This document shows positions 1 through 64,000 of a stretch of DNA of 64,000 bases, piece by piece; position 1 is the first letter of the stretch, and each line of letters starts with the position of its first letter. Source of the stretch: Eledone cirrhosa (Eukaryota); the NCBI GenBank assembly GCA_964016885.1, contig OZ024741.1, forward strand, positions 348,564,001-348,628,000, read 5' to 3'. Below the pieces are notes generated by a model, which had not been told where the DNA came from, searched no databases, and worked only from the letters and a program-made list of their open reading frames with translations. Position numbers and translations under genes: made by a program.

Positions 1-357
1 AATCAATACAATATTAACTCTAAGAAAAGAACTTACAATGAACAACGTTAAACTGTTGCAACAACGCTTCACTCTGTCAATGGAGCAGTGTATAGGAACG
101 GATCCCAAAAGTGGAGTATTTTGCCACAAGTAATGTTAATTTTAAGACGGTATTTGATGCAATATAAGACGCACTTCACTATACCACCTAATGACATAAT
201 GGTTAATGGTTTAACACGACATATTAAATTGTTAGGTTAAGAAATTTCTTTCAATAGTTAAGAAATAAAGGTATCAGTATTTACTCATGAACAAACGCGC
301 AGGCATACATAAACACCATTATGCACATATACTGAAACACGTGCAGGCCCAAATGTT

Positions 358-444
<87 letters not shown>

Positions 445-487
445 TTATATTCATATGTATATATATATATCTATATATCTATATCCC

Positions 488-738
488 AAATTAAGATAAA
501 TTAAATGAATTTAATCCAAATCGAAATTGTGGGTGTCATGCCATAATGGCGTGCGCCATATCGCCCGGAAATAAGCTCAAAGATAGGTCCGAGCATTTTA
601 TAATAACTAGAAATTTATTAACATGTATAAACAGGAATAATCACAGGAGATAATTTTTACTAGCTATGCGTGGTTACACGCTTGTAAAAATTATCTCGTG
701 TGATTATTCATGTTTATACATGTTAATAAATTTCTAGT

Positions 739-743
<5 letters not shown>
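488..743. mobile_element. Fold-back non-coding repeat insertion (family A) between (TA)n tracts
   Basis: Inverted arms 601-664 / 680-743 with about 3 mismatches. 488-660 is the reverse complement of the dispersed copy at ~44830-45043. TA runs lie on both sides. Confidence 0.8.
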
Positions 744-832
<89 letters not shown>

Positions 833-835
833 ATA

Positions 836-869
<34 letters not shown>

Positions 870-909
870 TAAATATACACGGGTGTGTATGATTGTGTAT
901 AGAAGATTA

Positions 910-1163
910 TATTAATAAAAGGAATTCCAACTTTGTCTGATTTACTCGTTTTATTTACAATCATTTAACAGCCGAAAATTGCAAACTTGACTGTCACCAC
1001 ATATTATGAACCTGAATATTGCGAAAGCATGAAAGTACTTGTTCAATTAACACTTAACATTTAATATTCTACCATACTATTTCATTCTAATACCATTATA
1101 CATGTTAAAGGATTGTAAATAAAACGAGTAAATCAGACAAAGTTGGAATTCCTTTTAGTAATA
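910..1163. repeat. Inverted repeat, ~60 bp arms, ending at a (TA)n tract
   Basis: AAAAGGAATTCCAACTTTGTCTGATTTACTCGTTTTATTTACAATC (~917-962) has its reverse complement at ~1110-1157. Spacer is ~130 bp. Confidence 0.85.
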
Positions 1164-1696
1164 TATATATATATATATATAGAAAGAGAGAGAGAGATAG
1201 AGAGAGAGAGAGTGAGAGAGAGAGAGAGAAAGAAACAGAGGGAGAGAGAAAAAGAGAGAGGGAGAGAGAAAAAGAGGCAGAGAGACAGCTGCGTGTGTGG
1301 GTGTCTCTATGGGTGTGTGCATGCATATATTCTTATATATATTTGGGTTTCTATAAAAGCTGCGCAAAAGCATAAGATTATATATACACGCATGTGTGTG
1401 TGACTATTGTGAATTATTTTCAATGAAACACTAAAATTGCTGTAAGCTGTAGTATTATTCATTGACAAGAAGATCTGAATTCAGACCTCTGTATAACCGA
1501 GATTCTTATTCACGCCAAAGGAAGAATTATCCGAAGATTGTTGTTTGATATAACCTTCATTTACGTTTACATATACATATTTATATATTTTGCAGCCGTT
1601 TTTCAGCTGAGTAGATTGGTATATTTTAATGGTGGTACGTTTATATCCATACGTCTATTACGCATACACACTCACACACTGGCACACACACACACG

Positions 1697-1821
<125 letters not shown>

Positions 1822-2011
1822 TATATATATATATACCCATGCTAGCGTAGAAAATGGTCGTTAACCGATAATGACGATGATGATGATGAGGAGGATGATG
1901 ATACATATACATTACTATATATGTATATTGAGCGTGTGTGTGTTTGTATATTTATGTTTATGTCAGCATACATACATAGACAGAGAGACAAGGTTATCGA
2001 TGGATATATTT

Positions 2012-2110
<99 letters not shown>

Positions 2111-2619
2111 AAGAGAGAGAGAGAGAGGGAGAGAGAGAAAGAGAGAGGGAGAGAGAATGGAGTTAGAGACGCGTAGATATTTAGATATATACCTGCTAGC
2201 ACATGCGTGTTAATAGGGAGAAAAATATCATTGATTGTTGTAGATATAGTGTGTAATCACGGGGAAATGCCTGCAATTTTAGAAAAAATGTATCTCCACT
2301 CAAATAATACATCATAATGCTAGTAAGTGTCCACAGATAATCTCACGTATATTACTTGTAAGTATGTTACACTTTCAAAAGATGTTCTTTTTTAGTTGAC
2401 AAATCTATAATATTTATATGCAGTCAATTCCATAATTCCGAACGGAGCACTTCGGTTGTGCGTGCAGGATGTTGCTTGCATCTGCTCCAGTTTGAATAAC
2501 AATTTTGGACGAATTTTGAAGGGGTTAGTTTTCTATCTGTTAATCAGGAAATATATGTGTAAGTTAAAATACAAGGTACGTGAAAGACACAAAAAATGTC
2601 ATATACACACACACACACA

Positions 2620-2682
<63 letters not shown>

Positions 2683-2687
<5 letters not shown>

Positions 2688-3032
2688 TGTTGAAGTTTGC
2701 TTAAAGCATTATGGAATAATAAAAATTGACGTTTTGGAAGCCTCAAAAATGAAGATGGGTAAATCTCAGGGTAACAGAATCAAGTGGTAATGAGAAAGAA
2801 ATGTAAGAGCAAGTGTAGAAAGAGAATTAGAGAGCGAAAAAGAACGTAGGAAAAGTGTAAAAAATAATAACACGAGATAGAGTTACCTTGGAAGGGATTT
2901 AATAGTCCCTATATTTCACTCTCATTACCACCTGATTATGTTACCCGGAGATTTATCAATCTGCACTCTTGAGGCTTCCACAACGTTTATTTTTATTATT
3001 CCATAATGCTTCAAGCAAACTTCAACACTCAC
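2683..3032. repeat. Diverged inverted repeat, ~120 bp arms, next to (TA)n
   Basis: GAGTGTTGAAGTTTGCTTAAAGCATTATGGAATAATAAAAA (from ~2685) matches TTTTTATTATTCCATAATGCTTCAAGCAAACTTCAACACTC (to ~3030). Arms are ~2683-2802 / 2913-3032. Confidence 0.85.
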
Positions 3033-3225
3033 TTATATTTTTTTTTCCTCTCTTTTCGTGTTTGTTTACATGTCTCTCTTTCTCCACCCAACTATTAGCC
3101 CAATAACTTAATTTAGTTACCGTACCGCCATAGCTGTATATGGTCTGTAATGCGAAGAAATACCTATGATGGCTAGTAGAACACTGATGACGGATATTCC
3201 TAACTTCTATTTTTAATTCTTCATT

Positions 3226-3303
<78 letters not shown>

Positions 3304-3371
3304 GAGAAATAAATAAAAAGGAAAAAAGAAATATTTTTCTTTCTAATAACCGTCATTTTCTCCCTGTTTTC

Positions 3372-3424
<53 letters not shown>

Positions 3425-3464
3425 TGATGAAGACGAAATATTTTACTATATATATATATATATA

Positions 3465-3755
3465 GATATTAGAAAGTCAGGTTTTTATTACAAAATGAAA
3501 AATAACGAGGTGTCCTACACGAGTGAAAGTATAAAGAAAAAAAGATGAAATCGAAAATGCAACTGGAGTCTTATTTTTTTTTAAATATATATATTTATTT
3601 GCTGAGAAAAATGTGAGAAAAACCACAGACCCTCCATCTCAACTCTACTTTTGAAAAGCAGAAGAACTGCGAAACCGGTACAGGAACCAAATAAATATAT
3701 ATATATCTTTTTTTAAATAAGACTCAAGTTGCATTTTCGATTTCATCTTTTTTTC

Positions 3756-3757
<2 letters not shown>
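3465..3757. mobile_element. Fold-back insertion (family B) with hammerhead remnant at 3648-3684
   Basis: Inverted 3' part (3465-3600) plus direct part (3601-3757) of the repeat seen uninverted at 45970-46183. It contains TTGAAAA-GCAG-AAGAA-CTGC-GAAA-CCGGTA and is flanked by TA runs. Confidence 0.75.
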
Positions 3758-3787
<30 letters not shown>

Positions 3788-3829
3788 AAGTGAGAGAGAG
3801 AGACATAGATAGATAGAGAGAGAGAGAGG

Positions 3830-3900
<71 letters not shown>

Positions 3901-4205
3901 CTGTGTGGGAGCGCGTTTGTCTTTGTTTGTGTATGTGTATGTGTATGGTTGACTACTTGCACGTGCTGTTGTCGCCTATGACTTTTCACTGTAAATTCAT
4001 CGTTTTCCACTTATCTAACTTAATACCGTTTTCTTCTGATAAAGGACTAAAATCTGAAACTTTGGGTTTTTTTCATATTATATAAAGCATTAAACTAACA
4101 CCTAACGCTTTTCTGTGTATTCTTTCCTCTCTGATGTTTTGCAACCACACCAAATACACACGCACGCATGCACGCACACACACAGAGAAATACACAGCTC
4201 ACGCA

Positions 4206-4259
<54 letters not shown>

Positions 4260-4263
<4 letters not shown>

Positions 4264-4537
4264 GGAGGTGAGTTTTATTGTAGAACAATAAAGCAATGCA
4301 GATATCGGATAAGAAGCACTCTACAGTTTGTAGGATTGGAGTATAAATAATATATAAGATCAAAAGATGGTTAAAAGAGTTCCATGTATTTTATTATGCG
4401 CATTTCAAAAACAAATATCATCATGCAATAATATTTGTGTTTTCATCAGATAAAATAGGAAGACATGATATGAAGGTTAAAAAACATTTGTGAATAGTGC
4501 AGTTTTAAATCAACATGTTGATTTAAAAGTGCTCTAT
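4260..4537 (-). mobile_element. Hammerhead-bearing non-autonomous element (family C), 3' end at (TA)n
   Basis: Closely similar to 11470-11712. It ends in a short fold-back TTTTAAATCAACATGTTGATTTAAAA centred near 4515. Confidence 0.85.
4387..4457 (-). ncRNA. Minimal type I hammerhead ribozyme motif
   Basis: Minus strand reads TATTTTAT-CTGATGA-AAACACAAATATTAT(tgcatg)ATGATATTTGTTTTT-GAAA-TGCGCA-T-A-ATAAAATA. This gives an 8-bp stem I, intact core, ~14-bp stem II, palindromic stem III (ATGCGCAT) and an AUA cleavage triplet. Confidence 0.75.
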
Positions 4538-4708
4538 AATATATAGAGAAACACACAGATACATGCGGACGCATACATACACATGAATATATCCACATCT
4601 ATCCCTGAGTTAGTGGTACCAACCTCAACCGATGTTGCTCTATGAATAACCGGGACAAACCAATCCAAATGGATTAGACTGATTCAGTATCAGAGCTATA
4701 TAATACAT

Positions 4709-5416
4709 TATGAAGAGAGAAGAGACAGATATAATTAGTAATAAGATATATCATACCTAAACTGCTTCTACAGTCCCCGACTACGTGTTTCGTGACATAT
4801 TATGCAAAAACACTACATCATAGAGATATAGAGTTTTGGGGAGTTCTGCCGACTTATCAAGAGGATACTTCATTAAGGGTTTCAAAACACGTCTGTGATG
4901 CGCGAGATAGAATCTCGAAAAGGCGGAAGTGGAGTCAATCACGTGATACAGCGGTCAAGAAACAGAGCTAAGCCCCTTATAACCCTGAAAAAAATACCAC
5001 GGAGGCGGAGGGGGTATTTATATCAAAGCCGTAGAAGAGGTGGTTTGAGGAGGCGAGAAGTATGAGTAATGGTAGCTATCCAGCAGTCACTACACTTCAA
5101 AGGTTACTCGACCAAAGGGAGTTATAAACAATATATAGAGAAACACACAGATACATGCGGACACAACCGCTGTATCACGTGATTGACTCCCCCTCCGCCT
5201 TTTCGAGATTCTATCTCGCGCATCACAGACGTGTTTTCAAACCTTTAATGAGGTATCCTCTTGATAAGTCGGCAAACCTCACAAAAACTCTATATCTCTA
5301 TGATGTAGTGATTTTGCATAATATGCTACGAAACTACGTAGTCGGGGACTATAGAAGCAGTTTAGGTATGATATATCTTATTACTAATTATATCTAATGT
5401 TTCTTCTCTCTTCATA
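4709..5416. mobile_element. Fold-back insertion, ~250 bp arms, with hammerhead-like motif (5296-5348)
   Basis: Arms 4709-4955 / 5166-5416 are diverged reverse complements. The right arm has CTATGAT-GTAGTG...TGCTAC-GAAAC-TACGTA-GTC (palindromic stem III, GUC), but the core lacks G5. It ends at TATATA. Confidence 0.75.
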
Positions 5417-6611
5417 TATATATTTATATATAAAATAAAATAATTAAGTCAAATATTCAAAATCTGGATTCGTTTATTAAAGGTGTATATATACATTTCG
5501 GTGACAGCCATCCTTGGCTGTGACCTCTTCAGGCAGTCCGAATTGGTGTGGTAGAGACGGGTACACATGTTGTTGAGGTGTTTAACTCCGTCAATACTCC
5601 GATATGCCCAGTTCCTGGTTAGGTTGTTATTTCTCTGAGGAACTGGAATCATATGAATTCGAATAAACGAATTTTGGCGTCAAATGACACTCTCTCCTCC
5701 CATTGGTCAGTTGTGAGAACATTCTTCAGTCAAAAGTATGAGGCAAGGCAATCTGGTGTGGTTGTTATTGTTAAGTACAACTGACCTCCTCCCTGATATT
5801 GGTGTTAGGGGGTCAGGGGATCAGTAGGCAGGTCAGCTTTAATTCGGCTGTTGCTATGTTTAGAAGAATGTGTGTGTGTGGGTTAGCATCCATCCTGCTA
5901 CCATTTCCCGTGGTGGTGGGGGGGGGTGCCAAACAGATGAAGAAATAAGTTAAAGTAAAATGGAGAAATAAAAGAATTCGAGGTAATAAAATGTAGAAAA
6001 TAAAAAGATGAAAAAGTAAAAAAATATATAAAAAATAATAAAATAATAAAAAGAATAAGATAATAAAAGAATAAAAGAATAAAAGAATATATTAAAATGC
6101 CTGTGTGTTATAACCAATCTCAAAGTTTGAAAGATTCGGAAAATATTGACTCAAGTAGAAAAGCTGTGTGTCAGAATCGGGAAGTGGTATCGTGGTGTGG
6201 TGCGTTTTAAGAGCAAATGAGACAAGGGTGGGGTGTAAAACACCAGAAACCGAGAGTTAAAAACCGGGAATTCAGAAGACTACAGTTCCTATTTCGGCAT
6301 AGAATACGTATGCGTGTATGTCAACTCACATCGCTCCATGAACACACGCACAAGCACAGGCCCAGGTGCATCGCCTATGCACACAAACACACACACACAC
6401 ACACATACACATATACACACACACACACACATCCACCCCCCCCCACACACACACATGTAAGTATCTGTGCATGTACAATCTTATATAACAGTATCTATAC
6501 ATGGACATGTGCATAAGTAGGTGTTGTCACAGGAGTCGATCGAGGCATGGGTAGGGGTGGTGATTGTGCAGGGGGTAGTTTACCGTGGGCTCGGTGTGTT
6601 GGGGCTGCTGT

Positions 6612-6912
6612 CCTTATAGCTAGAGTGAAGTTCCCATCCCAATGTGTTGTTATTGTCCATACAGCTTGAGGAAGGTCCCGGCCCTGAGGTGTCTACATAT
6701 CCCGGAGCAGTCCCTATAGCTTGAGGAGAGCTCCCATCCTAATGTGTTGTTATTGTCCATATAGCTTGCGAAAGGTCCCGACCCTGAGGTATCTACACGT
6801 CCCGGAGAAGTCCCTATAGCTTGAGGGAAGTTCCCATCCCAATGTGTTGTTACTGTCCATATAGCTTGAGGAAGGTCCCGGTCCTGAGGTGTCTACATGT
6901 CCCGAAGAAGTC
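6612..6912. repeat. Tandem repeat, 100-bp unit x3
   Basis: (T/C)TCCCATCC(C/T)AATGTGTTGTTA recurs at 6631, 6731 and 6831. The unit contains the last ~20 codons and the stop of the PLE ORF. Confidence 0.95.
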
Positions 6913-7278
6913 AGACATGAGATTTATCAGGCTGCTTCCACCGTTGAGTATCTCGCGGGTCTCGCTCAGACACAGTTTGCAGATGCCAGATCCCCCTTTA
7001 TCAGGTGGTACTTTCCTGATTTTGGACCAGGCTAGAGAGTACGGGGTCCTGTCCAGCTTGAGCTTCCAGATCAGTTCGGAAAGAGCCGTACTTTTCCTTT
7101 TGTCCTCCCTATTAAAGGAATGGCGATGGTTATACCATCGGTCTTTAAAGCTCGTTAATGTGGCTCATATGTAAAGGTGTTCAGAGTTGGGTTTTTTTAT
7201 TCTACATCCGTATATTAAGTTCTTCCTAAGGCATTCATTATTAAGGGGGAATAATTCGGGGTTTCTGCAGTTGCAGGA
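6850..7278 (-). pseudogene. PLE GIY-YIG endonuclease C-terminal domain with one in-frame stop
   Basis: Manual translation: SCNCRNPELFPLNNECLRKNLIYGCRIKKPNSEHLYI*ATLTSFKDRWYNHRHSF...STALSELIWKLK...CKLCLSE...LIN...CRH. It parallels the endonuclease at 25250-25683. The TGA at 7167-7165 replaces the Gly of YIG. Confidence 0.88.
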
Positions 7279-7496
7279 AGTGGTCGACCTCCGCGTGCCT
7301 AGTGTAAGGTTCAGAGTAACCAAACCAACCTGCGTACTTCGTCGAGTGCTCCAATATGCATACTGAGGTGTCGGTAAACACCCAACATATAGTCAAAATG
7401 TATATATATATATATATACATACATTTATATATTTATATATTTATATATATGGGGAGGGTCATATTGTTGTAATAAGGTTATATATATATATACAT

Positions 7497-7670
7497 TTTT
7501 TCCAACTCCAACCCACCCTTCCCTTCAATCTATCATATTTCTCATTTTTTCTTCTGGTGAAGGACTAGCTTCCCAAACGCTAAACCCACTTCCTCCTATT
7601 TCAAGCGTTAACCTAATACATTCCCTCCATATATTGTACCGATTGTGTTGTTATTTCTGATTACCTTCTA
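7497..7670 (+). repeat. Dispersed ~175 bp repeat (family D) with decayed hammerhead core
   Basis: Aligns by eye with 9857-10028 (CCCTTCAATCTATC...TTTCAAGCG...TACCGATTGTGTTGTTATTTC). Core here is CTGGTGAAGGACTAGCTTCCCAAACG. Confidence 0.7.
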
Positions 7671-7764
7671 CATACATAAATATGTGTATGTTTATGTGTG
7701 CCTGCGTGTATAAATATATACATATACATACATATATCTATATATATAATATATATATATATAT

Positions 7765-9040
<1,276 letters not shown>

Positions 9041-9746
9041 AAGTAGAATATTTACATGTAGTTTCTTACCATTACATCTAAATCTCAATTAATTATATTT
9101 TTTACTAAGCAGCTTCAGTGCTATTTTTTTTTCTTTTTTTATTTGTGAAATATTTCAATTTTACATGAATTCTCTAATGCTTTAATGAATACCGTTGTAT
9201 GATTTCTTTATCCATTATTTAAATTTTCATTTATTTCACTTGTTTTAGAAATTGTGATGTCAAATTACTCTAAAGGACATGACACTAATACAATTTTGAA
9301 ATATTATCATTATTAATTAACGAATGTTTTATAATTGATCGAGATTCATCATGTATTGGATATTTTTTTAATATCCTAGAAACGTTTGTTTTTTAATTAC
9401 GATTATAATATGAATTCTTACGTGTATAAATCTTTTTCAAGAACACTTCTTTATTTTGTATTTCATTAACAATTATACATCAATATATAACAGGAAATGC
9501 TCTAAGGTAACATTAATATACATAATCATTCATGTTCATGAACGTTTATCATTAAAAAATTTAATATAGACTTTTAAATGTTTCAATACTTTACACTAAT
9601 TTTTCCTTGTTTGATACATTTATATGTGTGTTTTATAAAATCTATGGAAGTGGAAGTCACAGATTTTATTAATTTTCTTTAGACTGCAATCCCAACATAC
9701 ATGCATAGTTACAATAACACAGAGAGAGAGTGGGAGAGAGAGAGAT

Positions 9747-9817
<71 letters not shown>

Positions 9818-9856
9818 TGTCAACATGAATGGACCTGTTATGTTTATCTAAAGACA

Positions 9857-10024
9857 GTTTTTCCAATTCCATCCGGCCCATCCCTTCAATCTATCTTATT
9901 TCTCACTCTTTCTTCTGATGAAGGACTAGCGTTTGAAACTTTAAGACCTTCTTCCTACTATTTCAAGCGGTAACCTAATATATTCCTTCCATATACCGAT
10001 TGTGTTGTTATTTCAGTTTCCCTG

Positions 10025-10028
<4 letters not shown>
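9857..10028 (+). repeat. Dispersed repeat family D, second copy, 3' end at (TA)n
   Basis: Homologous to 7497-7670. Core is CTGATGAAGGACTAGCGTTTGAAAC at ~9915-9939. Confidence 0.7.
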
Positions 10029-10055
<27 letters not shown>

Positions 10056-10487
10056 ACTGTTTCTACTTTAGGCACAAGGCCAGCAATTACCTCGGCGGGA
10101 TTTGAAAGGCGATGAATTAGTTTTGCGAGGTTTTTGATATGAAATCGTGTGTCGAAACAAATATTGTCATACTTGGGGATGTGCAAATATTGTTATACTT
10201 GCAGATGTGCAACGAAAGAACTTTGATAAACTATATATATGTGTTTGTGTCTATATTGTATCTGTATTATTTTTGACCGTAGGTCAATGGCAACATTGAG
10301 GATCGAATAAATTAGATTACCGATATAAAAGACACAGAAGCGAAAAGCAAACCCAACCAAACAGTGAGTGTGTTCTGTTATTAATTCTGGCAATATTACA
10401 CAAATATGACAATATATATATATATATATATGTGTAGATCCCGGGTTAAATCGGGGATAACCACAGTAAGTAAGGTACTCAATACAT

Positions 10488-10740
10488 AGCCGCCCAAGTC
10501 TGGGACCTAAAAAAGAACTCCATCCCATTTACACTCAAATGGAAACTACTCCAGAGAGCGCGGTCTTACAAGCAAGAGAGGCCATAATTGTTGTGACCTT
10601 TGTATTTCCGAGAGTTACGAAATACTATTCGCCAAAGGACCCTTACTCAATAGACTCCATGCAACTTACAAGTCATATAGACCAGTTCTTCCCCCTGAAC
10701 GATGATCCCATAAGACAACGGAATCAACATTAAACATTAA
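10488..10740 (+). pseudogene. PLE GIY-YIG C-terminal fragment (frameshifted)
   Basis: Manual translation AAQVWDLKKNSIPFTLKWKLLQRARSYKQ.../CCDLCISESYEILFAKG.../LLNRL matches the LxxxxWxLK...LKW...CxLC...LLN pattern of the other PLE copies here. Confidence 0.75.
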
Positions 10741-11042
10741 ATACCTCCCCCCCCTTCCCATCCCAACCCTACTTTCGTGCTTTTACCCTTCAAACTGATA
10801 ACTTATACTTTACATTTCTCTACTTGTATTTTATGTTACTTAATTTTAATTTATGTTATTTGATGGTTTTTTATATCTTGATTGTTTCCTTAATTTTTCC
10901 CCTTTGTGTATTTTTATGTGTTTATATGTGTATATATGTATATATATGTATATATATGTATATATGTGTATGTGTGTGTGTGTGTGTATATATGTATATA
11001 TATATATATATGTGTATGTGTGTGTGTGTTTGTGTGTGTATG

Positions 11043-11111
<69 letters not shown>

Positions 11112-11162
11112 CAAGAAAGAAGAGTGACATGGTTTACTATACAATAAGAGCTTTATTCACAT

Positions 11163-11270
11163 TGCTGACAATTGTTTCTCTGAACTGATAGGTCTAGAAA
11201 TTGCTACCCGCCTGATTTTGCGTCAATCGATCACCAATACTTTGTTATAACCACTCTATTCATCAGAGCA
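11163..11270 (-). ncRNA. Type I hammerhead-like motif with long, poorly paired stem II
   Basis: Minus strand: TGCT-CTGATGA-(~80 nt)-GAAA-CAATTG-T-C-AGCA. Stem III is palindromic (ACAATTGT) with a GUC triplet. AATAAA and a (TA)n tract follow downstream. Confidence 0.5.
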
Positions 11271-11373
11271 TGCGAGAATGGACTACATCTAAGTGGACGC
11301 CCTATAACGATAATTTGTTATCCCGTATATGTATATATATATATGTGTGTATGTATGTATATGTGTATATATG

Positions 11374-11469
<96 letters not shown>

Positions 11470-11595
11470 GTAGGAGGTGAGTTTTATTGTACTACAATAA
11501 AGCAATGCAGATATCGGATAAGAAGCACTCTACAGTTTGTAGGACTGGAGTATACATAATATATAAGAACAAAAGATGGTTAAAGGAGTTCCATG

Positions 11596-11666
11596 TATTT
11601 TATTATGCGCATTTCAAAAACAAACATCATCATGCAATAATATTTGTGTTTTCATCAGATAAAACA
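11596..11666 (-). ncRNA. Minimal type I hammerhead ribozyme motif
   Basis: TGTTTTAT-CTGATGA-stem II-GAAA-TGCGCA-T-A-ATAAAATA. Differences from the 4387 copy are A-U to G-U changes that keep pairing. Confidence 0.75.
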
Positions 11667-11775
11667 GGAGGACATGATATGAAGGCTAAAAAACACTTGT
11701 GGATAGTACAGTTGATATGTTGATTTAAAACTGCACTATGCACAAGTGTTTTTTAGCCTTCATATCATGTCCTCC

Positions 11776-11846
11776 TGTTTTATCTGATGAAAACAAAAAT
11801 ATTATTGCATGATGATGTTTGTTTTTGAAATGCGCATAATAAAATA
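11776..11846 (+). ncRNA. Minimal type I hammerhead ribozyme motif
   Basis: CTGATGA at 11784-11790, GAAA at 11827-11830, palindromic ATGCGCAT, predicted cleavage after 11838. Stem I is 11776-11783 / 11839-11846. Confidence 0.72.
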
Positions 11847-11882
11847 CATGGAACTCCTTTAACAATCTGTTGTTCTTATATA

Positions 11883-12079
11883 TTATATATATATATATAT
11901 ATATCTATATGTATAAGTGTATATATGTGTATGCGTATAAGTGTATGTATATATACATATATGTGTGTATATGTGTGTATATGTATGTATGTATGTATAT
12001 ATATATATATGTATGTGTATAATATATATATATGTATCTATATATGTATGTATATATGGTGTGTGTATATATGTATGTG

Positions 12080-12128
<49 letters not shown>

Positions 12129-12188
12129 ATATATGTGTGTATATGTGTGCGTGTGTGTGTATGTATATATGTATATATATATATATAC

Positions 12189-12223
<35 letters not shown>

Positions 12224-12333
12224 CATGTATATATATAAATATATGTATGTGTGTGTGTGTGTGTATATATGTCTGTATGTGTGTGTATATATATGTATAT
12301 ATATATAGATATATATTTGTGTAAGAGTGTGTG

Positions 12334-12366
<33 letters not shown>

Positions 12367-12490
12367 GTGTATATATATATGTATATGTATATATATATAT
12401 ATGTATATGTACATATATATATATACATTTATGTATGTGTCTCTGTATGTATGTATGTTTATATATGTATTTATGTGCGTGTGTGTGTGC
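11883..12490. repeat. Degenerate (TA)/(TG) microsatellite block
   Basis: About 600 bp of alternating purine-pyrimidine sequence. Confidence 0.95.
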
Positions 12491-12822
12491 GCCCGCGCAT
12501 GGGTGCGTGTGTGTTGGCGTGTGTGCCTGTCACCTCGTCCGAACCTACCATTTCAACAGATGTTCGATCAACTACTTGTTATACCCTTTGTTCAAAATTG
12601 TACTATTAAATAAGGGAGTATTTATTTCAATTGCAACTTGCCACTAAACTTCTTTCTCTAAATAAATTTTGTTTTTTCTACGAATCCCCATCCTTTAATA
12701 CCACGATGACCTCTACCCCCTTCCCTTACCATGACAAAATGTATAAATACCAGAAATTTACATTGACAGTCGGCTTTCTGATGATTTCCTCCGAATAAAA
12801 CTGTTCTAGTCCTGTATAAGCC

Positions 12823-13072
<250 letters not shown>

Positions 13073-13103
13073 CAATAATCAAAGTTCAGTTTAAATCAAT
13101 TAT

Positions 13104-13152
13104 TTGCTTACAATTGTTTCCTCCAAACCGAGGTTTGGATTCTTCGGAGCAA
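13104..13152 (-). ncRNA. Minimal type I hammerhead variant (U4C)
   Basis: Minus strand: TTGCT-CCGAAGA-A-TCCAAAC(CTCG)GTTTGGA-G-GAAA-CAATTG-T-A-AGCAA. All three stems pair, stem III is palindromic and the triplet is GUA. The core has one substitution. Confidence 0.62.
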
Positions 13153-13320
13153 CTATTTAGTGATATATAACATACTTGACCTCCTTTTCAACACAAGAGA
13201 CATAAGAAAACATATGCATATATAAGATAGTAATAAATGACAATCTTTCACTATTTGGGGTTTGTATAAAAAATATATAACCATAAAAGATTTTATTATA
13301 TACATAACGATAAATAGTAT

Positions 13321-13433
<113 letters not shown>

Positions 13434-13436
13434 TTA

Positions 13437-13652
13437 TTTATTTATTAAAATAACAAGTTAAGTTTTAAGCAAAGAATCGCTGCTTTCGCCTTTCTGAAAG
13501 ATCTTCTGAAAGATCCCGCTAAGTGTGAAAGCAGCGATTCTTTGTTTAAACTTTAATCTGTTATTTTAATAAATATTTGCTCTACGGTTCTTTTATATTT
13601 ATCCTTATCGAGCCCTCTTTGGATTTTAGTCTTCAAATTTATTATTATTACT
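13437..13652. mobile_element. Short fold-back copy of family E between (TA)n tracts
   Basis: 13437-13490 is inverted relative to 13525-13575. 13510-13652 is the reverse complement of ~7765-7920. The junction carries a local duplication TTCTGAAAGATC x2. Confidence 0.85.
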
Positions 13653-14703
13653 ATATATATATATATATATATATAAGAATCCTCTTTTACTAATGGCTAA
13701 GGTTATAAACAATTAACAAACAGTAGGGAGCTACCTAAATCTTATAGTTTACTCGTATGGTAAAACAAGCTATATCTTGCATCCTCAATTGCACTTATGA
13801 TATTCTTCATAATTTCTAAAACTTTCCTGTTAATCGATCCAAACTTTTAAAACAGAGATTAATTGCAATCGTTAAGTAAATGGCTTGTATTAACAACAAA
13901 TATTTTCCCAATTGAATTACGAAAGAAAATGTTCGGATTGAGTGCTTATCTGTAGCACAAAGCATAAATCACTTGAATGTTATGAATGTTTCGTAAGAAT
14001 ATACATTTTTAAACAAAGGCAATTGTTTAAACTGAAATACAATAGTGTTATAATATACTGAATCTCCTGCATTAAAATCATCTATGTATATTGTATATCT
14101 ACCGTGCAACCTACAATTGTTATACTTGGGGAGGGTCATATAGTTGTAATAATATTGCCAGTTTATCTAAGGATATATTTTCAACTGTGTACCATGGTTT
14201 CGGACATACACAATCAGAAAGAAGTTTTGCTTGTGGTTTCTAGCATATCCAGCGACCATATAATGATTCTTCACATGTTTCTATTCTTTTGATTGTACCA
14301 CCCTACCCCCAACTTCCTATAGGTTGTATTTGCCGTTTCTGTTGTTGTTCTTGCTGTCGAGTGGTAGATTTGGTGGCAGAAATGATCCTAAAATACATTT
14401 AATCACTCAATAATAGAACGCTTAGAAATGTTTTCTCCTAAAATGCTTGTGTTAACAGCTCCATATATTCATTTCTCTTACAGCAAATCAAGTCACCTTA
14501 CCCTTAGCTTTTTACTTAACCACAACTTTTACAACGAATATCTAATTTTTCAACGAATTAACTGAACAGTATGACTGCGATTCAACATTGTATTTTGGCC
14601 TGCTTTATATAGCAGCTAAATCTCCTCCAAACCTCTCCCTAATGACTTTAAATGTGTAATTGTAAAATGTTATCCTAAATAAATTGTCTTGATAATTAAA
14701 GTA

Positions 14704-14960
14704 AAGGCGCATGACTTAATAGTTATGACGTTGAATTTGCGATAGTGATATCATGGGTTCGATTACTGTACAGGATATCGTGATGTTTTATGAAGCAAAA
14801 CACTGAATTTCATGTTGATTCAGTACCCTCGGCTGAGAATGATATTAATAGTAACTGCGAGGTGACCGGCGCAGGACCGGCGTCATTTCCAGGCGGAGGA
14901 CAGGCTTGTACTGGAGTCGTTTAACGTCAAAGGAACTGGATAAACACCGGGCTTGGAACA
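14704..14960 (+). mobile_element. Decayed tRNA-derived SINE, CORE-like
   Basis: A-box-like TGACTTAATAGTTA, B-box-like GGTTCGATTAC, then a CORE-like stretch TGAAGCAAAACACTGAATTTCATGTTG. Confidence 0.5.
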
Positions 14961-15955
14961 GGCTTTAACGTTTAAACTATAATGACAAAAATAAAACAAT
15001 GAATGCTTTAGTAATGTCTTTTGATCCAAGTTTTGATTGTTCATAACAGAAATTGGGGTTGCACATTACTATTTTCCGACACTGACCACTAACTATTACT
15101 ATTTCCTTAATTATATATAGGGTGTATCGTGGTAAAGAATAAGAACAATGCCTTATTGTATTTTGAAACATGGGTATGTTAAATGGCCCAAAGAGCGTTA
15201 TCACCAAATGTGCACAACCGATACCCCTAGTTTAAATAAGGACGCGTACTTGAGTGAGAATAACATTTCTCGCTCAATTACGCGTGACTGGCAACAAACT
15301 GAAGTGAATAAACTTCTAAAATTCTTTCAGATCCTATACTGCTTCCATGGATATATATTTCTGCAATTTGTTCAAGCGCTTATTAAGTAACAACGAAGTT
15401 AAATTTTCCCATTCACTTGTGAATGATATTCTTCAAGAGAAACTTCAGAAACTCTTCTCACAAGGACGTATCAATACAACCAATTTTACTTTATACCAAT
15501 AAAAAAAATCTTTGCCGACGCATTCCACCACGTTTCTCTCTGGATTTTCTTTTTACCTATGTTTATATAATACTAATAATATTAACTCAGTTACATCACA
15601 TTCCTTCAACATTTAACAAATTTAGATAGTAAGATTCTACTTTCTATATTCAGACTAATAATTCATTCTATATTTCGCTAATCTAATTTTGGAGAACTGT
15701 TATATTAGATTCCCAATATTTCTGACACGGGTTATTACTAAAGTCGTAAAGATTGATCGGGCTATTAACATCCTCATTTGTATTTCTAGCTATTTGAAGC
15801 TTCGATCTGTATATATTCCGATTGTTTTCAACTTATTACTCTCTTTTGACGTCGCTGCACATTACGTTTCTGGCTAGACTAGTTTAGACACTTACAACCT
15901 CAGACATGAACATACATCTACGCACACAGATACACACACACACACACTCTCTCTC

Positions 15956-16019
<64 letters not shown>

Positions 16020-16085
16020 TTCCTTCGTTCTCTCTTGTTTTCTCTTTCTCACACAGTATCGCATACACAGACATATACAATAGAC

Positions 16086-16138
<53 letters not shown>

Positions 16139-18290
16139 AGGACTTGGTGGTGTACATATATGCGTTTATATCTTCGTAGAAGCAATAAAATGTTTATGTA
16201 ATTTATAAACCTGATATTATGACAGTAAACTTTATTTTATTCGTTGATTCAATTTTTCCCCAAAGAGTAACTTTTACAGACAGTTGATTAAAATTTAGCA
16301 GAAGAAACTTTAAAGCATGATTGAGGTTTGAAAAAGGATTGAATCTCTGAAAATACTAACACTAACATATAACAAAAGTGTGTGTCAAATCATTGAATAA
16401 GATCCAGCACAGCAACAAATTCAATTACATTACTTCAGGATTTGCCAAATAGAATATTGGGTATATAAAAGGATTAATTTTATTGAATATAGTTTACTTC
16501 AATAGATCGAATTCTTGGAAATTATGAGACATTGGAAATATAATCTACATTAAGCAATTGATGAGATTCAATTCAATGAATTATAAGTTCTTTATGACAT
16601 CAGAGCTGTTATGCTTTTTACAAAACACACACAGTGCCCCAAAATATTTGACTCTATACTTGTTCTGACTTGAATATTATCAAATACCTGCTGAAATCCA
16701 AATTCGAGTAAAGAGGAAAATAAGCGAAGATGTGCTACATATTTGAGAATACGTAAGGCCGTGGCTAAACCAGCAAAACTAAATCACTAGTAATTGAATT
16801 TTAAGTGCACGTATTATGTGTTTGATTCCACATGTTAATCGTGGGCGAGAGAATTATATCTTTGTTTGAGAATCCCCCTACCATAGGGCAAGTGATGAAC
16901 TTCTGCAGCAAAACATAGTTGCAATGTGAAGTCTCCTCATTTGCTTGCAACTAGAAAATTGCTGGAAATAAATTTATGTATTTTCCAGAGTGGGAAGGGT
17001 GGGGTTTCTCATTAAGGTATTTTAACATTGCAAATATTTCAAGAATTACATGATTAGGAAACAAATATCAACTATTTTCTCCAATTAACTAATGACATTA
17101 TACCAGGCATTATTGTGTTATCTAAAGAGGGTGTAATACACCAACAATTTGCAAATCCAAGTAGATCATCGGATCATTAATTTTATAGTGAACGAAAGAA
17201 TGAAAGCAACGAAGGGAAGATCGTTTTATGTAAAATAACCTCTCCGCTTAAGATCTAAGTAGAAATGAATTAAACACTTATCTAATAATATTGTTAATGA
17301 ATTAAAATGTAATAAAAATATTTCTAATTGCGGAATAAAATAATAAATTAATAGATTACGATAAAACACAAAACAAAATGATGCCCTCTGCATAGGCGTA
17401 TGACTGCTAAATATAGCAGCCAAATCACCTAGTCATTTCTAGAGAAAAGAGAGATGTATATTCCATAGTATCGTCCTCGAGTACAATGTGCTTGGATGAA
17501 TACTGACTGATGCCCTAGACAATATTGCTGCACAATCAGTATAGTTCTTAGCTAAACAAAAATGCGTAACTCTAAAATTAACTGTTGAATCCTTACCAAT
17601 GAAAATGTATTATATCGAAATGTTGGCTTGAAGCATACAAGAATAAACACCAACCAATGTCGAGGACAAATATAAGTAATGAGACTTGGCTAGAACTAGC
17701 GAATAAAATGCTGAATTTCCATATAAATGTTAACCTCCGTTATACTCTTCAACTTCTGCCTTGCAACTAACCCAGCTTCCAACTATCATTCTGATTAGAA
17801 ATCAATGCTGCCTTCAGCTGTTTGCCGGCTGGATGATTGCTTGACTGCGAGGTAGTTTTCTATATTTAAATAGGCGTATGTGAAAGTGTATATGGAATTG
17901 AGTTGATGGCAGACAGAATGGCACATAAGTAGACTGTGAGGGAGAAAGCAATAGTGCAGAAATTATACGCATACAAAGTAAATGATAGCGAGACAGAATG
18001 AGGGGGAAACTGACAGAACCAGCAAAAGAAAGAGAAAGAGAAAATGGTGACTATAAAACAAACAGGCAAGCAATGAATCAAAGAAAGAGAAGAGAGAGAC
18101 CAGCAAATAAAATGAGGGTGATAAAGGAAAGACAAAGACAAACATGATGAGAGAAAGGTTCTTTCTGAACATCCTCGTGTAAAAGTGGGTTACAGATAAT
18201 GAGAGTCGCTGTTAAATATAGTATTTCGTGTGGCGCTAAATTTATTTCGAAATCTTGCCAAATTCAATAAAGGTATAGTCTCCGATGGAT

Positions 18291-18366
<76 letters not shown>

Positions 18367-18377
18367 ATGTATATATA

Positions 18378-18453
<76 letters not shown>

Positions 18454-18457
18454 GTGT

Positions 18458-18490
<33 letters not shown>

Positions 18491-18833
18491 CATTTGTGTG
18501 TGTGTGTGTGTGAGTCTGTGTGTGTATATATTTATGTTTTTGTGTATGTATATATGTATAAACATATATGTATGTGTGTCTGTATGTAAACATATATGTG
18601 CGTTCATGCACGTATGAGTTACTGGATATCTGATTTTACAAATACGAACTTGTAGGTAATTCGTTGTTTCTATTCTATGATTTCAATTATGTAAGCCAGT
18701 ATATACTTACTACCATCAGTCAGTAGGAAGAGATATATTTCAAGTCATGCGTTCATCTATATTTATTGATGTATATGTATTTAAATATGCGTATAAGTAT
18801 ATATGTAAGTATATATGTATACATGTATATACG

Positions 18834-18834
<1 letters not shown>

Positions 18835-18867
<33 letters not shown>

Positions 18868-18935
18868 TGTATGTATGTATGTATGTATGTATGTATGTAT
18901 GTATGTATGTATGTGTGTATGTATGTATGTATGTA
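18835..18935. repeat. (TATG)n microsatellite
   Basis: Direct reading of the sequence. Confidence 0.95.
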
Positions 18936-19128
18936 TGTGTGTACGTATGAATGTATGTATATATAAATGCAATGTATCTAAGTACGTGAGGATGTATGTA
19001 CGTACGTACGCATATATATACGTGTATATATATATACTTATAAATATATATATATATATATATATATAACGAAGGAAATGTGGTAAGGAACCAGGTGGAC
19101 CATAACGCACCAAAGTACTCAATACTTG

Positions 19129-19162
<34 letters not shown>

Positions 19163-19599
19163 GTTTGTATGTGTGTGTGTTTGTATATGTGTATGTTATG
19201 TGTGTGCATCTATGTGTAAGTATATCTTTTGTGGAGTATATATTTATTTGTGTTTTTTGTGACTGCTTCCATCTGTAGGATATCAGCTTCTAACAAGTGA
19301 GAATATACTTATTATAATTTGTACTATTTATTATTTATTTATCAATACATCATTTACGCTTTTAGGTTTAGGCACATTCAACATATAATCTATGCATATA
19401 GATTTAGATGATTTTATTCTATGAGTTGTCTTGCGATAAAGGCTTTTCATTGGCCTTTGTATATATCAACACCTACATCATATAATGCAGGCGAAATAAA
19501 TTTGATATATGGAAAGGTGCCTACTGTAGTTGACAAATTCACGAACAATACATATCATCACTACGTCTAGTTCAACGTAACAAATACTGATAACGCCAA

Positions 19600-20190
19600 C
19601 GCCAAAAAGTTTTCAAATCTATCCTTCTATATAGGATCGATCAAGGAAGTGTTAAAACAATATCCCGACGCTCCCGGGAAATCAGGATCAGGTAAGGACC
19701 TGCATCGATTCCTGGTATGTATATGAAGAACATTATGATACTGCATCCGTCGTATAACGTAGTCTATCTGTATTAATAACCAACAACAATATGTTACTCA
19801 TATATGCCCAGTAATTCTATTCAGAACTACGACATATCCAAAGCTTTTTAATAGCTGCTATGATATTCAGACGCACACAGAATATAACCACACTTTCCAC
19901 TACTTGAGATACACTAAGTAATCAATGCTTTCGGTTCTCTTATATGATGAACCAATAAAACCGAGTATGAAAGGAGCGAAAATCTTTGCCCTGTCAATGA
20001 ATAACCGAATTAATAAGGACTATAATCCAACATCAAACAATACGAAACACATGAGCACAAAAAGAGCAAAGCAAAATTAAGACACAATATGAGCTATTAA
20101 ACGTTGCATTAACCACAATTCCTTTACTTATTAAAATGTTTTTTAAACATGCATCATTAAACTCTATTGAAATCATTATAAGACCTAACT
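19600..20190 (+). pseudogene. Possible highly decayed PLE GIY-YIG remnant
   Basis: Scattered motifs in the expected order (FYIGS, NHTF...LS, YNPTS, LLN), ending near (TA)n. There is no continuous frame. Confidence 0.3.
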
Positions 20191-20202
20191 GCCACAGGCA
20201 TA

Positions 20203-20241
<39 letters not shown>

Positions 20242-20276
20242 GAGTGTAACTTGGAGTTACTGCATGTTCACCCGCA

Positions 20277-20318
<42 letters not shown>

Positions 20319-20625
20319 AGTGTAATTTTCTACACAAAACGAAGGTTATAGAGAAAATTGAGGTTGGTAATATATATATATATATAACTATATATATATA
20401 TATATATATAAGTATTTATGTATGTATACGTACAAACATGTATGTATACAGACGTACAGTAGTATGTATATATATACATACATGCACACATATATATATG
20501 TACGTATCGGTTTACCGAACATTTATGATAATGCTCGGTTTGTTTGTAAACAAGCAAACAGACCGAATTACGCCGTACAGTGTTTAGGCAACCATGTCAC
20601 CTTTTTGTTCAACACTGACACAGGA

Positions 20626-20668
20626 ACGATGTACTAGTTTCAAGCTTATTAGCTATCTTCAGCATCGT
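20626..20668 (-). ncRNA. Minimal type I hammerhead ribozyme motif
   Basis: Minus strand: ACGATG-CTGAAGA-T-AGCT(AATA)AGCT-T-GAAA-CTAG-T-A-CATCGT. Confidence 0.78.
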
Positions 20669-21053
20669 ATACCTTTCTGCCAGATGGTTGAACGTCTGAA
20701 AGTATATACTTTCCTTATGCATATTAACGGCTGAGCAGCCTCATTTTGTTTGTTTACAAACAAACAAACCGAGCATTATCATATATATATGTGTGCATGT
20801 ATGTATATATATACATACTACTGTACGTCTGTATACATATATGTATGTACGTATACATACATACATACTTACATTTAAGTAAGTGCCGTACTAAGAGTGA
20901 GAAATGAAATTTTGTTTCATTCTATTCCGATTATCGTCTTCGGTGCTCCCGGCCGACTGAACTCATTCGATATGCAAGTTAAGCTGCTCAGCCGTTAATA
21001 TGCATAAGGAAAGTATATACTTTCGGACGTTCAACCATTTGGCAGGAAAGTAT

Positions 21054-21096
21054 ACGATGCTGACGATAGCTAATAAGCTTGAAACTAGTACATCGT
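21054..21096 (+). ncRNA. Minimal type I hammerhead ribozyme motif
   Basis: ACGATG-CTGACGA-T-AGCT(AATA)AGCT-T-GAAA-CTAG-T-A-CATCGT. It has a 6-bp stem I, an intact core, palindromic ACTAGT and predicted GUA cleavage after 21090. The two copies differ only at N7, the free core position. Confidence 0.8.
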
Positions 21097-22332
21097 TCCT
21101 GTGTCAGTGTTGAACAAAAAGGTGACATGGTTGCCTAAACACTGTACGGCGTAATTCGGGTTGTTTGTTTTTATTTACAAACAAACAAACCGAGCATTAT
21201 CATAAATGTTCGGTAAACCGATACGAGCATATATATATATGTGTGTGAATGTATGTATATATATACATACTACTGTACGTCTGTATACATATATGTATGT
21301 ACATATACATACATACTTACATTTAAGTAAGTGCCGTACTAAGAGTGAGAAATGAAATTTCGTTTCATTCTATTCCATTTATATATATATATATAAGTTA
21401 AAACAATGAAATAAAAAAATCAAGTCATTAGTTATAAAAAAATCAAGTCATCGTTTCTAGATGATGTTAATACATTGTAGCTATACTCAGTTATTGATCT
21501 ATGTAAGGTTAGTTACAAACTATCAGATAAAGCGAATATTTACTTACATGTATATCACCAGCTGTTTTCAAAAGCAATAATAATTTTATTCCGAATTAGT
21601 AGTATGTTAGTATCATGTCCTTATTTAGAAGTAGTTTGAAGAACTAACGAATCAAATGGTTTTTTTCATATGGCGTTAAGATGAAAAGTAATATACTTTG
21701 AAAGGAATGGTTGAAGGGTGTTAATGGAAGAATTGGCATAAAAATCTATTAGGAGGGAAGGGATTGACAAACTGATGGTTGAATGTATCTGGTATAGAGA
21801 ATTTAAAAGGAATGTCAAAATAAATGGTGATTAGTGTCGTATTGAGTTTTAAGGTGAATATAAATTAAGGTTATGGCTAGGAAAGATAGTATATTAAAAG
21901 ATGAAAATTATAATAAGATAATGAAATACAGTAATGCGATAATATACAACTTAACCAACACAATATAGTAATGTGTGGTAAATTGCATTTAGTATAATAT
22001 AGCATATGATATGCTCTAAAATACTATCAAGTATGTTTATGCATAAATAATCAAACTCAGATAAATACATGTTGGCATAGTTAAAACACATACATTTGAT
22101 AGATTACAAAGTGCATATATTCACACTTTATATAGAGAGAGGTACAGTTAAATTGATATCCAACCAAACATATACATACGCACAAATAGATGCAAATCTA
22201 AATACACAGTTACACGTATGCATATAATCATATACATACATATCCATACATATCTATATCCACACATACACATCTATACCCACATATATACATATATATA
22301 TATATACACACACACTCATACATACATACATA

Positions 22333-22765
22333 CAGATATAATGTAGATTCTGGTTAGGTTTGTGGTAATGTTGATAAGTATTCGTAGAGAGGTCTAAGGT
22401 AACGTCAAAGCGATTAGCTACTTTTGAAGGGTTTTCAAAAGTCATGCTAAGGCTGTAAGACTCCTTGAGGAATTTTCTAATTTGTGTTTTCTTCTTCACT
22501 ATATTGGAATTGCTAAGATTGTTAGATAACAATAGACAATCATCCCAATAAAGACCACCTTTGAGGTGGGGAAAAGTGTCATGAATGTTATAGAGGAGAA
22601 ATAGTCCAACAAGGTCTGTAACTTGAGCAGAATCCATGGATCCCATCGTAATATCGAATAAGTTGTTATAAGTGTTTCTTGTCCAGTATTCCTCTTGCAA
22701 TTTTAGTAAGGTTTTTCTAGCGTGAGTTATGATGTTGATTTCCTCAGTAGATAAATCCGATAAAT
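22333..22765 (-). pseudogene. PLE reverse transcriptase fragment
   Basis: FDITMGSMDSAQVTDLVGLF...GGLYWDD...FDVTLDLST...YHKPN...YI. It is paralogous to the RT at 24126-24590 but clearly diverged, and it is cut by a microsatellite. Confidence 0.9.
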
Positions 22766-23304
22766 ATCATACTTACATCCAGCAATTAATCTCTAATTTA
22801 TTGTCTCTTTTATCGGACCCTCTACACGTATCTATGTACATCTCAAATCTAGCTTCCCACCAACGAATCCTTATAAGAACACTTACTCAAAAACTACTAG
22901 TATGTACTTACACGATCTCATTTATTTATTTAACTCTTTATATTTTCTATTCTCTCATATTCTTACTTTTTTATAACCCTTTCTTTTATTCTACTTTTAC
23001 TTTTTACATCTGTAACTTCTTTACCTATTTACCATACATGTATTATTATTGATGTTATTGTTTAGCGAACTCTAGACCCACATGATCAACGAAACAATAG
23101 TCAGTACTTTAAATAAAGCCCTTATTGTACAGCCAACCATGTTAATCATTCTTTAACTATTCTTACTCCAAGTATAACCTGCATAAAAATTACCGCGAAC
23201 TCGCTGCATAACTATGGAAGCATCTTGTTGAGTGAAAAAAAGCCGTACGTTAAAACTATCCACGACGCAGAGCACTCACAACCTCTAACTGGATTACCTA
23301 TAAC

Positions 23305-23748
23305 GATAACTTTTATCCCATTTCATTCCATATGAAGCTATTGTATGTATTAATATGCATCGTATACACATTTGAGGTTTTGTCCGCTTTGACACTAATT
23401 CCATTGGTAGTTCGCAGCTTGTTTAGGAATGTATTCATGTCATTCTGGAGTTTATTATGCCATCGCTTTTTGAATTTGATATTCATAATCATCTTCAGTA
23501 AGTCCTGTTCAAAGGCATCCCTTTGAGGGTTGGTAGGTGGGTTCTTACACGATTTGAAGCCGTATGTTTCCTTGTTGTATTCCACGGTGCGACCGTTACG
23601 TCCTTTGTCGAAATGGAAAGTTTTCCATCTAACTCGGCGTATAAAGTCGTTTGTTCGCTGTATCATCCTGAGGGTATAATCCTTTCTCAAAAGTATAGGA
23701 ATGTTCTTTAGGGACATACCTATGTAATGCTTTACCATAGTAGTACCG
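23305..23748 (-). pseudogene. Inverted N-terminal segment of the PLE ORF
   Basis: MVKHYIGMSLKNIP...FIRRVRWKTFHF...YGFKS...FEQDL...VKADKTSNVY...NEM is a typical PLE N-terminus. The ATG is at 23738-23736. Confidence 0.85.
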
Positions 23749-25683
23749 TATGTTAAAAAAACTAATGAGGCGACACTGATAAACATCAACAACGAGGCAC
23801 ACGATATAGTCAAACACCTAGGAATAGACCACAGAACGGAGCCACTTAGGCCATGTACCCCCACATTTAATCTCAAGGACCACAAGGTAAATGTTAATTA
23901 TAACCCCGCAATTAGACTTATGTGCCCGTCCAAATCGGACATCGGGAAAATTAGTAAACATATATTAGACAGAGTGATAGCACAAATGAAGAATAAACTA
24001 GTGATTAAACTATGGGGTAACACTACCGAAACAATTAAGTGGTTTAACAATATAGCTAACAAAAAAGTATCTAAGTTTATACAATTTGACATTAACGACT
24101 ATTACTCCTCCATATCCCCAATACCTTGGATAAAGCCTTAGCATTCGCCAAAGCCAATTCTGACCTAACAGACGACGAGATAAAAATTATATTAGCTGCT
24201 AGGAAAACAATAATTAAATTTAAAAACGCCTATTGGGAACGTAAGGATAGATTAAATAACTTTGACATCACCATGGGGGCTAACGACTCGGCTCAAGTCA
24301 CAGATTTAGTAGGTTTTTACATAGCCCATAGGTTACAGAGTGAGTTTAGCGACCTTCACGGTGGAATCTACAGAGACGACGCCCTTCTCCTAGTTAAGAA
24401 CCTAAATAACCAGAGCATAGAAAGACTCCGTAAGAATATTAGAAAGACTCTCGGGAAACTAGGCCTTAGCATAAAGTATGAGTATGAGCACTAAAACAGT
24501 TAACTTTCTGGACGCAACGCTTAACCTAAATACGGGACTCATAAGACCTTTTCACAAGATTAATGAAAACTTAGCATACATCAACTGTAACTCAAACCAC
24601 CCACTATCCATAATTAAATCCATTCCATCAGCATATCCCTTAGGATCTCTCGCCTCTCGTCTAACCGACAAATCTTCGAGTAACATGCAGAATACTACAA
24701 TACCGCACAAGACAAGACAGGCCACTTAGATACAGTAGAATATATAGATGAGAGCTTCCGCGAAGCGCGCACGACACGCATAACACAAGCTCCAGAAACA
24801 CACGCACACACGCATTTACGCATAGAACTACAATTTATACGGTAAATAGAAATACAACATCGAAATCAAACAAGTCACGCAGTAGAAAATATATTTTGTA
24901 TAACCCCATATTTAACACCTCTATTAGTACTTACCTACCCTCTACCTTCTTTAGAATAATAAATAAGCACTTTCCAGATTCACATAGATACAGCAAAATC
25001 CTTAACACTAAATCTATTAGACTATATTACTCCACGGCACCAAATATAGAGGCACACATTAAGATGCTTAACGCTAAAAAGATACATGACAACACCAGAA
25101 CACAAATTTATAACAATAACAATACAATCACCATTGAAAACAACAGAATATCTAATACACAACCACCCACTAATAGGCAAACAAAACGTAACACACCTGT
25201 ACAGGCATCGCAGCCCTCCAATAATGCCAAAGTTGCCCATGACAAGAATTGTAACTGCCACCTACCTGAAACCTGTTCATTAAATAATGAATGTATGCAG
25301 TTTAACCTGGTTTACCAATGCACAGTAGAATCAGACAATCAGAAATGGTATTACATCGGAGCGACTGGGAATACATTTAAAGCCCGTTGGTATACACACC
25401 GTTACGCAATGAGACATTCCCAGCATCGTTATATAACTACCCTTGCAAACAAGACCTGGCAACTGAGGGAAAGTAACCATCAATACACCCTAAAGTGGAA
25501 AAAATTATCGAACGCGCACCCTATCGGAGTGGTATGAGAAGCTGTCGATTATGTCACCTTGAGCTGTTCCACATTTTGAGTTCGATGAATAAGTTACTCA
25601 ACAATAAAATCGAAAGATCAATTTATTGTAACCATAGACTCAAAGAAAAGTTTTCGCACTACAAGTGCAAATCGAACCCTTAA
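23749..25683 (+). pseudogene. PLE RT-GIY-YIG ORF with several frameshifts
   Basis: LKDHK...RLMCPSKSDIGKISK, FIQFDINDYYSSI, FDITMGANDSAQ, GIYRDD, NFLDATLNL, SNHP, CNC...C...C, LVYQC...YYIGATGNTFKARW and CRLCHLE occur across track ORFs 23920-25683. Confidence 0.93.
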
Positions 25684-26507
25684 CCTCTTACTACCAACTG
25701 ACAAACTGCATATACTTAGACTTTATACCCTCTTATTTTATCTAACCCCTTTAATTACCCACAAAAACCAATACCTATATCCCTCCCTTCTTCATTCCTT
25801 TTCTATTTCTTTTTGTTTTCTCCCTTTCTTCCCTCCCCTCTTTTATGGCTATATTTTATTTTCTTCTGCCCCCCCCCCCAATAATGATTTTTATCATTAT
25901 TATTTTTATTTTTTATATATATATTTATCTCTTTATATTCCCCCCCCTCTCTCTCTCTCTCTCCATCCCTCCCAATATGAACAATTTAATTCTCTTTAAC
26001 TCACTACACTCTAAATCGATATGAAGTCTACGTATCAAAACCGATCAAGGAATCCTTCCACCTCTACCCCTCCCTCCATCTCAGTTTGTCACTCTACTTC
26101 CTAATTCTTCTCCCCCTTCCTCTCTTTCTCTATACTATTCCGTTTGTCCCGCCACTTTCTAATTCCTCTTCCTCTCTCTCTATAATAGTAAATACAATTC
26201 CAAAAAAATGTTTTTTCTATATATTAAGAACTCTTTCAAGAGTAACTTACTCACTATTTTGAAAATTTGGACGTGAACAACAATTATCAGTGAGTGGCTG
26301 CTATTTGCAGTATAGCAATATAAGGTTGCACTTACCAATGAAACGGTCGTAAATACCTGGATAAAATCATTCTCTTAATGCTTACCTGTGTTTTCTCTTT
26401 TATACTTTATACTCCAAGATTGAACGGAATTCTTACGTTGAAACCGTCCATGAAAATGGCTTTCTTAACCACGAACTGGATCACAATAAGCAATTTTCTG
26501 CTTCCCG

Positions 26508-26554
<47 letters not shown>

Positions 26555-26580
26555 ATTATATATATATATATATTTTTTTT

Positions 26581-26787
26581 TTAATTGTATAATATAAATA
26601 AATATTCAATTACTCAAGGTTTCAAGAAGTTAAACGAACGATTCTAACAGAAACGTCTAGTTCATTCATCAGATGAAATAGATATTTCATCTGATCAACG
26701 AATTAGACGTTTCATTTAGAATTGACAAATTTTGTGAAATCTTGGGTAATGGAATAATTATATTGTGTTGTTTATTATATAATTAAA
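26581..26787. mobile_element. Diverged fold-back insertion with a hammerhead-like motif in each arm
   Basis: Axis at ~26681 (TCAGATGAAATA-GA-TATTTCATCTGA). Right arm reads TATTTCAT-CTGATCA-...-GAAA-TCTTGGG-T-A-ATGGAATA (26683-26756). The left arm retains CTGATGA. Confidence 0.65.
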
Positions 26788-26959
26788 TAACTCTGTACTA
26801 TACATAGAGCATTCTTCTTTCCTTTACCTTTTCTACGGAAATAAACATATATATATATATATAGTTTTAATATAAAAGAGCTTTTATACACTGCTATGTA
26901 TTGAGTACCGTAATTATTGTTGTTACCTCCGATTCAACCCAGAATAACTTATATATACC

Positions 26960-27240
26960 AACATCGATCTTCGATCAGGCACGGGAAAATGCGCTCCGTA
27001 ACAACCCTCGCCGATAAAGCCTGGCAGCTCCGGAGGAACAATCAAGCATTCTCCCTTGATTGGCAAATTATTGCAGCTGCGCCTGTATATAAGCAAAATC
27101 ATCGATTCTGCAAGTTATGCAATTTGGAGTTATACTGCATTGTAAAGTCGGTAAACAAACTTTTGAACAGCAAAATTGAACATTCTCTATACTGTAACCA
27201 TCGTTTGAAAACGACTTTTTCTTTTTTTAAATGCATATAA
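26960..27240 (+). pseudogene. 5'-truncated PLE GIY-YIG C-terminus
   Basis: TTLADKAWQLR...LDW...CKLCNLEL...NKLLNSKIEHSLYCNHRLK closely parallels 25430-25683. A 3' region runs to the TA tract at ~27808. Confidence 0.88.
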
Positions 27241-27803
27241 TGTTACCTTTTTACACCACCGTTTGCAAATTTCTGTTTTATATGTTTATACACAAGATAT
27301 GGCTTTCTATAATAATAGTACTAAACACTGTTTTCCGGACCCCTTTAGAAATAACCTGCTACTATAATAGCCCCAATAACTTGTCTGTGACACTGTACCA
27401 CTTTGACCCCTTTTACTAAATTTTGTCCGAACAACACCACTAGAAGAATTTACTCCCCCCCCCCCAACCCTAACACGCCTCATTAAGCTAACTGCTGCCA
27501 AAACATTCTCTCCTTACAATCTCTACTAGTCTGACAGTCTTAAATCCTAAGACTCCCTCCACCTTACTCACTTCCCTCTTCCCCTTCTCTTCCTACCTCC
27601 TTCTTTATCTTTTATCTAGTGTATAAAATATTTTCATATCATTCCAATACAAAAGTCTGACGACATGATGTGTTTGCTTACAGTGTACCTTCGGTTTATG
27701 ATAATATTTTTATATTATTCAAATAGCGAGGTAACCCATACACTATAGAAATAATTGTTACCTAATAAATTATGTATACCCGCATTTCCATTTCATAAAC
27801 TTC

Positions 27804-27948
<145 letters not shown>

Positions 27949-27982
27949 CATATATATGTATATACATATATATATATATATG

Positions 27983-28040
<58 letters not shown>

Positions 28041-28043
<3 letters not shown>

Positions 28044-28200
28044 CGAAGAATGTGTGGCAAGGAACAGGTGGACCATAACGAACCAGAGTACTCGTACTTA
28101 GGGTAGTAGAGAGGGTAATAGGAAAAGATTCAGTACCTTGACGGCTCAGCTGCGGGCGTTTCGACAGCTAGATCCGAACGCGTGGGCGTTCTGACTCTTT
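28041..28200. repeat. Dispersed TA-abutting repeat, shorter copy at 19068-19132
   Basis: TAACGAAG...GTGG(C/T)AAGGAAC...GGTGGACCATAACG...AGTACTC...TACTT is shared, and both copies start directly after a TA run. Confidence 0.75.
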
Positions 28201-28203
28201 TCC

Positions 28204-28251
<48 letters not shown>

Positions 28252-28276
28252 ATTATATACATACATACACACACAC

Positions 28277-28321
<45 letters not shown>

Positions 28322-29299
28322 TGTGTCTGTGTGCGTTTGAATAAGTGTGTAGCTGGATGTGTATGTGTGTGCGCACGTATATATTCGAAAACAGCACGCA
28401 TTACTTTAATTCACTCAAACCGAAAATGAATCCAATTCAATAATGTCCATGATTTAATAAACAATACTTATTTCAATCGTGGTCCTTTGAAATCACTATA
28501 AGGATTTTATCGCTTCCGATTTTTGAACAATTGATAAAATAATATAAATTGTTTGGTATTCATAGGAACCAATACCTCCCCCCCCCCCAAAAAAAAAAAA
28601 CTGTTTCTATTATATGACTTAATGCTTGCATATTCCTACACACCGTTTAACGGTGGGCAATTTTGAAATACGTTATCAAAGCATAATGAGCTGAAAAATA
28701 TTTTAGATAAAGGAACCTCATTTGAACAACGTATTTCTCGAAAACAATACAAATGTTATTAGTTGTTTATAATATTTGACGCACTTTAATATAATCCAAA
28801 TCGTTTTGAAGATTCTAATATGCTTGGAACCAAAATATATTTGTAAACTTTTTATCAGATCATCTTTCAAGATTTGGCAAAGTATACATAAGCTGATTAT
28901 ATTTTAATTTGCAAGACTTTTCACTCAAATCAATATAATCTTTAGAAGATGAATGATTAGTTGTGGATATATTTATGAAATAAAAGATTGTATTCAACGA
29001 TGTCACAACCGAGACGTATTAAATGCGGATAAAGTTCGAAGATTTTTATTATTAATATTAACTGTTTTAGCATCAAAGTTTCTATAGAAATATAACATAA
29101 TACATTATATCAATGAAAATTCTTCAAATATATATGATTTTTTCCGGAGATATTACTAAATGAAAGGGAAATTACGATACAACTACAGATAGTGTGAATA
29201 AACTGAAGTCTGAGACATAGAGCTCCACATATTCCATTCCTTTCTGTATTACTATTATAATTGTTATTTAGCACAAACTACCTGGAAGTTTTCACTTAT

Positions 29300-30520
29300 G
29301 TTTGTGTCACGCCTATTTTCCTGAAAGCGCAAGTAACATGCTGATGATTTTTAATGTGTTGAGTAAGGCAGAGATTTGTATCAACGCTACAGTTTTTGTT
29401 ACCCCTATAACCTTCAGGAATATATCTATTGTGTTGTACGATAACGCACCAATAACAATATAGGTTACAATTGCTAAGATATGTCTCTTTATCCTTATCT
29501 CTGTAGCAAGCTCCCGGTGTGTTTCAGTCTATTCCTGCTTGTTGTTGGTCTCAATCCTGTCAGCACGATGGCTAGCTGAAATATTATACAATTTCTGACG
29601 CTTTGGCCGTAATAACTATGCTGAGTCTTCTATACTCTATGTTGCGGTCTGTCTTGGGTTTGAAGTCCCAAAGAACAGTGAACATGTCAATTTCAAACTT
29701 CTCTGCTTGCTGTCGATCACCTCTGAAACTTAGTTCAAATCGTTGTCAGTATAGAGTACAAACATTGCGATGCTTATAATCTTTCGATTATAGCAACGAC
29801 AAACATTCACGCTGTCTTTTGTGAATTCGTCCCTTTCGTTACACATTCGGCATTTAATATTCTCAATAAGACTTGAGATTACGCAGCTATGATTAGTCAT
29901 TAGCTATTTTTCAGGCACAATCAGAATTTCTCTGCCATTGATAAGTTGATATGTCTGAAATAGATCTTCCATAAATACGTCTTCCTCCTTTCTGTACCTC
30001 TTACTTTATATGGGGGTTAAAGGAATATACATGTGTCAGTAATATATTGTTATGGCCTGTAGATAGGCATTTTATGAATTCCAATAGGAAACCAAAGATA
30101 TACTTCTTCAGAATTTCTAGGATGAACCTTTGAACATGGTACATCTCAAGAGCTAATTGGATCATCATATGTGGAACTCAGCGGTAGTCATTTGCTGATC
30201 AAGCCACACCACATTAAGATCGTTTATTTGATCTAGTTATTTGGATTGTCTCCAAATGAGCACATTTAAATACTGGAATAGTTTCCCGTCCAGTGTCTTT
30301 CATCCTACTTTTGCATTTGCAGGCGGCAGGTTAAGCTTATAGCGTCTGGTATCAAGAGCCAGTACAAATTCTTCATTTGAATGAATAGCGTGGATGTCCT
30401 TGGAACTATGACTTGAGTCCTGGCCTTCGTTTTTAGACGTCTTATATGCTGGTGCAATGCGCAGCTGCTCATTCAACAGAATCTCCATGCAGCCTGTCTG
30501 TGTGCTACTCCATGTATGGC
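29300..30520. mobile_element. Possible decayed RTE-like LINE remnants
   Basis: APE-like fragments on minus (SIAMF/NVxTL-like start, LGDF-like at ~29665) and RT-like fragments on plus (FAD at ~30191, FKY at ~30265). No open frame. Confidence 0.3.
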
Positions 30521-31343
30521 GATTGATTGGTTTTATATATTAGCACCTTAAAATGTCTTGCATCTACATGTTTGTACTTTATGCTGGGCAATTGAGAGAG
30601 AGAATGAATTCAACAAGTGATATGATTTATGTCCTAGATTTATGGGCCTCATTAGTTTAGCTCCAAAGATGAAAGACAACGATCATGAATGCACGAGTGT
30701 GCCACCGTGTATGTGTCTGCGTGCGTTTGTGTATATGTGTGGGCGTGTGTTTGTGTGTGGGTGTGCGTTTGTGTATGTATGTGGGAGTGTCAGTATGTAA
30801 GTATATGTATGAATGAGCATATGTGTAATTCATTTTTTTTTTTAATGTGGAGCATTCTTTTTTGTTTTTATATGTATATGTCTGAATATCGGACGGTATG
30901 TGGGTTCGCAGGCTTAATATTAATATACGTTTACTTTGCTTCAGCATAATGACTCTTTCGAGTAGCTTGATGCTGAAAACATGATTAGCTGGACTTATTT
31001 CTGATCGATATCGCTCTGGTGTGTTTGTGACAGTAGTTCACATCCTGCTACCAACGCAATGCATATATATTTACTATTACGTCTATTAATCGTAACTCTC
31101 AAGTTTCTGTAGTGGAGCATTTTAATATTAACGAGTGATTCCTTAAAAGTATAGTAATGGCCATAATCGTCTCACAAATATCTAGTATTAATTGAATACT
31201 ATATAATGAACTAATATGCAACCGTAATATTGAAATAGCACAGCCCAGTACATTCAATGAGTTCGATATTACACACACATAAACATTCACGCGTGCACAC
31301 GCATGAACATATATATATATATATATGAATATATATATGAGTG

Positions 31344-31407
<64 letters not shown>

Positions 31408-31441
31408 TATATATATATATATATAGATATGTATGTATATA

Positions 31442-31500
<59 letters not shown>

Positions 31501-31514
31501 CTATATATATATAC

Positions 31515-31580
<66 letters not shown>

Positions 31581-33359
31581 GAAAGAGGAATAGAAAAGGG
31601 GAGAGATGAAAAGATATATGCTGCATATGGCTTTGAAATTATATCATTAGTTTCTTTATCTGATTGATTTACCATGAATTGATTTTTTTTTCCTTTTATA
31701 AATATTTTACTATGGGTAACCTTTATTTGAGTGGATGGTAATTGGTAGAATAACTAAAGTTATCAAGCTACTTTTATAGATATTAGAAAATGAAAGAGCT
31801 GCATCGTTTTCTATGCAAATCACATCCAATCAGATAGCATATACATAGTCGTTAGACTTGGAAAGTACAGACAGAGATGGAAGCACCCCATATACTACTC
31901 ATAATCTTTTATAAATGAACTAAATAAAGATTATTTCACTGGCATAGAGATAGACAGAATTGAGTTATCTAGAACAGTACTGATTTTAGGCCTTCTCGAC
32001 GAGAGATGTATCATTGTTGGTGTGTTTACAGCGTTATGATTCCTTCTAACCAATACACACTCCTCAAACAAACTACTGACTAAAGATATTTTAGTTGTGA
32101 TCCTTTGTCCGAAACTTTATTATTTAAAACAATGTTGGTTTTCAGACAGTAATGTGCAATCTGCAGAAGATACAGCAGAGGATACAGCTGCTATTTCAAA
32201 CTTTACGGGCAGCCACGTAAATGTTCATTCGTTGGCTCGTTCAACATGATTGAATGAAATAAAAAACATTTCAACGTATCACTGTTAAAAATATCCTGTA
32301 GATATTTCAGCTAAAATAACAGCGTAAATTCTGTTCGTATCGGAAGAATCAAAATATTTGTCAGTAATCTACCATTAAATAATTATACTTCTTTTTTCAT
32401 GTCTAATTTCATCATTTGTTTTCTCGGAATCTATTTTTTCTCTTATATTTTTATATAAATATATTCGTGTTAAGATATTTTTTGTACGCTTCTGTCTACA
32501 AATGTTAAGTATAGCAGCTATATCATTCTCAGTTTGCGTTTATTGGATATGATCATATATTTATTTTGTGTATAAATAACTAAGGCGTATATTATGCATC
32601 GGTTTCAACACACAAAACATTCATTGTTTAATGATAGCATATTATTTTTGTACCTATAACTATTTATTTATAGTATTGAGCTCTGGAGATAACTACATTC
32701 AGCAGTGCTCATGACCTTTGCCGGCCTCATTAACCTTCTACATTAAATATTATTGTGGCTGGTCCAGAGTTCAAACAGCTAAAAAGAAAATGGCCAGATA
32801 ATAGAGTAGTTTAGCGTGATAATGACTATATAAATTCAAGCAAGAAGCACCTAAAACAATCATGTAAATGTAATGCATTTTACTGAGCATTCGGGGTATT
32901 GACACAAGAAAAACATCTTTGGAAATTATTATTTGTGAAATTATCAAATAAATATTTTAAGATACATATAAGTGTAAACATTCACACATATACATGTGTC
33001 AGATTTCCTGTTTTTGCATTACTTGTTTTCAATATATATTATGTATATATAATCAAATATATAGGTATACATATATGTATATATATAAATAGATAAGTTT
33101 CTTTTATTTGCCACTAGGGCATCAAAAGTGGGACAAGTACAAAGGGGGGAGTTTACACAAAAAGGCGTCCTCAATAAGGAGGAGGCAATAACAAAATATA
33201 AAAATAAAATAAGATATAACAAAAAATAAAATTTTTAACAAAATCCTCAATAGAGAGGAGGCGCCTTGGGGGGTCGCACACACCCCCGAAAAAAGTGTGC
33301 AACCCTTTTCCTCAGGAGCACAGAGAGGGGGTGCTCCCTCGTTCCTTCCTCTTTTCCAC

Positions 33360-36300
33360 CTACAGGCTTATGTAAAGAGAAGGCCCATTCACACGGGCCA
33401 TTCTCGCCACTTTCACCCACCTTTCATAAAAACGACTGGGGTGCAGCACCTCTCTCTCCATCCTGATCCTTCTTCCGAAATGATATCGGAAGAAACGGAC
33501 CAGTTGTTGGCCAGAGAGAAAGGTGCCTGACCTCAGTCCTTTCAGACGCGTCCACCATACAACCTCTTTCGCCATGGCTATTACGCACAGAAACACCGCC
33601 TCTGCTTCATCTTTGAAGGGGGGAGGCGGCTTGATCATTACAATAGACTCGGTGGTCAACCGGATCGGTCCCACCCTTGACAGCAGTTGTTCGACATAGC
33701 CCCACAGATCGGCTACGCCCGAGCAGTGTACCAATGCGTGTGCAACGGTTTCCTCGTCGCACACGCATCTGGGACAGATCTTTTTGGCGGGGTCCCTACC
33801 CGGGCGCCCGTGTCTGTAGAGCCTTTCTCGAACGGGTAAAGCCCCTCGGTAGCACTGCCAGGCCAGGGACTTCTGGAAGTTGTCCATAGGTCCCGGGCTG
33901 AATGTCCTACCGAACAGGCTGGCCAGTTCGTCCTCCTCCATGTCTAGGGCTTCTCCGAGGGCGTCGTCGCACCTGCTGCGTACCAGCCCTCTATAGAATG
34001 TTGCGGTGGAGTCTCCACTGATAACCGGATCCGCCTGCCAGAGGGCGGTGAGCGCCTGGGCACACTCAGTGTGCCAGGCGCCCAGTTTTCTCGGTCTTTG
34101 CTTGACCCAGGATTGCAGCTCGGTGAGTGAGACGAGTCTGGGAAAGGTTCGTCTCACAAACGAGGCCCACACCGGTTGTCCGGTGAGGAATACGTAGAGG
34201 TGCCGTAGCCTTAATGCGTGTTTACGCATCATTAGCCACGGCATCCCCAGCCCTCCTTTCGAAGGGTGTTGACAGCAGATGGATCTCCTCACCATAGGAG
34301 CCCGCCTCTTCCAAAGGAATTGGAAGAGCGCGCGCTCCATCTTGGTGAGGGTTTCCCTTGGGCAGGGCACTACGGTCAGGCGGTAGTAGATGACGGACGC
34401 TATATAAGTGTTCGCCACCTCCGCCCGACCTTTCAGGGATAGTTTGCAACTGGCCCACTTCTGGGTCAGTGCAAACACCCTGTTCGTAACCTCCGCCCAG
34501 TTTTTCTCCACCTGGAGGTCCGGTCCGAACCAGACCCCGAGCAACTTCACCGGGCCCTCCGTCCAGCGTCCGACGACGCCATCAGAGGGCATCGGTCTGC
34601 CCCTCCACGTGCCGAGTTGCAAACCGATCGACTTGTCCCGGTTCAGCTTAGCCCCTGTGAACTTTTCGTACTCCTCCAGTAAGGTGCCGACCGCCTCGAT
34701 TTCGGAGGCCGTCGACACCATTACTGTCACATCATCGGCGTAGGCTGACACCGCTTTCCGCAATCCCGGTTCCAAAGGGATGCCCTGCAACAACTCCAAC
34801 TTCCGCAGTAGTGGCTCGAGAGTCAACACATACAGAAGGGAGGAGAGAGGGCACCCTTGTCGGATGGACCGCGCGATTTTGAACGGCTCCGAGAGGTAGC
34901 CGTTCACCTTGACCCTAGAGCAGATGCGGCTGCTGTGCATAGCAGTGATCCAGCCCCTGAAAACGGGTCCGAAGCCTGCCGCCGCTAGCACCGCATCCAG
35001 GTAACCATGGTCGACCCTATCGAACGCCTTAGATTGATCCAAGTTGATCAGAGCCCCACCAAAGCCGGGTTCGTTCCCAACCCTCTCTATGATGTATCGC
35101 ATGAGGTGGAGGTTGTCATGGATGGACCTGGACGGGATAGCGCATGTCTGCGCATCTCCCACCAGGTTGCCCACGACAAGCGCCAACCTCTTTGCTAGCA
35201 CCTTGGCCAAAATCTGTAACTCTGTATTTAGCAGAGTTATGGGCCTGAAGTTACTTATTTCGTCCCCCTTGTTCTCGTCCTTCCTCACTAGCGTGACTAC
35301 GCCCTTGGTCACAGTACAGGGAATTCTCCCGTTCTGTTGCCAGTTGCAGTAGACCGCCTCGAGGAGATCGGGGAACAAGTCCGGCATAGCTAGATATAAT
35401 TCGTAAGGAAGACCATCGAGACCCTGGGATTTGCGTTTGCCGCATTGGCTCAGCACGTCCTCTATCTCAGCGGCCGAAATCGGCTCCTCGCAGGACTTCG
35501 CCTCCCTGTCCGAGAGGCGCGGCAGGCCGTCGAGGTATGGACCGAAGTCCACGTTCCCAACCGGCTCCCCGCCCCTCCCGAACAGTCGGGAAAAGTGCCT
35601 TTGAAAGGCCTCACACATCTGCTTAGGCTCAAGAATCGCCCGTCCATCCAGGTCTCGCAAAGACCGGATGGTGGATTTAGTTCCACTGTTGGCCTCTGTC
35701 ACGCGGGCCCAGCTAACAGCTTTGGCCCCCTCGTTCCCTAGAGCACGTATTTTACTTCGGACAACGCAGCCTTCGTGCTTCGCGTCGAAAAACTGGCTCA
35801 AAGCCGTTCTCGACGCTAGCACTCTGGCCACGTCGCCGCTTCTAATTGCCTCTTCTACTCTATCTATTAGCTCCCTTTCCTTCCTATTCCTATCCGCAGC
35901 TAGAACCTTACTAAATTCAATCGAGACTACTCTAATCTCTCTCTTTAGAGATACCCACCACCTGCTGTTGACGATCGCTCCAGTCAACCGTTCCTTAACT
36001 AACGTACTAATCCGATTCCTGTAGGCTCTACTTGCCGGCAAGGACAAATTGAGCTTCCAGTAACCGGGGCCCTGTCTATGAGTTCTGTCAAGGTTGACCA
36101 TGCAGGTCACCAACTTGTGGTCTGAATAGCCAACCATGCGCATTTTTGGACAACTTAAAAAGTCCTTATCCTTAATTCTAACTAAGAACCTATCTAGGTA
36201 CGACCTAGATGATCCGCTACGATTTGCCCAAGTCCAGGTTGGCGCAGTCGGAAAATCTAGTCGATATCTATCGGCCAGGTCAAATCGACCGATTAACCCT

Positions 36301-36797
36301 TTGAGGCTATTACACCCCTCTCTATCGGGGCAGGCCCCTACGTAGTCCCAGCGTGCATCTAGGATACCATTCCAGTCCCCCACTAATAGCAAGGAGCGGG
36401 ACGTCCCTAGAAAAGTCTCCAGACGATGGAAGAAGTCCGGCCGCATTGACCTGAAAGGGCCGTAGGCGGCTACCAACCTAAACGCTCCACCTTTACCACT
36501 GCCAAGGTCCAGAACCACTAGTCGACCCTCCGGGTCCAAATGTACCATCTGTGTTGCGAGACCCAGATGTTTTTGCAGCAGAACGACAACTCCACCCCCG
36601 CCTCCGGGCTGACAGAGAGATGCGTGCATCTCAAAGTCATCAAAGGCGGGGGCCAGCTGTCGCACGTTGCTGATCCGGGCCTCGCAAATAACCATCACAT
36701 CTATACGTTGTGACCTGAGGTCATTTAGAAGCATTGCTTGCTTCCAAGTTGAGCCCAGGCCACGCGCATTTAAACAGCCTACTCTTAGCATAGCCAT
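33360..36797 (-). CDS. LINE ORF2p: APE endonuclease, reverse transcriptase, C-terminal zinc finger
   Basis: APE: CLNARGL, LVGDWNG, SYLDRF, SDH. RT: GLDGLP, NFRPITLLN, LDQSKAFDRV, RQGCPLS, AYADD, LLGVWF. C-terminal CPRC...ETVAHALVHC. The ATG start is chosen because CCAACATGGCT is conserved in the 61 kb copy (the track starts at GTG 36821). Confidence 0.96.
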   Translation of the reverse strand: MAMLRVGCLNARGLGSTWKQAMLLNDLRSQRIDVMVICEARISNVRQLAPAFDDFEMHASLCQPGGGGGVVVLLQKHLGLATQMVHLDPEGRLVVLDLGSGKGGAFRLVAAYGPFRSMRPDFFHRLETFLGTSRSLLLVGDWNGILDARWDYVGACPDREGCNSLKGLIGRFDLADRYRLDFPTAPTWTWANRSGSSRSYLDRFLVRIKDKDFLSCPKMRMVGYSDHKLVTCMVNLDRTHRQGPGYWKLNLSLPASRAYRNRISTLVKERLTGAIVNSRWWVSLKREIRVVSIEFSKVLAADRNRKERELIDRVEEAIRSGDVARVLASRTALSQFFDAKHEGCVVRSKIRALGNEGAKAVSWARVTEANSGTKSTIRSLRDLDGRAILEPKQMCEAFQRHFSRLFGRGGEPVGNVDFGPYLDGLPRLSDREAKSCEEPISAAEIEDVLSQCGKRKSQGLDGLPYELYLAMPDLFPDLLEAVYCNWQQNGRIPCTVTKGVVTLVRKDENKGDEISNFRPITLLNTELQILAKVLAKRLALVVGNLVGDAQTCAIPSRSIHDNLHLMRYIIERVGNEPGFGGALINLDQSKAFDRVDHGYLDAVLAAAGFGPVFRGWITAMHSSRICSRVKVNGYLSEPFKIARSIRQGCPLSSLLYVLTLEPLLRKLELLQGIPLEPGLRKAVSAYADDVTVMVSTASEIEAVGTLLEEYEKFTGAKLNRDKSIGLQLGTWRGRPMPSDGVVGRWTEGPVKLLGVWFGPDLQVEKNWAEVTNRVFALTQKWASCKLSLKGRAEVANTYIASVIYYRLTVVPCPRETLTKMERALFQFLWKRRAPMVRRSICCQHPSKGGLGMPWLMMRKHALRLRHLYVFLTGQPVWASFVRRTFPRLVSLTELQSWVKQRPRKLGAWHTECAQALTALWQADPVISGDSTATFYRGLVRSRCDDALGEALDMEEDELASLFGRTFSPGPMDNFQKSLAWQCYRGALPVRERLYRHGRPGRDPAKKICPRCVCDEETVAHALVHCSGVADLWGYVEQLLSRVGPIRLTTESIVMIKPPPPFKDEAEAVFLCVIAMAKEVVWWTRLKGLRSGTFLSGQQLVRFFRYHFGRRIRMEREVLHPSRFYERWVKVARMARVNGPSLYISL

Positions 36798-36977
36798 GTT
36801 GGTAGTGAAGAGAAAAGGCACTTACCTCTCTGCGTCCCGGGTATCGGGCTGCACAATTTCCATTAGGGTGGGGGATGGGTTGTTGGGTGGGGTGGTGGTT
36901 TGTGGAAGTGTGGGGGCATCAGTGTGATGTGTGGTTGGGGAGCTTGGAGTTGTGTGGGTGTTTGGGGAGGGGGTGGG

Positions 36978-37805
36978 TTAGTTTTTTAGGAGGACGCGGT
37001 TAATGGGCCCGACGCAGGGGGGACCCACGTCCTCTTTAAAATTGTTTTTTAAAGTTTTATAGGTGTCCTGTGGGGCCTTAATCATTTTGAGGTGGGGGAA
37101 ATCCCCTGCCTGGGTGAAGTTAGGCCCTTGTGTTTTTATTAGATTGTTGTTGTACACAATGTTTAACAGTTTTTTGTTTCTTGTATTTATGTATGTGTAT
37201 GCATGTTTTTGTTTTTGTGTGGTGTTTTTTGTTTGCTGTTGTTGTGAGCTCTTTTGTGTTGGTGTCAGTGTTATGTTTTGGGGAGGGGTTTTTTTCATTT
37301 GTGTGTCTGAGGTGTGTTTTCTTTTTTTTCTTTTGATTGTGTGGAAGTGCTCCTCCTCGTCTGACGACGAACTAGGGTCATCTTCCGCGTTGGAGGGGAG
37401 GGGTATATTTTCGGGTTGTGTTTGCGGTACGGGTGTTTTGGAAATTGTTTTTGTTTTTTGAGTGGAGGGGATGGGTTGGACATTGTTTTGTTTTTGTTTG
37501 AGCTGTGGTGGTTGTTTTTGTAGTGGTAGTTGTGTTGATTGTGTTGGTTGTGCAGTTGTTGGTGGTGTAGGCAGGATTGGGGTTTTCTTATTAAGTTGGG
37601 GACAGACAGCCCTCAGGTGACCTCTGGTTCCGCAGAGGTAACACGAGGGCCGTCTACCCTCAACGGTAATGTTGATGAAGGTTAGATCATCCAGTATGAC
37701 GCGTTCAGGGATCTGGGCGATCCTTTCGGGCCTCATTTGAACTACAAGTTCGAGGCTCGTTCCACTGAACGCGTCACCCGATGCCTTTCCCATGGACACC
37801 AGCAT
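36978..37805 (-). CDS. LINE ORF1p, probably N-terminally truncated, with a CCHC zinc knuckle
   Basis: CYLCGTRGHLRAVC (CX2CX4HX4C) follows IPERV...VEGRRP, then a low-complexity P/Q/T/K-rich region. It lies upstream of ORF2 and begins abruptly at a GT-rich flank. Confidence 0.85.
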   Translation of the reverse strand: MLVSMGKASGDAFSGTSLELVVQMRPERIAQIPERVILDDLTFINITVEGRRPSCYLCGTRGHLRAVCPQLNKKTPILPTPPTTAQPTQSTQLPLQKQPPQLKQKQNNVQPIPSTQKTKTISKTPVPQTQPENIPLPSNAEDDPSSSSDEEEHFHTIKRKKRKHTSDTQMKKTPPQNITLTPTQKSSQQQQTKNTTQKQKHAYTYINTRNKKLLNIVYNNNLIKTQGPNFTQAGDFPHLKMIKAPQDTYKTLKNNFKEDVGPPCVGPINRVLLKN

Positions 37806-38839
37806 GCGTGTGTGATGTGTTTATATTTAAGTATATACAAAAGAAGATATATATATATATGTGTATGTGTGTTTGAGTGTGTGTATGTGTTTTTTTGTGT
37901 GTGTAAACAAATACATAGATACATTATAGGAATAAGTAACTTTATATAACTTTGGACGGTTACATCACTAGATACGGATATATAGGTTTTGTTCTATTAT
38001 ATTCATTCTAAAGAGATTTGATTGATTGAATCTACAAGAATATGAACGTTGATAGGGGGAAACATCATTTGAGGAAATATATTCATCATTTACAACTTAC
38101 ATTTAAACATAAATTATGAATGGAATGAAGTATTTTCATGAAATATGAAATACACAATGAAAGACTCGATATTAGTTATCGCTAGTAGTTCGTATGGAAA
38201 TGTTTAATAGTAAAATATAAAAAAAAACATTACGTGATGCTAGAAATGTAACAATATGTATAAACACATTGGTATTAACAATTATAACCTAGAGCTTGAA
38301 TATATCAAACTGGATGCCCACTGAATAGAATAGTCAATGCAGATAGAAAAGAAAACCAATTATAGCGTACTGAGCTCACCTAACTACAGCAGACCCAAAC
38401 AGAATATACGTACTTCACATAATAGAAAGGTGTGCACTGACACTTTGATGGTGTCATTCCTCAACAAAACTTAGACTGGAAATGTACTTCGGGGCAAATA
38501 GAGGAAACGGATAAATGTATAAAAGAAACATACATAAATAAGAAAACATCCATGTATGTATACAAGGAAAAAATAAATGAATAAACAGAAACTCAATTCA
38601 AAAAATCAGTTTATCTAATACCACATGACAAAAGTCAACGTGACGAAAGCTGAAATGTAAATCGTATTAGAAAACGTACTAAAGGCGATTTGAGAGAAAA
38701 TCAACTGCACAGCAAATATACCGCACGATTGAACAGAGCAAGAAGGCAAAGTAAAAGTTAGCAATGGCTCAGAAGCTAAAAGCGAAAACGGGGATGGATT
38801 TATTCTCGCTGTACAACAACAACAATAACAATAATAATT

Positions 38840-39045
38840 TCGGATATACGCACAAGGCCAACACTTTTGGGGAAGGTATAGTCGATTAAATCGACCCTAG
38901 TGCGTTACTGGTACTATATTTTATCGACGCCGTAAGAAAGAAAGGCAAAGTTAATCTCGGTGGGATTTGATCTCAGAACGTAAAGGGACGTAACTATTAG
39001 CCTCAAAACGTTGTCCAACGTTCTACTAATTCTGCCAATCCACCA
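38840..39045 (-). mobile_element. tRNA-derived SINE, Meta-like central domain
   Basis: Same family as 63448-63637 (GCACAAGGCC...GGTACT...TCGAC...GAAAGGCAAAGTTAA...GGATTTGA.CTCAGA...CTGCCAATCCACC). Confidence 0.85.
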
Positions 39046-39069
39046 ATTATAATAACAAGTATTATTATT

Positions 39070-42000
39070 ATCATGGTTCAAACTGTGTTATATGCATCCA
39101 ATGCTCCGATCACTAGAGTGATTAATAAAATCTTCATCCCCAACAACTTTCCAACCCCCTCCTTAAATCGCTCGTACTTCTCCATCTATTCATGACCTTT
39201 ATGATTTACTCTACTATCTCCTCAGATAGAGATAGAGATAATTAGGCCTCTATTTTGTTCTTGTTCACACATACATGTATGGCCTTCTTGCCTCAATCAT
39301 TCTATCGCTTTAAATGTTGAAGTCCAACAAAAGCTTAAATTCGTCACTTTCAAAAACCCCTTCTGGTCTCTGCTCTTATCATTTAGTTGCTCTGACAAAC
39401 CCACATTTCTCAGATATCAACCAATGGGTATATCTGGCAACATTATTATGTCGTCGTATATCCACTCGCAAGTTCAAAAATAACATATTTTTTTAATAAT
39501 GTCCCTGACCGTTTCTCCTTTCATCCCATACATTCTACATAATGGGGATTCTTTCGATTTGTCAACATGATGTTTAATGCGGTTTGATCAAAGAGTCTGC
39601 TCTTGGGCGCTATCCAACAGTTTCATTACATCCTTTCATATTTCCATTTTAAGCTACGACCCACTCTTATCCCAATCAATGCCTACTTTATCTCTCGCAT
39701 ACTGTTCGTGCGCAAGTTGATCTTTCTATTACTTTTCAAATTCGTTTCGCTTGCATTCATTAGTTGCTACTGCATCAGCATATTTTAGTTTGTCGAGGTC
39801 GCTTAATTTGGACATGATGTTACTCCTTCCATTTTTAAGGTATCAAGCTAGGCTGTTTTTCTCACTTTTGACATAATTTTCACAACGCATTAGTCCTCTA
39901 ACTCCTTTCTTTCTGCCGACGTAATGTCGTGTGACATCACTGTGGGGGTGGGGTAGTTATCAATAACCTAGTCACCAATTTACTTGTTTTCATATCAATA
40001 TTTTGCAATTCATCCTCCTTCCATCTAATAACTCTTTCACCGTAGCACATGAGAGACACAGCCCACGTATTCGATGCCTTCATCTTATTCCTTCCATTCT
40101 ATATAGACATTACATGTCTCACATGCCTAAGATATTCCTTTTTTAACAACTCCTTTATTTCTTTGCCTTTGATCTTATCCAACTGAAAGACATCTAAATG
40201 CTTGTATTCATACTTTCCATCTTCTTTAATAATCTGGCCATTTGCAAGCACAGTACTTTTACTCTTTGTAACGTTTCCTATCTTTTAACCCGAGCTCCAT
40301 CATAATATCCTGACTAATCGGGTTTACAGTAGATGTAAAACGGTAAATTTCGTCCTCATCTTTCGAAAATAACTTTAAATCATCCGTTGGTTGATCTTAA
40401 TACCATCTAGTACATTCTCATTTTCATATTTCTAAAGATTTGTCTCAGGGGACAAATTATAATAGTGATAAACTATGTCCCTGAAATATACCACATCGTA
40501 TATTAACAGAGCTTAACTGTGCCCGATAGGAAATTAACTCTGTTTTCCAGCTGGCTATCGATCTTTCTATAAACCTAATTACATTATTTGGCACTTGTAC
40601 AAATTTCAGAATCTCTAATATCCAGTTCTAAGGGGCCATATCGTAGGCTCTCTTAAAATATAACCACGCTAGTGCTACGTTCTTGCGCCGTTCTTTTTGC
40701 ATACCAAACAAACACGTGTTTATCAATCAGCAATTGATATATTGTACCCTTGCACCTTTATTTTCACCCTATCTGCTTTTCCATTAGGATTTCTTTGTTC
40801 CCAATTTATAGATGATTTCAAAGATGGCTCCTATCACATGTCTCCACATTAGTTTGAAGCAGATTATGGGTCTAAAATTATCTACTGAATTGTCATTAGC
40901 AGCGTCCATCTGACAGCACAGTCGTACCCTTTGTTGTCCATATATGTATCTCTGTATAGTAGGTTAACATTTCATTCATTTCAAATGCGATTCAATCATG
41001 TAAATCTGTCGACTTTTTCAACCAAAATCTTGGTCCCAATGAAGTCCAGAGTTTTCCAATTCGGATTTTTTTTTTCTTTTTTGATTCTATGCATATACTA
41101 TTCTTGTTGTTATCTCAATATCAATTTTCTTCATTTTTTTTTATCCTCCCTCATTTCCTTTCGGCCATTCAGCATTCGCATTAGGCTGTCCTCAATATCG
41201 CTGTTCTTCACATTTCTTTTATGCAGCCATTCAGCTTTCATATTAGGCTTTCCTCTGCATCTGTTGTCACTTCTTCTTTCTCACGTTTACCCTCGAGGTC
41301 TTGGCATACACTGTTCTACTCATATTGGAACATTCTATTGATTCTGTATTTGTGTGTTCTTTGTTGAAATCTACTCAGATTATTCGCCTCGGATTGCATC
41401 GCTTGTTTCAATTCCACACTAACGACCTTTCTTTTGTATATTATACTTATTTTCTGTTTTAATATGTTTGTAGATATTTGTTTCCCTTTCCCTTAATTGA
41501 TTTTCTAATTTTCCTCTTCCGGCATATTTCCTTCCCTTTTCTCCATCCGATGGATTTACAAATCCTATTATTTTCCTTGTAACAAATACAGCTGTAGCAT
41601 CAATAAGTTTATTTTTATCAAATATTATTTTTCTATTGGAACATATTTCAGCACCTCGTTCACCCTTTTTCGTCATTCATTCCGAGAGGGTATATACTCA
41701 TTCTTCCGTCCATGGTGTTAGTTCAGATTACCTTCTTTGATGATTACGATAATCTCATTAATCATCGACTTATTCTTTACACTCATATCATTCTTATCGA
41801 TGATTCTGATCATCGACATACTCCCTATTTCGTTCACTTTATTCATTACAATTTTACGTGTCTCTCAGGTATCCCTCAACTGTGACTCATACAGATATAT
41901 CTCTGTTTCTTTTTCCTTCCAACTCGACTTCCGTTAGCCAACTATTTGTTCGAATAATCAGCATCTGTTCATACAGTTTTTGTTCCCTCACTGCCAACAA

Positions 42001-42200
42001 CTGTTTCTCCTTTCAAATGTTGTGCATTCATTTTCCGTAACCCCTTGCGGGTTTTCCCTCATCATTGACCATACATACTTGAAAGATAGCATTCTGTTAC
42101 AGCTACATTCAACCTCTTATAATATCCTATCTGGCGACCGGATTCATGCTGCTTACCAAAAGGTTGCCTACTAGGTGATACATTTTCAGCATTACTGTCT
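39070..42200 (-). mobile_element. Decayed R4/Dong-like non-LTR retrotransposon (RT plus restriction-like endonuclease)
   Basis: Manual minus-strand motifs in order: NFRPIIC (~40875), KNVALAWLYFKRAYDM (~40660), NIRCGIFQGHSLS (~40490), DDLKLF (~40380), RRHNNVAR (~39445), LLDFNI...IEARRP (~39300), VIGAL (~39105). The 5' limit is approximate. Confidence 0.82.
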
Positions 42201-42289
42201 CAAGGATCATTCGCGGTGTTATTTCTGTTCAATTGTTTTTCATGTAGAGGAAGCGTAAACCAAACGACTGGAAATTAAAGTCAAAGTCC

Positions 42290-42580
42290 AAAATGAAAGA
42301 ATGTCTTTTAATTGATTTAGTAATTCCCACAGACTAAAATTTATCTACAAGGAAATTGAAAAAGCTCTCAAAATATGAAGTCTAGAGATAGAAATAACAC
42401 GAATGTGTATGATGAAAACAGAAACAATAGCCAAAATAATAGGTGCTCTGGGAATGATAAAAACAACACACAGGTAAATGGATAACCTAAGCCCCAGGAC
42501 ATACTCATATATATGCAACATTGAAAAGATAGCACAGCTAGGCACTACACGCATATTACGTAGAATACTGTTAATACAAT
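42290..42580 (+). mobile_element. 3' fragment of an R4/Dong-like LINE
   Basis: Translates to KLSKY.../LEIEITRM...IIGALGMIK...KIAQLGTTRILRRIL, the C-terminal pattern of RLE-type elements. Confidence 0.72.
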
Positions 42581-42679
42581 AGAAATAACAACACCAAAAC
42601 AGGCACTGCACATACGTATGGGGCACAAATATGTACTCGTTAAGGTCATGACGACACGCAATAAAATTAAGACTAATAA

Positions 42680-42840
42680 TAATTGTTTCTACTTTTGGCA
42701 CAAGCCCAGACATTATCCCAATGCATTACTGGTACTTTATATTATCGACCACGTAAGGATGACAGGCAAAGTTAACCTCAGCGGGATTTGAACTCAGATC
42801 GTAAAGGGGCCACAAAGCATGGCGTCCGAACCTCTACAGA
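42680..42840 (-). mobile_element. tRNA-derived SINE, same family, partly deleted
   Basis: TGTTTCTACTTTTGGCACAAG...GCGGGATTTGAACTCAGA...AAGCATGGCGTCCGA. Confidence 0.85.
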
Positions 42841-44494
42841 TAATAATAGTAACAATGATTCTCATGATGATTTATGATGATGATGATGATGATGATGATG
42901 AGGATTATGATGAGAGGGATATGATGGTTTCTAATTTAGAAAAAATCAAACCTCGGCAACATAAACTACATTATCGTCAATACTAACTTCATTATCGTGG
43001 TTCTCGCTTCAACTAACATCTTTGACATTACTTTGAGCTCATTACTGGACTGTGGCATAATCGAATATTTCGTTTGCAATTAATAAATGGACTCCGTTTT
43101 CAAACCCACTGTGTAGCACCTTGGGCAAGTGTATTTTACCAAATCCTGGAAATGTGTAAATTCTACCGCATCTAAGCAGGGAAGAAGATATTGTAGTTCG
43201 ATCCCGTCGCAGGGATTGCATCAATGTCCCAAACGCGTCACATAATCTCACTGACTCTTGCCCCATGCAATCAGCATAGCGTAGCAATATCCAACAATTG
43301 GAACACGCCTTGCAAAATGAGATGGTGTTACATTTATATCACTATAAAAAATATACATCATAATAATCGCTGATATAATCCTCGCGCCAATCACCATCAC
43401 AATCATCAAGTCATTTTCATCTACATCATTACTCTTCTCTTTATCCTCACCATCACCATTGTTTTCATTGCCATAACCATTATTATTTTAAATTACATCG
43501 CCATCAACATGGTATCTGTACCATCGTCAGCACAGACGCTGTGATAGCTGTTCATATTTGATAATGTTGTTGATGTAGAGGTTAAAATCAATGCCAGAGT
43601 CATTTGTCTGGTCAGAAGTCATTGAAATATAATCGGTCAATGTTTGCACTCAAAATTTAATTTGACGTAAAGACTAAGATAGAACTATGCCGGCTTATTC
43701 GACATGCCGGAAATAGCAAACAAACATTAATAGATGGAACATTTTAAGGTAAAATTGCAGCACGATAAATTGATTGAATCATTACAATGTCAGATTTGTT
43801 CTGTCTCTCCGGGTTTTGTGTTCAAGTCCTACCGATGTTTGTTTCTTCATCCATTCTATGCTATCCATAATGTCTCAGAGATAATATTAAAGCCAACTAT
43901 TTGTGTACTGAGTTTTCATTTTACCGTGTATTAGTTGCTTCCTTATTTGTGAAACAAGGCATGCATGGCTCGGCTTATGGATATAGGAGTTCATTATCTG
44001 ATAGAGTGACGATTGTAAACCATCATTAGGCATAACCAGAAGCTGCTAAATTTACATTATAAATAGGTTGAATGTTCGGACAGAAATAGAGATGTAGAGT
44101 ATTGGAACAAAAGGAGTGGATAGTTGTTTCTTGAATGATTTTTTCAAACTTCTCTTTCATTAATGTTGACTTGGATCTCAAGAAAGAATAATTAATAGAG
44201 AATATTTTCTAATTTAGTCATGAGGTCAGAAATATTGGGACATATGTATGGTCTCTTGATATCATATATTATTCACGATATATATGTAATTTCTCAAACC
44301 AATAAAAGTTTGAACGTCAAATTATAATATAAAGAGATATTAATTCAGAACAAAATATTACGCATCGGTTTGTCCGGTGTTTTAGGTGGTCCCATATATA
44401 CCGACTAACGAGCAAGCGAGAGAGTTTTACTTGTTCACTCGACGTTCGAGAGTTAGTAGAGGAATCTAATTGAAGTAACACCTTATTGAAGTAA

Positions 44495-44790
44495 TACCTT
44501 ATAATATGATTAATCTTCCCTGTATATATTCCATTAAAGAAATATATTTCACCAATTAATCAGATGGTTAACCACAGGGACGAAGCTAGTATGATGTGTG
44601 TATTTCTAGTAAATACTACACGTGCTGGCCAGTCGCTGATTTGAACTTTAAGTGTAAACACGGATTGCTGGTAATTTCTTCCTTGTTGAAAATCCAAATC
44701 TCCACTTCTGTGGTTTAACATCTGATTAATTGGTGAAATATATTTCTTTAATGGAATATATACAGGGAAGATTAATCATATTATAAGGTA
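44495..44790. repeat. Inverted repeat, ~82 bp nearly identical arms
   Basis: TACCTTATAATATGATTAATCTTCCCTG... (44495-44577) matches its reverse complement at 44709-44790. A 16-bp tandem duplication TTGAAGTAA(C/T)ACCTTA sits at the left edge. Confidence 0.9.
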
Positions 44791-44829
44791 TCTATTTTTG
44801 AAGTTCTGATCTACTTTATTCAGTTACCT

Positions 44830-45041
44830 ACCTAGCTATGTTTGGTTACACACTTGTAAAAATTATCTCCTGTGTTTATTCATGTTTATTTATATGTTAA
44901 TCAATCTCTAGTTATTATAAAATGCTCGGACCTACTCGTTATAATCTTAGAGCTTATTTTGCGGGTGATATGGCGCATGCCTTTCTGGCATGACACCCAT
45001 AATTTTGATTTAGATTAAATTCATTTGATTTATCTTAATTT

Positions 45042-45043
<2 letters not shown>
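44830..45043 (+). repeat. Uninverted copy of family A, 3' end at (TA)n
   Basis: Matches 661-743 directly and 488-660 in reverse complement. Confidence 0.82.
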
Positions 45044-45090
<47 letters not shown>

Positions 45091-45094
45091 GTAT

Positions 45095-45944
45095 ATATAT
45101 AAAATTAAGTATGAGTGTGTGTGTGGGGGGGGGGTCTATGTGTCTGTGTATTACCTATCGGGGCCTACATCATACGACTGATTTTCATGAAACTTTACAG
45201 GCGCATAGATTAGTCATCTGGGAGTGTTTTACATATATCAACGTATCGTTTTTTTATACCGGCGTCATTCTGGTATAAATTTTAGGTATCGAAAAATAAG
45301 AGTTTTGGCTCTAGCTCTCACATTTTGCCACCGATTTCGTTCAAAATTTAAAGCAAAATAGAATTTATAATTACACATCCTGTAATGGCTTTATATTTTG
45401 CATTTGTTCTTCAGGGACGGCGTGGCAGCCGCTTAAATATTCAAAAATCCAACTTTTTCGGTTCTACCTCCCACATTAATCAACTACTTTGTTCAAATTT
45501 TACACTACGCTAGATCTGATTATTTAACGTCTTCAAGTGGCTTTACAGTAAGGATTTTTTGTTCAGGAATGGCGTGGCAGCCGCTTAAATATTCGAAAAT
45601 ACCACCTTTTCGCTCAAATTTCCACCTTTTCGGCTCTAGCTCCCACATTTTTCAACCGATTTCATTCAAATTCGAAACTTCTGCTCCAGCTCACACATAA
45701 ATCAATTTATTTGGTTCAAATTTTATACTACGATAGAACATATCATCTTACAGTAGCTTTACATTTTGCTTTTTATTTTGTTCAGGGACGGCGTGGCAGC
45801 CGTTTAACTCTTCAAAATACGATTTTCACCACCTTCCACACATTCCAAACGATTTCGCCATTTGCTACACCTTACGACCGATTTTCAAGAAACTCGCAGT
45901 CCCTAAAACCAACACCTTTTCATCAAAACAGATACTGCTGCTAG
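45095..45944 (+). mobile_element. Non-autonomous Helitron-like element with internal subrepeats
   Basis: Begins TATATAAAA followed by a TGTC-type microsatellite and GATTTTCATGAAACTTT. Ends CTAG followed by T. The internal unit TTCAGGGACGGCGTGGCAGCCG recurs at ~45410, 45562 and 45781. No clear 3' hairpin. Confidence 0.58.
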
Positions 45945-45969
45945 TATATATATATATATATATATATAT

Positions 45970-46296
<327 letters not shown>

Positions 46297-46735
46297 ATGT
46301 GTTCAACGGCTGAGAGAAAAGAGTACTCGATACAGAAATAGAGGTTTAATAGTCATTCTATTAAGGCTAACTAGTGAGTGTTGTTACTCTGTATTTTCAT
46401 TACAGGTTCATTACAGGTCCATCAGACAAGAATATGTAATTGACTGAAGACCCTATGAGGAACGGGAAAAACTCCCGATTAACAACACTCACAATTCAAC
46501 CTTAAAATGAATTATATATATATGAGTTTTACCCCACAGATTACCGTACGGATTACACATTACCATGTGTAGCGGATTGTGTAAATGTTGGAAGACTCCT
46601 AAATCCCACCCCGTCTACACTCAATGTGTCAGCAGCCACTGCAAACCACTAAGCCTCACTATCTGTGAGTAATCCAATATAAAAACAATCTGTTTCATAT
46701 ATTTCAGCACTCTAATGTATATATAATACTCAATA

Positions 46736-47259
46736 CTAGCTGATTTACCGGGCGTTTCCCGGGTTACTGCTGTTCTTATTCAGATTAGTAAACAATAAAT
46801 ATGAAGATAAGTTTTTTTCTCATAATTATTTCAAAATATCTTTTTTTTTATTTAAAAAAAAACAAAATTGTAATCATAATAGAATTTAGAAATAAAATCT
46901 GTAAATCTTGAAGCACCTTAGGGTAAACAATATTAATTGTGTAATTTTTTGTTGGTGTCCAAATGAATAAATTGTTGTTACACACTCACACACATACACT
47001 CACATATACATATATAAAGACAGACACACACAGATATACATTCACGTAGACACACGCATAGCTTTTCACATCACTTTTTTACAGTCGCTACTTTAAATGA
47101 AAATTAAAAGTATCACACATACACTCACACCCACAAACACTCTCACATACACTCACATACATATACCGTAACAGGCACACCCGTCTGTCACCACATATGT
47201 ATCTGTATGTGAAGATGTGTGTTTAATTGTCTGTATGTGAAGATGCAAATTACTAACGG

Positions 47260-47296
<37 letters not shown>

Positions 47297-47626
47297 ATGT
47301 AGATGTGTGTGTGTGTTTAATTCTCTGAGTCCTAACGTATGCAATGAACTCGCAAACACACACTCACTCATACAGAAAATGTGCCGGTCGCCGTCGTAGT
47401 CGTGGTGGTGGTTTATTGTAGGTCACTATAGAAATATTATTTTAGATAAAATGTCATATTGTTTTAAATGAAAATAAAAATGTCATGTTGACACTCCCGG
47501 GGTCTAATACAATTTCCTTGTAACATTTGATTTTATTTGGTCCAGCCGTTTGAGAATGCATAGGAACAGACAGGCAGACAAATAGACAATCAGACAGAGA
47601 GACAAAGAATTTTATATAGAGAGAGA
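46736..47626 (-). mobile_element. Non-autonomous Helitron-like element
   Basis: Minus strand: A|TCTCTCTCTATATAAAA plus (CTGT)n-like repeat at the 5' end, and a 3' GC hairpin CCGGG-AAACG-CCCGG followed by CTAG|T. The middle may be unrelated sequence. Confidence 0.65.
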
Positions 47627-47699
47627 TGACATACATTATTCTGTATAGTTCCATGATCTCCAGCATTCTTCCATTCTTCTAATCCCGCATAATTAGTAG

Positions 47700-47875
47700 T
47701 ATCAGTAGTGCGTTAGGCACCATGCTTTGCAGCATAGTTATGTGCATTCATGTTCTGACTGCAAATACCACTGAGGTTATAATTGTGCCTTTCATCCTTA
47801 CGTGGTCGATGAAATAAAGTACTAGTAATGCACTGTGCTAATTGCAAGCCTTGTGCCAAAAGTAGAAACAATTAT
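47700..47875 (+). mobile_element. tRNA-derived SINE, same family, plus strand
   Basis: GCCTTTCATCCTTACGTGGTCGATGAAATAAAGTAC...GCCTTGTGCCAAAAGTAGAAACAAT. Confidence 0.8.
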
Positions 47876-48581
47876 ACTTTTTTTTTAATTTTCAATTATT
47901 TATTTGCTTAATTTTAAACTTTAACTTTTTTTAATTTTTAATTTTTAATTTTTAATTTTTAATTTTTAACATTTTAAATTTAAATTTATTTTGTTTTTAA
48001 TTTTTCTTATTTTTAATTACTTTTCCTTCATTTTGTCATTCTGTCATTTGTCATTTCTGTCATCTCCCCAATTCTTCAATTTTTCATGTTTTCCATTTTC
48101 CATTTTTCATTTCAGCTTTTTCATTTTCCTTTACTTCCTTTATTCCACATACCTTTCCATAATAATTATAACATTCAGCGTAGTTATATCTTCATAAGTT
48201 ATATTCATATATCTAATGCATATCCCGGCCCCATTCACTCATTTACCCATCATAACTTCTATACTTATATATTTCCATAATCTTCACCGTACTCAATTCT
48301 TCAATTCTTTAAATGTAAACTACATGGCTTTATTCCCTTTACATATTCCGACTACACAACCGCCGTCACCACCAAAATTTCCCCATACTGTCACCTACTA
48401 TCACCAGAGTACCTAAGCACCCACCCGGCACTCACATATATATATGAATGAATTGGAACTTCTATATTCATGTTTATATCTATATGCATATATGCATGCC
48501 TGTGTGTAGGCATGTATTTATTTACATATTTGCGCGCATGTTATGTGTGAAAGTACATATGAGTGTATGTGTGTATGTGCT

Positions 48582-48632
<51 letters not shown>

Positions 48633-48798
48633 GTATGTATATAAGTATATGTATAGATGTATATATATATGTGTGTATGTGTATGTGTGTATATATATAT
48701 ATATGTATATATGTATACGTGTCTGTGTTTAAGTTTACATGCCTGTATATGTTTCTTGTATGCGGTTGTGCAAATATATATTTAATATCTTTTTATAA

Positions 48799-48960
48799 TC
48801 TATATATATAAAACTGAGGATGTCCGTCTGTGTGTGTGTGAGTTTGAATCCCTAAAACTCGAGAAGCACCCAACCGACTGTTTTCAAACTTTACACATGT
48901 AACACTTATGTTTCAAGGACTGTTCTGAGCAAAAGTAATTTCAAATTTTCTATACACCAG
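48799..48960 (+). mobile_element. Helitron-like 5' end fragment
   Basis: A|TCTATATATATAAAACTGAGGATGTCCGTCTG...CCAACCGACTGTTTTCAAACTTTACAC, similar to the 45095 start. Confidence 0.5.
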
Positions 48961-49220
48961 CCTCCACATCCATCTCCTATCTCCCACTACTTCCCTTCAT
49001 CACCTTGTACTTTTGCACAGACCAATCCCCCATACCACTACCACCTCCCTACTCTTTCTATATTAATTACACCGTCCCAATTAAATTCCCCTCCCCCAAC
49101 TCAAGTCTTCATTATTTATACTGTCTGATATTGAAACGTTAGTTCTTGTTATGATGACTCTCTGATAAACAGGCTAGGTTCTAGATTAACAAGACTCACT
49201 ATTTAGGCTTAATAAAATGA

Positions 49221-49396
<176 letters not shown>

Positions 49397-52300
49397 ATGG
49401 GTGTAACTTTGATAACTTTGATAGGTTTCGCCCAATATTGGCCCAGGCCATGTGTGTGTGAATGTGTGTGATTTTTAATTCACTACTAAATCGCAGACAA
49501 ATCAACACTAAACTAAGGCTATCCACAAACTCAGGCAAAGGTAATCCATACATCTACACTAAACGTGATCCAACAGATTTATACCACACTAGACATTAAT
49601 TAAACCCATTCACATCACCCATCTTCCATACCCAAAACTGTCAATGCATAACAATTCTCAAAGCTACACCAAGGAACCTTTTCAAACTACAGCCATGGTA
49701 TTCCTTAGTTTTTATGCAGGTCTCTTCATCTATGTACATATGTATAAGTACATTTATTTTGTCCATGTGCTTATGTTAGAAATGATTAATAAGCTCAATA
49801 TATTTCCAGATATCTTAATTAATAGAAATATGTGGCGCTTCCCTAAATGGCGTTGTGAGGTTATTCTTAAATAGTGAACCGAAATACAATCATAAGCAAA
49901 ATACTATCTAACAAAATACCTTTTTAAATGTCACAGTATAAAATAACTCAATTCATTTCTATATCATAAACAGCAGTTGAAGTAATTACGAAAAATAATT
50001 TTGTGTTTCTTATCACCTGAAAATATATAATATTGATAACATAATTGATATAATGGCGTATCTTGAGAAAAATCACTTCATACTTAATATGTTAAACAAA
50101 ACAATGAAACGTGAATGTTTAGAAAAAACAAAACCACAAATCAGTCAAAAGACTGGCGTTTATTATTTCCATATCCTTCTTCCATTGTTTTTTAGTATAT
50201 CTTCAATTGAGGCATATTCATTCTATGTATTTTAAATTGTATTTGATTTCATTGTCAGTCAGTATTTGTAAAAAATTCCATCGTTTGGTAAAATTGTATA
50301 TGAAGTGTCTGTCTCTTTTCATAGCTCTCGTGTTAACAAATATTAATATAATTATCATTATTATCATTATTATCCTTATTAATAGTTTAGTTGCTATTGT
50401 TCACTTGTGACGCATAACGATTCGTCTCTCATAAGTGTATTGTTTTTTTATAGTGTAAAAACCCACTTATTTATGTAGTCTCTCTTATTTTCTTGTTAAT
50501 ATGGCACATTATTTTACACTGTAAAAAGGACAGGCCTTACTTTGCAACATACAGGGCAGACATAAAAGAAAAATAGAATGGTGGAAGAAGTATCCAGCAT
50601 ATAAATATGGCGTCACATCGTCTTGTTCAAGAACAAAACACATGAAAGCATTATAGGATATCAAGCTTCTTTTCAAGCTTGGGCAATGGATACCTCACCA
50701 CCACCACAGCAACAGCCAAAACTAACACCAGCAAATCATTGCCAACAACAGCAACCAAAGGACTAGAAACTTTGATAAAAGCAAAAGTAACAATAACTGT
50801 TCTTGAAACCCATAACACATTTTCTTTATTTGAATAACACTCAGAAAGTTACCACAACTTCTACCACAAACAACAAAACTACGATTGAAAGCAATAACAG
50901 TTATGGCCATGACAGAAACAAATGCAACACTAATTGAAACAGCATGAAAAACACAAAGAATAACACTTTCAGTCCCGCCACAACGTAAAACTTAGCGTCA
51001 CACATAAAAAGGACCACGAATAACAGAAAAGAATAACAGCCACACTACTGTAATAGACGAAGAAGACAGTAATGCATATAACTACAACCAAATAAACAAA
51101 GTTCTTGTCGCATCTACATCTGCTCAAAAATGACTCCAGTAGGCATAAGCGGCCAAATTATTCAACCTTCAGGAGAGTAGGTCCTAATAACCCATCCCGT
51201 CAGAATTATGAGTTTTACCTGCTAGAAAATATTGCTGTATCGAGGTGTTTCCGGGGAAATCTGACATACAGGTGTAACAACACGAGCCAACATTTCGACG
51301 ACTTAAATGAAATATGACCAGACATTGAATTTGTCAGACATGCAAATCAGCGGAGAAATATTTTCAGAAGCATAGCTTTCGCATTGTCTTTGTTCGATCC
51401 TCTGTCGCAGCAATAATTACATTTGTTTCCATTGTATTAAGGAAGCAGATCAGTAAGTTCTAAAAGGACGATTTTCTTGGACTGCTGGTGGGTCCTTGCT
51501 TATATATTCCTGAGTGTATCCGAAACACTCCAGGACGAAAAATGAACGTGGAAACAGAATTTATATGGGATAATTTTCGAAGTCCCTTTTTGACATCTGG
51601 AAAATATCGTAAGACATATTCAACTGCCGAACGACGTGGAGGCACCTGTTACAGGTGAAGGCTAAAAACCTTAGTGTCTTACTTGTGGTAATGCTACCAA
51701 TTTACGTAAGAACTTTTCGTTTACTTCAATAAACACAAGGATCGCGTTGTTTTCCCTGTTGCCAACAACTAAGCCCAAATGACACCACCAAATTACAAGA
51801 ACAATAACAACAGCACCACTAACAGTGAAACCAACAAAATTGTTGATATATTTGTTAGTGTTGGGCCTGCTTTATATTAGAGGGATGTTTTCAGTATCCA
51901 TGAGTGTGTATATTATCAAACATTCTCCTTCAAATTATGTTAAAATGTGTTTACTTCTTTCCGTCATACAGATTTTTCTGGCAAACTCCCCCATTCATGG
52001 ATCCTTTTCAACATCCATTCTGCTCTTTTTGTAATAATCCGTTTCTCTCAAGGTGGATGAAGTTTCTAAAGTTTATATGAACGTGTGCGATAATTAAATT
52101 ATCTTTTGTGGGGGAGTGTATTTTGTGTTGTGAATTTATTTTCCCTTCGGGCATCCATTCTGGTACTCGTACTATCTAGGCATTAATATTATTGTTTTCA
52201 GTATTATTAAAATCAATAATAGCAATGAAATATTCAGAGAGAAATAAACAAAATTAATACCAATACCAAAAGGAATATTTTACGCGGTGTTATTCATAGC

Positions 52301-52812
52301 AGATCCAGATGAATTTATGACAGTTATTCCTGAAAGAAAAATTTGAAATGATTGAGTGGTCAAGAAATTAATGACACGCTCATAGGTCATGTATTTAAGG
52401 CTAACGAGAAAGCCTTGATGATGTGTATGAAGAAGACAACTAATTCTGTTGTATGTATGTTGGTAATAAGAACCAGATTCTCTTTCCTATAGAATTACCT
52501 TGAATAAACTCTCATCTGATTAACGCATCCCTAGCAAGCATAATATAGAACCGGATCTGGCGATCATCTTTTAACATAACAATCAATCAATCCAGAAATT
52601 GTTGGTTTAAATCTCTTACCCCCTCTTTCTGTCTCTCTCTGTCTATATATCTTTATCTCTCTATTTCTCGCCGTCTCTCGCTCACTCTCCTCATTCCCTC
52701 ACTCTATAAAGCTATGAATTTACTCAACACCTCTATCTCTCTCTGGCTTTCCATTTCAATCTCACTCTTCTTTTAACACGTTTTTGTCTTTAATTATTTT
52801 CTTACTAAGAGA

Positions 52813-52875
<63 letters not shown>

Positions 52876-52925
52876 TAGACATATATATATAGACATATAT
52901 ATATATATATAAATATATATATATA

Positions 52926-52964
<39 letters not shown>

Positions 52965-52973
<9 letters not shown>

Positions 52974-53374
52974 TAAACAAATAATGAACAAACAATTCCT
53001 TATATTAAACAAAAAAAGTTCACTATTTAACGATCGTTTCTAGGGCATATATGTGTTATAATTGGTATGCATATTTAACAGATCTATGTACAAAATTATA
53101 CAAAATTATACAAATTATCAAGATTAAATATACATACCTAACTCATATATACGCCGTCTTCAGAAATAATTATTTCTGAAGACGGCGTATATATGAGTTA
53201 GGTATGTATATTTAATCTTGATAATTTGTATAATTTTGTATAATTTTGTACATAGATCTGTTAAATATGCATACCAATTATAACACATATATGCCCTAGA
53301 AACGATCGTTAAATAGTGAACTTTTTTTGTTTAATATAAGGAATTGTTTGTTCATTATTTGTTTAATATTTTAT
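52965..53374. repeat. 410-bp spacerless palindrome abutting (TA)n
   Basis: Axis between 53169 and 53170 (CAGAAATAA|TTATTTCTG). Arms of 205 bp with no mismatch seen by eye. Confidence 0.95.
53170..53316 (+). ncRNA. Type I hammerhead-like motif with a very long stem II (mirror copy on minus at 53023-53169)
   Basis: TTATTT-CTGAAGA-[GGCGTATAT...GGTATGTATATTTAA / TTAAATATGCATACC...ATATATGCC]-cta-GAAA-CGATCG-T-T-AAATAG. Stem III is palindromic (ACGATCGT). The base of stem II is non-canonical. Confidence 0.55.
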
Positions 53375-53505
53375 CTTGACTCTGTATACCGTTTATCTTT
53401 CACCGAAAGTGGATTTTCATTACATCTCTTCTTTCCATGATATCCGGAATACATTGAGTTCTTCATACGGATTGGACACTACCGTAAACTCTTGGTAGAT
53501 TTATC

Positions 53506-53628
<123 letters not shown>

Positions 53629-55921
53629 ATATATACATATTTGTATGTGTGTATTATATAGGGAGTCGGGAAAATTGGGAGCTAAAAGCGAAAGAACAAG
53701 AGCGAGAATTCCGGATCCATCCATCCATAATTAATACATACATACATACATATTTCAATGGAGCATGGAAATACATATAATTCTAAATTCGTAATGCAAT
53801 ATATTCCGCATGATGGGATTATATTTACGTATGCCACTTTTTTCTCTTGTAATGGCGGTTACGGATTCATTTCACCAGAATGAATTTAATATCAGGAACC
53901 AAACGAAATTGCCTAACTACGCACATTGCATCTGTGGATGTTGTTTCTTTTAATAACACTAGCCATTCCACATGTGACTAGCATGTGTTAATAAGAGAAT
54001 GTTAGACTGCAGCATATTCGATCGTATTCCTCCCTTATTTTCACGTAGGCCTTAAGGCATAATTCTCAAGTTGAAGAATCGGGAATTTCAAGTGTGCATG
54101 TACAGGCACACAGATTCGCACACACCCACACAAACACTCCAACCCCGACCCTAAGCCTACCCCACAAATGCAGAAAAATGTTCTCGCATACTTACACACA
54201 CACGCGCACCTCAAACGTTGAAGCACACAAGCATTTGCTGATAAGTGACTCCCTTTGGACTGTTATTTCTTTTGGCAAAACTCACATCTAATGGTTGTCA
54301 TTGAAATGTAGTTCTAAGCGTTCTTTTCTGCAGCCTTTATCTTTGCCATAGGCTCCCTCGAATATTTGACAGCTATTATATTTTTGAATTTCTCTCTTTT
54401 GATGGTTTGAGTATGTCACTTTCTATTTATCTGTGTTTTTGTGCGTGTGTGTCTGTTTGTATGTGTGTCTGTGTGTATCTGTGTTCCTGTACCTGTAGAC
54501 TTGAAACTTCAAACATTTGAACTTGACAGATGCGCCTTCAAGAACACCCTGACGTGGTTATATGCATTGTGCCTTTACATTGCTTTAGTTCATATTTATA
54601 CTTTTGTCTGAATTTGTAATTGTACTTTTATTTCAACTTGATAAAGCCTGCTGAAATTTAGAAGTGAAAATATAGTCAAACCGGATATCTCTTCTGGACG
54701 ATTCCAACATAGCGGACTACATGATGGTTTAAAATAGGGTAATTATTGAAATATGTTTTATGCCCATACTAGGTTTTATATTGCGTTGTATATTCTTCTA
54801 AGTATGAAGAGCTCAGAAATAGCATTTGTATAAAAACGTACCCCACAGATTTAAAGAAGGAAATGTACGTATATTGTATAATATAGCCGTCAATATATAT
54901 AATGTCTGAATAAAAGGCAGATGATTCGGTTTAAAACTCCTATTTGACAAGTAGCTATACAACAAAACAACAGCATATTTTTGTTGTTTGGCTAATGAAC
55001 GGGTAACATACCATATGTTCATATTTTACCATCAGATGTATGTCGAAGTAGATTACAGAGCTAACCACACGAATTTAATATTTCTTTTACCTTTCTTTCG
55101 TTAAAGGGGTATTTCTCTGAAGATTGTTTTGTTTTGTGGAAACTACTACCAACGATTTATGCACTATTACGTTACGTTTCTGTTTACAAATTTCTCTTCT
55201 GCTTTTTATCGATGTTCAATTAGTCGAATAGAGAAATATTTACTGACAACAGGGAAATTGTTGGCTCTTCTTCCTAAACTATTCACATGATCATTGTTTT
55301 GAATTCGAAAATAGCCATAGAACTTGAGCTGTTTATCTGATAAAATTAATATTGAAACCAATCGCATGTATTCGAAATTTTACTTTTCTCTATTTAATCT
55401 TCGGTCTTTATATTTTATTGGTCCATTATTTCTATTCATTTTCCGAGAGCTTTTCTAACAAAAAGCCAATAAATGCACTAACTTGATGTGCTTCTGATAA
55501 CAAAGGAAGTTTATTCATTTTTATTCTATTCTAATTAATACTTAATTTTCTAAGTCATGCAGTACTTCAAAAATGTCGTCTTTAATTTATTTGTCATTTA
55601 AACATAGCCGATATTGCTGTCACTTATTTAAAATGTTGAGGCATCCCCTAAGACCATCTACATTTCATCGAAGGATAATTTATTGAGGAAAATTAGTTCT
55701 AGATGATTGAAAGAATAAAATAATGACGATATAAAGGAGAGAAGGAACGAGTAAAATTTAACAAAAAATACACAATATTTCATTATTAATCTCAAAACTT
55801 CCTTACACTGTCTATACATCTCATGACTATCTTCTATCTATCAATCTATCTACCTAGAACTCACAACATTAAGTTCTTGTCTGAATATGTTACTATCTGT
55901 AAACCAACTTTTGTATTTTAT

Positions 55922-55980
55922 CTTTATCTGATGAGAACGTACCAAAATGTTGGTAACCTTGAAATATATATAATAAAATA
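55922..55980 (+). ncRNA. Decayed hammerhead-like motif
   Basis: TTTAT-CTGATGA-GAACG-TACCAA(AATG)TTGGTA-ACCTT-GAAA-TATATA-T-A-ATAAA. Stem I (TTTAT/ATAAA) pairs and stem III is palindromic, but the outer stem II is mismatched. Confidence 0.5.
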
Positions 55981-56163
55981 AATATGGATTTATAAGGATA
56001 GCTTCCATTTAATAATATGATTGATATCTACCTACCTATATATATATACATATATATGTGTGTGTGTATGTGTGCGTGTGTGTGTGTGTATGTATGTGTG
56101 TATGTGTCTGTGTGGTGGGTGGGTGTGTGTATGTATGCGTGTATGAGTGTGTGCGCGTGTGTG

Positions 56164-56636
56164 TGTCAACTCTCCGCGTCCGACAGGGAGATATCCCAAA
56201 CACTTTGGGGAGGGTGAAAATGGGTATAGCGTTTTGGGGCACGTGTTTTCATGGTACTCCCCTTTTGGGTTGTTAGAGGTTGGCGTGTCTGTGTAGGGGT
56301 GTATTTATGTGTACACTAAATCACTAACATGTATGCAGACATCCATATGTCTTGGAATACATTTTCAAGTTAGAACATTTATGTATCTATTTATACATTG
56401 TGTCTATAAATAGATACATAAATGTTCTAACTTGAAAATGTATTCCAAGACATATGGATGTCTGCATACATGTTAGTGATTTAGTGTACACATAAATACA
56501 CCCCTACACAGACACGCCAACCTCTAACAACCCAAAAGGGGAGTACCATGAAAACACGTGCCCCAAAACGCTATACCCATTTTCACCCTCCCCAAAGTGT
56601 TTGGGATATCTCCCTGTCGGACGCGGAGAGTTGACA
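56164..56636. repeat. Near-perfect palindrome, 232-bp arms with a 9-nt spacer, abutting (GT)n
   Basis: Arms 56164-56395 / 56405-56636, spacer CATTGTGTC. No mismatch seen by eye. Confidence 0.95.
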
Positions 56637-57049
56637 GCTCTGCCAAGAGGTTGAATTTGGTGATATTTCAAACGGTAATAGAATTAGTTGACATCTGTAG
56701 TGAGTTTAACGTATTGAACATCTCTTTCTGAATATTTTAGAATTTGATAGTTGTGGAAATGGAAGAAACATAGAATCAGTTGCTGGACCCTTATGTGAAT
56801 TAATACATTTGGTTTTGTTGGTGTTCAGTAAATATTTTCTGAGATAACAGAACAAACATGCGAAAAACACGTTCATCAATAAACATTATATATATTTCAT
56901 TTCCTATACTAGTGCCATCTCAGATGTTCTAAAAATGCCTCTAGAGTTTCATTATTGTGAGTTTTCTGCGCATATGCTTTTGTGAAATTCTACTCAGCTT
57001 TCTCTTATTGCACGCGAAGGTTTTAATAATTTCAAAAATGTTTGTGCCA

Positions 57050-57290
57050 AGCTCGAAGGCTCATTAGCCGGTGCTTATCACAGTTTCCTTTGCGTTAATC
57101 AACTAAAAGTACAAATGTCTACCTGGACACGACGCCTGTCCATTGCAGTGTTAACCTGAGTAGCTGGCTACACAGTTTATGCTGTATATATTTCAGCAAT
57201 CTAAACTGAATAGATTTTCTCAACAACGCAATACACATCTTGATCCAGGAATAGAATCCACCTTAACCGCTAGACCAAACACCTTAACAT
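57050..57290 (-). mobile_element. Possible decayed SINE
   Basis: Minus strand GGTCTAGCGGTTAAGG (A-box-like) and GATTCTATTCCTGG (B-box-like), followed by a CORE-like stretch. Confidence 0.35.
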
Positions 57291-59199
57291 GACTTCCTTA
57301 ACGGAATATAAATCTTAAATCATTAAGGTTAGAATTATACATTGCAATGCACGTGTTGATGAAGTGCTATGTTGTTCTTGTGTTAAGCAGAATACTAGAT
57401 ACTGAAGACAGCCGATGTTATGTTTTATATATACCGATGTTATTATTCGATATATTTATACACTGTGCCGTACATTATAATTGAGCCGGAAACCAAAAAG
57501 ATTAGACGCAAATGTCTGTATCGTTTTAAAATGTCACAACGGTTACGCCTCGTATCTGTCTACGTTCCATTAACTGATATGATACGACTGCTTTTAACTT
57601 GGTAACCATTGTAGTGTGAAAGTGTATGTATTTACGTGCATATGTGCGTAAATTTGTAAATAATTACGTACATATCTATATTATGAATGCTTATTTGTGT
57701 TGTGGAGAGGGTGATTATGTGCAAAAAAACAGTAATTCAGAATGTAATATACAATTAGTACATATAACTGTATATATGAATGTATACATTGAAACACCTA
57801 CATCAATTTATTAAAATTATATGAGCGTATAATATTTTAGCATTTAATTATATTTATTATGTCCAGTGTAAAGTGTTTAGTACGTGCTGCAATGTGTTTG
57901 TGTAATAATATATCTAAAGTATATACGAACTGTTATAATGCATGTTTGTATACGTACAAATGCATTCAATAGATTCACAGATAGAATTGTACATACAAGC
58001 TTACATACACATATTTATATACATACACACATACATATAATATATATAGTATATATATATGTATGTATGTATATATGTATGTACATATATATATATATAC
58101 ACACACGCACGCATACATGTGCATATATGCGGGTGTGCACATGCGTGCATGAGAATGTATGTGCGTTTGTATGTATGCAGGCTTGCCAATGGACAATGTT
58201 TTAATGATATATGCGTCAGAAAATTAATTAGTCGTCGAGTCTTTCAATTTTATTTTCTGGCTGCACAGATAGTTAATTAATAATAAAGACACGTTTTCGA
58301 GATCTGGAAATTCAAAACTCGTTAATTTTGCTTTCGAATAATGATTAACACAATTTGAACAAATTTATTTTTTTATTTTTCAGTTGTTTTTAATAAAAAT
58401 AGTACATTATCACTTCATACAGTAAAATTATCCGAAACTTCTTTCAATACATTTTCTTTAGGAATCAATATAGTTAATGTTAAAACCATTTATGCAGTTA
58501 TTCTCTCGTTGATATATCATAATATATTGGTAAAATAAGCTAGCTTGTTTAAAACGAAAATACTGAATACAGTAGTAAATTTTCTCATGTAGATAGCATA
58601 AAAAGGCAAATACATATATATCGAGCTATACACTGAGACTTTAAAAAATATATGTGGAATAGCGAGGGCGATAAAATGCTCACAACTATAGAATTCCGAT
58701 GAAAATTGTTTCCTCATTTTAGCTATGTCCTATTTGTTCTTCCTCCAGAGTATTCCACCGTAGTTAAATTATCGTCACTGCTTCAGGACTTGAAATTTAA
58801 GCGAAAGTTACGTAATCAGATTTATTGAAACGAATATGGACATAAAAATATATAATCCTGTGTCAAAGTTATAATTTTGGAATAAAACTTCAAATATTTA
58901 ACCTGGATTATTGATTCGAAAAATACCCAGTTTCTAATGTGTTGATCGGTTGAATGGTTTGTTGATCTCCCCGTTTGCAGAACAAGGTAGGATACAATTA
59001 TTTCATATTTCGTCTCATGTTATTGCATTTATATTGGTAATGTGAATCAGCGCAAAATTGTAATATTCATGAAATTGTAATATTCATGAAACACATAATT
59101 TTCGATAATCATAATTACATACCGGTGAGATAGATCCACTTCATGTCGTGCTGGAAATTCTATAGGCTGTTGTCTGCATAATAAACATTCACGGATATT

Positions 59200-60107
59200 T
59201 TCAAAGTTACGTAACGATATGACTTACAAAAGTGTATCGCACAGAGGTGTGCAAAAAGGGATGAGGAACTATGGAAGGACGAGTAGCGACGATGAAGGTA
59301 TATATTTTGAGCTACATGGTAATGCCACGCAATGTGCTTTTACAAATGGCAATAGCGGTCCAACTCCACCAAACGTCTCGAACACCACAGCTTGTGGCGT
59401 TTGAGACGTTTGGTCCACTGAGAGCGAAGTTCTTGTTATCGCTGACGTTTCGCATTACTGAATTGATCGCATAATATCCAAAGTTATTTTTCAGCAATTC
59501 TAGCGAATATTTGGCGTTGTGAATGCTTTTCGTGTCTTCATTAGAAATAATTACATGTTCCTTTGTGATTGTAGCAATGATATCCTTTTTCTTGAAGAAG
59601 AATACACAAATAAATCCTGCTTCAGAAATGTCATCCCAGTCGGTTCGTTTAGCCGAGTGGAAAGGTTCCACAGCGACATCAGTGGGATTTCTTTAACTCG
59701 CCGAACACGTTGTTCTTAGAGTTGATCTTCGCCACTAAGCGAAAGTGGGCTTCATCCGATGTCCTCAGCAGATTTTTTTTTAAAATGCGTTTTTTTTCGT
59801 ATTATCCAGCCTTTTCTGAACCATCGACTTTGTCTTGGTCTTAGTAGTTGCAGTAAGTTTCTCTTTAGCTATTATTCCGTAGATTCTATTTCGCAACCTT
59901 TAAACACGCTTCTATGGAAAGACACAAGGATTGGCTTCTCCTGCACAGCGATCGTTTGTGGTTCTATCAATTAACACTCGGACCATGTCAATAACTTCCT
60001 CTGTACACTTTATATGCAATTGCTCCTTGACCTGCTTGCACGAGCCACTCTATTAGTTGTGTTTCACAAAGAAGCTCCGGCGCCGGAGCTCCCATTTTAG
60101 GGTCATC
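59200..60107 (-). pseudogene. Decayed Tc1/mariner-superfamily transposase
   Basis: Manual motifs in order: TEEVIDMVRVLID (HTH region), TSDEAHF (first catalytic Asp, ~59760), INSKNN, NP...EPFHSAKRTDWDDISEAGFICVFFF (compare PLHSxKVTVWCGISxxGIIGPYFF), HNAKYSLELLKNNFG. TIRs not identified. Confidence 0.75.
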
Positions 60108-61002
60108 TTGTCTTTTCAAACCTGTTACGGTTGATCGGTTAGAAAATTAATATACAGTGGCATTAAATGTACGTGGGACCAGCTTTTTTAGTCTCTCAGT
60201 AATATTTTGTTTCAATACATTGTATAATGTACATAATTATAAGTGTCTGATTCCTAATCACGTATCCAGATACATGACGTGTTGTAGATAGGGGGAGGTT
60301 ACTAATGATATTTATCTTGCTACTAAGTTGACAACTGTCTAAAAACGTCTACCTACACACAATTTCAACTTACATCCCAATCATCTGAAACTGCTTTCAT
60401 GTTGTAACCTGAATCTGATTTCAGATTAACCCCGCTCTATTTCTATTAACTCCATTTCTGATTTAGCAAAAATTATAAATTGTAATGCTTACAGCTCTTC
60501 GTATGTTAATAGTATAAACCCCGCAAAACCTATGACATAAGCAACTTTCAAAATGTCAAAAGAAAATTATATAACAAAATACATTGGATTTACCGCTGCG
60601 ATCATATTTTTATCGTGTATTTAAACCAATTGATTTGGGGGAATTTACAAATGCAGGCATTTTAATTTTGTACTTAAATATATTTTGTTCACATTTGAAA
60701 TGCATAATTATATTTTGTTTGCGTTTAAATTACATTAATATATATTTTGTTTGCATTTGATAGCATAATTTCGTCTAACTTTCTAAAAAATTAAAACGGG
60801 TTTTCGGATTCAATATATTAAAGAGAAATGTAATTATAAATGCAATAAAAATATATTTATGCATTTCAATAACAGTAACAGGAATATTGTTTTCATCAAT
60901 TAGTAAGATATTTTGGTCATCGATCAAAATTATTTGATAAATGTGTACATAGCACTCTCGAAAACACTCACAATACAATAATGTTTCAGAGATTATAATA
61001 AT

Positions 61003-61075
61003 AATTGTTCTACTTTAGGCACAATGCCAGCAGTTTGAATGGGAGGGGAGAGTAGATTAAATCGACCCCAGTACT
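61003..61075 (-). mobile_element. SINE tail fragment joined to the truncated LINE
   Basis: TTCTACTTTAGGCACAATGCCAGCA...GATTAAATCGACCCCAGT. Confidence 0.7.
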
Positions 61076-61990
61076 TGCCACCCCATCTCCAATTCCCGAC
61101 CAATTAAGAGATATGAATATCTGTTAGTTGTGGAAATTTGGCAGTGTGCGTGTCGGAAATTTCTGTCTCGCTGACGGCAGTCACATCCATATCTAGTGAG
61201 ATGAGGTCGTTCAGAGTGCGACTTTGCTACCAGGATGACCCCAGGCCACGAACGTTTAAACAATCTACTCTTATAATAGCCATGTTGGCTATTGATCTAG
61301 AGAGAAAAGTGGGGTGGTTACTTGCCATCCGGATTCTTTTGCAGATCGTGTTGTTCAACTTCCATGTTTGGACATGGTACCATCATAAGGCTTTTTCCAG
61401 CGCTTTAAATGTGCTGTTGCCTAAAATATCGCCCTCCTTCTCGAACTCTTTACTTCATGCTTTGAGGCCCATCAGATCTATGTCGGTCATTCTTATTAGC
61501 ACGACGTTTCCATGGCTGTTATTGGTCGTTGTGTTTGTGCATGATAACAATTGATTGTATTCAAGGTAGAGTTGTCACTGGGTATTGTTTTGCAAAGTGA
61601 GCTGGTGGTGAATGTATCGTGCTTTCCGTGTTTGGTGGAGTTGTTTTCTGGCGTTGGTGTTGGTATTTGGCAGGGAGTTTTGTGTGCTTTTTTTCGGGAA
61701 TGCGTTTTTTATGTGTTTCTTTATTTTCTCTTCCCCATCATTAGGAGAAGAATGACAGATGTGACAGGTAATGCTGGACATATGTTTGTGTTTAGAGCCG
61801 GTGAAGAGAGAGAAAAGGAAAATGAGAGGAAAAGGGAGCGTTTACGTCACAGTTTGCCTGGGTTTAGTCTGTAGTTGTTGTTTATGGTGTCTGCTCAGCT
61901 ACCGTTCCAGCTGGTGCTGGCTGTACTGGTGTCTTTCGTTCTGTAGCTGCGGCTCGTTTCGACTGCGGCCGTCCCTGTGGGGAGTCTGAA
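61076..61990 (-). mobile_element. Decayed L1/Tx1 fragment (ORF1 end plus ORF2 start) related to the 33-38 kb element
   Basis: Translates MAIIRVDCLNVRGLGSSW*QSRTLNDLISLDMDVTAVSE, versus MAMLRVGCLNARGLGSTWKQAMLLNDLRSQRIDVMVICE in the intact ORF2. Confidence 0.85.
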
Positions 61991-62039
61991 CTTCACATAG
62001 ATTATTTGTTAAAACAGTCCAGATATGTAGCACTGATAT

Positions 62040-62690
62040 CGGTATGGAATGAGGTATTTCCAAAAGATCTCTGCTCAATATGAAAAGAAGGTAAAAAGCA
62101 TCTGTAGTGGATGAAGGCTGTAATTGAGAGAAACGATTGAGGAACCAAAGGATAGTTTATACATGTATTTGGGGATTTTAGAAGTAGGTGATATTTTACA
62201 TGCAGAAATGAAATACAATGTTAGAGAGACTTGTTTTTAAAGAATAAAAATGATTTTAAATAAAACCTGAATGTAAAAGATATAGGCACTGCAAAGATTA
62301 TCTGGGCACTTGCAGTGGTTAGATATCGTGTGTATGTTCTCAGGTGGACTGAAGTAGAAATAGAAAAGTTGGAAAATATACGAAAACGTTAATGTTCGTA
62401 ACTTTACATCCTAAACAAATATAAACAGATTGTATATGAAGAAAAGGAATGGGAGTAGCCGGCTCATCAGTGGTAATTATTGGGATTAGGGAGAAGGAAT
62501 GGAAGAAAGCTTGTAGAATATTTGGTAAAAAATGACGAAGTTATACCAGTTGTGATCGGAGCATTAAGGTCAATCCATTGTAAGTCCAAGAGTTCTTAAA
62601 GTGGTTGGGAAAAACCATACGGGATTGGTGTCATTGAAAATTCGACTTTGCTAGACACTGCGCATAGTTAAGGAAAGTATTATCTTTTGT
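62040..62690 (+). mobile_element. Decayed, internally deleted R4/Dong-like LINE fragments
   Basis: Motifs WALAVVRY, WTEVEIEKL, LHP, RLYMKKRNG, VIPVVIGAL, TLL in order. Confidence 0.62.
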
Positions 62691-62751
62691 GACTTGACAG
62701 ATAACTAACTATCCCACTGAATTATCTTTCTACGTTGAGTGACAATGAAAT

Positions 62752-63160
62752 AATTGTTTCTACTTTTGGCACAAGGCTAGCAATTACCCAGTGCATTACT
62801 GGTACTTTATTTTATCGACCCCGTAAGGATGAAAGTCAAAGTTAACCTCGGCGGGATTTGAACTCAGAATGGCAAGGGCCGTAACTCTAAACGTCAAAGC
62901 ATGGCGTCCGACCCTCTACGGATACTGCCAATCCACCATGTAATAATACTAATAAAAATAGTTTCTCATTTAGGCACAAAGACAAACATTTGGAGGGAGG
63001 ACAAATCGATTAAATAGACCCCACTGCATTACTGGTCGAATATTTTATTGACCTTGATGAAAGGCAAAGCTAAGCTCGGTAGGATTTGAACTAAGAACAT
63101 AAGGAGCCACAACTCTATGCTCCAAATTATGTTTTCTAGCGCTCAAACATACACTGCCAA
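62752..63160 (-). mobile_element. Two adjacent SINE copies (62752-62940, 62955-63160)
   Basis: Both carry the family central domain and a B box (GGATTTGAACT on plus). Confidence 0.85.
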
Positions 63161-63447
63161 TATAATATTAAGCACTATTTATTAGTCAATAATTGGAATG
63201 TTGGGAATGATTTCAGTGGGTAAGATGTAATTACATTCAACCTAACACCAGAGACAATTTGAATTGTTTTTAATACTTCCCGGTTACCTTCACGCAATTT
63301 CAAGTGAAGTGAAATGGAAACAGTTTCAAATACATTCAACGATACTTACCTGATATTTACTTTATCGTCCCTATTCAGAATTAAAACCAAATTAAACACC
63401 AATGCCATTGGAATTCAGAATGCAAAGAGATTAATTAAATACAAAAA

Positions 63448-63637
63448 ATTATTGTTTCTACTTCAGGCACAAGGCCAGCAATTACCCAGTGCATTACTGG
63501 TACTTTATTTTATTGACCCCGTAAGGATGAAAGGCAAAGTAAACCTCGGCGGGATTTGAACTCAGACCATAAATGGACGTAACTATGCAGGAAAGCATGG
63601 CGTCCGACTCTCTACCGATACTGCCAATCCACCGCCC
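63448..63637 (-). mobile_element. Full-length tRNA-derived SINE with Meta-like central domain
   Basis: Minus strand: GGCGGTGGAT-TGGCAGTATCGG (A box)...GAGTTCAAATCCC (B box)...GCCTTTCATCCTTACGGGGTCAATAAAATAAAGTACC (resembles the MetaSINE domain)...AAT-type tail. Confidence 0.88.
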
Positions 63638-64000
63638 TACAAAAAATACAAAAAATAATATTGTTTGTTCAGGGAGGTATTCACCTGTTCTCCACATACA
63701 CTGATTCAACGTTAACCATGATGCTTCCTATAATTTGAAGCAGGAGAAAGTGCACAAGTAAGAGGAAGATTTAGCGTTGATTGAACTGTTTTACAATTGC
63801 ACTGACTGAACATATTCTATAAAGAAAAGCAAAATGGAAGCCGTGTATTATATCGGAAGAAGTTGAAATTATAACCTTAAGACACCAAGGTTAAATAAAA
63901 AAAGAAAATGCATATTGTAAAAAGCACTACTGCATTATACACTGTATTTATATTTATTAATTAATTACAAAAGTGAATGCTCATAGTGGCTATGTGCTAA

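What the first reader, a model, noticed from the sequence alone, without database searches (positions are those of the whole stretch)
20410..21377. Complete pLTR-style architecture with two intact hammerheads and no ORF
Seen: an inverted copy, a partial direct copy and a full ~450 bp unit ending at a TA run. The hammerheads (20626-20668 minus, 21054-21096 plus) differ only at N7, the unconstrained core position. Both have a U-U pair at the base of stem II. The two direct copies end at the same nucleotide, and the first runs straight into the start of the full unit. Inference: reverse transcription of a more-than-unit-length or circular RNA, as proposed for non-LTR retrozymes. This is the best single experimental candidate.
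Basis: partly seen in the sequence, partly recalled or inferred. Interest (0 to 1): 0.82.

Follow-up and report, generated by a model that had tools for sequence, protein, structure and literature searches.

The report
Hammerhead retrozyme with Penelope-type insertion ends
This is one copy of a very abundant, protein-free 440-base jumping repeat that carries a predicted self-cutting RNA motif and has the lopsided back-to-back ends that Penelope-type retrotransposons leave, so those elements' enzymes likely move it, as already proposed for animal retrozymes.

Summary
The locus is one back-to-back insertion in a TA run: a 0.8-unit minus arm and a 1.5-unit plus arm of a ~442-bp ORF-free repeat, each with one type I hammerhead. 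A hammerhead-core pattern of this family matches 28,082 places in the 3.0-Gb genome, some in arrays.

Copies end at two fixed sites ~60 nt apart. Of 65 back-to-back pairs, 45 have one end of each kind, 5 B/B, 1 A/A, 14 unclassified. This is the Penelope-like (PLE) tail/no-tail signature, also seen in intact PLEs here. Copy ends do not pile up at the hammerhead cut site, so the template ran continuously across it; circle versus uncut tandem RNA is undecided. The helper PLE was not identified.

This copy is a poor bench candidate: its two hammerheads lie on opposite strands, and the N7 difference is private. The scan noted the same pattern before on other DNA of this genome. New member of a known kind.

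The parts
20371..20409 (.). left (TA)n run, likely target
   Evidence: sequence
20410..20746 (-). left arm, unit 48->~386, ending at fixed end B (no tail)
   Evidence: end B shared by 39 of 50 inverted arms
20626..20668 (-). type I hammerhead, N7=A (private change), predicted cut after 20632 on the minus strand
20745..20928 (+). 5'-truncated partial unit (unit 236-442, 27-nt deletion); overlaps the left arm by 2 nt
20929..21376 (+). full unit, 95.9% identical to the family consensus, no coding ORF
21054..21096 (+). type I hammerhead with U.U at the base of stem II and palindromic stem III; predicted cut after 21090; predicted to work as a dimer
21320..21382 (+). ~60-nt tail between fixed end B and fixed end A (A = 6 nt into the next unit)
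21383..21395 (.). right (TA)n run, likely target
   Evidence: sequence

Best explanation
The locus is a back-to-back insertion of a ~442-bp, ORF-free, hammerhead-bearing repeat (an animal non-LTR retrozyme), likely pasted into a TA run by the endonuclease and reverse transcriptase of a Penelope-like element acting in trans. Shown: the family, its two fixed ends, the one-A-one-B rule, the shared haplotype of the two arms, and copying that runs across the hammerhead cut site and past one unit. Inferred: the PLE protein nicks both strands at (TA)n; each 3' end primes cDNA at a different internal start site (A, with tail; B, 60 nt upstream) on the same RNA species; the two cDNAs stop at variable points and join head-to-head by microhomology. 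The template was not a cut linear monomer. I favour a ligated monomer circle made by dimeric hammerhead cutting of array transcripts over an uncut tandem transcript, about 55:45.
For: Copy number.

Two ends: 39 of 50 inverted arms end at unit 376-395. Of 65 back-to-back pairs, 45 are A/B, 5 B/B, 1 A/A and 14 have an unclassified end; among loci picked by an A end, 27 are A/B against 1 A/A. The same two ends occur at homologous places in a diverged 467-bp relative and in a 310-bp family. The same layout occurs in intact autonomous PLEs of this genome, with a ~60-nt tail in two Neptune-like families. Published PLE signature: PMC3846280, PMC8557442, PMC11167929.

Same template for both arms: 46 of 54 arm pairs differ at 10% or fewer of subfamily-diagnostic sites; mean mismatch 4.7% against 28% for shuffled pairs.

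Continuous template: 0 of 34 direct arms that reach the cut site end within 5 nt of it; 1 of 130 inner ends does; 1 of 235 spanning segments has a deletion there. 17 of 91 arms exceed one unit.

Hammerhead kept by selection: no subfamily-diagnostic change at the 12 core positions, and the four in the motif fall at N7, loop II and one stem I pair that stays paired. The active double hammerhead scores -20.2 kcal/mol against -17.0 for two monomers.
Against: No helper was identified. The unit has no significant DNA similarity to the three PLE families tested; the best tail match was reached by 49 of 2000 shuffles after post-hoc choice. Apparent retrozyme-PLE chimeras were rare and their arms did not match in age. 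Nothing here shows transcription, cutting or circles. The monomer is predicted to misfold, with the core paired to loop III. Arrays can grow at the DNA level after insertion (L209), so long uniform arrays do not prove rolling-circle copying. In the one PLE tested in vitro, cutting was dispensable and uncut RNA was the main template (PMC11167929). Only 1 of 9 Xenopus retrozyme dimers cut in vitro (10.64898/2026.07.22.740005). No target-site duplication can be read inside TA.
Confidence: 0.8

Rival explanations
1. Same PLE-driven mobilisation, but the template is an uncut linear tandem transcript; hammerhead cutting and circles are dispensable for insertion.
For: No pile-up of ends at the cut site fits this equally well. 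PAc uses unprocessed RNA (PMC11167929, parts 1-2 read). Most arms are shorter than two units: 90 of 91.
Against: The hammerhead is conserved with compensated changes across subfamilies and families. Old multimers such as L002 have units with no shared rare variants, which means identical units at insertion. Related retrozymes accumulate as circles in coral, mussel and axolotl (PMC7229834).
Confidence: 0.35
2. The copies are 5'-truncated ends (solo pLTRs) of an autonomous PLE that I did not find, not a family that spreads on its own.
For: The layout is the same as for truncated PLE ends in this window (52968-53510). Only three of many PLE families were compared.
Against: The 3' end joins the unit's own start head-to-tail, in arrays with up to 9 hammerheads at one locus. 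Of 117 solo 5' ends, none adjoins a PLE ORF in the same orientation. Several subfamilies each form ORF-free arrays.
Confidence: 0.08
3. A satellite spread by DNA-level processes (unequal crossing-over, fold-back repair), with the hammerhead as a passenger.
For: The A-B-A-B-A variant pattern in L209 is best read as a duplication after insertion. The unit contains microsatellite.
Against: Dispersed copies have fixed 3' ends, variable 5' ends and the one-A-one-B rule. The same signature is seen in autonomous retroelements.
Confidence: 0.05

Closest known systems
Animal non-LTR retrozymes (Cervera and de la Pena 2020, PMC7229834, parts 2-4 of 6 read; Li, Clavereau and Pollet 2026, 10.64898/2026.07.22.740005, parts 1-3 of 5 read)
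   Same: ORF-free AT-rich unit of a few hundred bp with one type I hammerhead; monomers, dimers and arrays; co-existing PLEs. The U.U at the base of helix II is described for axolotl HHR_Amex2.
   Different: Those papers infer PLE mobilisation from co-occurrence and pLTR similarity. Here the evidence is the insertion scar (two fixed ends, tail on one arm), and no pLTR similarity was found. Cutting and circles are shown there, not here.
EN+ Penelope-like elements, tail and inverted pLTR (Arkhipova et al. 2013, PMC3846280, passages; Craig et al. 2021, PMC8557442, passages and section 11; Frangieh et al. 2024, PMC11167929, parts 1-2 of 4)
   Same: Partial tandem, inverted 5'-truncated arm, tail on one end only, (TA)n targets, two internal RT start sites bounding the tail, hammerhead in the repeat.
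   Different: No ORF. The tail is ~60 nt rather than 30-40 nt, though it matches the two Neptune-like families here.
Non-autonomous Chlamys elements such as MRC1 (PMC8557442, passage)
   Same: ORF-free PLE passengers with pLTRs and head-to-tail multicopy insertions.
   Different: They generally resemble an autonomous family at the 3' end, and most Chlamys lack hammerheads. This family has a hammerhead and no matched partner.
Metazoan type I hammerheads with short palindromic helix III (Cervera and de la Pena 2014, PMC4209133, passages)
   Same: Helix I 6 bp, helix II 4 bp, short palindromic helix III; active as a dimer.
   Different: Activity untested here; loop 1-loop 2 contacts not assessed.

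Membership tests
animal non-LTR retrozyme | type I hammerhead in each unit | tested here: met
animal non-LTR retrozyme | short unit (about 150-450 bp) in tandem copies | tested here: met
   442-bp consensus; arrays in the genome. This locus itself has 1.5 units in one direction, below Li et al.'s two-hammerhead rule for an active copy.
animal non-LTR retrozyme | no protein encoded | tested here: met
animal non-LTR retrozyme | no LTR, PBS or PPT | not tested
   no search for a primer-binding site was run; the end-to-start junction argues against LTRs
animal non-LTR retrozyme | self-cleavage of the transcript | not testable with these tools
   folding only
animal non-LTR retrozyme | expressed as linear and circular monomers | not testable with these tools
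   needs northern blot or RNase R RT-PCR
animal non-LTR retrozyme | autonomous PLEs in the same genome | tested here: met
   long intact frames in three families
non-autonomous PLE | partial tandem with variable 5' truncation and fixed 3' end | tested here: met
non-autonomous PLE | inverted arm, tail on only one arm | tested here: met
   45 A/B of the 51 pairs with both ends classified, 65 pairs in all
non-autonomous PLE | microsatellite target | tested here: met
   TA at both outer ends; the loci were selected for TA, those were not
non-autonomous PLE | sequence shared with the pLTR or 3' end of an autonomous family | tested here: inconclusive
   none with three families; many other PLE families not compared
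non-autonomous PLE | target-site duplication | tested here: inconclusive
   cannot be read within TA runs

The most novel reading that the evidence does not exclude
The retrozyme RNA is a hammerhead-made circle that carries its own pair of PLE start sites, evolved without pLTR homology. One PLE protein dimer primes both strands of a TA break on that circle, one at site A and one at site B, and rolls round it. The thousands of A/B insertions would then be a genome-scale record of the PLE integration reaction, and the 440-nt circle a minimal trans substrate for it.
Probability: 0.3. Interest if true: 0.7.

Novelty: new member of a known kind. Interest (0 to 1): 0.42.

Why it matters
Which enzyme moves animal retrozymes, and whether a circle is the template, are open questions in the papers read. 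This family adds structural evidence that PLE enzymes do it: the tail/no-tail ends recur in three ORF-free families and match intact PLEs in the same genome. It also offers a short, high-copy substrate with two mapped start sites and three candidate helper proteins, so the question can be tested in vitro. The class of element and the PLE link are already in print, and the scan has noted the pattern at other loci, which caps the surprise.

Tried and rejected
Library scans: Rfam at gathering score gave 0 hits in the window. Pfam gave 0 families for three PLE protein pieces, so the labels Hydra-like and Neptune-like rest on motifs compared with the text of PMC8557442; no tree was built.

Expression: no RNA holder listed. 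The runs laid were two RAD-seq DNA runs and two of unknown kind; they show subfamily variants, the end-to-start junction and opposite-strand joints, and say nothing on RNA.

Partner by sequence: none found.

Partner by chimeric insertions:
- L301/L159 and L309 join a retrozyme arm head-to-head to a truncated Neptune-like family 2 copy without TA; L018 and L211 adjoin Hydra-like pieces.
- Of 89 family-2 loci, 11 ran off the edge. Of the 78 scored, 45 were self-inverted, 14 TA, 17 other, 1 retrozyme and 1 family 1. Of 35 family-1 loci, 31 were scored and 0 were retrozyme.
- Arm divergences differ: 3.6% vs 1.1% and 1.1% vs 0.2% (retrozyme subfamilies are undersampled). L018 looks like a young insertion that replaced part of an older, frameshifted element.
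- Rejected as evidence for a partner.

Dimer circle: L209's alternating pattern was first read this way; the variant phase fits a later duplication better.

Hairpin at the start sites: no structure common to all five families was evident in single-sequence folds.

Covariation count (10 of 13 pairs with double changes, 0 of 500 shuffles) used 8 hand-picked sequences, several found with a descriptor that demanded pairing, so it is partly circular.

Lower mutation load in the core (1.2% vs 2.05%) shrinks to 0.8% vs 1.0% for rare variants, and copies are not independent.

Full report
1. Observation. Each has a 6-bp stem I, the CUGANGA and GAAA core, a 4-bp stem II closed by U.U, a palindromic stem III and a GUA cut triplet. 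Against a consensus of 58 full units (442 bp), the locus is a left arm on the minus strand (20746 to ~20410, unit 48 to ~386) and a right arm on the plus strand (20745-21382: unit 236-442 with a 27-nt deletion, a full unit, then 6 nt of the next unit). The arms overlap by 2 nt and there is TA outside both ends. There is no coding ORF and no Rfam hit at gathering score. N7 is C in 56 of 58 units and A in none, so the difference is a private mutation.

2. The family. The own genome (3.0 Gb) gave 3,658 first-look candidates, of which 40 were scored. Exact patterns gave 1,146 tailed ends followed by TA, 408 tail-less ends followed by TA and 28,082 hammerhead cores; the reversed controls gave 0 each. 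Only the first 100 places were seen. Full units average 97.8% identity to consensus and this copy 95.9% (units partly selected for likeness to this copy). Several subfamilies exist. A 467-bp relative aligns along its whole length, and a 310-bp family (9,375 pattern matches) shares only the hammerhead.

3. Ends. I took the first 90 of the 1,146 tailed ends, all on contig C1, giving 91 ends. Of these, 50 have an adjacent inverted arm, 9 a direct piece and 32 none. In 39 of the 50 inverted arms the outer end is at unit 376-395; 4 of the 50 are short and may be microsatellite matches. There are thus two fixed ends, A (unit 442+6) and B (~386), about 60 nt apart. Across the loci examined, after dropping 5 duplicates, 65 back-to-back pairs split 45 A/B, 5 B/B, 1 A/A and 14 with an unclassified end. 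Loci picked by an A end gave 27 A/B against 1 A/A; loci picked by a B end gave 7 A/B against 3 B/B. The 467-bp and 310-bp families show the same two-end layout, with tails of about 70 and 35 nt. So do two intact Neptune-like PLE families, with ~60-nt tails, and ends of a Hydra-like family. In print, the optional tail on one of two inverted pLTRs is a PLE hallmark (PMC3846280 and PMC8557442, passages), and it lies between two internal RT start sites in vitro (PMC11167929, parts 1-2).

4. Template. The two arms of an insertion share a haplotype: 46 of 54 pairs with at least 8 shared diagnostic sites differ at 10% or fewer, with mean mismatch 4.7% against 28% in 2,000 shuffles. Ends do not pile up at the cut site: 0 of 34 direct arms that reach it (89 arms after dropping 2 at locus edges) and 1 of 130 inner ends; 1 of 235 spanning segments has a deletion there. 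About a dozen arms were stopped early by expanded internal TA, so the number crossing the site is undercounted. 17 of 91 arms exceed one unit. A cut linear monomer is therefore not the usual template. A ligated circle and an uncut tandem RNA both fit. Old multimers whose units share no rare variants (L002) were uniform at insertion, but L209 shows that arrays also grow afterwards.

5. Ribozyme. The monomer is predicted to pair its core with loop III (-8.5 kcal/mol, z -1.5). The double hammerhead through the palindrome scores -20.2, against -17.0 for two monomers and -20.4 for the best cofold. This matches the dimer-dependent metazoan type (PMC4209133, passages). Of 56 subfamily-diagnostic sites none is in the 12 core positions (about 2 expected, so weak alone), and the four in the motif are tolerated ones. 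Across four families 10 of 13 pairs show double changes (hand-picked set). The whole unit folds more stably than all 100 shuffles (z -6.6). Activity is untested. This locus has one hammerhead per strand, so it cannot release a monomer by double cutting.

6. Helper. The genome holds young PLE families with long open frames: Hydra-like (813 aa) and two Neptune-like, named by motifs only. None shares significant DNA similarity with the unit. Head-to-head junctions of a retrozyme arm with a PLE occur at four independent loci, but at 1 of 78 scored family-2 loci, 0 of 31 family-1 loci and 0 of 20 Hydra-like loci, and the arm ages do not match. The helper stays unknown. The equal tail length mildly favours a Neptune-like family.

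7. Comparison. It works like an EN+ PLE insertion without an ORF. It meets the sequence criteria of animal non-LTR retrozymes (PMC7229834; bioRxiv 10.64898/2026.07.22.740005); cutting and circles could not be tested. Both papers propose PLE mobilisation. I did not see the tail/no-tail scar described for retrozymes in the parts read, and searches listed no paper devoted to it (the 2026 preprint has 0 occurrences of 'tail'). Its supplements are closed and I opened no other supplements, so such data may exist there. Earlier notes of this scan describe the same pattern at other loci of this genome; my end mapping came before that look-up.

8. Verdict. A real feature and a new member of a known kind, with good structural evidence for PLE-driven insertion from a continuous template. 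Interest 0.42.

Noticed in passing
window 52968-53510: Back-to-back ends of the young Hydra-like PLE in TA, with a type I hammerhead whose stem II region is 116 nt long (53163 -, 53176 +) and a ~137-nt tail on one arm.
   Followed up: partly
window 11466-11885 and 4449: Another hammerhead family: back-to-back pair (11658 -, 11784 +) with a tail on one arm in TA, and a third copy at 4449 (-).
   Followed up: partly
window 22335-25665: Broken Hydra-like PLE ORF pieces back-to-back (minus 22335-23738, plus 23755-25665), starting 1 kb from the finding; no DNA similarity to the unit.
   Followed up: partly
window near 5532 (-): Hammerhead-like core of yet another family; relatives in L043, L100, L148.
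   Followed up: no
L221-L250; G000:C1:36482101-36490614: 310-bp hammerhead family, 9,375 pattern matches, in V-shaped arrays of more than 25 units with near-identical copies; a good bench candidate.
   Followed up: partly
L278, L281-L300: 467-bp diverged homologue of the unit with the same two ends and a compensated hammerhead with G-C instead of U.U at the base of stem II.
   Followed up: yes
L171-L172 (G000:C2:170423000-170441900): Hydra-like PLE with a 6,060-bp unit (813-aa ORF plus ~3.5 kb of microsatellite-rich non-coding DNA) in near-identical tandem copies; the published clade is mostly under 3 kb.
   Followed up: partly
L202:2815-6600 (-): Neptune-like ORF with an Asn-rich N-terminal stretch; Asn-rich inserts are reported for rotifer Penelope ORFs (PMC3846280).
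   Followed up: no
L209:843-2773: Array with alternating unit variants, best read as duplication of a two-unit block after insertion.
   Followed up: yes
L309:947-3100; L301:916-3183; L363: Head-to-head junctions without TA between different element families (retrozyme with Neptune-like 2; Neptune-like 1 with 2); co-insertion or later insertion with deletion is undecided.
   Followed up: yes
G000:C1:132947047-132947569: 46-bp-period tandem repeat containing the Neptune-like tail-end motif, 12 copies.
   Followed up: no
window 21327-21332: GTAAGT inside the tail resembles a 5' splice donor; PLE 5' UTRs can hold introns.
   Followed up: no
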